From Iphione sp. A-MEVVRFRX5 (taxonomy: Eukaryota): a stretch of DNA of 64,000 nucleotides. The notes beneath the pieces are model-generated. The model ran no database searches and was not told the DNA's origin. It saw only the letters and a program-made list of their open reading frames with translations. Shown piece after piece: positions 1 through 64,000 of the stretch (position 1 is its first letter; each line of letters opens with the position of its first letter). The stretch spans positions 39,432,001 through 39,496,000 of the forward strand of contig OZ320314.1 of assembly GCA_976226885.1 (NCBI GenBank), read 5' to 3'. Both the position numbers and the translations under genes were made by a program.

Positions 1-1311
1 AACAGCCCAGTTTAAATATTTTCACAGAATACGTTTGGGTATTTTCTTCTATGGGGCTCCACCCGGACAAATCAGCCAGACATGTATACATGTATGCATT
101 TAGAACACTTGGGGTCATTCAGTATGTTCAGTATTGTAACTAATATTGGACAGTTCTTTTGTTAACTGGGCACCTTTAACTGACAGGCGCATGTGTTTGG
201 AATGAGATTCGTTCCTAATGGGCCTTTTCCATGCACGTGAATGTAAATAGAAGTGTTTTCTTTAAAAAATCGTCTACCAATTTGTATACATGTTAAAGTA
301 TTATACATGTATAAGGAAATAAATTGAATAAAATATGTTTGTGGGATTCTAACACTTTTTAAACACACTTTACCACGCAAGGGGCATCCCTAGTTTCAAA
401 AGAGGTTGTGTAGCCTTTCTCGGATTTCTCGTTAATTAATGGCATGATATTATCAGGAAGGGAAGGGTTCAGCATCGGGATGGTTGACTGTCCCCAGTTT
501 GCAGTCCTCTGCTGTTGCATCTATCGTGGCGCTACCTCGTGAGGAATACAAAAACTAATGAATTGTCGGACATTTCTCGTTGGCGCTGGATACAATGGTC
601 TTTTTTCTGACTTCAGACATACGTCTGAAAATAAGTCTGCGTTCTCACAAGGCCCACAAATCTTAAACTGATTTACACCTGTTGCATACTGGACACATAA
701 GTACATGTAGGTAGTAATATTCAAGAAACTAGGTGCTAAATTCCTTGAGGTACTCCGTATTACTAGTTGCTTTGGTGGTGCAAACTGTAATGAAATACGG
801 TCGAAACCCGATAACCGCACACTTGAAAACCGAATTATCCGAAATTCAAAAGATTTCTGCTGGATTGAATAGTTTTTCACTATATGCTTCCTCAGATAAC
901 CGAAAAACTCCATTTCTGAATCTGAATGCTCTCATTTGGTTAAAATACACTATTCATACTCAAAAACCGAATGTTCAGACATCCTCCCTGTTGTGAATAT
1001 CAAATAACTTTCCCTTGCATTAGGAATCAAAGGGATCGCTGTTGACGGAGGAGTTTGCAACTTCCCAATCTTCCAGCCATTCGAAGGGAACGCTACTCAA
1101 TGAAGATTTCGTAGGCTACCATACCTTTTTCCTACGTACAGATACCCGTAATAAAGAAAAGTGGCCCTAGACCAGAAGTAACACTTGGATGGGAAGAGTG
1201 GCCTTAGGCCAGAATTCAAAACCCTAAAAATCCCAAATCCGAACGATTTTTTAACTGAAATGGCCGATGTTCGGATATAAGGTTTTGAGTGTACATGCAC
1301 ATAAAAATATA

Positions 1312-1383
1312 CAGGCCCGTAGCCAAGGGGGTATCGGGGGTATCGTCCGACACCGACCAGAAAACTTCCTGGCTACGGACCTG
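1312..1383. mobile_element. 72-bp miniature TIR element (hAT-like termini)
   Basis: CAGGCCCGTAGCCA ... TGGCTACGGACCTG inverted termini (13/14 match); no clear TSD. Confidence 0.5.
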
Positions 1384-2289
1384 ATATACATATATACACG
1401 TACATGTACCAATGCACATGTTACATTTACGATACATGTAAATGTAGGTGTATAATATAGGAAGACATGGCTAGCCTTCTGCTCTTTGAGGTACTACCGA
1501 GTCAAGTCAAATTAGGTTTAGTTACATATGCAAGAATGGAGGTGCTAAATTCCTCAAGGGACTCTGTATTACGAATTGGTCTGGTAATGCAAACTGTAAC
1601 GAAGTAAATGTAATATGTATACACGTATGTGCCATTGCACACGTAAATTTACCGAGGTAGGCCTACCGGATGAATGAATCTATGTCTTCTTTACACATGT
1701 GTATGATAAGACAACTTTGTCCTCCTAGCCTAATTTAAAGCCGTACAAGGGCACGTAGTAATTGCAGAACATGTTGTGAACTTTATTTAAAGTGAAATGA
1801 CCTCTGGTTTACTATTCAACCGACACTCCCTCCCCCCCCCCACACACACAGACACACACATACAGGCTTTATGTTTGTTTGCCAGGTTTTCCACCGAAAG
1901 TCGTAAAAAAAGACTGTTCCCAAACTTATTATTATTATTCTCGTTTATTATAAGCTATGAATACAGCTCTCCGAAACCTCCCTATAATACTTCTCGTTTC
2001 GTGTGCAGCAAAGATATACATGTATATGAGACTTCATGAACACCATAGTATGCCAGGTCGGAAACCTGAAAGGCGGGCGTCCAACACCTTCCGAAACCAG
2101 ACGCAGGAACACTGGCTACTATATCAGTGAATTACCCGGCAGCTGTGGTCAGTATGATCCAAGTGAGGCTTCATTTCTTGATGAGTATAATGGCCCGATC
2201 ACTGACCGGGATACTTAACCCCTTGGTCTCAGTGGGATGACGGAATGGCATCATCTATATGCCCATGACTGTCCACTTTGAGTGAAACT

Positions 2290-5200
2290 GTTGGTGTAAA
2301 CGAAGACTAAATTTAATACATACCAACCAAGAAGGACGTATACCCTTTCCCTCACATTAATGAGACTTTGGACATCCTCAAGGGGGCAAAACACTTCTCT
2401 GCCATTGACCTAGCTTGCGGGTATTCCCAGGTGGAGGTGAGGCCAGAGGAGAGAGCGAAGACAGCGGTATGCATGCCCTGGGGGTTGTTTCCGTTCCGAG
2501 TTATCCCTTTGGGCTATGCAATGCCACCTCTATGTTCAAGCAACCGATGAAGGCAATGCTTGGCGGGCTGGTGGGGAGCAGCTGCCTAGTGTACCTCGAC
2601 GATGTAGTGGTGATCTGACAGATGGTGGATGAAATGACACAGCAGTTGCAAGAAGTGTTCCAGTGACTATGTGGGACTAGGTTGAAAGTGAAGCCACAGA
2701 AATGTCACCTCTTCCAAGAAGAGGTGGGGTACCTTGGCCACCATGTATTGGCAGAAGGCATTCAGCCTAACCCCGAGAAGTCATCCATGAGTGGGAGGCG
2801 CGAGACTGCATCACAGAAGTAAGGAGCTTCATTCTGCTCCTACTATTGCAGTTTCATCACTAATTTTGCATCTGTCACGGTTCAACTCGATCAGCTGATG
2901 GAGAAGGGACAAGAGTCTTGGTGGAAGGAGGAGTGCCAGGGTGCTTTTGAGGACTTGAGAGGATGCTGACGATAGCTCTCATCCTGGCATACCCCTGGGT
3001 GGACAAGCAACTGACTTTGGACATAGATGCATCACCCACCATAGTGGGTGTGGTGCTCTCCCAACAGCAGGACAGCATGGAAAGGATGCTGGCATATGCC
3101 AGTTGCAGTCTGAATAACGCTGGGAGAAACTACTGTGTGACATACAAGGAACTCCTGATGGTTGTATTCGGGCTGTGCAAGTTCAGGTCCTAGGTGGGTG
3201 GAAGAAGGATCGTCATCTGCACTGACCATAGCTCCTTGTGCTGGCGGTGCCAGTTTCAGGAACCAGAGAGGCAACAGGCCTGCTGGTTAGACGAGGTGTA
3301 CTGCTACGACCTGGACATCATGCTGGGGCCAGGCATGCAACATGGAAATGCAGAGGGCCTGTCACAGCAGCAGTGCCAACAGTGTGACCGGGGAGCACCA
3401 GACGAGAAAGAGGAGCAGGCCCCAGAGAGAGCTGCTGCTGTGAGTGTGGAACCAGAGCCAACAATGTCTCTCCAATAAGCACAGGAAGAAGATGAGCTGG
3501 TGACCGGCCTGCAGGCCCACCTGCTGGAAGGAGAGGTGTCAGAACTATCAGCAGATGACCTGACCGCAAGAAGGCTGAAGAGCAAGTGGCCCTGACTATG
3601 GGTTGTGGATGACCTGATATGCCACCACTGGGAACAGGAGGATGGGATGACCTGTTACCAAGCATATTGTCCCTCCATCCTTGGGCCAGAAGATCTGGGC
3701 AGATGTCTCCTGGGGAGCCCTAGGGGGCCACCTCAGCCTGGAGAAGACAGAAGGGGCAATACAGGCCAAGTACTTCTGGCCTGGTCTTGCCCGTGATGTC
3801 CATCATTGGGGACTCTCCTGCTTGGACTGCCAGAAGGTGGATCCTGCATTCCAGCACCAGGGATCCCTGCAGCAGAGGATCACCCTGGGACCTTGGGAGG
3901 TGGTGGCTGTCAACGTGTGTGGCCCTTTCCCTATCACTGCTCGTGTGAACCTCTACATTCTTGTCATGGCCGATCACTTCACGAAGTGGACAGAGGCCTT
4001 CCCCATCGGGAGATGGATGCAAAGTCGATGGCATGGATCCTAGTGAAAGAAGTGGAATGCCGTTTTGGGACTCCTTGAGCTCTCCACTGCGATCAGTGGC
4101 AAAACTTTGAAGCCAGCATGATGAGGGAACTACTACAGCTCTTGGGTATTCAGAAAACGAGGACCACCCATACAATCCACAGAGCGATGGTGTCATGGAG
4201 AGGTACAACTGCACCATGCTGAGCATACTGGCGAAGGTAATGAAGGAAGACCAGTTGGATTGGGATGAGCATATTCCACACATGATGTCTGCTTACTAGG
4301 CAACCCTTCACCAGACTACCAGATACTCCCTGAACTGGCTGGCCCTGCAAAGGAAGACCATACTGCCGATTGAAATCATGGTGCGGGCAGTCCCCAGGGA
4401 GGTGGTCTGGATAGTGGACTACATGGAACCGGTGCAGCAGGAGTTCATCTGAGCTCCCACAATAGTGCATCGACATTTTCATTGGGCAGACGAGTGACAG
4501 AAAGACTGGTATGACCAGAAGGTATGCCCCCAGGCCTATATGGAGGGAACACAGTGTGGGTCTTCTCGCTAATCAAGAAGGGGCACTCACTGAAACTACA
4601 GTGCCGGTGGCATGGACCCTGGACAGTACACACTAAGTTGAGCAGCATGGTGTACCGAATTGGATGAGGGAAAAAGCACAGAGTTGTGCACGTGGACCTG
4701 CTTAAGCAGGCCCACCTACCACCGGAAGCAGGAGGGGCAGGTGAAAGTCATCCAGTCTGCCCCCATGGAGACACTGCCCAATTGGGGGGGGGGGGCTGGG
4801 GGGGTCATGCCACTGCGGTGGTATCAGTGACCCTTGAAGGAGAAACCACCCTTGGAGAGCACCTGGGGGCTTTGTAGGGAAGAGACCTGGGCATCCCCAG
4901 TGGCTGGGTGAAGACACAGGAGCAGGAGCTGCATGAACTGAGCCATTAGACCCATGCTATGCTGGACCCCCAGCACCAGGACACCTATCGGCATATTGGC
5001 TTCATCTGTCACTGTCCGGGACCATGCTGTTATGGAATGGTATTCTGTCTGTAGGATGACTTCAGGTGACATCTGGCTAATAAGCACACTTGTAACCTGA
5101 GACATTATTTGACCCTGGGCTCACAAGCAGAGATGATCTTTGTGGAGTACCTGACAGGAGTTTAACATCCCAGAAGATTGCCTATGGGAGGCAGAATGGG
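2290..5200 (+). mobile_element. Decayed Ty3/Gypsy LTR retrotransposon pol (RT, RNase H, HHCC zinc finger, integrase core, GPY/F tail) plus 3' extra ORF
   Basis: KDVYPFPHINETLDILKGAKHFSAIDLACGYSQV, YLDD (2592-2603), DIDASP..VGVVLSQ, AYASCSL, GGHL..YFWPGL..SCLDCQK and VAVNVCGPFP..ADHFTKW. Many stops and frameshifts; no gag or flanking LTR recognised. Confidence 0.92.
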
Positions 5201-5264
5201 CCTTAGTTGTGGAGGAGTATGAGTAGGAGCTGGCCTGGCATCCTAGCCTGGCATGAACTAGCAC

Positions 5265-5771
5265 ACAAGAATTGTGGGCCCCAAATTTTGTATATTGATC
5301 TAAAAGACTCCAAATTTCAATTTTAGAAGGGTCAACATCATAAAAGCTGAACCTGGTTGCCATGACAACCATTTTATATCTGGAAATTTAGAAAATTTTC
5401 ATCTGATTGTTTTCATATATATATATTGATCTTTCTTGAAACGTAATTATCATATTAAGATATAAATTCTTTTACACAAATATTTGTAAATGGTTGTTCT
5501 TAATTTACTAATTTTAGGTCGTCATTAATACTTGAACTTTGACCTCAAAATGTCATACAAAAAGTGATTTGACCTTACATTGTTTCCATGGAAATGACCA
5601 TAGAAAACTGTTCTGCTTTACATCAAAGCTGATATGAAAATTGAATTCCTACGCTTCATTTTGATGTTTTTGTGGTAAGTCTATGATAGTTCTTTGTCAT
5701 TCTTTATACAGTTGTAATCAGACATGTTATTTCCAAATTTGGTCAAATTCTACTAGTAAGTGTCTCAGTTC
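5265..5771. repeat. AT-rich interspersed-repeat-like segment (possibly non-autonomous Helitron/Helentron-type)
   Basis: Starts AACTAG and contains ccaaattt/ttgaccT words and GTTGCCATGACAAC, typical of marine-invertebrate non-autonomous repeats. It truncates the Gypsy copy. Family assignment is weak. Confidence 0.3.
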
Positions 5772-5774
5772 TTA

Positions 5775-6324
5775 AGTGCTATACCCATAGGCACAAACAT
5801 TCCGGACCTGCCACCCTGTGCGTGGAGACCGGGATGTCCGGCCCAAGCAGTTTAGATACAACTATACCCATGTACGCGAACAACCCGGACATGCCACCTC
5901 CTGCGTGCAGGACGATCCATGTTCGTCCGGGAATCCCACACCATGCCACTCTGTGTGGACTGATAGAATAGAATAGAATAGAATAGAGTAAAATAGACAC
6001 AAGTTCAATGAGATCTGCAGAAAAAAACACATCATTTACACAAATTTGACAGGAATTCAGTGAGATCTGCAGGAAAAACACATTTTTTACACAAATTTGA
6101 CAGGAATTCAGTGAGATCTGCACAAAAAAACACCTTACACAAATTTTACAGGAATTCAATGAGATGTGTACACATACACACACATGCACACACACACATC
6201 AGGAAGACTGCATATAGTTTGTGTACATGGGGATAGACCCTGCCACATGTTGCGGGATGGTCCTGGAAGTTTGCACTATGCCACTTTGTGCATGTGGAAT
6301 GTTCGCGCCTATGGGTATAGCGCT
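5775..6324. mobile_element. PIF/Harbinger-type MITE
   Basis: ~29-bp TIRs AG(T/C)GCTATACCCATAGGC(A/G)C(A/G)AACATTCC with TTA on both sides (5772-5774, 6325-6327). Internal (ATAGA)n, three ~55-bp tandem repeats (6005-6165) and (CA)n. Confidence 0.8.
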
Positions 6325-7498
6325 TTAGTTATTGATGAATAAAGTGTAATATATTGTGGTAGTGTTTTTCCCTTTTAATTATGATATTTTCCTACCAGAG
6401 AATAGTAAAATTCCAATACAGAAGAAAATGTAACTTTAGTTACAAATCTTAACTGAAATGAAGTTCAAGGTTAGCTCAAGGTCACATTTCCTTCAATATC
6501 AAAGAAACTATAAAAATCACAGTGCATTTCTTTCATTGCTGTTATCTGTGTACCATCGGATTAAAGATATGATTTCAGAAGGAATGAAGAATGAAGGTGT
6601 TGCTGGAAAAAAAGAAGCCACTGTTCTAAATGTCAAGGTCAAGTCACTCAATACTGGGAATAATGCTTGGTTTTAGAATAGTAACCAATATAAACTAATG
6701 TTTGGCAAAACATAAACCTTGAGTTTTGAATTCCAGTCTAACATACAAATTGGAAAAAGGATAATTTCTGAATGTACTGGCCTTGTGTATTTCCCACCTC
6801 CTCAGTCGCTTATCTAAATTGTGAATTTCCTTTGGTGCATGTTTTTACAGCTGTAAAGCTATTGTTCTCCTCGATCAAAGAGCCATACTAAGATTCAGTC
6901 TCAATTTGTTTATTGTTGATCAATAAAGAATCAACTGGTACAGTTTCCTGGTTGTCATCTTTATATAGTGCATCCCTCCCTGCCTGGAGCCAGGCTGCTC
7001 ACCTGAGCTCAGGGCAGAGCCCATACAGGCTCCGCCCATCCCTTCCCAGTTGGAGCCAGTACAGGCTCCACCCACAATATGTATTTTGGAGAACTATGGA
7101 TTATACCATGACTGTTTTCTTACAAGCACATAACATGTAGCATGTATGGTATAGCATGTTTTTATGTGTGTGCTGCCATGTTTTGAGATTGGAACAGTTC
7201 CCATTTTTCATGGCCAGGTATGCATGTTTTGCACAGCAGTATAGGAAAAGTGGGATTGAAATGACTGTGTTAACTATGCTAAAAAAAGGGGCTGGTTCCT
7301 CAAAGTTAATCCTGTGATTAAGCCTGATCAATTATCAATCTGGGTGATTTTGTAACAACAAAGTGTAAACCACACTGGTACGTTCAATTTTCAGCCTTTA
7401 TTTCTGGAACAGCAATACAGCATTTGGTGGTTGACAGCAGACCAGTCCAAGGAGGGTGTCATAGTAACCTCCTTATATACTTAACACTTCGGTAAATA

Positions 7499-7675
7499 CA
7501 GTGGAGTCTCTATTTCCGACCACATCAATTTCCGACCGTTCTTGATATTACGACCAGTACAGCTTGGCACAAAGTTTGTGTTTCTATAATTAACAATTAT
7601 CGATTTACAACCAAATTTGCCATTCCGACCATTAAGCTTGGAACAGATTGGAGGTCGGAAATAGAGACTCGACTG
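7499..7675. mobile_element. Tc1/mariner-pogo (Tigger-like) MITE
   Basis: 23-bp TIRs CAGT(G/C)GAGTCTCTATTTCCGACC with TA on both sides. Confidence 0.85.
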
Positions 7676-9846
7676 TACTGTGCATAAACATTGTGTGATT
7701 TGCTTTAACCATTAATTACATGTCAAACAAACAATACTTGATTGTCTTACTTACATCCATCTGCATCATCATGATATGTATCCAGGGTACGTCAATCAAT
7801 AAGATGCTATGTACTGATGATTTCTTACATTCCAGAGTATTATGAACACATCTAGGTGCAAGCTGTAAACAAGTTCTAGGCAAAAAGAACCTAATGGAGA
7901 GTTATGCAGACCTCTTAACCAGAAATACAAATACTAATGACAAATCTATTTTTGCTCCTTTTTTGGGGGCGAAACCCTGTTATCATTACCTGCCCATAAT
8001 ACTTATATATTAAGATGTGCTATGTTCACATCTCACCCTCACATGATTATAGACATTTTGAGCTAATCAGGAGGGACTATTTTTTGTCAACAATTGGAAT
8101 GGACTATCTCCATGACAAAGCATGCAGGAGGCTTGACAACCATTGGCTGGTTGTCACAACAGGGTAGTGTTTGCTTCTGGCTAGCTGTTTTTTCGTTTTC
8201 GTTGGTCTATTTTTGCTCCTGTCCAGTATAGACTTTATGTATTAAGACTTTAACTGTACACTTTATAATGCACAGTCACTTTATCAATGATTTCATCACT
8301 TCTACTGGTTATATCTTAATGAAAGCTAAGGACCTAAGCAAGAAAATGAACCATCACATGTCCTTCTTATTATGAACGTTATATTGTTTTGAAGTTTTGC
8401 TCTTAAATCAAGGTAAAATGACAATTTTTACAATTTGCAGTAACATACAAAATAGTATAATTATGATGTTGTTTACATTTTGCCATCAGTGGTGAGTCAG
8501 TGGCAAACTTTACATGGCTGTAACTTTCTAGAGAATCAAACTAGAAAAGGCAAGCTATATCTCATCCTCTTCCTTATGTTGTTAGCTTTCATTTGATATA
8601 TATTTTGTTAAAATTTGGCTTGAGAAGACAGTCATGTTTACTGGGAGTCACAATTCGTTGTAAAAATTACACCATTTTACCTTGAATCAAACACAAAACT
8701 TCGCACATAATGATTCAATTTTAATGTAACAAAGTTCATATGAAAGCTTTGGCTGCAAGTAAAAAAAGCTATTATATGTCTTTTCAATATCAACGACAAT
8801 GGCTGCTTTAAATGTAACCATATTCCCAATGGAACTGCATCAACAAGATCAACCTAGTTGCACAATGATGACCTTGGATCAAATTTGATCCACACCTTGA
8901 TCCAAGGATCAGAACTGATCCATCAAACCTGATCTTTGGGATCACGGCTGATTGAGGAACCGTTGCCAGGTATTTTCTTACATTTCTACGCAGCTGTTCA
9001 GCAATTTTGCCATTTTCCTGTCAGGACTGCACTGTTTTTGAGCGAAAAGTTCATGAGTTTTGACATTTTCCAGCTGAATTCGCATGAATTTTGCTTTTAC
9101 CTGGCCCGTTTTACTTGAAATTCACCATTTTCTTCCAGTTTTGTATCCAATTTGCACAAGTATTGCCAAATAGGCATGGGTTTTGTTTTTCCACTGAATT
9201 CCAAGAAACATATACAGTGGAGTCACAATGGATGCCTGGACACAGCAGATGACCCCTACAATGGATGTCGGGTCGAGTCCCAAACAAAAGTAGTAAATGA
9301 CATGTTTACACCTGCCCGGACACAGCAGACATTCACGGACAGTGGACACCCGCATCTAGATAATCCCAAAACCTTATTTTGCTGTCTTTATGGCAGACAG
9401 ACACCCTGGAGACTGTCATCCACTCCTTTGATGAGTCCCCACACCCAGGAAAGGCACAACCGCATCCCATACATCCTCAAGTAACCGCTCCCATCCCTCC
9501 TTTGGTTAGTCCCTATTCCCAGGAGAGGTGTGAGCTCACCCTGACACCCTGGAGGAGGCACTCCCGGCCCTCCTTTGATGAGTCCCAACACCCTGGAAAG
9601 GCACAAGCTTGTCCCAACACCCTGGAGAAGGCACTCCTGTCCCTCCTTTCAGGACCAGCGAGAGGCACGAGCTTGTTTCAACACACTGGAAGAGGCCTCC
9701 CTCACACCTTGGGGGCCCTGACACATAGCATAAACCCCTCCAACAAGCCACTCTAATCATTCATTCTTCTGCTCCTCACGCTGTTGTTCCTTCTGCTGCT
9801 GCTGCCGTACCTTCAGCTGATGCTATCATACCTTCTGCTGCTGCCT

Positions 9847-10015
9847 GCCATCAGTCTGCCGCTGCTGGCCTTCCTTCTACCCCTGCCCACCATCAGTCTG
9901 CTGCTGCTGCTCTTCACTCTACCCCTGTCTGCCATCAGTCTGCTGCTGCTGGCCTTCCTTCTATCCCTGCCCGCCATCAGTCTGCCGCTGCCACCTTTCA
10001 CTCTACCCCTGCTGT
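9847..10015 (+). repeat. 42-bp minisatellite, 4 copies
   Basis: (G/A)CCATCAGTCTG recurs at 9847, 9889, 9931 and 9973. Confidence 0.9.
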
Positions 10016-10058
10016 CCTTCCTTTAACTGCTGCCGCCCTTCACTCTACCCCTTCCATC

Positions 10059-10715
10059 ATGCTTGAGAAGAGAGTCATGCTGTACTTAAGGGACAAGGTG
10101 AAACTCATCCAGACTACACAGGGCAGAAGTTGTAGACAGCTTGCTGAAAACTGGAAAACTGGCAAGACCCATGTGGCCTCCACAATGAAGAGGAAAGCAG
10201 AGCTCCTTGAGGCGTATGAAACCACAGCTGACCCCAATGCCAAGAGGAGATGTACCCTGCCTGTCCAGAGCACCCTGGACTCTACCATGTTTACATGGTT
10301 TTCCAGGCTGAGGTCAATCAACATTCCTGTGTCAGGGCCAATGATACAGGCCAAGGCCCTGGAGGTGGTAGCCAAGCTGGAGTTCCCTGACTTCAAGGCA
10401 TCAAATGGCTGGTTGTATCAATTCAAGCAAGACACAACAATGCAGGGATGAGAGTGTAAGGTTAAAGAGGAATAGTAAGTTTAAAGAGGAATAGTTCAAG
10501 TGGCAGTTGTTGAGGAGTGGCTGGACAGACTTCCTCAGGTTCTGGAGTCCTACCACCCCAGGGACGTCCACAATGTAGATGAAACTGGGGTGTTCTTCAG
10601 GGTACTGCCTGACAGGACCCTATGAAGGGTTCTGATGTGACAGGAAGCAAGAAGGCCAATGACAGACTGCCCATCTGTCTGTGCTGCAACATGACTGTGC
10701 CCAAGTGCCTCCTCA
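10059..10715 (+). pseudogene. Tigger-like (CENP-B/pogo) transposase pseudogene
   Basis: psq-type HTH (LRDKVKLIQ...SCRQLAENWKTGKTHV) and CENP-B HTH (IPVSGPMIQAKALE...FKASNGWL). After a frameshift come NVDETG (10572-10589) and GSKKANDRL; truncated in the DDE domain. Confidence 0.85.
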
Positions 10716-11935
10716 CTTGTAATGGACACTATAATCTGGCACCTACTAATGTTAGTGCTTTTGTATAACCATTTTTTCAAGGACTCAATTATGTACAACA
10801 GTTTGTGTAGATCACACCTGGCCGTATTGCAATGTAGCAGTCTGGTGACATTGCACTCTTCGCCTTTCCACAGAATACCAGTCAGTACTTTAGCTGAGCA
10901 GACTGTAGGTAATTTACTGCCATCGCAAGGGATGAAGCCTAAGGCAATGCAGAGCAATAGAAGGGTAGGGTCCAAACACCTCTGGAAGGGAGTGACCCTG
11001 CTTCATCCCAGACTATAAGACAAGGCTCAGCAAAGTGAGTCACCCTGCACTAAAGCAAGGGTAACTACAAAACTCTTATCTCATGGTCTCTCTGCTGGGG
11101 GGTAGCATGTGATCTGTTTAGGAACAGCCAGTATTCCCTGAAGAGTTTAATCAACACCTAGACTCTGGAAAAGAGTAAAAATCATACTCATGTTATAGGA
11201 TGTGTTTTAAGTAGAACTGACAAACTGTGTTCTCATTTGTCCACATGTCCCTCTTGAGAATTTTTTGATGGGTAATTGAGAGGCAAACAGCTTGCAGATG
11301 AAGGCAACCTTCGTCCTATTGTACCATGCAGATACCCATATCAATACCTATCCTAAACAACACCCCCTTGATCCACCTGGCTAAGGTGGATGCACTGACT
11401 GACTGGCAAGGAAGAATGTAGCTAATGAACAGAGCAGCTTGCTCCCCTTTTGTTTTTAGTAGGAGTCATGTAATCTCTAATGTGAGTGATTCCCTGCCCT
11501 ATTGTGCTTCAAAGCAAAAGAGAAGTTTATCTGTAGACAGTTTGTACCTACTTCGTTGACATTGGCTAAATCTATACTGTAGTCTGAAGTTTATCACAAC
11601 AAGCTAGTAATAGCAGCTTGACTATTTTCAAGGTAAGGGTCTTAACCCCTTTCAAACCAGCCATAGACAAATCATACATACTTGCGTGCTGGTAACTATG
11701 CCAGAACTCCCATATTAGCCCCTGTATCCATTTCAGTTATTTTCAGGGGCTATGCATGTACACGAGTTTTCTGGACCTGGGCCTGGTGGTGTGTACACTG
11801 GGTAGACTGTACCATTGTATTTTAATAGGAGTGTACCCATGAATGTGGGTTACCTAGACCTGGACCTGGTGGCATGTTTCTTAATCAGTGATGGTCCGGT
11901 CTGCCTGATGCTTAATGCTTAAAAGACATTAAATT

Positions 11936-12176
11936 TCCCCTGATATGGCTCACTTTCGACCTCCCGCTGCATAACCATAATTTTGACTGATATAGCTTAC
12001 TTTCACCCAAAAGACTGAAAATGTCCACCATTATGGCTCATTTTCAACAAAAAGACCCATTTCCACTGATATTGCTCACTTTCAACAAAAAGACACAAAA
12101 TGTCCACCAATATGGCTCACTTTCAACAAGAAAACCCAAAATTTCCACCAATATGGCTCACTTTCAACAAAGACTC
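11936..12176. repeat. ~40-bp minisatellite, about 5-6 diverged copies
   Basis: Repeated ccac(t/c)(g/a)atatggctcactttcaacaaaaagac unit. Confidence 0.85.
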
Positions 12177-13129
12177 TATTTTGTAGGTATTTAATTTAAA
12201 GAATTTAACATAAAATGTTAAAACAATGCATTTAAGCCATATACACGGGAATAAAGGCCTGTCACGTGTGGTGGGCGAATATAGATGGCTTGCAGCCCGG
12301 ATTAGCATTTTAACCCCCATACATGGGGATACCGCCTTAGGGACATCAAACAGGAATACTCTGTCCAACTTATTATTACATTAAATTTTTAGAAATATTC
12401 AGTAACCATGGAGAAGCAGTCACATGACCTCTAGAAACCTAAATAATGAACATCTTCACATGTTTTCAGACATATCTATACAAATGTGTCTATGCAGTTT
12501 GCCCACCTGAATCTCTCACTGATTGCCTGGGCATCCTGGCTGAATAAAAAACCAGGCATCCCTGGTGTGGAAAGGGGAGAGCGGAGCCAGGTCCCAGGTG
12601 TCATAAGCCTGCGCCAGCAGTGACATCATGGTTGGCTGGTGTGGGTTGGCCAGCCAGGGTGATGGGTGGTGTCTGGGGTTGGTTCATGCTCCCTGTCAGG
12701 GCCTGCAGCCAGAGGTCCCATCCTTGGCCCAGTGTCTTCAGGGAAAACTTGGTGGCCTCCTGGCTTTGTGCTCGCACCCACCTTGTTGTCGAAGATGATC
12801 CCTGGATATCAATGGGATGGTCTGTGGCATGGCTGGCCCTGGCTGCTCCTGCTGCCAGCCTTTCTTCTCATTGGTGGCTGCTGCCTTCTCTAGCTGGGGT
12901 GTCAGTCAACTTCCAGTGGCAGTGGATAGGGACTCATATAATCCCCATGACTAGACGTCAGCCAAGCCCCTCCCCCCCCCCGATGGGAGGGCCACACCTG
13001 GAGGGCCTCCCTGGAGGTTGCCAAGGGTGTCAGTGAGTGCGAATAAGACACTTGTCACACTGGGAATCTGTGAGGACCATCTCCTCCCTTGCCCTAAAGT
13101 CAAAGTAGACTACCCTGGTGTCCTGATCT

Positions 13130-15283
13130 GATGTAAATGGGTGTTCACCCTCCTGGCAGTGATGGCACTCTAGATGCTGCTGGAAATCATCTTGGCCCAG
13201 AAGAATGCTCCGCTACAGTGAGGTTCTGGGCACCAGGGGGCAAACCCTTTGCTCCTGTGTATACCCTGGTGTCTCTTGAGGTTAGATCACTTGTCTGTGA
13301 CATAGCCACAGTGGTTACATAAGAGATTCACATAGGCCACGGTGTTGATGTGCAGCTGCAGCTCCGGCGACTTCGCCCTAGTGGGCAGCTCGATCTCCTT
13401 AGTCCCACTGACTCCAGCAGCTCCGCCCAACTCCACCCAACTGCTTCTTCTGTTGATGGCTCCAGTAGCTCTGCCTGTGGCTCTGGGAGCTCCAGTAGCT
13501 CCACCCTGTTCCACTCAGTCTCCTCGTTGTGTAAGTGTGGCAAGATCCACTCTCGCAAGTAACGTAGCAGACTCTGGTAGCTCCGTGTAAGATGCTGGTG
13601 AAAACAGAAAGGAGTCCAGTGATGGCTCGACTGGACTGCCAGTTCTGCTGTGATGAGCTCATATTGTTAGCACCAGCACTCCGCTACATGGTGATTGGCC
13701 GCCCTGGTCCCATGGTGTTCTCTGATTGGCCGATGCAGCAGAGAAGCAGACACCATCACTGACTCCCACCACCTCTGCACAAAGGTGCCAAAATGAATAG
13801 GGCGGTACCATCCAAGTATGAGGATCGGGTCCTCTTCTCCCTCCTGGGTAAGGGGTCCCTTCACCTTCCATCATGGTCCAGTGCACAGTGTTGACTCAGA
13901 CAATCATGTCGTCCTCTGGCAGGTTTGCAGGGTGATGCACTCTTTTCAGGAGGCCAGCATGCACCACTCATCTCTTCTGTGCCCTTCCAATGTGGTAGAC
14001 AATGGTATTGAGTTTTGTTGGCAACGTCCAAAGACCTTGCCAGCAACACTGCAATTTCGGAGGGTGCCCCCTCTTGATTGGTTTAAATAGCCACACTTTA
14101 TCTCCAATGTCAAATTCCTATGGGCATACCATGCAATCGTACCACTTCTTCTGCCTCAGTGTGGTCTGGTGCAAATGTCTCTGGGTAACTGCATGAGCAT
14201 GCACATAACATTGACATACCTACTCCATGTGCTCAGACAATGAGACAGGGTTCCCTGGGACAGCAACCACCACCAGCTTCATGGGCAGCATAGCTTCTCA
14301 TGTAGCACCAGCCAGTTAGGGGGTGACCCAGTTGTGTGATGTATGGTGGTTTGGTAGGCGGCCATCATGAACAGAATGCATTCATCCTAATCCGACTGAT
14401 CTCCTTGAAGGACCTTGGCCAGCATGCCTAGGAGAGTCTGATTGAACCATTTGAAGACTCCATCGCTCTGCAGTGATAGGAGATCGTTCTTGGCCTCTGC
14501 ACACTGAGCAGCCAAAGAAACTCCTGCATCACAGCAACCTCAAAATTCCCTGGCCTGAGTGCGGGGTGGCCCAAAGTGGCATACCACTTCTGTCAGTAGT
14601 ACCCAGGCAGTGGGGATGGTAACTCCCTCTGGCACCAGAAAGGCCCACATCCATTTAGTGAAGTGGTCAGCCACCATGATGATGCAACGATTTCCTCTGG
14701 GGGTGATGGGAAAAGAGCCAGAGATGTTCACAGCCACAATCTCACCAAGGCCCTGGTGCTGCTCGTAGCTGGAGGGGGCTTGGCATCGGTGTGCCCAGTC
14801 CTTCTGTTGAAAGGCCAGGCAGGCTTGCCCCTACTGCTCTGCGTTCCAGGCCAGACCTGGCTAGAGAACCACAACTGGAGGGCTCCTGGAGCTGCCCAGT
14901 TAAGAACACATAAGACTGGCTCCGGATGCTACTGTCCTCCTGCTGTCATTCTTGGCAGATTAGTCTATGCACCACATGCAGGCAGGGACACTCACTTTTC
15001 CACCCCAGTTGTCCTCCAATTTCAATTTTGGAGGGCCCTCTTCTGCCTTCAGTCATTACGTTAATTTGTCATCTTCCTGACGGGCTTACAATATGTCATC
15101 CGTTCCAGGAGGGGTGACACTCACAAGGGCCACCTGTCCTAGTTTCCACAATCTCCTCCTCTTCGAGTCCCGGCCACACTGATGGCACTTCATTTGGTAG
15201 AGTCCATCTGTACTCCTGTGCTGTTGCCTGGCTCAATGAATGATGTTGAGATCATAGCACTGCATCTCTTTGAGCCAGCCAAG
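13130..15283 (-). mobile_element. Second decayed Gypsy copy (RNase H end, integrase, GPY/F tail, 3' zinc-finger ORF), same family as 2290-5200
   Basis: WLKEMQCYDLNIIH, SGSFPITPRGNRCIIMVADHFTKW, KKWYD..CP and GHPPKLQCCWQGLW align by eye to the + copy. Confidence 0.88.
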
Positions 15284-15872
15284 GATGCCTCTGTGTTCTC
15301 ACACTGATGCATGTAGTCACCCGAAGGTACAGCTTGCTTTGGAGATGCAAGCATCTGTCTCATCATCAATGTTAACTTGATGAGATAGTGTGCTGCCAAG
15401 ATGGTGAAATTGTTTACACACTTTAGTGGTTCATGTCCAACAGTGATCAGGGGTTCAATATATGGCTGGCCTGGAGTTGGTTTGAAAAGGACTTCAGTCT
15501 TCTTGGTACTGATAGTAAGTTCAAAGTTAAGGCAAGCAGTAGAGAAAAGATCCATGCTGTGTTGCATATCTCTTTCATTTCTTGCATTCAGGGCACAGTC
15601 ATCAGCAAACAAGAAGTCTCTGAGGATGGTAGTGTTGGTTTTTGTCTTGGCTCTCAAGCAAGCAAGGTTGAAGAGCTTTCCAGTAGTTCTGAATCTCACT
15701 TCAAACCCTGGATCTTCTGGTTTGAAAGCATCATAAAGCATTGCAGTGAACATGCTGCTGAATAGGGTTGGTGCAAGGACACAACCCTGCTTGACACCAT
15801 TTTTGACAGCAAAAGGCTCAGAAAATTCCTTAATGTCAAGCACCCAGGCTTGCATACCATCATGGAATTCTC
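15284..15872 (-). mobile_element. RTE-clade non-LTR retrotransposon RT fragment
   Basis: SEPFAVKNGVKQGCVLAPTLFS, FEVRFRTTGKLFNL, FLFADD, FELTISTKKTEVL and LGSTLS..IDDE..ISKAS..FG are RTE/BovB-like RT motifs; truncated at both ends. Confidence 0.9.
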
Positions 15873-15895
15873 TTGTAGCTGGAGGGGGGCTTGTT

Positions 15896-16551
15896 TGTAA
15901 GATGCTCTAACTTAAAAAGTAGTGCCAAAATTTTGCCCTGCATGTTTCTAAATTCTGCTTTTTTACCTCAGAACTTATGGCAGTATTATTCTAAAAAAGA
16001 TTAAAACAAATTATGGGGATTGGGAAGAGTCTCATACACATTAGACCTCCTCCTCATGGCCGGATGTACTTTCATGTAATGTTTTATATATGTAGTGTAA
16101 CAATGAAGCTAATACGGTACAACTGAGGAAAATATCCAACTGCTCAACAAATACTAATCCAATTACTGGTGAATAATGTAGCATAGACAGGTTTTCTCTG
16201 TTTGGTCTGCTCTGTTCCACCCCGGATAAGTAACTGTGTCTTAATGAATGCTATGGCATGTGCCAGTGCAGGTATTGCACCACTCTGTTAGAGTACTCTG
16301 GTATCTATGATGGTAAGTACTGAAGTACTGGAGCAGCAAATCACAAATCAGGGCTGCATAACCCCTTATGTAACAATTACTTTATATAGTGTTATGTAGA
16401 CTTCCCTGTATATAAAGGCTGTATTTATACTGAATAAACAGGCACTCTTTCACTGCACTTTGGGAGTCCTGCACTTGGAGCAAACCAGATATTTTTGCAT
16501 GGACATTATTTTCTGTGTGGACATTACTCTTTGGACCAGGCTCACGTTATA
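15896..16551 (+). mobile_element. Probable LTR (solo or orphan 3' LTR)
   Basis: Polypurine GGAGGGGGG just upstream and a TGTAA start. TATATAAAGG (~16409) is followed by AATAAA (~16433), and the end CGTTATA resembles GTTACA. No PBS or clear TSD. Confidence 0.45.
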
Positions 16552-18251
16552 ATATCAACAAGTACCAGATTGCAGAAACTATCCTTTCTAATATTAGATA
16601 TCATTCCTGGATATACACAATTTTGGTGTGAAATTGGTCGGGACATTGTTCCATTTAGAGGAATAACCAAGTGTGTAAAGTGGGTTAAATGTGAGATCAA
16701 ATGTCTTGGCAAGGAAACAAAGAAAAACAATTAAAAACAAATTCTCAAAACTCATGAATAGGAGTGTGAAAATAATACCTACAAAAGCTTCCTCGGACAG
16801 CGAACAATGCATAAATGCTGAAATTGTGGGAAAACAAGAGGAACCTTCATGTTAGTGCATATCACATAATAATCACTATGCAAATTTTGTGAACCATTCA
16901 CTGATCACTTTTGGGGTGACAACTCCACCCACTGTCAAGTGTCATAGCCACATGCTTCTGGCATAGACGTTCTGCTGCTTCCCTAGGTCTTTTCAATAAA
17001 ACAGTCATCTTTGACCCCGTGTAACTTGGAAACTATTACATATAGACGGAAAAATACCAAAGTTAGTCTGAATCAGTTAATATATTCTCTTTATGCTGTT
17101 AAAAACAAGCATTTTTATCTGTAATATTAACAGAGATATGTAACCTTTCCATTGACTGCAATGCTAGACAGCTTTGTTTGTCTATGCTTGAATCTCATGG
17201 CCTTTTTGAATGGTGCACTCTGGTTGGTCAAATTCAACTGCCACTCAAAACAAGCAATCGGTCAATTATGCCAGTGTTGTAACATAAGGCAAATCATAAA
17301 ATAGTTGTTATAAAAGATTGTGGTATAAAAGAAATTGAAAACAACTGCACGTGAAATCGAAACTGTTGAGCTTGTACTAACATCAGAATTAAAGCCATTT
17401 TCATCTAATAGGATACCTAGATTAGCGTTTGTTTGGTAACTTTACTCACATGAATTTAATACAAAAGAAACCAACAGTAAAACTACAATGTCCCATCTTT
17501 CTTGCACACTGACACAAGAGACTCCATCTGGCCGATGGCTGGCTCCAACAATCCTTACCATCTTCTTCCCTTCTCTCCTACATGACAATACTTTAAATAT
17601 CACTATGATGTAAGGGTAAACCTATTCATCAATGCACTGTGTCCAATAGGACTCTGGTTCAAAGATTCTGTTGAAACATTAGAATTCCGCCCAGAATGAA
17701 CCAATGATAAGACTGACAAGAATAAAGAAGAATAAACACTAGGAAGGGGACCTATGAGGTCTATTGTCCCCACCAGCCATTTAATTAAGTGGAACTAATT
17801 AGTTCTGTCTGGGTGAGTAGACTATGACCTAACTTCATGTCTTGAAATCTATGAACAAACTGATTCTGTGTATGTCGGTGTGTTTGCAACCACATATTAA
17901 AACACATAAATTTGACCTTTAGATCGCTTGGAATGATACAAAATTAAGCCAGTGTCAAGAATACATATTGAGAGACACCATATATAAAAATCAGAACATT
18001 TGATGCAATAGTTTAGAAGGAGACAGACCAACAAGATCATGATGGGGTTGGATTGTCAGACAGCAGCATTCCTAAAAAAAAAAAAAGAAGTGTGGACCTC
18101 GTGACCCCCCCCCCCTCCCATCGAATACCCATTTCATGCCTGACTGAGCAGGCCTTCAAGTGGCAATCAAACAGACATGTCTAGCTGAAGGGGGTGGTGC
18201 TGGTTGGGGGCAGAAGGCTGGTATTGGTGAGTGTGTGTGTTCATGCAAGTG

Positions 18252-19569
18252 CAGGGTTCCCAGCATTTCAAGAAAACAAAATTCCCTGATTTTTCCCTGA
18301 TTTTTCCCTGATAAAGTCTCAAAATTCCATGATAATTACTTCAACTCATTTCCAGTTTCATGGTTTCTATGTTGTTGCAGTGAACTATTTGCAGTATAAA
18401 TCATCGTAATGTTAAACAAATTTTTACTATTACACAGGCATGTAATGGCCTCCCTTCTCCCCTTACAGCTATCCTTTCCTCACCTTATGCAGACAGAGGT
18501 TGATTCAAGGTAATTCAAGTACACATCATTCAATCACAGCACACTATGTAAAAGATGCCAATTTCAATACTGGTTTGCACTGGAATGTGCAAAGACGTCA
18601 AGATCTACATGTCATAGAGGGTTTAACCAGCACAACTGTATTTACAATGATACCAAAAATTAATGAATTCTCTTGGCATTTAGAACCATTTTTAAAACAT
18701 AAAAGTGTGAATGGAGAAAAATGAGGATATCAGCAAAATTCTGTACACAGACATATTTTTTTATAGTACACCATGATATCACAAGCCCACCTCAAATTTG
18801 AAAATGATGGCTGCAATGCTTCCTAGGATTAAACTGAATCAACCTCTGTTATGGAATAACCTGTGTGAACAGTATGTCCAAACTACATTGAAATATTAAC
18901 TTATAATCCTTAAACTTGAACAAGTAATGGGGGATAGATGAGCTTTCAAATTATATTTAAATCAAGTATAACTGAAAAGCAACTAAAAAGATATTTAGTG
19001 TCAAAGTCAAATTGCAGAACTTTTTTGAGGGGTTTATATTAAAATGAAGCCCAGATTGAGTTGAACTATGTGAATATTGATAGTTGCAGCTTTGGATATG
19101 TACAGAATTTTATTCCACTCAGAGACTTGAGCAGTCTTCTCCTCAAACACCATAGCTTCAGTCTGGGCATAGAGTTCAAGGTGGTATGTCTATGGTCTGG
19201 GCCACAATCTCCAGTTTTTCATGATGCTGTTAAGGAGAAGCAGCTCTGGAGGCAAGGGACACTACTTCCTTTTGGCTTTTCAGTGTACACAATCATGTTT
19301 AAAGTTAGAGGCCTTATTTAGGTGAGGCTACTTGTACTACAGTCAAAGAGGCTATACTAAAAAACCACTATAGCCAGTCATCCAATGGATGTTGTTTTGA
19401 TGTACAACAAAATATAAGAGGTTGACTAACCACTTTTTACTTTGGGGCCAATCAAATTTCCCTGATGTTTCCCTGATTTGAGGCATTTTTATCAAATTCC
19501 CTGATTTTTCCCTGACTGGAAAAGAGTAAAATAATTTTCCCTGATTTCCCTGATGGGCTGGGAACCCTG
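18252..19569. mobile_element. Non-autonomous hAT-like DNA transposon with 5-bp TSD
   Basis: 13-bp TIR CAGGGTTCCCAGC, subterminal TTCCCTGA arrays at both ends, and AAGTG duplicated on both sides. Confidence 0.85.
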
Positions 19570-19879
19570 AAGTGTATTGCCAGACCTAGAAATCCCTGAA
19601 CCAGGTATTTATGTTTGTGGGTGTGTTAGCAAAGGAGAAAATTGGCATAATTTCAACGCTTAGAATACTTGAATAATGACCAAAATTACCCAGTGCCATG
19701 GCTCCATGTACATACATACCAGATATTAAAATAAGTTTATTTGAAGGCCCTTGACTACAGTTATTGTGTTGACCTGGTCTAATATAATAATTTATTTCAG
19801 ATGGACTGTTATTGAGAATTGTTATTAGCTACCTGTGATTCACAAAACAAGACATCAAGCTTTTCCAGGACTTTCATGT

Positions 19880-20125
19880 TTTTTATTGGACTTTTGAATA
19901 TTACATTTCTCACTTACTATTTACCTTTGACCAATGACACATACATTCCATTTTAACCTCGAGACTGTGATTTCATAACTATATAAGGAGGAGTTTTCTT
20001 GCATTCAATCACAATTGCCTGATGAAGGCCTATTAGCAGGCCGAAAGCTCACGTTACATTCAACATGGAACAATAAAGCAGAAGTTTTTATCAAGGAGAT
20101 TGTGGTTTTTCTTTACAACATTCGT
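19880..20125 (+). mobile_element. Penelope-like pseudo-LTR relic with hammerhead-like motif
   Basis: Arrangement CCAAT, TATATAA, CTGATGAAGGCC..GGCCGAAAGCT, AATAAA typical of Penelope-like element ends; no RT visible. Confidence 0.5.
20015..20055 (+). ncRNA. Minimal hammerhead-ribozyme-like motif (probably degenerate)
   Basis: CUGAUGA, an extra A, 5-bp stem II GGCCU/AGGCC, GAAA and palindromic AGCU-C; stem I only partly paired. Confidence 0.45.
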
Positions 20126-22831
20126 TTATTTGAAGGGTTTAAGAGTTGAGGCACACAAGAGTGTAATGGTAAGTCGGACAGTCAGCCAGCGGCATTCCTA
20201 AGGTTCCCTTCTCTCCATGAGGTGGGGGACAAGAGTGTGGACCTACAAGGTCTATTGTCCCCCACCATCAAGTGCCATTTTATGCCTGATTAGATTGTGG
20301 TGGTGGTGGTGGTGGTGGTGGGGGGGGGGGCATTGCCAGATATAGCCCTTGGCAGTCATTCCTGCCCCAGTAGCTACAAGGGGTTGTTGGTAGAAAGAGG
20401 GTTGGGGGTAATTGGTAATAGTGTGGGCGTATGTGTGTATAAGTATATTGTCAGACTAAGAAATCCCCAAACAAGGTATGTACGTTAGTGGGTATGTTAG
20501 TAAAGGAGTAACATGGTGAAATTTCACCTTTAGGATACTTACATTATTACCAAAATTACCAAGTGCCATGGCTCAATAAATATCTAAATATTATATATTG
20601 GTGTGCGGAGCAGTAATTTACTCTGCACTGAGTTACTCAGCATGCTGAACATGTAAGTTTACTCCTCATGATAGCTCCGCATGTGATGGTTGTGTATAAA
20701 AGCAAGTGCATGCAGAGTTATCCTCAGTTGCGTTCTTACCTCTCAGGAATAAACATCTAAACTTTACTTGGGAATTTGCCTCCAGTATGCTAAGGTCTGG
20801 CCATAACAATATAAAAATCAGTTGATTTGACTGAAGGGTTTAAGAGTTGTATGGCCCAAAAGAGTGTGATGGAAGGTCAGTCAGTCACTCAGCAACATTC
20901 CTAAGGTCCCCCGCTCTCTATGAGGTGGGGGACAAAAACAGAATCATAATGGAGAATATAAAAAAATTGAGGTTTTGGCTTAATGGTCGAAATCAAGTTG
21001 ATACCTGAACTAGGGGACTCTAAACAACACATATCCCTCTCATGACACCAATCTTTACACCTGTCATGCTCCAAGATCAGTTTCTCTCTATATTCAGGAA
21101 AGAAAAAACAACCTATTCTTGCACAGACACAAATTTACAAGATTCTTAACAAACCTCATTACGTAATGAATGTATGTGGCCAAGTTTCATTGTATATTCA
21201 TTGTTTACCTACATGTTTCCCTACTCTCAAACAAAGGATTCTGCAAAAGATATAGACTAGCACATTTTTTATTGAGGAAAGTATACAGCATCCATGCCAA
21301 ACTTTACAATTGTCCATATGGGTGAGTATCATATGTAACTTCCAGTTCATTTCACCGCAAGGAATTGAAGTTGGAAGATCCACAAGGTTGTGACAGAAGG
21401 TCAGATGGTCTGATAGCAGTGCTCCCAAGGTTCCCACTCTTCCCAGAAGTGAGGGGCACAAATGGGGAATGGGTCCTGGATGACACTACCTTGGGTAAAT
21501 TGGGGTATAAGTTTGTGTTCAGGGTATAGAATAGTTTGCATCAAGACACACTTGTGCAACTGACTGGTCACGTGCATCATATTTACACTGTGTGGTGAAT
21601 AATGTCACAATGAAGTTATTTTGATCAGTATGGACGAAGTTGAGGTTTTGTGCCCTGTGGGTGCTACCTTGAGAGTGAAGCTGAATGCTTCCAAACCACT
21701 GTGGTTGCTAAGGAAGCATGTGGTTCCATGGTATAATGACATCACAATGGCAATACCACCTGATTGCCTGCGGGATGACTGAAATACAATATTTCATGTC
21801 TAATTTCAGGACTGTTGTGTCCATGGTGAAGATAATCAAGGTTTCGCTAAGTTAAGCTCATCAGGCACCTTTTGCAGGGTAGTCAAGGCATTCAACAATT
21901 GTTGATATATTGAAACTGTTCCAATATGTGTCATATTGTACAGTATGGCACCTTTCACAAAAATGGTATTATTTACCACCACAGACATTGATGAATAACA
22001 ATTTCACAGGTCATAAAATGAAGTTGTTTTGACACATGACGCCGACAGCTTAAAAACTGTCCCCGTAAATGGTAAAAGTTGTAATTGTAAGTTTCTCCCA
22101 TTGTTATACAAGCAGCAAATTGCTGACTCGCACCATGGTTTCTTTGCTGATTAAAATGTTCATAATACTACCTTTTCTCATTGGAATTATTTCATTTATG
22201 CAAAATTCTATGTTTGTGTGAAATTTGAGGACGATCCACAAACTTACAAGTACGAAGGTTACATTCCTTGAAAAGATGCAAACTGTTATAGTTCAAGCCA
22301 TTGATGAGGCAAGTTGGTTAAGGCATAAATCACTTGTGTTCATTGTGAGGCAGGCTCTTAAAAATGAGTACATCAAAGAACAGTACTCTTGCTAGTTTTT
22401 TTTCTTAACGAAAATACACATACACATCTTAAGACATCGAGAAGCACAATCACAAATATGAAAAACGCTCAGACTTGTGCACCTTGAAAATAGTAGTCTA
22501 CCCATAAATACACAGGTAACAGAGATTTCATCAACAAATGTCAGAAACATTATATGAATTTAAAAAAAGTTCATAGTGCGAAAGTATGTTTCCATATCCT
22601 GAATCACAGGTCATTCAATACGGCAACTTTTTCCTTTGTCAATGCCCAATGTCTCATCAGGTATAACAATCAATGAATAACCTCCAATACCCCAAATTGT
22701 CAGCTTATCGGGTGCAGGATCTAGTGAGTTGCTCAACATATCCTAAATTCGTCATGAAGACTTCCATAGAAGAGGAGTGCCCCTTTACTACTGTAGGGGA
22801 GATGACTCTACCTTAGTTTTTCGGTAATTAA

Positions 22832-23121
22832 CCCATTCAGGACAGGATGCATCCTTAAGAATACACCTCCACAAGATGGCATGCATCCTTAAGGATACAC
22901 CGATCCAGGACGCCGTGTATCCTTAAGGAGACATGCTGCATACACATTACACACAAAAAACACATGAAATACATGAATAATACATGAAAATGTGTGTAAT
23001 AGACCTGTCTGTATGTGTATTCTGGTGTGTGTTTTCATGTATTGTGCATGTATTTCACATGTTTTTTGCATGTAACATGTTTTAGGCATGTATCCTTAAG
23101 GATACACGTAGTCCTGATGGG
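22832..23121. mobile_element. piggyBac-like MITE / foldback with internal palindromes
   Basis: TTAA|CCCATTCAGGAC ... GTCCTGA-TGGG|TCA termini, an internal ~190-bp imperfect inverted repeat and four GTATCCTTAAGGATAC-like palindromes. Confidence 0.6.
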
Positions 23122-24208
23122 TCAGCATGTCAAAACCCATGCCATCCCGAAGGGCAACAATAAGAAACAGGGGGCTGTCCTCAATGAGTTAAGACACCCT
23201 GATTGGTAGGGTTGTATGTTCCAACTTGTTACTTTGTAACGGGCTCAGAGTCCTTGCAGGCGCAGCCTGATATCAGATGCAGTGGCATGGGGCCTGCCCC
23301 ATGGCGGATCACTGCTTAGTGTCCACTGCCAAAGGCTACCTACCTTTCCTCAGAAAGGGCATGGCTAGCCTACGGCAACAGCACACACAACAGGGGTGTG
23401 GAGTCCTACTGTGTGTGGCTCAGGCCTCGGGCCCCGCAGCGCACCTACCAGTTAGGAACAGTGGCGTGGGACACAACCCCAAGGCAGTACACTACCTGGC
23501 AAGATAGTAGTCTAGGTGTTCGAAGCCTTGCAAGAGGTGACAACACATATAACTGGAGTATTGAGCTCTTAACTTGTACAGCTTGGGACTAGTCCCACGG
23601 TAGCACACCACCACAACCGGGCCCAGTGGCGAGGGGAGTCCATCTTTCCTCGCCACTAGTTGTTCTGAATCTGGAGAGGATACTTTGACAGCTGGTGCAG
23701 CTTGGTGTAACATTTATGGCAGCTCACCACAATGGTCACAGACACTTGGGACAACAACTCCATGATAGTGTCCTGCGTGACCTGCTAAATGCTTCCCCTC
23801 TCAGACCCAGCACTCCTCACCACAGCTCTACGGATCCTAAAGGCTGAGTGACACAACTTATGTGTACTAGTATACTACACACGGAGCCAGAACCTCTAAC
23901 TCAGAATTGGGCTGTCTAATCAGCAAAGCCCTGCAGTCTCCAATACTGCAAACTTCAACGATTAATGATTCACGATTAAGAAAATACAGGACAGAGCAAC
24001 CTACGGGGTGGAGGAGAGATAAGTGTGCACCTTTCCCTTTACCCTAACAGGCCTTTCTCATTGACTGGGCAGGATGAGCTGAGGCCTTGTTGGTGGGATA
24101 GTCCCTTCTTACCATCTGTGCCGAGCTAAGGCCAGCTCCCTTGTGTTGCCAATAGTCTTCTAGGATCTAAGTCTCCCCTCAGTGGTTGTACTGTGACACC
24201 AATGAGCT

Positions 24209-24367
24209 GATCGCCAGCCGTCAAAGAAACGGGTAGCGCGGACGTAACTTTTACATTTTATTACGTCATGACGGGAATCGACCAATGGGATGGCTTAAAA
24301 TTGCGACAATGTCGCAATTTCGTAAAAGTTCCGTCCGCGCTACCCGTTTCTTTCGCGGCTGGCGATC
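24209..24367. mobile_element. 159-bp MITE with long, nearly perfect TIRs
   Basis: GATCGCCAGCCG..AAAGAAACGGGTAGCGCGGACG.AACTTTTAC is mirrored at the right end. Confidence 0.8.
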
Positions 24368-25629
24368 CGTCAATTGTATACCCTGCATTACACTGTGGTG
24401 TAGGCTGAACCATAGGTACATGATCAGCCTGTAACCCACAATGGGGCCTACTCTGTATAGGGGTAGTGTCTGCTACTCAAGAGTTTTCACCACAGCCAAA
24501 ACAGTGATGAGAGATCCATGCTGGGCAGTAGTCTGTAACCTCATGTCGAGGTGTGAGGCTTGCTGGGGAAGTGCAGCAAGATAGTTTATTAACCCTCACT
24601 AACATACAAGGTAGCTTGCAGGTCACTCAGTGCTCAACCGCCATGGCTGGGTGTACATGTCACTAATTGCCTGTCAATGGAGTTATTGCTGAAGCAATTT
24701 TCACACTGCTACTATATATATGTTTACTGTTTCTTCAGACAATGTCTGGAAATACTGCAAGCCAATTGGTGGGTTCCCTATTATGACATCAGAAATGGCA
24801 AAAACTCATTGTTAGTAATGGTGTCTGGCGATTCCTCCATTACTGCCATGGACTTCAAGGCTACCTTGCAGGGGCACTGTTACTACCATTTGGTGACCCA
24901 CCTCCCCAGACCCAACTGGGTGGGATGGGGCACGGCTGATCAGGGCTGTTATGGACCAAGTTCCATCCGAGAGTGAAATGTGTGCTCCTTGAACACCCCC
25001 AGTCCCCTTGGAACTGCACTGAAGACAGAAGCTTCCTTGTGGGCCTGTTGAACCGTTCAAGCATGCACAAAATACAGAGTTTACGAACTCTGTTCTGGTG
25101 TTCCAGACTTGCCATTAACTGAACCACATTACATTCAGCAATTGGCCTATTTTTTTAAAACCAATACATGTATTACTAGTACTAAGAGTTGTTACTATGA
25201 TTCAGTCGTAATGCAATTCCCCCTTTGAACCAGAACTACCAACCTCCAGCCGCTGGGAAGGCGGGAGATCTGAAACTGTCAATGACTTGTATCATCACAT
25301 TCTCTTGAATGCTCCCTTAGGGCTATATGGGGGATTTTGATAATAACAAAGATTTGAACTGTCTGCGTTCCGTTGTCCCGGAAGCCTCGTATAACAAACA
25401 CTGAACCGTCTCTGACTGAACTAACCGAGGCACCAACACTGTTAATATGATGCAAAATTAATCCCTCACCATACGGTAGTAATTCATAGCTTACTATTTA
25501 TTGCAAAGATATAAGTTCGAACCTGGAAATAAATATGGATTTATCGGTTGTTTACAAGTTGTTGCCAAGGGCCATGTTGAATTTGAATCTCCCTCCGTAA
25601 AACACACCATACCAGCGCTGTCGGCCATG

Positions 25630-25740
25630 ACACCAGGTCACGTGACGTCCTTCACAACGCATGCGCACTCCGACCCTTTCCCTTGTACTAATGGCGACAT
25701 GTGCTCAGTCTGAACAAGTCGTCCTTTACCCTAGCAGGTT
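25630..25740 (+). promoter_or_regulatory. Probable LARP1 core promoter / non-coding first exon
   Basis: CpG-containing cluster of GTCACGTGAC (25637-25646), CGCATGCGCA NRF1-like (25658-25667), pyrimidine run CCCTTTCCCTT (25674-25684) and AATGGCG YY1-like (25690-25696). It lies ~600 bp upstream of the acceptor at 26308. Confidence 0.55.
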
Positions 25741-26326
25741 GTAAAGCATGTGTTTCATATAGTCGAGCAAAGTTTCGAAATTCCGTCACCGCGAAGATAG
25801 GGCTTTCAACTAAGGAATCACTTGGCGTGCAACAACTAGGTTAGAAGACCGGAGAACCTTCTTTGGAGCTGCGCACTTGCAACGTGGTCTGTGTCTTGTT
25901 TCATGTTGATCTCATAACCTAGTGTTCTAGATGATAAATTTCCGGCGTTATCTTTCCTTTTAATTCACCGGTTTGAATTTTCATGAGGCAGGGTCATTGT
26001 AAGAAGTACAGGGCGTCATTAGGGTAGAAAAATAACGACCGTCAAGTCAGAATGTTTACAAATATGGGCGTTGTTGGACTCAAGTTGAGGACTGAATGCC
26101 ACATGTGTTGATCCTGTCAATCGTTCGATGCCAGGTGTCACACGCTGTTCCGACAACGTTCCCACATAACGCGCTAACATATTGTCGGTCAGACTACAGT
26201 TTCACCGTCTGTTTTCAGCCCAAATCACGATATTCTTGTATTCACGTGACAATATATAAGTCATATGCTAGAGGATGGTTAATGTCAACTTCGAATACCT
26301 TTCCACAGACCCCGGGGTTCTACAAA

Positions 26327-26759
26327 ATGGCTTCGGCTGTGGAAGTTAGCAACCCGGGGACGACGCAGGACTTGCTGAAAGAGGACCCGTGCAAGCCGAC
26401 GAGCCCCGTCCAGCCGAGTAAATCGGAGGATGGGGTCTCCTCAGCTAAGGTGCCCTCAAAGAAGCCGACAGAGGTGGGTGGCAATGACAAGAATGGTACC
26501 CAAGTGACAGACAAGCCCGGGGATGGGGGCAAAGACGCATCGGACGGCAAGGCTTCACAGTCGGGCAAGGTAGGACTTCCCAAAACCAAGGCGAAGATCT
26601 TCAACGCCGATTTCGTGGAGGCACCACTGCCCAAGACGAACCCCTGGACGAAGAATGCGGCCAGCGTCGCGCCCGTGCTCGCCCAGCCGCTGGAGACCAT
26701 CCAGACTGCTACGGCATTGTCAAAGGCCGCTCCAGCGCAGAACCCCGCACCTTCGATAG
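26327..26759 (+). CDS. LARP1: LARP1 first coding exon (MASAVEVSNPG...DFVEAPLPKTNPWTKN...APSI)
   Basis: ATG in aaaATGG context, 18 nt after an acceptor (tttccacag|26309). Encodes DFVEAPLPKTNPWTKN, matching the conserved LARP1 N-terminal motif (human DFVEAPPPKVNPWTKN). Ends at AG|GTGAGT in phase 1. Confidence 0.88.
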
Positions 26760-29700
26760 GTGAGTTACTACATGTACATGTACACGAAGGCATGTCATAC
26801 AAAACAGATACGTAGACTCATAAAAAAATGTATTTGTTTCCATCGAGATGAACTGTCTCATATCAAGAGCTAAACTCATCCTTCTCGGATTTCGGCACTT
26901 CTATTCTTACCCGAGTTTTACAGGTCAGGTAAAGAAAAGCCAAGTATATCAGGATATTTATTTCTATAAACTGATGTCAACGAGGAAAGACTCATTCTAT
27001 GTAGTCCACGTTTTTAAAGTTTATTTCAGATTATACCTAGGTTTTGCATGATAATGTAACATTTCTCTTAAGATCGTAACTCAATACTGACTTGTTGTTT
27101 TTGTATTTGTGAGAAAGATCTAGTTAAAGAAATGTGTAAGATTGTTTCCAAACTTGTAAAACTTTTCATCAGTCTACATATGTGCTGTTATTTTGTTTCC
27201 GAAATGTACTTATTTCTGGTCAGCAATTTCTGGTGATTTTGGGTGCTTCTAATGTCATTCTTGTCAATTAAATCGGTTGTTTTTTACCGTATTAATATGG
27301 AAAGAGCCTTGAGCAGTACCGTTAGCGTGTCGCTTAATTATGCCTGTATTCATTACCGGGATGTTTCATCTATATATAGTAATAAACAAGACGATTGCGC
27401 CACGGGCTAAATCGAAAATGGATCAAAGCCTAATTAAGACCGTTTCGGTACAGAAGCTAGCTGCTGAAAGCGGGAACTACTCTGGCATACTGTTTTTTTT
27501 TTTATGTGATCTATAAAACATTTGCATTCTTCGAGAAGCACTCCTGGATTGTTTTGTGCCTAGTGTTGCTTGTGGTGCATTTGTAACCATATTTCTAAGC
27601 TCGGTTACAGTTGAATTCCCGTTAAATTATTTGCAGCTAAATTGTTTAATTAGATTTTTAGCATAATTTCATTATACACATGTATTCAGATCGATCGTTT
27701 GGGATCTGTATTCTGGGCAGGCCAAAAAGAAAAGGATCTTAGTTCGTATTACTGGACCCATAACTGTTATAATTTTGCCATGTACTGTGACACCATCAGA
27801 AATATTATCGATAGAGAACTACATTACATGGACATGAATGGGACATTTTCAGGTACGCTGAGACTCGAGCTTATTCATCAGCAGCTGTTTCCTTTTGTTT
27901 CAAAGAGTAGTTCTATATGGTTTCTAAGTACACATTTAAGTATTTTTTGTCTTATATTAAAATTGTATGGCTTAATGGTTAACGTGCTAAGACCTTATAA
28001 GCCGCTCTGTGTTTAAAAATACGTCAGTAAATACAAACCGGCAACGTATGATGACACTCTCGATGCTAATCAGGTCATTGTGCATGTTAGTGACCCACTT
28101 GACCTTATGACACCGTAGGGCCCCAGAAGCAAGTTGTGATTAGAATTTTATTGTCTCCCGAATAATAATATCTCCCGAATGAGATGTCCACAAGCCGGGT
28201 ATTGGGAAAAATGCCAGCATTCATTTGCGTTGCTCTGAGTAAGACATTTATGTGTACTTTTTCCCGTTTGGGGGGAAAAGATCCAAGATTGAAGAAAAGT
28301 TCCCCGTGTTAGTTCGAGTCTGTCGTCAGTCATATTGCAGCGAAATCACTAAAAGCATTGCCAACTATGTTTACAACTCGTTTTGTCATTCATGAATTGA
28401 CCGCAAAACGTTCCTATCGTTTGAAGAAGATCCGTAACAGTACGCGAGTGTGATTTTTATTCTTAAGTGTGAGGATGTATAACGACAACACCTGCTGCCC
28501 TGTCTGGAAGCACGAAGGTGTATGGCCGGAGGCTTTTGAGTCCGCATTAAGTACATGTAGTATGACCTCATTGTACACGTGTTCAGACAGATTGTGATAC
28601 GAGAGAGACACGCATAGCGCATAATGATGCACTGCAGGGGAAAAAGTTATGTTCAAAACAAATACTAAGGAGATGTATGAAAAGATCCATCAACTAATAA
28701 GGATGCATGCGAAAGCGTACACTTAGTACACATCCACGTCCCCAAAGTAGTACTTTCGTAGAGCACATACATATTTTGTCTAAATTGCAGTTGTCGAATT
28801 CTCAGTCTTGCAATTTTTTTTTGAGTCACGCACAGTAGCATCACATACATGTCAGACAGCCTTGTTAATAGGGCATGATTTCTAGGCGCTGTGAATTATT
28901 CGTACACAGGATAACATGCATATCTGCATTAATTGAAGGTTTTGGAAATGTTCATTTCATTAAGTATTTGCATGTCTTTGATCAGTTCATGCTATATAAC
29001 ACGATTACTGTATTTCTTTGGATGACTTAAAAAGAATATGCTCAACATAATGTAAAAAGCGGATTTTGATTTTTTTCCTACATGTTTTTGTATACATGTG
29101 TCGGAAGCTAATCATAGTATGCAGCCCTCGATTTGTTAGTAACAGAGAATCGGTCTTTGAGAGTCACAAGAGATGGACAGTCCTGATGGACTTATAAAAG
29201 ATACAAACTCCCAGAATTATTCTTTGTTGCACAGATGAAAAGGTTCCAGTATGCATACATGTGGGTCAGTGTCACGGGCAGCAAAAAGAACGCTTGGGGG
29301 GGGGGGCGCTTGCCATTTATATATATGGCACATGCTGTGGCAACACAAGAAAGTTATGCCTGATATTTTTGCTTATATGTTCGCGATAAAATGAAAAGAA
29401 GTCATGAACTACACGAAGTAGATCTTGATATGAACCCCCCTGGTTGTAGTTATTTCACCCAGTCCTCATGTATTTTTCTGTGCCACGACTTGGAAATTTG
29501 CTACCTACATGCTTGGGTAAAGATAAGCCATACCAGGCTTGTAAGTATATACAGTGTACAGATTTAAAGAACAAATACAACTACTTTCCCACGGCACACG
29601 GAACATTAAATAAAACGTTTAGTCATGTACGTTATCCAAATAAGATGATATGATAGATGATTTTCAAATCTGTGTTCAGGACGTCTCAATGTTGTCTGTG

Positions 29701-32700
29701 AGTCGCAGCTGAGTTGTGATGTTCAGGACTATTTCCACATTTTAAAATTATCGTTGCCATTCTAGGATGGCGTTTATGAGGAGGCAGTTTGTTACAAAAT
29801 ACTTCCAAAGTTCCATTAATACCAATAACACGTCGTGGCTCTCCATATCGATATATCCCTTCTCGCTGAAATCATGCATACCCAGTTTCACTTCTGGTTT
29901 GAAGTGCTGATTTCACAAAAAGTGAAATCTCTCTTTGATTTGAAAATGCTTTAAATTAGTCTTTAGACTTGTCTAGTCGTCGAGCTTTTAACCTGCTGAT
30001 TACTGGGCACGCCCACTTACACTATTCAGACCTTGGCGCACTCCAGTAGAAGTCCACTTGGTACTGGTAATAGTTTAGCGTGACATTTCACTCAGAAAAG
30101 CCGGATGTTGATAAACGTACAGTCAACTCTCAGTTAAACATCATCACAGACGAGACTAGATTGGTAAGAGACAGGTTTTGATAAAAGCAAAAGTAGACCA
30201 GAGAGGGGAGATCAAACCACAACAAAGACGGGAGATTTCTCCAGCCCCATAGGTGGTCTCCCAGGTGAGAGTCAACTGTAATAAGTATGCAGGCTGCCCC
30301 CTCTCTCTCTCTTCTCGTGTGAATGTCATTGATTGGGTTTTATTCTTGATTACAAATCCTTTTTCAGTGACGACGTCGTTATTCCTGATGTCGCGTAGCT
30401 CCATAAGTGCAATAGTATATTATAGTACCAAATACCGCTGTGTTCCAGCGGTTTGAGGCGTGACCAGTGTTGAAATAGGTGCTGCATACTGTCGCCAGAG
30501 GCTCCTGCTTTATTCAGCCACTTTTTATTCGTAGTTATTAATATCGCCAACCTTTGTTTGTATTCAAAATACGATTGTCTTTGTTACTGTTCATGCAAAT
30601 TGGTGGCCTGCATGTGTGATGTGAGTATATTGACAAATTACATTTCAAAACATTCAATTATATATAGGAAACCAGCAGAGAGAGAAAGAGACAGACACAG
30701 AGAGAGAGACACACACACCCACACACCCACACCCTTACTACCGCATGACCCTCAAACAACCTCATCTGCCAAACTTTGTGGATGCATTAACTCTGCCTCA
30801 CTGCATCTCCGCCAGGAGGCAGCAGGTGATATAGCAGACCTAGCAAACAGATGGCAGTATACTCAGTTCCAGCAACTAACTTGACAGTGCAGTACATACA
30901 CTAAGTAAACCCCCCCCCCTTATTTCGTTACTTTCTGACCTATTCATAGCATTTCTCTTGGTTAGCAATTAACATATGCTTACGTACACCATTTCACCGT
31001 TTTTGTGCATCTTACATATGCTGTTTCGATTGATTTGCGTATTTCAAGTATTTCTTATGTTTTCTACGTGTTCTTGTGTATTGAGAACCTTGATTACATG
31101 TATTTCACATGTTTTGAAAGCTTTTTTGTAGTATTTTTGTGTATAGCGAGCCCTTCCCGCACACACACACACACACACACCCTGGGCTCTACTACGATTT
31201 ACACACGTTCACACGCACCAACTCTCATTCAACAGTCATGCCACGGACTTCAACCTGCTTGGCGTTCAGAACCCAGCCTAAAGCACACTGTTGTGAAGCA
31301 GTTGTGTGTGCTAAATGGACAGCGCAATGTCCCAATTTGTAGTCATTATTGTGTCCAGTTCACTCTGAGGTGGTTAGTCTGGTCGCTGTTAGCTGCCACA
31401 CTCTCACCACTTGCCTATCGATCTGTATTAAAATGGCACCTCCCCCTTAAAGAAAATGGTCATCCAAAGCAAACCCGGATAAGTGAAAAACATTTTTTAA
31501 TAAACAGAACCGAGCAAGGATGCATAGACAGCGGTACTTGAAGCCGCCATTCTCCTCAACCAAACTATGGTAGGCTTCTGTGACGATGTGGTGGAGTTTG
31601 GGTGGATTGGCCCTTTAGCTGATACAACTTGGGTTTTAGCAGTCTCTATAGTGTTGAACAGCTTGAAGCAACTACCAACTCAGCTGAAGCACCCCATCAC
31701 ACTGATTTCGATGGGGAATACACCTTTGACGACCTTTTCAGAGCCCTGTTCACTTGCTGTCCAGAAGTACATGTGTTTTTAGGCGCACAGCGACTCCAGG
31801 AACACATGCACCTAGCTTAGAGTGAATCCACGTGTATATATAGGACTTGCCGTTGCTGGTGAGCATGACACAGACCACAAAGTCTGGAGCGGACTGTCTT
31901 TTTGTCATGCTACAGATTGATGCGGGGGGTGGGTGGTGGGTGGCTAGTAACACAGGAAAGTAGCTCTCTGTAGCAAAGGAGTGCAGAGTAAAGGCATGGA
32001 TACTATGCTTGAAGAAATCATGTTTCTTGGTAGTATTTTGGAGTTATTTGACCCGATATTGCACATATGCAGAATCCACCTAGCATATCTTTGCACCAAA
32101 AATACATATGCATGTACATTTGTACATGTATGTAGATTCTGCCCCTTTTCTGAGAAAATCATACAGAACGAAACTCATTTCTCGTCCATATGCATATAGA
32201 AGAGGAAAAAAATAAGTTAAATTCCATTCAATGTAACCTCATGTACAACTATACAACCCGCTTCATGAAATTCCAATGCTTCTATAGGTCTACAGGTGAG
32301 AAAAATTCACCGTTACAGGCCACGCGAGCTGCAGGCAGCCATAGGAATGCGCTCCGCGCCCACAACGAAACGAACTAAAATTCTGAAAGTGACATGAGCA
32401 GTCATATATGTGGACTCTTGGTAAAACTTGATCGAAGGAGAAAGAAGTTTATAGACATTTCTGTCTGGTTGTTAGTGAGACTAGTAAGGTATGGCGTGCT
32501 GCCTGTGGTAAGGGACAGTGGGTTGTGCCAGTCAACTTGATACATTAGAGATGTCATTGTGTCCGCACTTCGTACTTTTCCAGTGCTTTTCACATATGTC
32601 TGGCCCTCCTATTCCATGTGTCACGTTTCGTGGAGTTATTTTACGTTCAACGGTTCCCCTTTTCCTTGTTTCATGATGTGGCGAGTGATTTTAAAATAGA

Positions 32701-35700
32701 CCACCAAATCGGGTTGTAATATGCTTACCGTATTGTATACAGTGAGCTCTTCTCTGAGATTTATACGCACTGTAGGCATATAAGACACACATGCAAGGAC
32801 ACAACTTGAGAAGTCTTTATTTCAAATTTAATTGTGAAATCTGCGTCTACACGTAAATAGAAACCTATAACTATTGGAGAGAATAAGTGTTAACTTATCA
32901 ATAACGATCGGATTTTAATGTACATGTTGACACATTAAATTTTGACACATTAAATTTATCATGTGGTTTCCATTATTCGTCTCTTCTCGACATTGTATAT
33001 AGAATAGGATTGCCAATCGAAGTTGTACGGAGAAACGAGTATATCATTTGAACAGTCATTCTAGATTCCCAGGTAAAAGGTGTGCCACAATTACGTGTGC
33101 CGTCATGCAGTGTCATACATGCACAAGTACTGACTTAACATATACCTTTTGATTTTTGTAACGTGTTAATAGTTCGCTGTTCATGGACGATGTAGAATGT
33201 GGGAACAGATAAATACACAATAAGAGAAAACGTGTGAAAAGATTTGTCTTCAGTTTAGTAGATTATCACTGGGCTAGGACTGATTTAAACCCACTTCCTC
33301 TTGCCATGCAAAACTTGACCAAAGGATAGTGTACCCTGTATTCATGGGACATCCTACTTTGCAGGGTACTTAGATATTTGAAGATAATTATAGATGGTAT
33401 ATCTAGTGCGTATAAAAGAAGGATGAGGATCAAAATAAACCACGGAAAGACCACCAGCCAGAGCTCCCAGTGAGCAGCCTTCCTTTTTGTCAGTGTGGCA
33501 AAGAACCCATCGCTGAGTTGTTGATTAAGTTTTGCAACTTAATGTTTTTGGGCAGCTTCGTAACACATTTCCAGAATGTCATAAAATTACTTGTTTTCAT
33601 TAGTTGGGAGTCTACTTATTATGCTGTCACCAAAGCAAAACAAAAAAAAAATGTGTTTCCGACTGACAATAATTACTGTCATAGGAGGAAAGAGCGAAAG
33701 TCTTCAGTGTAATTTGTATTCAACCTGCCTCGTGATCAAATAATTTGAAGAGGCGAGGGCTCACCACACACTGAAGTTCACGATCGGTCACCCACAGAGC
33801 TAAACGATCACATCGTGATTCCTCTCGGGGTCATTTAAAAGGATACCAGCACGAGGCCACTTGACACAAAGTCACGTGCATATTTTTGGATCGCATAGTT
33901 TATGAATAACCCTGATTCTATTGTCCGTATTGATTTCTTCGGCGCTTGTTATCTGATTAGCTGTGGTGAAGATGGCTCTCTAAAAGTTGTATAACAGGTG
34001 AAGTTAATTGTGCCGTTTTCTATGGTGGTTCGTAACGAATATATTCCATTTGAGTGAGTGTTTTTTGCAGCAGTCTTTTCAATCATTGCTCCTTTAAGTC
34101 TTGCTCTCTTCAAGGTAACTTTCCCTCACGTCCTATAGCATATTCCAAATAAGGTATGATTTTGACCTTCATGTGCCTATTCCCGTGTCGCTTATCGGGA
34201 GAGCTTATATACAAAGACTAATCTCTTGTATTTTGGCATAGGTTATCAGCACGTAGCCATGTTATTGGAAGAGGACCAGTATAACACGAGTGCCTGTGCA
34301 ATATTTTCCCTGTCAAAAGCACTATCACCGATACACAAAAAGGCTTCTTGTTTTGGTTGCCGTTTATGTATCTACACAAATTTAAACGCACACAGGCACC
34401 TACAATGAACACTTTAGATAAACAAGAACAAGTGTTATTTTTTAACAATGATTCAGCTTTGGGAATCGGTCAAGGCACTTTATGAAGCTCCATTATCAAA
34501 ACGCATAATGCAAACATGTACACGACGATGATTCTATACAGGTAGCATTCGCGTTCAGAAGTTGAGCATCGTCTCATCAAGTTTTATACTGTTTGTTTCT
34601 AGGTGGTGTCTGGGGCACAGTTGATTCGACTCATCATGCGTCTCCGACAGGTAGGACTGTGAGATTATACTAGCGAGTATATTTTGCGAAACAGTACGAA
34701 ATCCTGCTATAAGTTATATTCATGATTGTCGTGTTTCATAAAATAATTTGGTAAAATGCATATTAGTAGGATGTATTCACTCCCCCCCCGACATGATTTT
34801 CCCGCGTGTGGACGGTGTATTTCTGTTGCTGTATTTTTCACTTTACAGCTGTAAATGCACATGTAATTATTAAGTACACTTGTTTTGAAATACTCGAAAA
34901 AAAATCACGATGAATATGAAATGTGAAATATTTCCACCATCTCGTGGGGAAATGTGATAAGAATGAGTGGCATCAATAACTTCTCCTTTTTTAAAGCATA
35001 TTTTGATTATTGTATGTACATAGGTACCTGTATAGAAAAAAACAGAAATGTCAGTGGTGTCTGCCTTGTAAAGGAAAGGTCTAAGATGACAAGAAATAAC
35101 GTATACGAAGGATGTTTCATCTTTATACATAGTTAATGCATGACATTGTACTACGAATACAGTTTGGTATGTGTTTTGATGCCTGTATTTACAGAACATC
35201 GGACCTTTGATTTCTAGGTTATGATAGTGTTTCTTTTAGTTATCTCTGTTTAATCTCCTATTTTCAATAACGTATCGATCCGATATGACCAAGATATTTA
35301 ACGTATTTTTTTTCTACGTGAGGGAAATGTTTGTTGGCTTGGTGGAGAACATGACATGCCGGTAGTTGGGGGCATCGGTGGTGTTTAAGTTTTGGAAAGT
35401 TGACTCTAATGTGCCTGAAGAGTAGTTTTTATAGAGCCAATAATGTATCGAATGTGCCCTTTTATTGTTTGTCTGATCATACTAAGTTGTGTATTAAGGA
35501 GTAACGAGAGGCTGATAAGGGCCAGTCTCAAAGAGACCATAGCTGATAAAACTGTGTGAATGGTCAGCTGTGGCCGTATGCGAAGTTTGCACTAGAGCCA
35601 CATGTGTGGAACCCTAGACGGAGTATTGTATCGTGCAAATTGTCCGAAGGTGAAGTTTTTTTTTTTTTTATAAGCTGGTCCCAGTGACGAACGTGAGGTT

Positions 35701-38409
35701 TGGACGCTTCAGAACATGGCACAAGCCAAAGTATTCGTCATTCAGGTATATGTTGTCTCTTTGAACAATGCGTTTTTATCTGGAGAAGCTTGTGTGGAGC
35801 ACTTTCTGATCTGTGAACGGGCGTGTCGTGCTTTACACGCTGCCGACGCGTAGCGTTTAGAGTTTGGTCCAAGGGAAACCACCGATACACTCTACCTCAC
35901 ATCACATGTGACTGGAGCTGTGGATGATGATCACACGGTCACTCTGAAATTGATGTTGCTGTGTCCCCCCCCCCCCCCCTTCCCCGACAGCCGACCTCTC
36001 CTGAGTCTCTCCGGTCTGAGAAGGTGCTGACACCTAGGGATCTGCTGCCTCTACCTACCGGGAACGCAGCAATCCTGGTGAAATCTTCTCTCGAGAGTTG
36101 GTCTCAACATGAAAATTTTAATAAGTTAAGGCTGCTCCAATCATTGTTAAGATTTTTCTTCGAAAAGGAGACGACCCCCTCCCTGCCCCCGCCAATCTGC
36201 CTCCACTCCTGCATGTTGTTTGAAGGACTTTTTCCAGTTAAATTTACCCAGAGATGTCGATGGAGTTCGCGTTATTAATTTGTGCTTGATCCAGTAGGGG
36301 TCGCCACAATCTTAAATTGCTCTTAGATCGCCTTAGAAGAGAACAGCAGCTACCCCATACACCACTTGCCTGACAAAGGGTAATCCATGGTATTGAATCA
36401 CCCCACATCGAATTCCAGCTGTTGCCTAGGCTTCAAACAGGCGAATACTAACACCTAGTTTTCTACTGTCACTATGCTGAAGTCATCTTTGTCGACCCTA
36501 CAGGCAAGATGACCTGCCGCTGTCCACCGTGGAAAAAAATACTGTTGATCATGATGATCTCGGGACCAAGAAGGACTCGGACCACAAAAGGGTTGGGTGT
36601 GGATGTACGCAGAAAGGTCGATAATAGGGCAGGGCTGTGGCTAGACAGTCATTCCTGTGGTCACAGTGAAGTGCATTAACCCTGTACAATGTATATGATG
36701 AGCTTGGCGTCTGATTGGCACACAGGTCCAAACGTTACATTTGTCAGTGGGTTGTGTGACAGGAGTGTGTTGCGCATCCAGCGATGGGCCGCCCTGGACA
36801 AAGTGGTCCAGTTGTTGTGCTGGAGGCAGTAGTTTAGCATTAATAATGGCTTCCTGTACACGACAGACGGACACCTAGGTCTGTGTGACCTCGACCTCCT
36901 GGACGAGATCGGTCGATGATGGTGAGAGGATAGGGTTCGGAGGGGGGATGGGGGCTGTTGGTGGTTGGGAAATGTGGATAAATGTAGTCAAATTTCCTGT
37001 TTTACTTGGTGAAGGAGGTAAGCAAGAGTATTTCTGAAGAATGCAGGCGTAGAAAGAGTTTAATGTTCCTTCTACTTCCTAATCTTGCTATCAAGTGGTA
37101 GACATGTGGTTACAATGAGTCGATAACATTTAGCTTGATAATGATAGTTTCGTCTTTCCCAAGGGTTGGTCTCACAGTTGTGTTTTTTTCCACCCTTCCA
37201 GACTTTAACAGATGTGATACTCGTGTAAGAGTTCAAGCGGCATGTTGTCGTCTGTGTTACCTATAGGCATTTTTAGTTTAGTTGTTGCAGTGGTAAGACA
37301 TGTACAGTGGGCTCTCTTATTTCTTAAACCGTTTTCACTCCCTTCCTTTTTAGAATTTCTCTTAATATTAGAGGATATAGATTTCTTTGGGTAGCGTGTC
37401 TAGTAGTGTTCCTCAGTATCGATTTGGTGGAGTTAGTGAGGGTTGCCATTGTCCTGGTGAGGGTTGCCATAGAGGACAATGTCACTGGTACGTTTACCAG
37501 ATCCCACAGATGAATGCAAGCTAACCAATTCACAAATCAACAAGCGACTTGTGACCTATGACGAACCCTGCATTTGAGTTGACAATAGATCTGAGTTGAT
37601 TTAGAGATGAACGGGCCAATTGCTCGATAGTGCTTCCTTCAGTGGATTAGTGCATCTTTGTTAATGTATATCATACCAGGTCTGGATGACAATAATGGCT
37701 ATCCATGGACATGTACATTTTTATGCACCAGACACACAAGGAGGCACACATGCGCTGGATGCATACGTTTACCTCTGTGTGTGTGTGCGTGCATGCTTTT
37801 GTGTCACCTTTTGTCATCTGTCTGTTGCCGGAAACGCACACTGCGCGGAATTTGTGACTGAATGTAGACGGATGTGTTAATAGATAGCAAATCATGATGT
37901 TTTATGGACCTGGTGGTAACAAATCAGGATGTACCTACATTTAACATGGCATCTGTCAGGTTTATGAAGCCGTTCTTACTGAGCAGACCTTTGTCAGATA
38001 TGCATGGACCATTTGATGGGCGGTGGGTAGGAGGTGAGGGCGGGTGTGTAACCCTCTCCACCTGCTGGGACCGACGCTCTTTGCAGGGACACTTGTCTGG
38101 GTTTAGGGGCGGAAGGGCTCTTCGACTGAGAGGAAATGTTGGGATTATGTGAGAGAGCAAACGATGAGGACTATTTCTACCCAGAGAGCGCAGTGCGCCC
38201 GACCTAGATCCACCATCGTGCGGCAGCGGCCTGTGGTGGAGAGATAATCGCGGGCGGTGGCGGTGGTGACTTATGGTCGGGGAGATTTGAGAGTGGTGAT
38301 GGTGGTGGTGGTGATGCTGACGATGGTGGTAGAGGCGATTTTTGAACAGAGTTGGCCAGGGACGTCGCACACGCACCTTTTAGTTGGGCACGTCCCCAAA
38401 AAGGAAGGC

Positions 38410-38621
38410 NNNNNNNNNNNNNNNNNNNNNNNNNNNNNNNNNNNNNNNNNNNNNNNNNNNNNNNNNNNNNNNNNNNNNNNNNNNNNNNNNNNNNNNNNNN
38501 NNNNNNNNNNNNNNNNNNNNNNNNNNNNNNNNNNNNNNNNNNNNNNNNNNNNNNNNNNNNNNNNNNNNNNNNNNNNNNNNNNNNNNNNNNNNNNNNNNNN
38601 NNNNNNNNNNNNNNNNNNNNN
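38410..38621. other. Assembly gap (212 N)
   Basis: Run of N. Confidence 1.
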
Positions 38622-39949
38622 TAATAGTGCCTTACTAATCACGAGGGGAAAATAGTCATTTTGCATAGCGGAAACATGCATAAATGCAGGGTCGCACACA
38701 AAGCAGACATCTTTATAGACGTAACAAGATGTCCTTCGAGCTCCTAGCATGTGCACACTCCGGCACACGCCATTACTGCCTTCTCCCGGAAAGGCGCAGA
38801 CAGGCATGTTGATCGTAGAACGGACACTGGATCTTTCATATGCACACTTAGAGCTAATAGATAAAAGGAACATTGTGCTCATGATGTGACCCGGTAATCC
38901 TCTAGCCACGGACCTCACTATAATATGGGCAGTGTGGACAGAGGTGCTAAATAAGTAAATACAATGTACGTGGTTCCAGGGGCGGCGTCCGTCCCCAGAA
39001 CAGACATGATATTGTTGTAGAAACTGACAGCAATCTTGCTGCTCACCATTTCACTCTTCATGCCACTTCTACAGGACGTTAAATGGGTTGATCGTCTGTC
39101 ACATCAGGGACCTGTATAATGTGACATGTTGTGACTCAACTGGCGGTCATTTATTGCCTTTACCACACCTTGTGAACAGAACAAGAACAGGAATACCACC
39201 CTTCACGAGGTCACAGTTTACTGTATGAAAAACAGCAATTCCTGGCCAAATGTGAATGTTCTCAGTGGTAAAATGTTAGCTTTCAGTAACGATGTTTCTG
39301 ATAATGATGTGCTGTCTTTGAACACATGTGCATCGTCATGAGAGTTACACCTGTATTTTATATGCACTACATGTATATGCCTACTTATAATTATTTCAGC
39401 CTTGTTAATTTTTTTTTATTTCGAACGCATACAGAGAACTGGCATCAGCAAGGATAGTTTACAGCCACAGTTGTGCTAAAAACAATTATAATTGATATTT
39501 ACATAATATAGTCTTATTAACTAGTTATGATAGAGTTACTATGTACACGTATTATACAATTTGAATTACATGTATAGTAATAGGTATGAATAAGAGACTC
39601 AAGGCTATTCACATGTATCCAGACAAAACATATGCACATGGATCTGTGTACGTAGGCACCCCCTAGACTGTCCAGGTTGTAATCACCTGCATATGGTAAC
39701 CGGATGTATTTTAGCATAGCTTCCTATGCAATACAGATCTGTGTGTGTAGAAAACCCATCCTGAACGGTTTGGTAGTTATGCATACATATTCGTGTGCAT
39801 AAGAATATATATACAGGATATGGATACATCTGAATGGTATACTTGATTTCATAGAAAAGGTTAAAGAGAAACACAAACAGATCCGCGTGTATAGGGTAAT
39901 ATGGATACATGTGAACCTGCCTCGGTGGTAACCGCTAGGTACACTTGGT

Positions 39950-40586
39950 TACAATAATAGTGATTTAAGGAACAGACATTTGCTAAAAGAAACAAAAATA
40001 TTACCTTTGTCAAGAAGAATAGAGATTCAGACAATATTGCTATATAAAACGTATTAAACACTGAATATTGATGCATTGACAAACATGGTTGACTGTCAAA
40101 CTCGATTAGGAAGAAGATCGATTGGAAACATAAGGAGAATAAACAAGGAAATGTACCGAAACTCTTTAAGCTACCAGCGTTACACACTGTGGAATAAATT
40201 AACAGAAAACATTACAACATTATCAAAGGAGAAATTCAATGTAACACTTAAACAGCACGTTATCAAATATGCAAGGGAGAACTGTGAAATTGGATAGCAT
40301 ATATGGGATTGTACTAACAACAATATCTTACTTTAGATTTTAAAAAAAAGTAGGGAAAAATGCCTCGGTATTTATCATCATCATTAAACAAATATCATTC
40401 TCAAAAGGCCAGTTAGGAAGAAGAGTTATGATACAACAGTTATATTTCAACATGTATTCATCTCATCTCATAGCATTACTGTTGATTGTGATCCTGATCC
40501 TGGTTCCCATGTACATATTTATGTATCGTACAACCCAGGTTAAATAAAAGCTGTAAAAAAAAACAAAAACAAAAAAAACAAAAAAA
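39950..40586 (+). mobile_element. 5'-truncated LINE 3' end (CR1/L2/Crack-like) with poly(A) tail
   Basis: ORF2 C-terminal-like peptide YRNSLSYQRYTLWNKLTENITTLSKEKFNVTLKQH, AT-rich 3' UTR, AATAAA at 40543 and an A-rich tail at 40555-40586. Confidence 0.7.
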
Positions 40587-41493
40587 CGTCTGTCGGAGCG
40601 CTGCCATGGACAGTGTGTTGATCCCAACTCAGCCGACTTCCCCGAGGCTACAAATCAAGGCGAAGAATTTTGTGTGTATGTAGAGGCGCACATTACTTCC
40701 GTCCACCCCACCTCCCACCCCCCTCAGGACCCAGCCCTTCCTGCGATGCCGTCATCTTTGCAGAAGCAAAGAGCCTACTCAGACGCTCTTTGGTAGAAGT
40801 TTGCTGGGATGTTGATGAGGCGGAATGGATGGATGGAAGGGAAGGCATTGTATCTTGCTATTGACACCATCGGTTTTAAACCTTAAAAGGAGAAAAAAAA
40901 ATGGAAAAAAATAAGCAAGCATGAGCGCTGACAGGTGCTGCCCCCTAGGGAGAATTATGTTCAGGAGTTGCAGCAGCTGTGCCGAGTGGTGCTCCAGTTT
41001 CGTCACATGACCATTGACGTAATCCAGGGACAGGCTTAGAAAGGTAGGTGGGATCCTCCCTAGGCCGCTGACCCACACTCGTCCAGTTACCGCGCGCCCA
41101 CACGGACCGATCTCCTTCTCTACGACAGCCTCCCTGAAACGCGACGCACATAACACATGCGCATATATACATAACAAACAGCGCACAACACACAGCACAT
41201 ACCCATGAATATAAGTACGGCATAGGCACTGATACACCACGTTCAACCATATGGACGGACTTGCGTTCCTTCAACACACCACCACAGGCAACCCAGACTC
41301 AGGCACACACAACCAGCAGGGTTACCCCAAACACGTAAGAGCGTAACGGTACATGTAAACACGAAACCCCGCACGGACACTGCAGCGAGCACGTAGCCCG
41401 AGACATGCTGGGCAAGCCGACTGTTTCGGGCCGTCAGAGTTGGTGTTTTTCGGGTTGATCGTCCGTAGCCCAGGCCAGGTGCACAGATAGGAC

Positions 41494-41674
41494 ATGGAGG
41501 CTGCTGAGGGAGAAGGTGGGCGTGGGGGAGGAGTAGAAGCAGGAGTCGGAGAAAGTGAAGCTGGAGGAGCAGGAGGCGGAGGAGGATTCTGCTCACCCAA
41601 GGCTGGATACGCTGCCGTACTCATGGACAGAAATACCCCAACCGCTGCCATGGCAACCGCCCTGGAGAACAAAG
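41494..41674 (+). CDS. Candidate alternative first coding exon of LARP1 (MEAAEGEGG...MATALENK)
   Basis: GC/CpG-rich region with in-frame ATGs at 41494, 41623 and 41650 (gccATGG). Donor AAG|GTAGAG is phase 1, compatible with exon 56126. No homology support. Confidence 0.35.
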
Positions 41675-42929
41675 GTAGAGAGACCAGTTTATAGATTGGA
41701 AAAAATACGGGTAAACAGACGCAGTTGTTTGGTGGATGCATACTGGTAAGACACACTGGAGCAATAACGCTGTAAGGACCAAGGAGGTCCACGGCCAGTC
41801 ACTGTTGTCAATACACAACACGGCCGGGACAGTTTGGTAGCCCCCTCCCCCCACACGCACACACACATACATATCCCATACTTCAGGAAAATAGGAACAG
41901 ATTTTGAACAGCGCCACCGCTGCTGCTAGCTAAGTAGTGTATGATCAGAGCCAGGGTGTGCTAATCCCACTGAGTGACTTGGGACAAAAAGAACTGAATG
42001 GTGTATTGTTTAGGCGTGTCAGTGCCCCGGTCTCTGTGGAAACTGCATATGCCGCTTCCTTTGACAAGACCCATCACGTTCCAGTGTGTATAGGACAAGT
42101 TAAGGGTGAAAATTATTGAGGGCATGACGAAATATTGCGATCATGGATGATGGGTCATGAGGAGAATCGTGTCTAGCGTGTACTATGTGGCTACGTGATT
42201 TGCAATACAACTTAAACTTTTCGGCACAATACGATGGATAAACCTTCATTTCCATGTATTGCTGTTTTCACAGCTATTTTGTTTGGCACCATGGCGCTGT
42301 ATTATTTGGCATTTATTATTATTAACAACTGTAATATTTCCTTGTGGCTATACGTTGCTATGTGCCAGTCATGTGGGTGCCATCCATATTTTGTGCTAAA
42401 TTTCCATGTGCACTCATCGGCATGGATTGTGTTTTATCAGCAACCACTGCACCAACAGTAAACATGGCAAGAGCATAGGCTGGGTGTCCATGTATGCGTG
42501 TTGGCATCGGCGTGCATATGAGAGCATGTTAGGGTTTATTTCTGCTAATCTGGTAATTGCTGTATACATGCCGTTATGCGTCTTTTCCATGCTCACATGC
42601 CTGTTATAACGATTATGCCTAAAATACACCAAACACACATCTTTCATGGAAGAATGGGACAGCTCTCATTTTCAAACTCGGCCATGCATGGCTACACAAG
42701 GCCACCCATGGACACGCATACATGGGTATTCTCCTGCGAATCATAGTTCCCCCAAAATATGCACTGAAACATGCACGGACAGCCACAGAGACATAAACCC
42801 TGCTGTTTCCATGTATTTCCAACTATGTACAAGGGCAGATGTTTCAGTGATATGATAAGGTATGTTTCATGCAAAAAGAACACATTTCCGCACATTTTTG
42901 GCCGAGTTTCCTTGAAATTTGGTGTTATT

Positions 42930-43201
42930 AAGGCCGAGTTTCCATTGAATTTGCCTGGTTTTTGGCTTATTTCCACAGAAATTCTGCAATATGCACTGTG
43001 AGAGCATTGAAAAATAGGAACATTTCCCATTCTGAAAACACCTCGACATGCCCGTGAAATCACGTCAAACGCCACCAGCCTACATGGAAGCAGTCGTCCT
43101 GTTAACATTGTCTCCCCCCCCCCCCAGCCCCCCCCCCAAAAAAAAAACATTAAAACGTGCTTACGTGCCTGTGAAAACTCATGCGCATGGAAATTTAGCC
43201 T
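42930..43201. mobile_element. Harbinger-like MITE
   Basis: Imperfect TIRs AGGCCGAGTTTCCAT / ATGGAAATTTAGCCT, flanked by TTA / TAG. Confidence 0.5.
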
Positions 43202-45809
43202 TAGATTGTGACGTCCCCTTTTTTCATGGTGCACATGCCGATGTTGAGCCCAGAAGCCCATGATGTCAGGGTGTACGAACTTAACAGTTAAAAGGAATAG
43301 CTTATTTTTTTCTAATTTTTGGAGTTAAGGGTAAATTTGCTGCATACGTGGAGGCCGTGATGAGGAGTGAGACATACATTGTAGATGTGTACAAGACGTA
43401 TACCCGCAATAGAAGTGAATGCTAGCAGGTACTGCGTCACCATATGGTACTGCAGGACAGCGTGGATGAGGGAGGACTGTCAACGTGCATTTCATTGCTA
43501 CTTGCACAGTATACAAGTGTATACGTCGCTTGACGAACGAAGAACGAAGCCCTTTTAAACTAAGGTAGAAATTGCAAGTACAAACCATTATACTTTAGAT
43601 GTCATGTAAGGGTCCTCAGTGTTAATAGATCATGTCTCTGTCAAGAAAGTTTCTGATAACGGAAATCTCTTCTCCCCTCCCACTCACTCACTCGCACAGC
43701 CACTCAATCACCCACACCTTGAAAAGTCACGTTCACAGTTCCACGTGAACAACAACATGCACGCGTACACGCACACTCTCCAGCTTAATACTTGAAGAGT
43801 TATCTGTGAGCACGACCACATGTTCAGTAGTTCGAGAGATGATAAAGAATTGAAGACGTGAGAGCCGCCACGACAACATGGTCGTCATGGTCCACCTCTT
43901 CAACCACCACAGCTCCCACCACCGCCCCCCCGTGTCCTCCAACTATCCAGCGCCACCTTCCAGCTCCTGCTGGCTTGTATTTTTCTCCTTTTTTTGGTTA
44001 AGGCTTGCATAGGAAACAATGGCCAAGATGAAATAACTATTTAATGTGACATTTCGCAGAATAGAGCATCAGAAAGCTGTTAATGACCGCGTCCCCTCAC
44101 CTGCATGTGTGTGTGTGGTGCTGCGTATATATGCACCACGTGTTCCGCACCTGATTACATCTAGTGACGTGTGCAGGTAAAGGACTGTCATCAACAACAT
44201 ATGGCTACTGCGCAGACATCTCCCTCTCCAGCCCCCCCCCCCCCAACACACACATACACACATACACTAGACGCACAGCCAACTGATGCAACCAACCAAC
44301 CAACCACCAACAGAATGCGGCTACCTTGGCCGATGGACATGGCTGTGAATACAAGCGCATGTAGGCAAACTTAGGCAGACACACAGACAAGAAATAGACA
44401 ACTGGTCAGTTGTAGCGACCTTTTATTCACATGAATGAGTTTATCAGGTACTTGTGTCAACGCAAATACATAATCTGCAGCTGTATACAATTCAGTTTTG
44501 TTTAATAATGATTTGGGCAAATGCAATGACGTATTCGTCCACGGAGATAACTACGCCAAAGAATAAAATGTCCCTGCCTCAGGGAAAAGATTTAACTAGG
44601 CCGTCGTACATGTACATGCATATGGGTACAGCTACGCAAGTTTATGAAAGCATTGCAAAGATATCATACAGATATCATGTGTACATGTATTTATACAAGT
44701 ACAAGAAATGGAATGTATTGATCAGTCAGACACAGGTACAGTTGTAGACCTGTAACCATAGAGCAGCCGGGTAGAACACGCTTGATGTTGATATCAGTGA
44801 AGCAAGAAAAAGAGAGCAGCTCCTTTGAGTAGCACGTAGTGTAGCAACTTGCCATGTGGGCAAGTAAACAAGGGGGCAACACAGAATTGCAACTCAGTTA
44901 AGGGCAAAATTGTCTATTCCCATAAGTGTTCTTCATAACCTGTGCAGCAATGATTATCACCCTTGGCGATGGAGGGCAAAGTTAGAGGCTGCACACAGGA
45001 ACAACTCTCATCAATGATAATGGATGGGAGTCTTTTGACTGGGAGCAAAGTTTGCCTGTCCTTTTTTAGCAACCGCACATTCTGCAATCGGTCTATTGTG
45101 ACTTGCTAGTCTATACTAGTATGAATAGGTCCATGAGTGCCCGAGAGAAAGGATCATATAAATGCTAAACGTTTAAAGCCTATATTGTTTTTATTTATTT
45201 TTTTTGGTCTGTCATTGGTACAGCATCTACAGTAGAACATTTTCACAGTATTCAAGGTAGCATGCGCTGTAACAGACACATTCGCCACGTTTGTTTTTAT
45301 AGTCTGCTTTCTATTAAGTTCATCGTTATAGAGATTTTTCTTGGTTCAGCTATTGAAGCCATTTGAATGTCCGACCCGCATTAACGTGTCTGACAGATAT
45401 ATAGAATAACCGGCATTGTTAGGCAGATCCGGAACCAAGCAGCCAGCCATACAGGAGGACACCAGCTGGTGGACAGACTCCCGCGTACACACACACAGAC
45501 AATATATTCCAGACGGGAAAAAAGACCTGGCACAGCTGAGGTATCCCGCACATTACTTTTTACAAAAGAAGCCACGTGTCTGTCGGGACCTGCGTGTGTT
45601 TGTGTTTATTGTTGTGTGTTAGTCCGGTTGTCTCATTGACGGTGTAAGCGCACGGTAGCGGGCCAGCCTGCTCTGGCTCTACACGTATCTAGGAAACCAC
45701 GAAAACACAGCATATGCCTATAGACAAGTCAAATACAGGAATATCTAAATACACGTATGGACTTTCTACGAATGTAAAGCACCTGTAAATAGCCAAAAGA
45801 CCCAACACG

Positions 45810-45859
45810 CTCACTCACTCACTCACTCACTCACTCACTCACTCACTCACTCACTCACT
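45810..45859. repeat. (ACTC)n microsatellite
   Basis: About 12 consecutive units. Confidence 0.95.
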
Positions 45860-48808
45860 TGTACTCACACTCACTGTTGTATATTGTAGTCATTTGAACA
45901 GGAGTTTCAAACAGGAGACTGTAATAGAGAGTGGGTCCAGGTGTGCATCTAGCTGCCCGTCCCTCTACCGCCAGCACAGCTGCCTGCCTGCGCATCCTCG
46001 CCCACGAAAGGGGACCTTGTAAAGTGAAAAAAAAACCAGTTAAGAGGCCTTGACCGAAACACACTTCACTTTGGATTTGAGAGGGAGATTATCAGTCGGT
46101 GGGCTGTAACCAAGGGATTTATAGCACAGACACTAGGAGAACAATACCTTCCGAAAATGCAGTTGCTTGAGATTTGTGAGTTTATGTGCATTTAGGAAGT
46201 CATAAGCATGTAGTAGGAGAAAGTACTGACAAAGAATTGAAAGTGTTTGTGGATAAAAAAAAAAAAAAGATTTTCACTGCGAACAAAAAATAGACTAGAG
46301 CAATCTGTTTACATTAAGTGGTTTTTAAGTGTTGACATTCGCGATAATAGATTCCCGACCCACTGGACGGGAAAAAAAACGAACTTTTATATAAAAATGT
46401 ACGTTACCACCAAATGAAAGTTCATGTCGTATTGGTTCATTTCCCATAGATGCGTGTTCCCTAGCTATGGTCCTATGTTCACTGTACATGTATATTTTTT
46501 GCTGTATTCCGTACATGTGTGCTTATTTGTGAATAGCACCCTGCCCCATAAACATCAGCGAATACATGTATGTTAATTATAATGTCTCCGTGTCATGCAC
46601 TTGTCTTAATGCCAGGGCAGGCCGAATGTGTGACCTTGTTGACCTCTACACACTGGCATAATGTGCCACGTGAGGACTGACTTAAGGAGACAGAACCATT
46701 GTAGACTTAGTTACGTGGCAGTGTTGTGGTCACTTTGAACAAGCTGACGTTCAGTCGTGGCACTGGATAATACATACTGGTGGGTGTGGGTACATGTATA
46801 CTGAAGTGTGGGTAGACCAGTGCAGAAGGCGTAAAATCGCTTCTTTTGTTGAATGTTTTCCTTCGTGAACAGAGGCCTCTACAGGCAAATAATATGACTC
46901 TCTACAAAGAGTGTACAGTGGGAGTTTCTCCTTGCGTACTATATGTTTCTACCATTATGTAGATATTACAAATGTGCATTTGGATACAAAGACAAAACTA
47001 CCTAAAGTACCATGTCCCACTACAAGTACAACTTTTAAGGACGGGACCCTGAACCTTGCGACTGATGTTGATTTCTAGACATAGATCAAGGAAGACGGGG
47101 GAGGAGGTTGGAAAGAGAAAAAAAAAATAGAAATAATGTAAAATAGCTAAGAAGAACTAAAAGAGTACGTACATGTACAAAATGAACGCAGAGTGTGACA
47201 ATCGGTCTGATACTATTGCCTTGTCATATTGAGGAAGTTGCCAACAGTACTATAACTTTTCTTCACAAAAAGATTGTCTCAGTGCTCGGAGGCTGTGCCA
47301 CACCCCCACCCCCACAACTTTGCCAATCCTCCCAGTATCCCCGTCCCCGTTGTCGTCATGTCTGAAATAAAGGATGCCATTCAGCGAGATTTTCCACCAG
47401 TTGTTGGAAGAGAAATGAGAGTAGGCTGCTACGATGTGTACAGAGCTGTTCATCACTGCCCCCATACCGCCCATGCCTACCATCATTATCGTGCATGCGA
47501 AACCAGTTAATGTAAGTTTGTGTATGTGACACTAGTGTTTAAATGGACGCAGTTGCCAGTACATGTATGTACATCTATATGGCAGACCGTTCATAGCCTC
47601 CCCTTCCACTCCTCCCATTTTCCTCTATACTCTTTTGACCACGGGACCAAAGATATATGGCAATCTCTGTGCCTAGCTAGATATACTAACCATACTAACA
47701 GTACTAATTCACATTTTAGGCAGGGCATCAGAAAAACAGCCGGTAGGCTGATAATGTGTTCTACTGAAAATTATGTAAAAAAAAAATTCCGGTTTGCAGA
47801 CACAGATGTGTAGAGCTGATAACATGTACCTTCAGGCAGATAATACGTATATGGGTAGGACACGTGTTGTTGCTTGCCTTCAGTAAGTACTTAAGTACAG
47901 TTTTGAGAGAGGTTTTACTATCATCATTATATCCAGGTTAGTTTCCATGTACTTTTAGTGTACCCAATAGACAGAAAGTATCCATGTCAGTGTGTGTTAG
48001 TCACATTACGATCTCACTGTTCTGTTAAGAGTGTAAATTGGGATAATACTGAGATCGTCGTTAACTCCCCATTACGTTTCAGAAGTATGTCTTCACGGGT
48101 TCCTATCCCAGAGATCGTACTCCCAGGTACCAATATTGACATCTTGAAGTCTTCAATAACTTCTAGTCCTGTCATGTATTGAACAGGTAGCAAACGTAAA
48201 CCCGAAAACAGAAAGGAAAATGAAAAGATTTTTTTTTTTTAATGTCCCGAACTTCTCCCGAGATCACCAGTGTCATCATTATGACGGTTTGTGTACTAGT
48301 GTTGTAGGTAATTAAGTCTTAACTACGATAGCTGCATGCCGCAGAGAAAAGAACAAGATACGCTCACTCTGTATCACTTAGCCTACCATGCCATTATGGA
48401 GGTCTTGCTTACAAAGCTCCAAGTTACCCAGTAACAAGCATTGTCCTCGGGTTCTCTTTGATAAGGTTGAATTTGTGCTTCCTTTTACATTATTTCGTCA
48501 GTTACGCCCGGTGTGCATGCATACAGATTTTTTCCCCGCAGCAGACCGTGCTGTGGGAAAAAAAATGCTACTATGAGAATGTACTAGGGTGTTTCCATAT
48601 CTCCAGATTTTTTCCCCCGCAGCATGGACTGCGTGCTGTGGGGAAAAATCCTGAGACAGAAAACGGACAATGTATGTTTTTTTTCAGGCACCACACATGC
48701 ACACGTATGAGTAGGATAGAGAGATGGTTTTTCAGCTGGATAGACACTGTCTATCATGTGATAGATGTTGTGAAAAAAATTATCTAATTTGCATATCATT
48801 TGCATAAA

Positions 48809-48925
48809 AACTGCACAATTTCGACCGATATGCCTCAGCCTCCATTAAAAAAAACCGCACAATTGCAACTGATATGCCTCAGCCTCCATTAAAAACTGCA
48901 CGATTTCATCTGATATGCCTAAACC
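48809..48925. repeat. ~45-bp tandem repeat, about 2.7 copies
   Basis: aaaa(c/t)gcac(a/g)att...gatatgcctcagcctccattaa repeated. Confidence 0.8.
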
Positions 48926-49420
48926 TACATACATACATGTACACGGGCAAGTCAGGCATTGCCCGATCATTCACAACCGACAGGAAATGAGTTGGCATAG
49001 TTGATAAAACCAGTATCAAACCAACTGACACTGGAAAATCGGGAACCCGCATCGTCCTGATAAGCCAGATAATCAGCACCGAGCGACACCTGTTCCCCAA
49101 GCATGACCCTAGCTGAAAGCTCAACCACCCAAGCTGACCTATTGAAAAATCTTGGTATTATTCTCTGAAAGGGGGGGGAAATTAATGGCGCCTGAGTAGA
49201 CCCTTGGTCGAAACCATAGAAAAGATAACTTCTTTCCTTGAAGATATAAAAAAATATACTTGTTTTAACTTACCTGAAGTATAAAATATGACATCACAAT
49301 GGGAATGTTAACATTGCCTAGCAAAGTAACCAGTTTCCATAGTGTCACCTGGCACGAAGTGACATCACAGTCATTCAAATCTGTACATGGTAGCGCCTAC
49401 ACAGGACGTCTTTGCCACGG

Positions 49421-49510
49421 TCACATGAAAACATACATGTACACATGTATACATATATGTATATGTATGTATACATGTATACATACATACACATACACAT
49501 GTACACATGG
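49421..49510. repeat. TACA/CATG low-complexity repeat at end of a Harbinger-like repeat
   Basis: acatacatgtacacatgtatacat run; a TIR-like CATGGAAACTGGGCCT|TAA follows at ~49590-49610. Confidence 0.7.
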
Positions 49511-50163
49511 AAACCGGGTCTCCGTGCCTGTCGGGAAAACAGCTCATTTTCTGGACTCGACACCCACTACGGGGGAAAAAAACCCATGCGCATGGAAACT
49601 GGGCCTTAAGAGTACAGCGCCTTCGGTGAATAGCCAAAAGCACTGTAGACGGATCAAAGCATTACGTGGGGGAATACAAGGGAATGTGCATTGGTTTGCT
49701 TCGGGAGAGATGAAATACACTGAGGGCTTTGAGTACCCCGAGTCAGTCTAGGTCAGGGCCACAACTTTCACGCCCATAAATGCCCCCTCCCATCCAATAA
49801 GCCAGCACTCATCAGGAGCTGGCCATTGGGAGCAGGAGCATTCTTGTACTGGGTTCCGCTCTAGTCTTCTCATTACGGAGACGAACTTTGCGACAAAGTG
49901 GCTAGCAAGGAGACTGTTGTTGCAGCCATGGCAGCAAGACTAGACGGCGCTGATGGCCTCACCATTTCATCACGTTATGTTTTTGCAGCTGACTTGCACA
50001 GCAAGCTCAGTAGTCCAAGTTATGATCTTGATAGAACGAATAGACACATTGTAATCCTGTCAAAATCATAGATACAGATGTGCACTTCTTATTTGTCAAG
50101 TGCAGTGTAGAGGCTAGTTGTTCTCTTAGATGATTGCAAGAGGACAAGAGCTACATGTGCTTA

Positions 50164-50761
50164 GGCCCGGTTTCCTTACCTGCGGCGAGCTGCGGAGAGG
50201 TCTGCGTGCGTTCCCAGTGCGTTTGTGTGCATTGTACTCTTACCGCACAGCAACGCAGAGGGGTGTCCTCTATCGTGCGTGACGGTGCGTGCGTTTGTGT
50301 GCGTATTTTGATGGGAAAATACGAAAACCAGCATAAAAAACGCAGAAAACCGGCAAATTTCATGCAAATTGTCCCGAAAAACGCATATTTCATGCAAATT
50401 CGGCCAAAAACCGGCAAATTTCATGGAAATTGCCCCGAAAAACGCATATTTCATGCAAATTCGGCCAAAAACCGGCAAAAAATGTGCGGAAAAATTCGGG
50501 AAAAAAGCCGCTTATGCGGAAATGTGTGGTACCTACAGTCAAAAGTCAGTCAAAGTCAGTCAAAATGATAGAAATACCAGTGCGTTGCTGTGCATGTGCG
50601 TGGGATTTACGGGAACGGTCCGAAAACGGGCTCCGCAGCTCTCCGCAGCCGCAGCTCTCCGCAGATAAGGAACATCCCATATTAAAATAAGCATGACCAT
50701 AAAATTGGTGCGTTTTCCGCACTCCAACGCACGCATGGCTACGCACATAAGGAAACCGGGC
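50164..50761. mobile_element. Harbinger-like MITE with internal 61-bp tandem repeats
   Basis: TIRs GGCCCGGTTTCCTTA / TAAGGAAACCGGGCC flanked by TTA / TAA; 61-bp repeats at 50345-50480. Confidence 0.8.
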
Positions 50762-53700
50762 CTAATGGTTTCCCTAATACAGCGTGCTGGCTGCCTCTCC
50801 GTCCACCGAACACTGGGTAGATGGGCGGATGTCACGAGAATGAATAAGTGTGTGGCCTGCGTAATGCTTTCATACAATATAGTAAGCCCGAGTAGTACGT
50901 GAGGCAGGAGGTTTCCTGGGTATCCTCATCAGTCTGACCGGCAGTTCTTGCAGCATTGTCAGCCCAGTTTCCTTATCAGCGTGTGTTCCCTGTCCGAAAT
51001 CCTGCTCTCACAACACGGGAGTTCTGTGTTTCTTTGAACGGGACATGTCCTATTCGGAGAAAGTACGGATTCTGTGTAGAGAGCGCGACAAGGACATGAA
51101 ACACGCTGACATGGACATTCTCCCTTACGGACGGATGCCCTTTGAGTAGTGACCGTGGATAAGAGTTTAACACTAGGATACCAGGAAGCCGGCTTCCACC
51201 ATCCCATCCCCCCATCCCCACCACCCCCATCCCTGCAGGATCGGAAGTCCCAGGATCGTCTCATTGACAGCAGACTATCGTTCAGCAGGTCAGTGGAAAC
51301 CTCACTGCCCAGTCGGACATTTACTGAGACGGTGGTAGTGTACAGGAATGCAGTTTGCTGCCCCCACGGCTGCTGCCTAGGCAAGGCTGCCACCCCCATC
51401 CCCAATAACGCTATCATAACCGACTCACCATTTAACCCCAGTGACTGGATACCCAGGTAGATTCTCTCTTGCTTAGTACATTCAGACGGTGGGAACCCTT
51501 CAATGCACTGTTGGGAGGGGGGGGGGGTCATTGTTGTAAGTGTAATTCGAATGATACCCACCGCAGCTTTGCTTCGGGCATAGGATGGAACACAACTCCA
51601 GTTTATAATTTTGTAGTACCACTCTACAAAACCTTACTATCCTCCTGTGCGTTTCTTTTTCTGCCACTAAATTAGTTATTGTACTTTCGTAAACGGGTAC
51701 ATGTTTTTAATATGGAAGGAAAAGTAGGAAACCTATTGGATTCACCCGTAGACAAACCGTTCCAAACCATCTGCCTCTAATTCGTCCACCAGTTCCACTG
51801 ATGTTTCTATCCTTGTTCCAACGTTTCTTGTGGCCGGGTCCACGGCCGCTCCTCCCACTGCCCGGCATTAAAAATACACTTCCCGACTCGTCGCCCTAGG
51901 CACTAGGTCCCACCACTCATCTCCCAACTGTTTTCCTCCACTCGCCAACAATCCCTCCTCTTCCTGCTGCTTAGCGGACGCTCCTGCCAAATTTTTGGGC
52001 GCAATGATCCTCTGATTCCAGCAGCCTTTCCTCTCAACGGCCACCCCGCCTGTAAGCTCCATCCTCCCCCTTGCCGCTTTCGGAGGTGTTTCCGCGCTCT
52101 TTGTGTGATACATCCTCAACCCCGACTTTCTCGATTCGTACCACGAGTCAGTTATTTCCCACCATAACTTACCCCCTCCCCAATCACCCTTTCCCTACCC
52201 GCTTTCTCTAAAGAGGCCCCGACTAGTTAGCTAACAACTTTTCCAGGAAGTGACCCGCTTCTGTTTTCTCCTCTTTCGTGGCATTCACCAATTGTCCACG
52301 TTTACGTATCCCTGATACTGTTGGTCTTTACTCTCCAGCCAGTAGATTTCCATCTCTAGTCTTTCTGTTACAAATGAAACATACGTAACAGTCCCTCGTC
52401 ATCTAGACGCCAGCCCCAGCATGCCGGCCCTCGTGTTACGTCTGTATCGATTGCCCTCCTCTCAGTATACTGTGATCCTTCCTCCCAGTGGAAAATTTAT
52501 GCTGTCCATGCTGTTACCTCATCTGCTAGCTAGGAAACCTAAAAATGTGTAGTCAAGCACTTAAAGGCCTATCTAGCTTGGATTCATGACATAAGATTGG
52601 AACAGGACCAACTTTTTATAGTTATGTCCCCCATTTAAATTGGTCACTACCGCATCCCTTGTCCATAAGGTGAAAGAGGTGTTACATGTAGAGATCCGGT
52701 GTTGATGCAACAAAGTCACTGCACTTTGCACATAAGCAGCTCGGCTGTCAAAATTACGTGCCGCAGGTTTACCTTTTCAAGACATCTTGAGAAGCACTTA
52801 ATCAGAAGAAAATACATTCAAACCGTTTTATTCTAAAAACATTCTTTAATGTGAGTATGATTATGATCAATTATCAATTCTATGATAATCTTTTCCGAAG
52901 AATTCATTCCTTGATTCGGTCTGACCATAAATATCTCGCCAGTCTGTCGTCGCCTTGAGTGAAGGCAAACTAGAGTTCTGGAGTTACCTTAGCTTTCAGT
53001 GCACAGTGACTTTAACTCCCTGGTGAGTCCCTCTTGTAGGGAGTAAGGACAGGTATCCAACCCATTGTTCTGGATATTATCCCTCCTTTCGACTTGCTGG
53101 TAGTCATTCACCTGCCCTACCTTGTAATGCTCAGCAGGCTTGAAGATAATCAGTTCCAGTCCCATAGGTTTCATTCCTTCCTGTTAGACTTGCTTGACAG
53201 TGGATGTAGCCTAAATTTTAATACAGGTCTTGTCCACCATGTGGACATAGTGAGATCCCTCTCACCCACCCAGCGCTACCACCTCACCTTATTAGTGTGC
53301 TTGCTGCTGTCAGCCAGTCCGCACCTATCCTCAGTGTCCTGGAATGTTTGTTGTCTGGATTCTGCCCTAGACCTAATGAAACGTGGTATATTGTCCGAAG
53401 CACATCGATAAACTCTGTCAGAGGATAACCTAACCAAGGTACTGGAACAGGTTTTGGGCCATAGCTTTGTCTTCAACGCGACCCATATGTTTAAAGTCTG
53501 TATGGAAAAAAAAACACTTCTTTGATAAATTTAGCAAAATCGGTGAGTAGACTCACGGACTGGTTAAAGTTTATGGCTGTGCTAATGTGCAACACAAGTG
53601 CCCCTTTCCGGACGTGCCATATTGCGGACATGAACATACAGTGGACAGCTTGCGCGTAGAACCAAATTACATGTACATGTACTTGACTTAATTGTAATAT

Positions 53701-55415
53701 AAGATCATAATCCGGAGATGACCACCTTATGGACAGTTTCAGCTCAGACCCCAGCTGTGTCCATAATGTGGCATTTTAGTGTACGTTCTTAACCATACTT
53801 GGCGTTAACTTTCCCTATCCGGAACTCATCATAAAGCCGCCAATATGAGCGCCAACCTACAACCTTCAGGGGAGAGCCCCAGTCTGGGTGGATGGGTGTT
53901 GATAACATGCTCGGGCGAACAGATGGAATAAGAAACGAGACAACCTTAGAAGAGAAGCTCTCCTTACCACGAGGAGGACAGTGACAAAAGGTAGACTTGA
54001 GGGAGGGGGGAGGGAGAGAGACCGGTCGCGCATCCCTTGCCTGCCGGGATCCGTATTGCGGAGGTCCAGGCGGGACGACCCCCGGTGACCCCGCGGGCAT
54101 CGCAGCTGCATACCGACAGGCGTTGTCGGCCAGACACGACCACAGCCAGACGGGTTGCCAGCTGGTCAGGTAAGGGAGGGCCCGGGCAGCCCACTGGCTA
54201 CAACATAGGACAAGGCGTGACATGTCAGGTCGGCCCACTGCAAAGGCAACACCGACCACTAAACATGCGTTATACACACGGGATGAGGCCCTTGGTGGAG
54301 AGGTCGGGGGTCACGCTGTACATACATGCCGAGATTTACATCCAACTAGTCAGGTCCCAGACAGGATGTTGTATAAATACATGATTTATTTAGTGTCGGC
54401 GATCAAAGACCGAGCGCTTGGCTCCTTCCGGCCCGTCGGAGAAGAAATCGCTTTTAGATAATCGGGAGGAGAAATCTTTGCAGCTTTAATCTTTCTTTTT
54501 TTTCAGTCCTTATAATGTTCTGTACGTTTCGCTTTTGATAGAGCGCTTCAAACATAAAAGGACAAATCTATTTTCACTTCAAAGACAAAGGTTTTGGAAA
54601 CGATGGAAGGTACATGCGTATTACAGGCGGCTGTTGCTGCTTTTAACTGCATGACGGCTGTTGCTGCATGACGAAAAAATGGGTAGAGAGTCGACTGAAT
54701 AATGTGAATTGAAGTGTTTTAAAGCAGTGAACTCTTCATTAGAGTTGGAATGGGGACTTTTTTTTTTTATATCGCCTCTGAGTCTTGGTATAGGGATGAC
54801 CCCTAATGTCCATGTAAAGGCATTTGTTTTAAGTCTACTCTTTAATGTAATAGCGACATAAAAGAGATTTGTTAAGCTCAGGTGTACAGCTGTTTACGTA
54901 ATGTAGTACATGTACAATTTATACATTAAAATGTGAAATGAAAGATAAACGCGTTCCTTGTTCCAGCACTCTTGTAGGTCCCTTTTTGGGTGGGGGGGGG
55001 GGGGAACTTGTATATACAAAGCTGCGAACGCAGAGGCAGTTCTAGTGAGAATCAGTCACGAGCAGTCGTGCGTGGGAAATCTTAGTAATCAGTGTTCAGA
55101 TTCAAGCCCGTAAGGACGAGAAACTTGTGCAAAGGGGTCTCCTAGAACCACATTACTTCCTCTACAGGCGCTCAGATGGTGTGATCCTCGGGTGTACTTG
55201 CGCTCTGGTCTCTTTCTTTCTCTTTGTTCCTTTCTTTTTCTTTCTTTTCGAGTTAACGTTTCCAAGGTATTGAATTTAAAATTGTAATCACCACACTTCA
55301 AGGCAGGAATTCGGTTTGTTGAAGTAACCGACTTATCCGTTCACAGTGTGGGAGAACAAGATGGCATCTCCCTCCCACCATAGACGCTCTCCATATGAGC
55401 CGACTATAGGGAGAC

Positions 55416-55725
55416 GGGATGTCTACACCTTTCACAAAAATCTTAGTGGGACCCAATGTCTGCACCTTCACTAAATCTTTCAGGGGGACCGATCATAGAG
55501 GGAATGTCTGCACCTTCACTAAATCTTTCAGTAGGACATATCATAGCGGGAGTGTAGACACCTTCATTAAACTCCTTACAACGGGACCTATCAGGATAGT
55601 GATGTTTGCACCCTCACTAATACATTCAGCGGGACTTGTCGTAGAGAGATTGTTGACACCTTCAGTAAATTCTTACAGTGGGACCCATCAAAGCGGGAAC
55701 GTCCACACCTTCACTGAAATCCTGT
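55416..55725. repeat. ~46-48-bp diverged minisatellite, about 7 copies
   Basis: Repeated (a/g)tgtctgcaccttcactaaatctt..gggacc.atca unit. Confidence 0.85.
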
Positions 55726-56125
55726 TCCTGTTCCCAAGGATAACATATTCATGTAAAGAAAATGTGACTGCAACTGTCGAGTGCAGATGTACAGTCTATA
55801 CACATATGTAAATCTCTATCCACATTTCTAAGGCAGGACGCCGGTTTTCACAGTAACTGCTCGTCTGTTCACAATGTGGTACAGAAAACTGCTCTCTGTT
55901 CTCAAGTGTTGTCCTTCCCTAAGGACCAACGCAGAACAGAATCAAACAGTGTCTTTGACAACTACAAGCAGAGCAAAACTTTTGCGGGCAAGGAACTTGC
56001 CTTTCTCCTCATAAACACGTCTCCAAAAGTTGTCCTGTGTAGTCTTTTTGTCGGCGTACTCGTTTCTGATTCGTTATTTGTCGCCTCCTGATTTTAAATG
56101 CAGTTTGTTTTCCCTTTCTTTCCAG

Positions 56126-56187
56126 ATTCCTCAAAAAATCAAGCAAAAGTGATAAAGGCAGCAGGAAGCAGTAAACTAGATAGCAAA
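56126..56187 (+). CDS. LARP1: LARP1 exon (DSSKNQAKVIKAAGSSKLDSK)
   Basis: Strong pyrimidine tract ttttccctttctttccag and donor AAA|GTGAGT. Phase 1 to 0 joins the exon ending at 26759 to 56702. AKVIKAA resembles human AKVVRAA. Confidence 0.85.
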
Positions 56188-56701
56188 GTGAGTATTTTCA
56201 GTTTCTTGGCCATCCTGGCAGTTGTTAGCTCTCACCTGTTGGGGTGTGCTATCTTTATTTCTACTTTCTGTTTCATGTTCCTTGAATTTCTTTAAATACC
56301 GACTCAGTGTCTCTCTGTACGCCACTGACCACTGTTGGAGGTGACAATAGGGATAGTGTGAATCCTTCTCTATCCTTCACTCCAGGGCTCTGCCTTTCTT
56401 TTCCTATCTCCCCTTCGAGCTCCAGTGCTGAAGAACTGGACAGACCTTCCTTGTCTGGCCTATGATAAACAAGAGAGTTATGGTAGGAGATTTTATATGT
56501 CAAGAGGGTCGAGTAGTTGAAGAAGCTATTTTTCTGAAAGTTTTGAAGTGAAGTGGCATTACAGAATACTTAACATTTAGTAGGCTTGCTTAACATTATT
56601 CCCACTCAGTTTCGCAGCGAAGACTTTGACGTGTCAAGTTGTAGTCTTGTATGTTACTTTTTACATTCGACCTACAGTTATTCTATTTCCTTCTTTTGAA
56701 G

Positions 56702-56755
56702 GGGAGTGATTTCAGTGACGTTGCAAACTGGCCAGCTCTGAACCAAGTCATAGAG
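56702..56755 (+). CDS. LARP1: LARP1 exon (GSDFSDVANWPALNQVIE)
   Basis: DFSDVANWP matches the LARP1 DFGDAINWP motif. Acceptor ttccttcttttgaag, donor GAG|GTAAGT, phase 0 to 0. Confidence 0.9.
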
Positions 56756-58286
56756 GTAAGTAACGGACGCATATTTCAATACATTTAAGGAACCAGTTTA
56801 TCGCTGCTCGTAGGTATGTGTTCTTGTATTTCACCATGGCTGGCGATATTCATTCAGCAAAGAAGTTGCATACTACATATAGTTCACAGAAGCTGTATTC
56901 GGGAAATTTCCTCCGAACATTGGTCAGGAGGCTTGTAATTGCGAATAAAAAGAAAGCAAATTTGTAAATTGCGTATGAGATTGCGGTTTGGGTCTATTTG
57001 GGTTTTGAGGGAACTTTCTTCAACACATAATTGCACATTAACAGTATCAGAACCCCGCCCCCTTTATTTTTATCTTAATTAGAACATTCGTCCAAAAAAG
57101 ATCCGTTTCTAGTGACATATTGAAAAATTATAGTATGACAAATTATATATGGTGGACATTTTTTCCCCATTTACACAAATTTCACAGTGAAAAGCTAGTT
57201 AGTATTTCTCAAGCCTGAAGCTATCGCTTATACTCCCAGGATATTAATAAAGTAAATGCTATATGGAAGCTGATGATCCATGGAACAAAGTGGTGTATTG
57301 TATGTGCCTGTACTTTTATTCGTAATACATTTGTTGAACAATATATAATAAAATGTTCCAACAGGCCCAAAATAGGGATGGGTTGGGTTACTTTAAGCAT
57401 TTTTTTTTTTTAAGTAGCCTTTATGTGTTGCACCATAATACGTTCGTTGCCCAAATCAGTACTGTCCCAGCATGCAGCAGTACATGGTATGCAACGCTTC
57501 TGTTTCTAGGTCAAAGGGTTGTCAAAACTGATGTTATGTGTATGTAAACTGTGAAATTCTCTCCCTACTTCATGTATCAATTAATTAACAAAAGAGAAAT
57601 GTTTAAGTAGTAAACCTAAATCCTCTCTGAAGTTGTGAATTTTGCAAGAATGCTTGGGAGGTAAAGAATGGGTGATAATAGGGGAGTTACCACATATTCC
57701 TTTGAGAACCTCCAGATTTGCTTTAAACAAACAAAGGATAATTTTTATGTAAGCACTTGAGCTAAGAAATAGTCTCACCTTTTGCCTTATCATAATTCTG
57801 TCAGTTAAAAAAATCTAATTCCAAGTATGTAGAGTTTTTAATCAAAAAGTCGAGAGTTACTCAGTTTTTAGATGCAACAGGAAGTGGAGCATACCAAGTG
57901 TAGTTGTGCATTGGTAGCAGTACTGGATAGGCGAATAGAATAGCTTTATATACTAAAGATAGTCATAAAAAAGAAAAGGTGGTAAATGAATTATAGTGAA
58001 GTGTACGTGTTCACAATCATTTTTGGGAAGTATTCTTCGGACAAATGGAAAGCATGCATGGTATGTGCTGGAAGCACTGTCCACATTCTCTAAACACTGG
58101 GTGTTGCTGTAACCTATGTGTGTTCTTTGTGTGGTATATCAATTTACCTCTCTTCTGGTATGGTGCTCTGGCATATTGCTGAGCAACGCAAGAAGGGAAG
58201 CAGACAATTTTACTACTTTTTAAAAAAAATGCATTTTGCTTTGATACATGGTATGAAAATTTAAAAAGGGCACTTCTCATTCACAG

Positions 58287-58533
58287 CAAACGGCAAAGCA
58301 CACTGTTCCAGCCAAAAATGGCGGGGAATCGGCAAAGACACAAGCCCTCAAGCAACAACACCAGTCACAACAAAAGGCGGCCCCGCAAGAGCAGACGCCA
58401 CCACAGACACAGACGCCGTCACAGACGCAGCCAGCCACCACGCATGCACTGTCCGACTCGGGCGGTGACGACTCCTCCAAGGAGAACAAGGAGTCCGGGA
58501 ATGGTGATGAGCAGAAGACGACTCGGAGGAAAG
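58287..58533 (+). CDS. LARP1: LARP1 exon (QTAKHTVP...SDSGGDDSSKENKESGNGDEQKTTRRK)
   Basis: Acceptor cttctcattcacag, donor AAG|GTGCGT, phase 0 to 1, open frame. The acidic/basic segment resembles human ESGEEKNGDEDCQRGGQKKKG. Confidence 0.88.
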
Positions 58534-58824
58534 GTGCGTGGATGGGGGGGGGGGGGGGGGGAGGAGGGGAAGCTGGGAATCATCAACGAGGAGAAGACAA
58601 ACGCTAAGCATTCAAATGGACAGCTTATTTAAAAAGGAAATACAAGTTACGGAGTTGGAATTTATAAGGAATTTAGTTAGCCCGCTGCCAAATGAACATG
58701 TAGTTTACCTCACTGTACCTGCTGAAGCTCACAGCTGCGTCCTCTGCTTGTGTAGATATAGCGTGTCCGACAGATTGAAATAATACATTCTCTTGTACAT
58801 CTTTCTCACGCTGCGGACCAACAG

Positions 58825-59034
58825 CGGGCAGCCGTCAGAAGTGGGTGCCGCTGGACATCGACCCGCCCAAGCTCAACCATCGGCAGGCGCGCAAGAGCAA
58901 GAGTCCCTCAGGTGAGCGAGCCCGGCGCCAGCCCATCAGGGAGCGGGCGGCCAAGGCGGAGCGCGTGGGAGAGTTGATGAGGGAGAGCTCCAAAAACGAG
59001 AGAAATGCCACGGCCAAAGAGGGCGCGTCGCAAG
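58825..59034 (+). CDS. LARP1: LARP1 exon (AGSRQKWVPLDIDPP...KEGASQ)
   Basis: KWVPLDID matches the LARP1 KWVPLQID motif. Acceptor ccaacag, donor AAG|GTATTT, phase 1 to 1. An alternative in-frame donor lies at 58911. Confidence 0.88.
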
Positions 59035-60358
59035 GTATTTGGTGTTGCCCCGTGTGCCAGTCTCCACAATCACACTTAATCACTCGTGACCTAACTGCTC
59101 TCCTGAAAGCGCCTCACCTGTGCTTTGTTTGATTTAATTTCTTCCTGTCTTGAAGGGGTGCACTTGTTCTGTGCCTATTGTTGTTATTGTTGGGGATTTT
59201 ATTTGTTGTGGCTTTAATTATCTTGCTCGTGTGGCTTTGTAAACCTGAGCAGTGGAACACATGCAGATGTACTTTGGAGTTATGTACGACACTTGTTACT
59301 AACGTTTCACCTGCAAGGTCATGCTGCAGGGGCCTCAGTGCAGAGCTTCTTTTTTTTTTTTTTTTTTTTATCTTCAGGGAAGCCTTGCTCTAATCTTGCA
59401 GAATATAGGGGCATATATGTCACTTTGAAGACTGAGTCAGCCCCAAAGAACTGTGAATGGAATACATGTATATATGTACGGCTTCATGCAAATGTTTATT
59501 GGGATCGGGGATTTGTTTCCTAGTAGAAGGGGCGTTGTAGAAGGGAAGATTATTTTAACCTCGTCAGTAGTAGTACATCTATATCCTAGCATTCTGACAT
59601 TTTAACTCCCAGTGCTATATCCTTGGCGTCACATCTTGGATGAGGTGATTTTGTAGCACGGACACGAAACGCTATATGGGAGTGCCACTTCACTCTGCCG
59701 GTATCATTTTTACACACTCCAAACCTCTAAGTGACCATTTTGAAAGTACATTTTGCTGCCGGAACTTTGGTTCATTGCGTGGCGACTAGAGGCCCCATGT
59801 GAAATGTGTGTGTTAGCCAAGCGTGCAGACCCCAGTTACTCGTGTGCTTGCTACCGAACGTGATGGATCAATTAGTTTTCGGACTAGGCTGAATGCTTCT
59901 TTCCTAGCATGAAAAACGCTAGGTTTATAGATTGTTTGCCTTATGTTTTTAGCGCAAAGTGATCAGGTAGGCGTACTACCTAATAAGCTTTTCGTGCTAA
60001 TTACGATTTAGAGATTATGTTGACCAGTACACGTTTACTACATGTACTGTGTCTTGAGAAAAAAAAAATAGCACGACAGAATTTCTGAAGATCAGATCTG
60101 TTTTCTCATATCACATAACAGATCAACAAAAAAAGACAAATTATCAGATCATGCATAGAATCTTAGTCATAGAATTTTATTTTTCTCTTCCTCTTAAGTA
60201 CTTTGTGTACATAGCTTTTATAGAACCTAAGTCCACTTTTATGAAATTGATGCTTCATGACATTGCTGGAGAATTCGAATGATACCACTGTCAGACCTAT
60301 ATTTTAACCTCATGCTCTCCTCTGACGTCGTCCTCCCCACAATCCTCCACTTCCTCAG

Positions 60359-60520
60359 GCTTTGACTCGAAGAACTGGCGCGAGGACATGCGGCCGCTCA
60401 GCCCACGAGAGCGGGGAGAGCGGGGCTACCGCGGCAGCCGGAGGGGTCGCGGCCGCGGCCGGGGGAGCGGCCGGGGAGTTGGACGAGGGGGCAGCCGACC
60501 TGACAGCACCACTGAATTCG
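60359..60520 (+). CDS. LARP1: LARP1 RG-repeat exon (GFDSKNWREDMR...RGRGRGRGSGRG...STTEF)
   Basis: RG repeat typical of LARP1 upstream of the La motif. Acceptor cacttcctcag, donor TCG|GTAAGT, phase 1 to 1. Confidence 0.9.
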
Positions 60521-60874
60521 GTAAGTCGATCGACTCAGTTTTCCGTCATATCAAACCAAACCCTCTGGGCCAGGTCATTGCATCAACCAAATGAGTCTCT
60601 TGTCCAGGCTCCCATGTTGTTAACAACATGAAGATGTTGGTACATGTAATCACTTCTAGAAAAGTGCGCGTGTTTTGTCTGCAGGGAAGCCATGGTTATC
60701 TAAGCTTAGTCATTAAATTGCTTCTCACTGTACCATCTATCTGGAAAAAAACACCGCACAACGGTGTCCATGGTCGGCCCTCTGCAGGGTCTAGGAAGGA
60801 ATGTGATGAACGTGGATCCGTGCATGCAGATGAAAGTATGTGCCAGACTGTCATTAGTGTTGTTCCTGTTGCAG

Positions 60875-61004
60875 GGAGTGGGACGGAGCAGTTCTACATG
60901 GACCCCAGTATGCTTTCTCTCTACGGAGGACAGCTCTTCATCAACAGCTTCCAGCAGTACCAGATGGATGAGAACCTTCTCAAAGAGTACATTCGGAAAC
61001 AAAT
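60875..61004 (+). CDS. LARP1: LARP1 La-motif start exon, variant A (GSGTEQFYMDPS...MDENLLKEYIRKQI)
   Basis: DENLLKEYIRKQI matches helix 1 of the LARP1 La motif (human DQELLKDYIKRQI-EYYF). Acceptor ttcctgttgcag, donor AT|GTGAGT, phase 1 to 2. Confidence 0.9.
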
Positions 61005-61400
61005 GTGAGTCCACTGCTGAAGGCAGCAAACAGCTCCGCCTCATCAACAGAGACCCTTGCCACAAGTTACTCACTTAGTCCCCCCGTTTGTCCCTCCCAT
61101 CTTACTGTTAAGATTTATCTTTTATCTGTTATTAAAATAAGACACGGGTCTTTTCGTCTTTGTTGCCCCTCTCTACACTGATTCGTCGAGTAAAATTCCC
61201 CTCCATTGTTTTAATTTATCATGTTCGGTTTTCTGTCCTCGTACATGGTGGGCCTTACCTTATGTGTCCTCTCCCCCTCCCCTTACATTGGCTCGTCTAT
61301 CATTTTTCATCTGTATTTCCCTCTATCATATAATCCAACCTCACTGGTGAAAGTCACGTATTCTACCATCTAACACTAATCCGGTTTCTTATATCCAAAG

Positions 61401-61423
61401 TGGCAGTTCAGGTAGATGGCAAA
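61401..61423 (+). CDS. LARP1: Candidate LARP1 micro-exon (VAVQVDGK) feeding variant-B exon
   Basis: Branch-point-like CTAAC/CTAAT at 61370-61380 and a pyrimidine tract. AG acceptors at 61400 or 61406, donor AAA|GTAAGA. Converts phase 1 to phase 0, as the exon at 62231 requires. No homology support. Confidence 0.45.
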
Positions 61424-62230
61424 GTAAGAAGCCTAAAGGAATGGGAAGGGAGGGCTCATTGTTTTCCCCGGTTATACGTGTGTTACCGATGATATGCAGT
61501 TGCAATTATATAAGAATGAATTACAAATATGATTTTCATCTCATTAGTCCATTATATATTTGATTATGCTGTTTGCTGCATGAATGGCTTTGATAAAATT
61601 CACCGAGTTTGAGAGTGAGTGGATTTCCCCTTGCATGGTTTCGCCTGTTTGTTGAATATAACGAATGGACAATTTAGGACAACTCACTTCACAATAGTAG
61701 TAATTAAATGAAACTCGAGAGGTTTGTAGCATACGTGTACTAAGTGTGGCCTTTCGCCCGGATTTTGATGAAAGCAGGTCGGCCTGTTATTTTACCAGTG
61801 TAAACCGCTGTCATCCTACTACTGAAAATCTATATCGGGCCTACAGTATTGACTAATCGTTCCCCAAAAAGTAAATGATAAAACATGCTGCAGCGGAAAG
61901 TGAAGCTGTCTCATTGGCATGAAAAGTTACATCTGCGGTATTCAACTAATTATTGCACGCACAAAAAATATTATCGGGTGCGTTAGTTGTACATTCCAAG
62001 ATGAGGTCTGTTTCTTGTATTATAACAGTTTGAAAGCACTGAAATCGTAGTTCTCCCCGATGCCCCGCACTTCGCCATCACAAGTTTGTGATTTTTAAAA
62101 AATAAAAGCATCAAAATGAGTGTATTGTCTTTCGACAATGTGGAAATCTGCTATAAATGGGAAGACCTTTAAAACACACATACCGTCTCTATTCTCTACT
62201 TCTATCCTTCATCTCACATGACCCTCGCAG

Positions 62231-62331
62231 CTTCGACCCATGTCAATGATGTCATATATATACATTAACAGCTACAGTAATCAGTTCATGGTGGAGGAGA
62301 CTTCGCTTATGGAATACGTACGCAAACAGAT
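62231..62331 (+). CDS. LARP1: LARP1 La-motif start exon, variant B (LRPMSMMSYIYINSYSNQFMVEETSLMEYVRKQI)
   Basis: Open frame paralogous to exon 60875-61004 (FINSFQQYQMDENLLKEYIRKQI vs YINSYSNQFMVEETSLMEYVRKQI). Long pyrimidine tract ending ctcgcag, same phase-2 donor AT|GTGAGC. Confidence 0.75.
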
Positions 62332-64000
62332 GTGAGCATAAAACTTTAAACGTTTTCTTTCAAGTCAGTCGTAATTTACACCTTTTCTCCCTGACAATTT
62401 GTGTGGTATAGTGAAGCCGTTGGCTTTTGGGCCGTGTCAGTCAGTTGATACCTGACCTGACAGTAGCACGTTCGTGAGATTACCTTAAAGACGTTTCTTG
62501 TTGAGATACTTTAATACAGTTTTACTTCAAAGAGTCTCCGTAATCCCCCCCCCCCCAAATATCATAGTGAGTAGTTTTATTTGCGCACATATTTCCTCAG
62601 ATCCGTAGCACAAATAGCTGTAGATAATGTTGTAGCTTGGGGGATGTAAGCCTTGCGGAAAAGTCCTGCTACATGACATCACACATGAGTGACTGAGCGC
62701 AAACACGCTCGGTAGTCATGTCTGGGGGTCTTATAGTCCATTCAACCATTGTCAACAGGACATTTTCTGTGTAGCCACTTGCATCTATTCGTGTTATGTA
62801 AATCAAACGTTTGATACCTTCTTTTTTTGACCGTCAGGGTAAAAATTGTGTCGACCGTGAAGCACATATGCCTTTCTCGAGTTTACTAGGAAGATTACAG
62901 TCACATTATGTGACTGAGAAAATAGTTGGGTTCCAAAAGCAGAATCCTGGATATGTAAGGACGACATACTGCTCTGAATTTTATAGTCGTTATTTCTTCG
63001 GAAAGTTTAGATTTAAGCTATCACTGGATATATTATGAAAAAAAACGGGGAGTGTCTTGGGCTCCAAAACTTTTAAAGCGGCGACAAAAATTTACGGTTT
63101 GTTTTTAATGACTGCAAAGCATACATGTGTAATGTATGCATGTAATGTGATGCATTTGTTTGTTAGACAGTGCGTATGACAGGAATTATCGCCGATGCAT
63201 ATTATACACGTTTATTATAATTATTATTGAAGTGATCCTAAAATAGTCATTTGATATGTAAGAGTTTGCGTGTTGCATAGTTTGTCTATTTGTATTGCCA
63301 GTTGTCATCAATGACTTTTCGCAACACAGTTGCTGGGATAACTCTGTCGCTTACCCACACTCGCCAGCACACACAGAGTTAAAGTTTTTTTCCCATGTAT
63401 CACCCTTCTACACCTAGTCATCCACACTTAAACACAAGGCATGCATGTACACGTTCGGTATGACTCGTGTGCATCGAAAAGTGTCTATTGAATGTTTACT
63501 TGTCTTGTTTCATCGATTAGATGAAGTTCTTGGCCCATTTGCCCTCCATTTATTTACTAGCATGTGTTCAATGACGTATCAGTTGTAACTTGGTTCATTA
63601 AGCAAATGCAGATTGCCCGCATTTGCATTTTCATAATTTCACTTGCATATTAAGATCAGCTACACGTTTTCACTGTATGTGTCTAGTCGTATTTAAGCAA
63701 CGATGATAGAGAGTTTTTATTACTCTCTCTGTATATCACTTGTTCAGAAATGAGTGCTCAGAATAGAAATTTACGTGTGAACCTTGCTAGTAGAGTGAAC
63801 CCTTCAGTACTAACTGGAACAAGTGTGGACATGACCATAACTAGGAAGAGATGGTTCCAGTTGATATTCTGATGTTCAAATCAGAAAAAAAATCGAGCTT
63901 TAGTTTTGTTCAGCCTACCCTATAAACACAATAGAATCTCCCGGCTTGAGACTCCCGTATATAAACTATCAGTACAGATTTGTTAGAAATGGCTGCTTCT

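What the first reader, a model, noticed from the sequence alone, without database searches (positions are those of the whole stretch)
62231..62331. Tandem-duplicated LARP1 exon: candidate mutually exclusive splicing of the La-motif N-terminus
Seen: 1.2 kb after the canonical exon 60875-61004 (...GQLFINSFQQYQMDENLLKEYIRKQI) is a second open exon (...SYIYINSYSNQFMVEETSLMEYVRKQI) that the ORF track misses. It has a strong acceptor and the same phase-2 donor position (AT|GTGAG). The nucleotide sequence is strongly diverged while INS, the hydrophobic spacing, EY.RKQI and both splice sites are kept, which suggests purifying selection. Splicing A directly to B (phase 2 into phase 0) would frameshift, so only one can be used productively. 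Established: KQI-EYYF starts La-motif helix 1, and its Gln is one of the conserved RNA 3'-end recognition residues. Inference: two LARP1 isoforms differ in the linker and helix-1 surface of the RNA-binding module. I am not aware of this being described for LARP1.
Basis: partly seen in the sequence, partly recalled or inferred. Interest (0 to 1): 0.85.

Follow-up and report, generated by a model that had tools for sequence, protein, structure and literature searches.

The report
Conserved 60-nt duplicate exon in LARP1
A worm's LARP1 gene carries an old, selectively maintained partial copy of the exon that encodes the start of its RNA-binding La motif. It looks like a 60-base in-frame optional exon used after the original, not a mutually exclusive partner, and no RNA data could be obtained to confirm this.

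Summary
1.2 kb after LARP1 exon A (60875-61004) lies a diverged copy with the same AT|GTGAG donor. Its similarity to A is far above chance.

The copy is also under selection. Two other species (loci L001 and L007) carry it at the same place, between exon A and the La-motif exon. Their introns no longer align with the window and synonymous sites are saturated.

It is a 75-nt block, 62265-62339: TTRACAG, then exactly 60 nt (62272-62331), then GTGAGCAT.
- The 60 nt have no indel in any of the three species.
- Only one sense frame is open in all three.
- dN/dS is about 0.12-0.26.

The conserved acceptor is phase 2, like exon A's donor. A to B' therefore splices in frame (AT+C = Ile) and inserts 20 residues. 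These re-encode the first 12 residues of the La motif, including the Gln equivalent to human Q333.

In L007 the 5' extension is closed by a stop.

Caveats:
- No RNA run was listed, so usage is inferred.
- A stronger-looking outer acceptor in two species would give a premature stop.
- Four more distant relatives lack the copy.

The parts
60359..60520 (+). Upstream LARP1 coding exon (RG-rich), with a phase-1 donor TTCG|gtaagt
   Evidence: Translation and splice context. Aligns to L001 at 77% nt identity and to L007.
60875..61004 (+). Exon A: 130 nt, phase-1 acceptor, phase-2 donor AT|GTGAGT. It encodes ...LLKEYIRKQ(I), the N-terminal residues of the La motif.
   Evidence: Orthologous exons occur in L001, L003, L004, L007, L008 and L010. 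In relatives it lies directly before the EYYFS exon. dN/dS against L001 is about 0.15.
61401..61423 (+).
   Evidence: The frame arithmetic is correct, but it is one of 142 AG..GT stop-free frame-fixing candidates. It has no conservation in the A-B' introns of L001 (score 15 vs shuffles 15.9 +/- 2.2) or L007 (14 vs 16.5 +/- 2.4).
62231..62271 (+). It is not conserved and is out of frame after exon A.
   Evidence: Ungapped identity to L001 is 2/15 at 62227-62241 and 14/30 at 62242-62271, against 10-13/15 inside the block. The equivalent outer-AG exon in L007 starts with an in-frame TGA. After exon A, outer-AG exons hit stops in all three species.
62264..62271 (+). Conserved inner 3' splice site, TTAACAG| (TTGACAG| in L001 and L007). 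It is preceded by a 39-nt zone free of AG.
   Evidence: This is the only AG kept in all three species. The AG-free zones are 39, 32 and 36 nt, each in the top 6-13% of AG-AG gaps of the local introns; product 6e-4.
62272..62331 (+). Exon B': 60 nt, phase-2 acceptor and phase-2 donor. It encodes (I)YSNQFMVEETSLMEYVRKQ(I).
   Evidence: Exactly 60 nt with no indel in the window, L001 (2748-2807) and L007 (12307-12366). Among sense frames only this one is open in all three. Nt identity 67-75%; dN/dS 0.12-0.26 with dS 0.9-1.75; variable columns by codon position 7/5/11.
62332..62339 (+). Conserved 5' splice site GTGAGCAT
   Evidence: Identical 8-mer in all three species. The blastn block ends at 62339.

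Best explanation
B' (62272-62331) is a functional 60-nt protein-coding exon. It arose from an old tandem duplication of exon A. Only the 3' part of the copy survives as a conserved block; upstream of it only faint similarity to exon A remains.

B' is spliced after exon A, not instead of it. Exon A's donor leaves two bases (AT). The conserved inner acceptor TTRACAG| supplies one base (C), so the junction reads Ile and the frame is kept. B' ends with the same AT| and joins the La-motif exon exactly as exon A does.

Inclusion inserts 20 residues. As a result, the first ~12 residues of the folded La motif, up to and including the RNA-contacting Gln, come from B' (..LMEYVRKQ-I-EYYFS) rather than from A (..LKEYIRKQ-I-EYYFS).

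The exon is most likely optional. Exon A's own La-motif residues remain more strongly conserved than those of B', so the A-to-La junction must still be used.

Shown here: the duplication, the conservation, the frame compatibility and the position. Inferred: actual inclusion, its alternative nature, and any effect on RNA binding.
For: 1. Paralogy with exon A is far above chance.
2. The same element lies between exon A and the La exon in L001 and L007, while the flanking introns do not align. blastn finds only exons: the B' block is 79% identical over 75 nt (L001 vs window), 73% over 77 nt (L007 vs window) and 80% over 75 nt (L001 vs L007). That is as good as or better than exon A, at 70-77%.
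3. The block has sharp edges, at TTRACAG| and at GTGAGCAT.
4. It is exactly 60 nt in all three species, and only one sense frame is open in all three. dN/dS is 0.12-0.26 with dS near or above 1. Random placement of the observed substitutions gives as few amino-acid changes without a stop with P = 0.017, 0.045 and 0.07 for the three pairs. The Leu codon is CTT/CTG/CTC.
5. Of three nearby AGs, only the first survives in L007. The 32-39 nt upstream of it are AG-free in all three species.
6. In L007 the B' donor (AT) plus the La-exon acceptor (cag|T GAG TAC TAC) gives Ile-EYYFS.
7. B' keeps L-x-E-[YH]-[IV]-R-x-Q, the residues conserved in A-type exons of all relatives. These align to human LaM residues 323-334, with Q333 critical for binding.
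Against: - No transcript evidence at all. No RNA run was listed, so read laying could not be used. The few spliced fragments found in the protein database all join A-type sequence to the La exon, and none is identifiably from a species that carries B'.
- The inner acceptor has only a moderate pyrimidine tract in the window and L007 (0.56).
- Both of those species have a better-looking outer 3' splice site 38-41 nt upstream (pyrimidine fraction 0.67 and 0.83, with CTCAC/CTAAC branch-like motifs). Used after exon A, it gives a premature stop.
- The coding statistics rest on 19 codons in three related species. An antisense frame in register is also open.
- The La exon of the window species itself was not seen.
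Confidence: 0.5

Rival explanations
1. Poison or decoy exon. The conserved block is a splicing-regulatory copy of exon A's 3' end. Its inclusion, mainly through the outer acceptor (62231 in the window), puts a premature stop into LARP1 mRNA and lowers expression by nonsense-mediated decay, as in many RNA-binding-protein genes. It may coexist with the productive 60-nt form.
For: After exon A, outer-AG exons of 101, 94 and 98 nt run into stops in all three species. The outer 3' splice sites of the window and L007 look stronger than the inner one. The intronic bases beyond GTGAG are conserved.
Against: The outer AG is not positionally conserved, and in L001 it has a poor tract (pyrimidine fraction 0.39). 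The conserved block shows a coding-type substitution pattern and keeps the La-motif residues and an open frame. Conservation stops at the inner AG, not the outer one.
Confidence: 0.15
2. Constitutive exon. In this lineage B' is always included, so LARP1 simply carries a 20-residue tandem repeat before the La motif and there is no isoform switch.
For: The same frame, length and conservation evidence as for the best explanation. Nothing measured here bears on inclusion level.
Against: Exon A's last 8 residues (LKE[YF]IRKQ) vary at 1 position among the three B'-bearing species, against 3 positions in B'. That fits exon A still forming the La-motif start in many transcripts. The exon is short, a multiple of 3, has a weak acceptor and has conserved intronic flanks; these are typical of optional exons (my own knowledge, not tested here).
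Confidence: 0.12
3. Exon B (62231-62331) is mutually exclusive with exon A and is reached from 60520 through the 23-nt micro-exon 61401-61423.
For: In the window the arithmetic works: the frame is open from 62222, the acceptor at 62231 is good, and the micro-exon has a GTAAGA donor. In L001 a 94-nt phase-1 form (start 2714) could formally replace exon A.
Against: The micro-exon is not conserved in L001 or L007, and 142 such candidates exist by chance. The 5' extension is not conserved. In L007 it starts with an in-frame TGA. The required acceptor phase differs between species. The pair fails the length and reading-frame preconditions for mutually exclusive exons.
Confidence: 0.07
4. Alternative first coding exon. 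A promoter in the A-B intron drives a transcript that starts translation in B, giving a LARP1 that lacks the N-terminal region.
For: In-frame ATGs lie upstream of the block in the window (62240, 62246, 62249) and in L001 (2722, in the same register as 62246). A Met inside B' (LME) is conserved in all three species where A-type exons mostly have Lys.
Against: L007 has no in-frame ATG between the upstream TGA and the block. The 12 codons before the internal Met show coding-type conservation, which a 5' UTR would not need. No promoter-like block is conserved.
Confidence: 0.05
5. Functionless relic of an exon duplication, never spliced in.
For: No RNA evidence. Four more distant relatives do without it.
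Against: It would have to stay 67-80% identical, indel-free and stop-free in three species whose introns are unalignable and whose synonymous sites are saturated.
Confidence: 0.04

Closest known systems
Mutually exclusive exon pairs made by tandem exon duplication (criteria of Pillmann et al. 2011, PMC3228551; survey in PMC5740500)
   Same: Two adjacent homologous exon copies in one intron neighbourhood. They share the donor phase and encode the same structural piece of the protein (the start of the La motif).
   Different: The conserved copy is 60 nt against 130 nt, a difference that is not a multiple of 3. The acceptor phase is 2 against 1. Using both copies keeps the frame, and using B' without A breaks it. 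The logic is therefore 'A alone or A plus B'', not 'A or B'.
Conserved in-frame cassette (skipped) exons
   Same: Short, a multiple of 3, AG/GT bounded, open frame, conserved across species together with a few flanking intronic bases.
   Different: It is a paralogue of the end of the preceding exon. Inclusion therefore creates a 20-residue near-repeat and swaps which copy abuts the domain. Inclusion was not observed.
Human LARP1 La motif (LaM 323-410; PDB 7SOO and related; Kozlov et al. 2022, PMC9458460)
   Same: The last 11 residues of A or B' plus the junction Ile correspond to LaM residues 323-334 (QELLKDYIKRQI). The final Gln corresponds to Q333, which with Y336 and F348 is most critical for poly(A) 3'-end binding. 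Q is kept in every A and B' copy.
   Different: Known human isoforms differ at the far N-terminus (1019 vs 1096 aa; PMC12645190), not at the LaM start. No duplicate exon at this position is mentioned in that review.
Poison exons of RNA-binding-protein genes
   Same: A conserved intronic exon-like element in an RNA-binding-protein gene. One of its possible acceptors gives a premature stop.
   Different: With the conserved acceptor there is no stop, and the substitution pattern looks coding.

Membership tests
Mutually exclusive exon pair | About the same length, differing only by multiples of 3 (PMC3228551) | tested here: not met
The differences of 70 and 29 nt are not multiples of 3.
Mutually exclusive exon pair | Same reading frame (split-codon pattern) at both exon ends | tested here: not met
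   The donor phase is the same (2). The acceptor is phase 1 for A, phase 2 for the conserved B' and phase 0 for the 62231 form.
Mutually exclusive exon pair | Sequence homology between the exons | tested here: met
   Score 58 against shuffles 21 +/- 4; best non-self match in the window.
Mutually exclusive exon pair | Exactly one of the two appears in each mature transcript | not testable with these tools
   No RNA run was listed. No transcript fragment identifiably from a B'-carrying species was found.
In-frame cassette exon | Length a multiple of 3, with phases compatible with both neighbours | tested here: met
   60 nt in three species. A (AT) + C gives Ile. B' (AT) + T of the La exon gives Ile in L007.
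In-frame cassette exon | Open frame and purifying selection across species | tested here: met
   Only one sense frame is open in all three. dN/dS 0.12-0.26. Introns unalignable.
In-frame cassette exon | Both inclusion and skipping seen in RNA | not testable with these tools
   none listed.
LARP1 gene | The exon is followed by a La motif of the LARP1 type | tested here: met
   The La exon is outside the window. In L007, L003, L004, L008 and L010 the orthologous exon A is followed by EYYFS...FHRVQALT. The L003 La exon matches the human LARP1 LaM (7SOO) at E = 1e-18, better than other LARPs. The ORF-call proteins retrieved with the L007 La exon carry PF05383.
LARP1 gene | C-terminal DM15 region | not tested
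   It lies outside the window and the fetched loci.
Poison exon | Inclusion introduces a premature stop | tested here: inconclusive
   Yes with the outer AG in all three species; no with the conserved inner AG. Which AG is used is unknown.

The most novel reading that the evidence does not exclude
A lineage-specific regulated switch in which one optional 60-nt exon replaces the first helix segment of the LARP1 La motif, including the context of the poly(A)-binding Gln (Lys to Met at the position of human K327 in all three species). A competing upstream acceptor turns the same exon into a stop-containing, expression-lowering form. One element would then tune both the RNA-binding surface and the dose of LARP1.
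Probability: 0.2. Interest if true: 0.5.

Novelty: new member of a known kind. Interest (0 to 1): 0.35.

Why it matters
LARP1 is a central regulator of ribosomal-protein mRNA translation and poly(A)-tail protection. Its La motif binds the RNA 3' end through a few residues, one of which (the Gln before IEYYF) is encoded at the very end of the duplicated exon.

A naturally selected second version of this segment gives a ready-made pair of La-motif variants to compare for RNA affinity and specificity. It is also a clear example of a duplicated exon that was shortened to a multiple of three and became an in-frame add-on rather than a mutually exclusive partner.

This is a lineage-restricted isoform feature, not a new mechanism.

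Tried and rejected
- RNA evidence. The look-up of sequencing runs on exon B listed no RNA run, so read laying could not be used.
- Profile search of A+B against 1.84 billion representatives. It found only short ORF calls on genomic contigs, no annotated full-length LARP1 and no B-type protein. P0004 and P0006 are unrelated repeats.
- The search for homologous proteins with exon-A ORFs. It gave one new hit on a contig too short to use.
- The search for homologous proteins with the N-terminal exon. This gave L007, which was the useful one.
- The search for homologous proteins with the La exon of L007. Of the 120 listed hits (179 found), most are genomic ORF calls. A handful are spliced fragments, all joining an A-type exon end to the La exon, and none is from a species known to carry B'.
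- Metagenome scan. It found only a distant A-type exon (L006).
No conservation.
- Direct A/B exclusivity in the window. No AG gives a phase-1 acceptor in B's open frame.
- Upstream-ATG start. It fails in L007.
- Internal donors inside exon A that would make a clean swap (CA|GTAC, GA|GTAC). Seen by reading the sequence; they are absent in L001, so I regard them as chance.
- TTRAC as a branch point for a downstream AG. The downstream AGs are lost in L007.
- Antisense coding. One antisense frame is open in all three, but the variability pattern would then peak at codon position 1.
- Exon A peptide against the PDB. No direct hit. The mapping to the human LaM was made through the La exon alignment and the chain's preceding residues.
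- Structure prediction of spliced A/B' La-motif constructs.

Full report
**What is in the window**

- An RG-rich exon ends at 60520 with a phase-1 donor.
- Exon A is 60875-61004 (130 nt). It ends ...LLKEYIRKQ plus the two bases AT before GTGAGT.
- A second stop-free piece, 62222-62332, ends ...SLMEYVRKQ plus AT before GTGAGC.
- The La-motif exon (EYYFS...) is not in the window.

The A/B peptide similarity scores 58. Shuffles give 21 +/- 4.2 (maximum 43 of 2000). It is the best non-self match among 2169 stop-free pieces of the window.

**No RNA data**

Earlier notes on this genome call it annelid-like and also report that no RNA data could be obtained. I did not test the taxon.

**Relatives**

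A profile of A+B against 1.84 billion representatives returned only short ORF calls on genomic contigs of relatives. Fetching those contigs and others gave these loci:
- L001: 3.3 kb Logan contig.
- L003, L004/L005, L008: long ENA contigs.
- L007: from a 790-kb ENA contig, found through the N-terminal exon.
- L006, L009, L010: short or distant contigs.

Scanning them shows a B-like element in L001 (about 480 nt after exon A) and in L007 (643 nt after exon A and 2570 nt before the La exon).

It is absent where the whole A-to-La intron is covered and short:
- L003: 85 nt.
- L010: about 210 nt.
- L008: about 540 nt.

It is also absent in the 10-kb intron of L004. The element is therefore shared by the three closest species in the sample and missing in the four more distant ones.

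**What exactly is conserved**

Between the window, L001 and L007, blastn aligns only exons; the introns are unalignable.

| Comparison | B block identity | Exon A identity |
|---|---|---|
| L001 vs window | 79% over 75 nt | 77% |
| L007 vs window | 73% over 77 nt | 76% |
| L001 vs L007 | 80% over 75 nt | 70% |

The B block in the window is 62265-62339. In an ungapped register, identity to L001 is 1-2 of 15 upstream of 62242, 7 of 15 in the two bins before 62272, 10-13 of 15 through 62346, and then background.

The three sequences share TTRACAG, then 60 nt, then GTGAGCAT.
- There is no indel.
- Of the three sense frames, only the one paralogous to exon A is open in all three species.
- Of three nearby AGs in the window (62270-71, 62276-77, 62283-84), only the first survives in L007.

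**Selection**

- Window vs L001: exon A has dN 0.185 with dS above 1 (saturated under NG86; 1.26 under LWL85). B' has dN 0.205 and dS 1.70.
- The other B' pairs give dN/dS of 0.20 and 0.26.
- Differences by codon position are 3/3/9 for window vs L001. Variable columns in the three-way alignment are 7/5/11, against 6/5/14 for the last 60 nt of exon A.
- Random placement of the observed substitutions gives as few amino-acid changes without a stop with P = 0.017, 0.045 and 0.07. The three pairs are not independent.
- The Leu codon is CTT/CTG/CTC, and Asn and Gln show synonymous changes.
- B' keeps L-x-E-[YH]-[IV]-R-x-Q, the positions conserved in A-type exons of all relatives.

These tests rest on only 19 codons. 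Together with the indel-free conservation they make a coding exon the best reading.

**Frame logic**

- Exon A's donor is phase 2. The conserved inner acceptor is also phase 2, so A to B' reads AT+C = Ile and stays in frame.
- B' ends in AT like exon A. In L007 it meets the La exon acceptor (cag|T GAG TAC TAC) to give Ile-EYYFS.
- Skipping A and joining 60520 (phase 1) to B' breaks the frame. The isoforms allowed are therefore A-La and A-B'-La.
- The 32-39 nt upstream of the inner AG are free of AG in all three species. Each zone is in the top 6-13% of local AG-AG gaps, with a product of 6e-4. This fits a used 3' splice site.

- The 62231 acceptor gives a 101-nt exon that needs a phase-0 partner.
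- The proposed 23-nt micro-exon fits arithmetically. So do 141 other AG..GT stop-free candidates. It is not conserved in L001 or L007.
- The 5' extension is not conserved. The equivalent outer-AG exon in L007 begins with an in-frame TGA.
- The outer-AG exons are 101, 94 and 98 nt long, so their phases disagree.
- By the published preconditions for mutually exclusive exons, the pair fails on length and on acceptor phase.

**Caveat: the outer acceptor**

In the window and in L007 the outer AG sits behind a better pyrimidine tract (0.67 and 0.83, against 0.56 for the inner AG) and a branch-like CTCAC or CTAAC motif. If used after exon A, it leads to a stop in all three species.

A stop-containing, expression-lowering form may therefore coexist with the productive one, or even dominate. 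L001 has the opposite arrangement: a good tract before the inner AG (0.72) and a poor one before the outer AG (0.39). Only RNA data can settle which AG is used.

**Other readings**

- Start codon in B. In-frame ATGs lie upstream in the window and L001 but not in L007. The codons before the conserved internal Met look coding.
- Constitutive inclusion. This cannot be excluded. However, exon A's last eight residues vary at one position among the three carriers, against three positions in B'. This suggests that exon A still often forms the start of the La motif.
- Antisense coding. An antisense frame in register is open, but its variability would peak at codon position 1.

**Meaning for the protein**

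The La exon of a relative aligns to the human LARP1 LaM (7SOO) with EYYFS at chain residue 24. The chain's preceding residues are ..QELLKDYIKRQI.

The crystallised LaM is residues 323-410 with an 11-residue tag. Q333, Y336 and F348 are the residues most critical for poly(A) 3'-end binding. So the last 11 residues of A or B' plus the junction Ile correspond to LaM 323-334, and the final Gln corresponds to Q333.

With B' included, this segment comes from B'. All three B' copies have Met where A-type exons mostly have Lys (the position of human K327), and Asn or Ser two residues earlier. Whether this changes RNA binding is untested.

A recent review of LARP1 lists only N-terminal isoforms and no exon duplication at this site. 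Paper searches found no description of it.

**Verdict**

The feature is real and conserved. It is a new member of a known kind: an alternative exon born from tandem exon duplication. It is of moderate interest, and its use is unproven.

Noticed in passing
L009:623-842: In another relative, the 3' splice site and the first ~15 nt of the La-motif exon (tgctttcag|TGAGTACTACTTCTC) are tandemly repeated about 3 times (period 64-73 nt) just upstream of the real La exon. This is a second, independent local duplication at the same exon junction of LARP1.
   Followed up: partly
window 62186-62230 and L007:12240-12268: Textbook-looking 3' splice sites (branch-like CTCAC/CTAAC, a long pyrimidine tract, CAG) lie 38-41 nt upstream of the conserved inner acceptor in two of the three species. 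After exon A they would give a premature stop.
   Followed up: partly
L001:2714-2807: In L001 only, an AG at 2712-13 would give a 94-nt phase-1 exon that could formally replace exon A in frame (a true mutually exclusive form). Its pyrimidine tract is poor, and the form is not possible in the window or L007.
   Followed up: yes
window 38410-38621: A run of 212 N (assembly gap or masked stretch).
   Followed up: no
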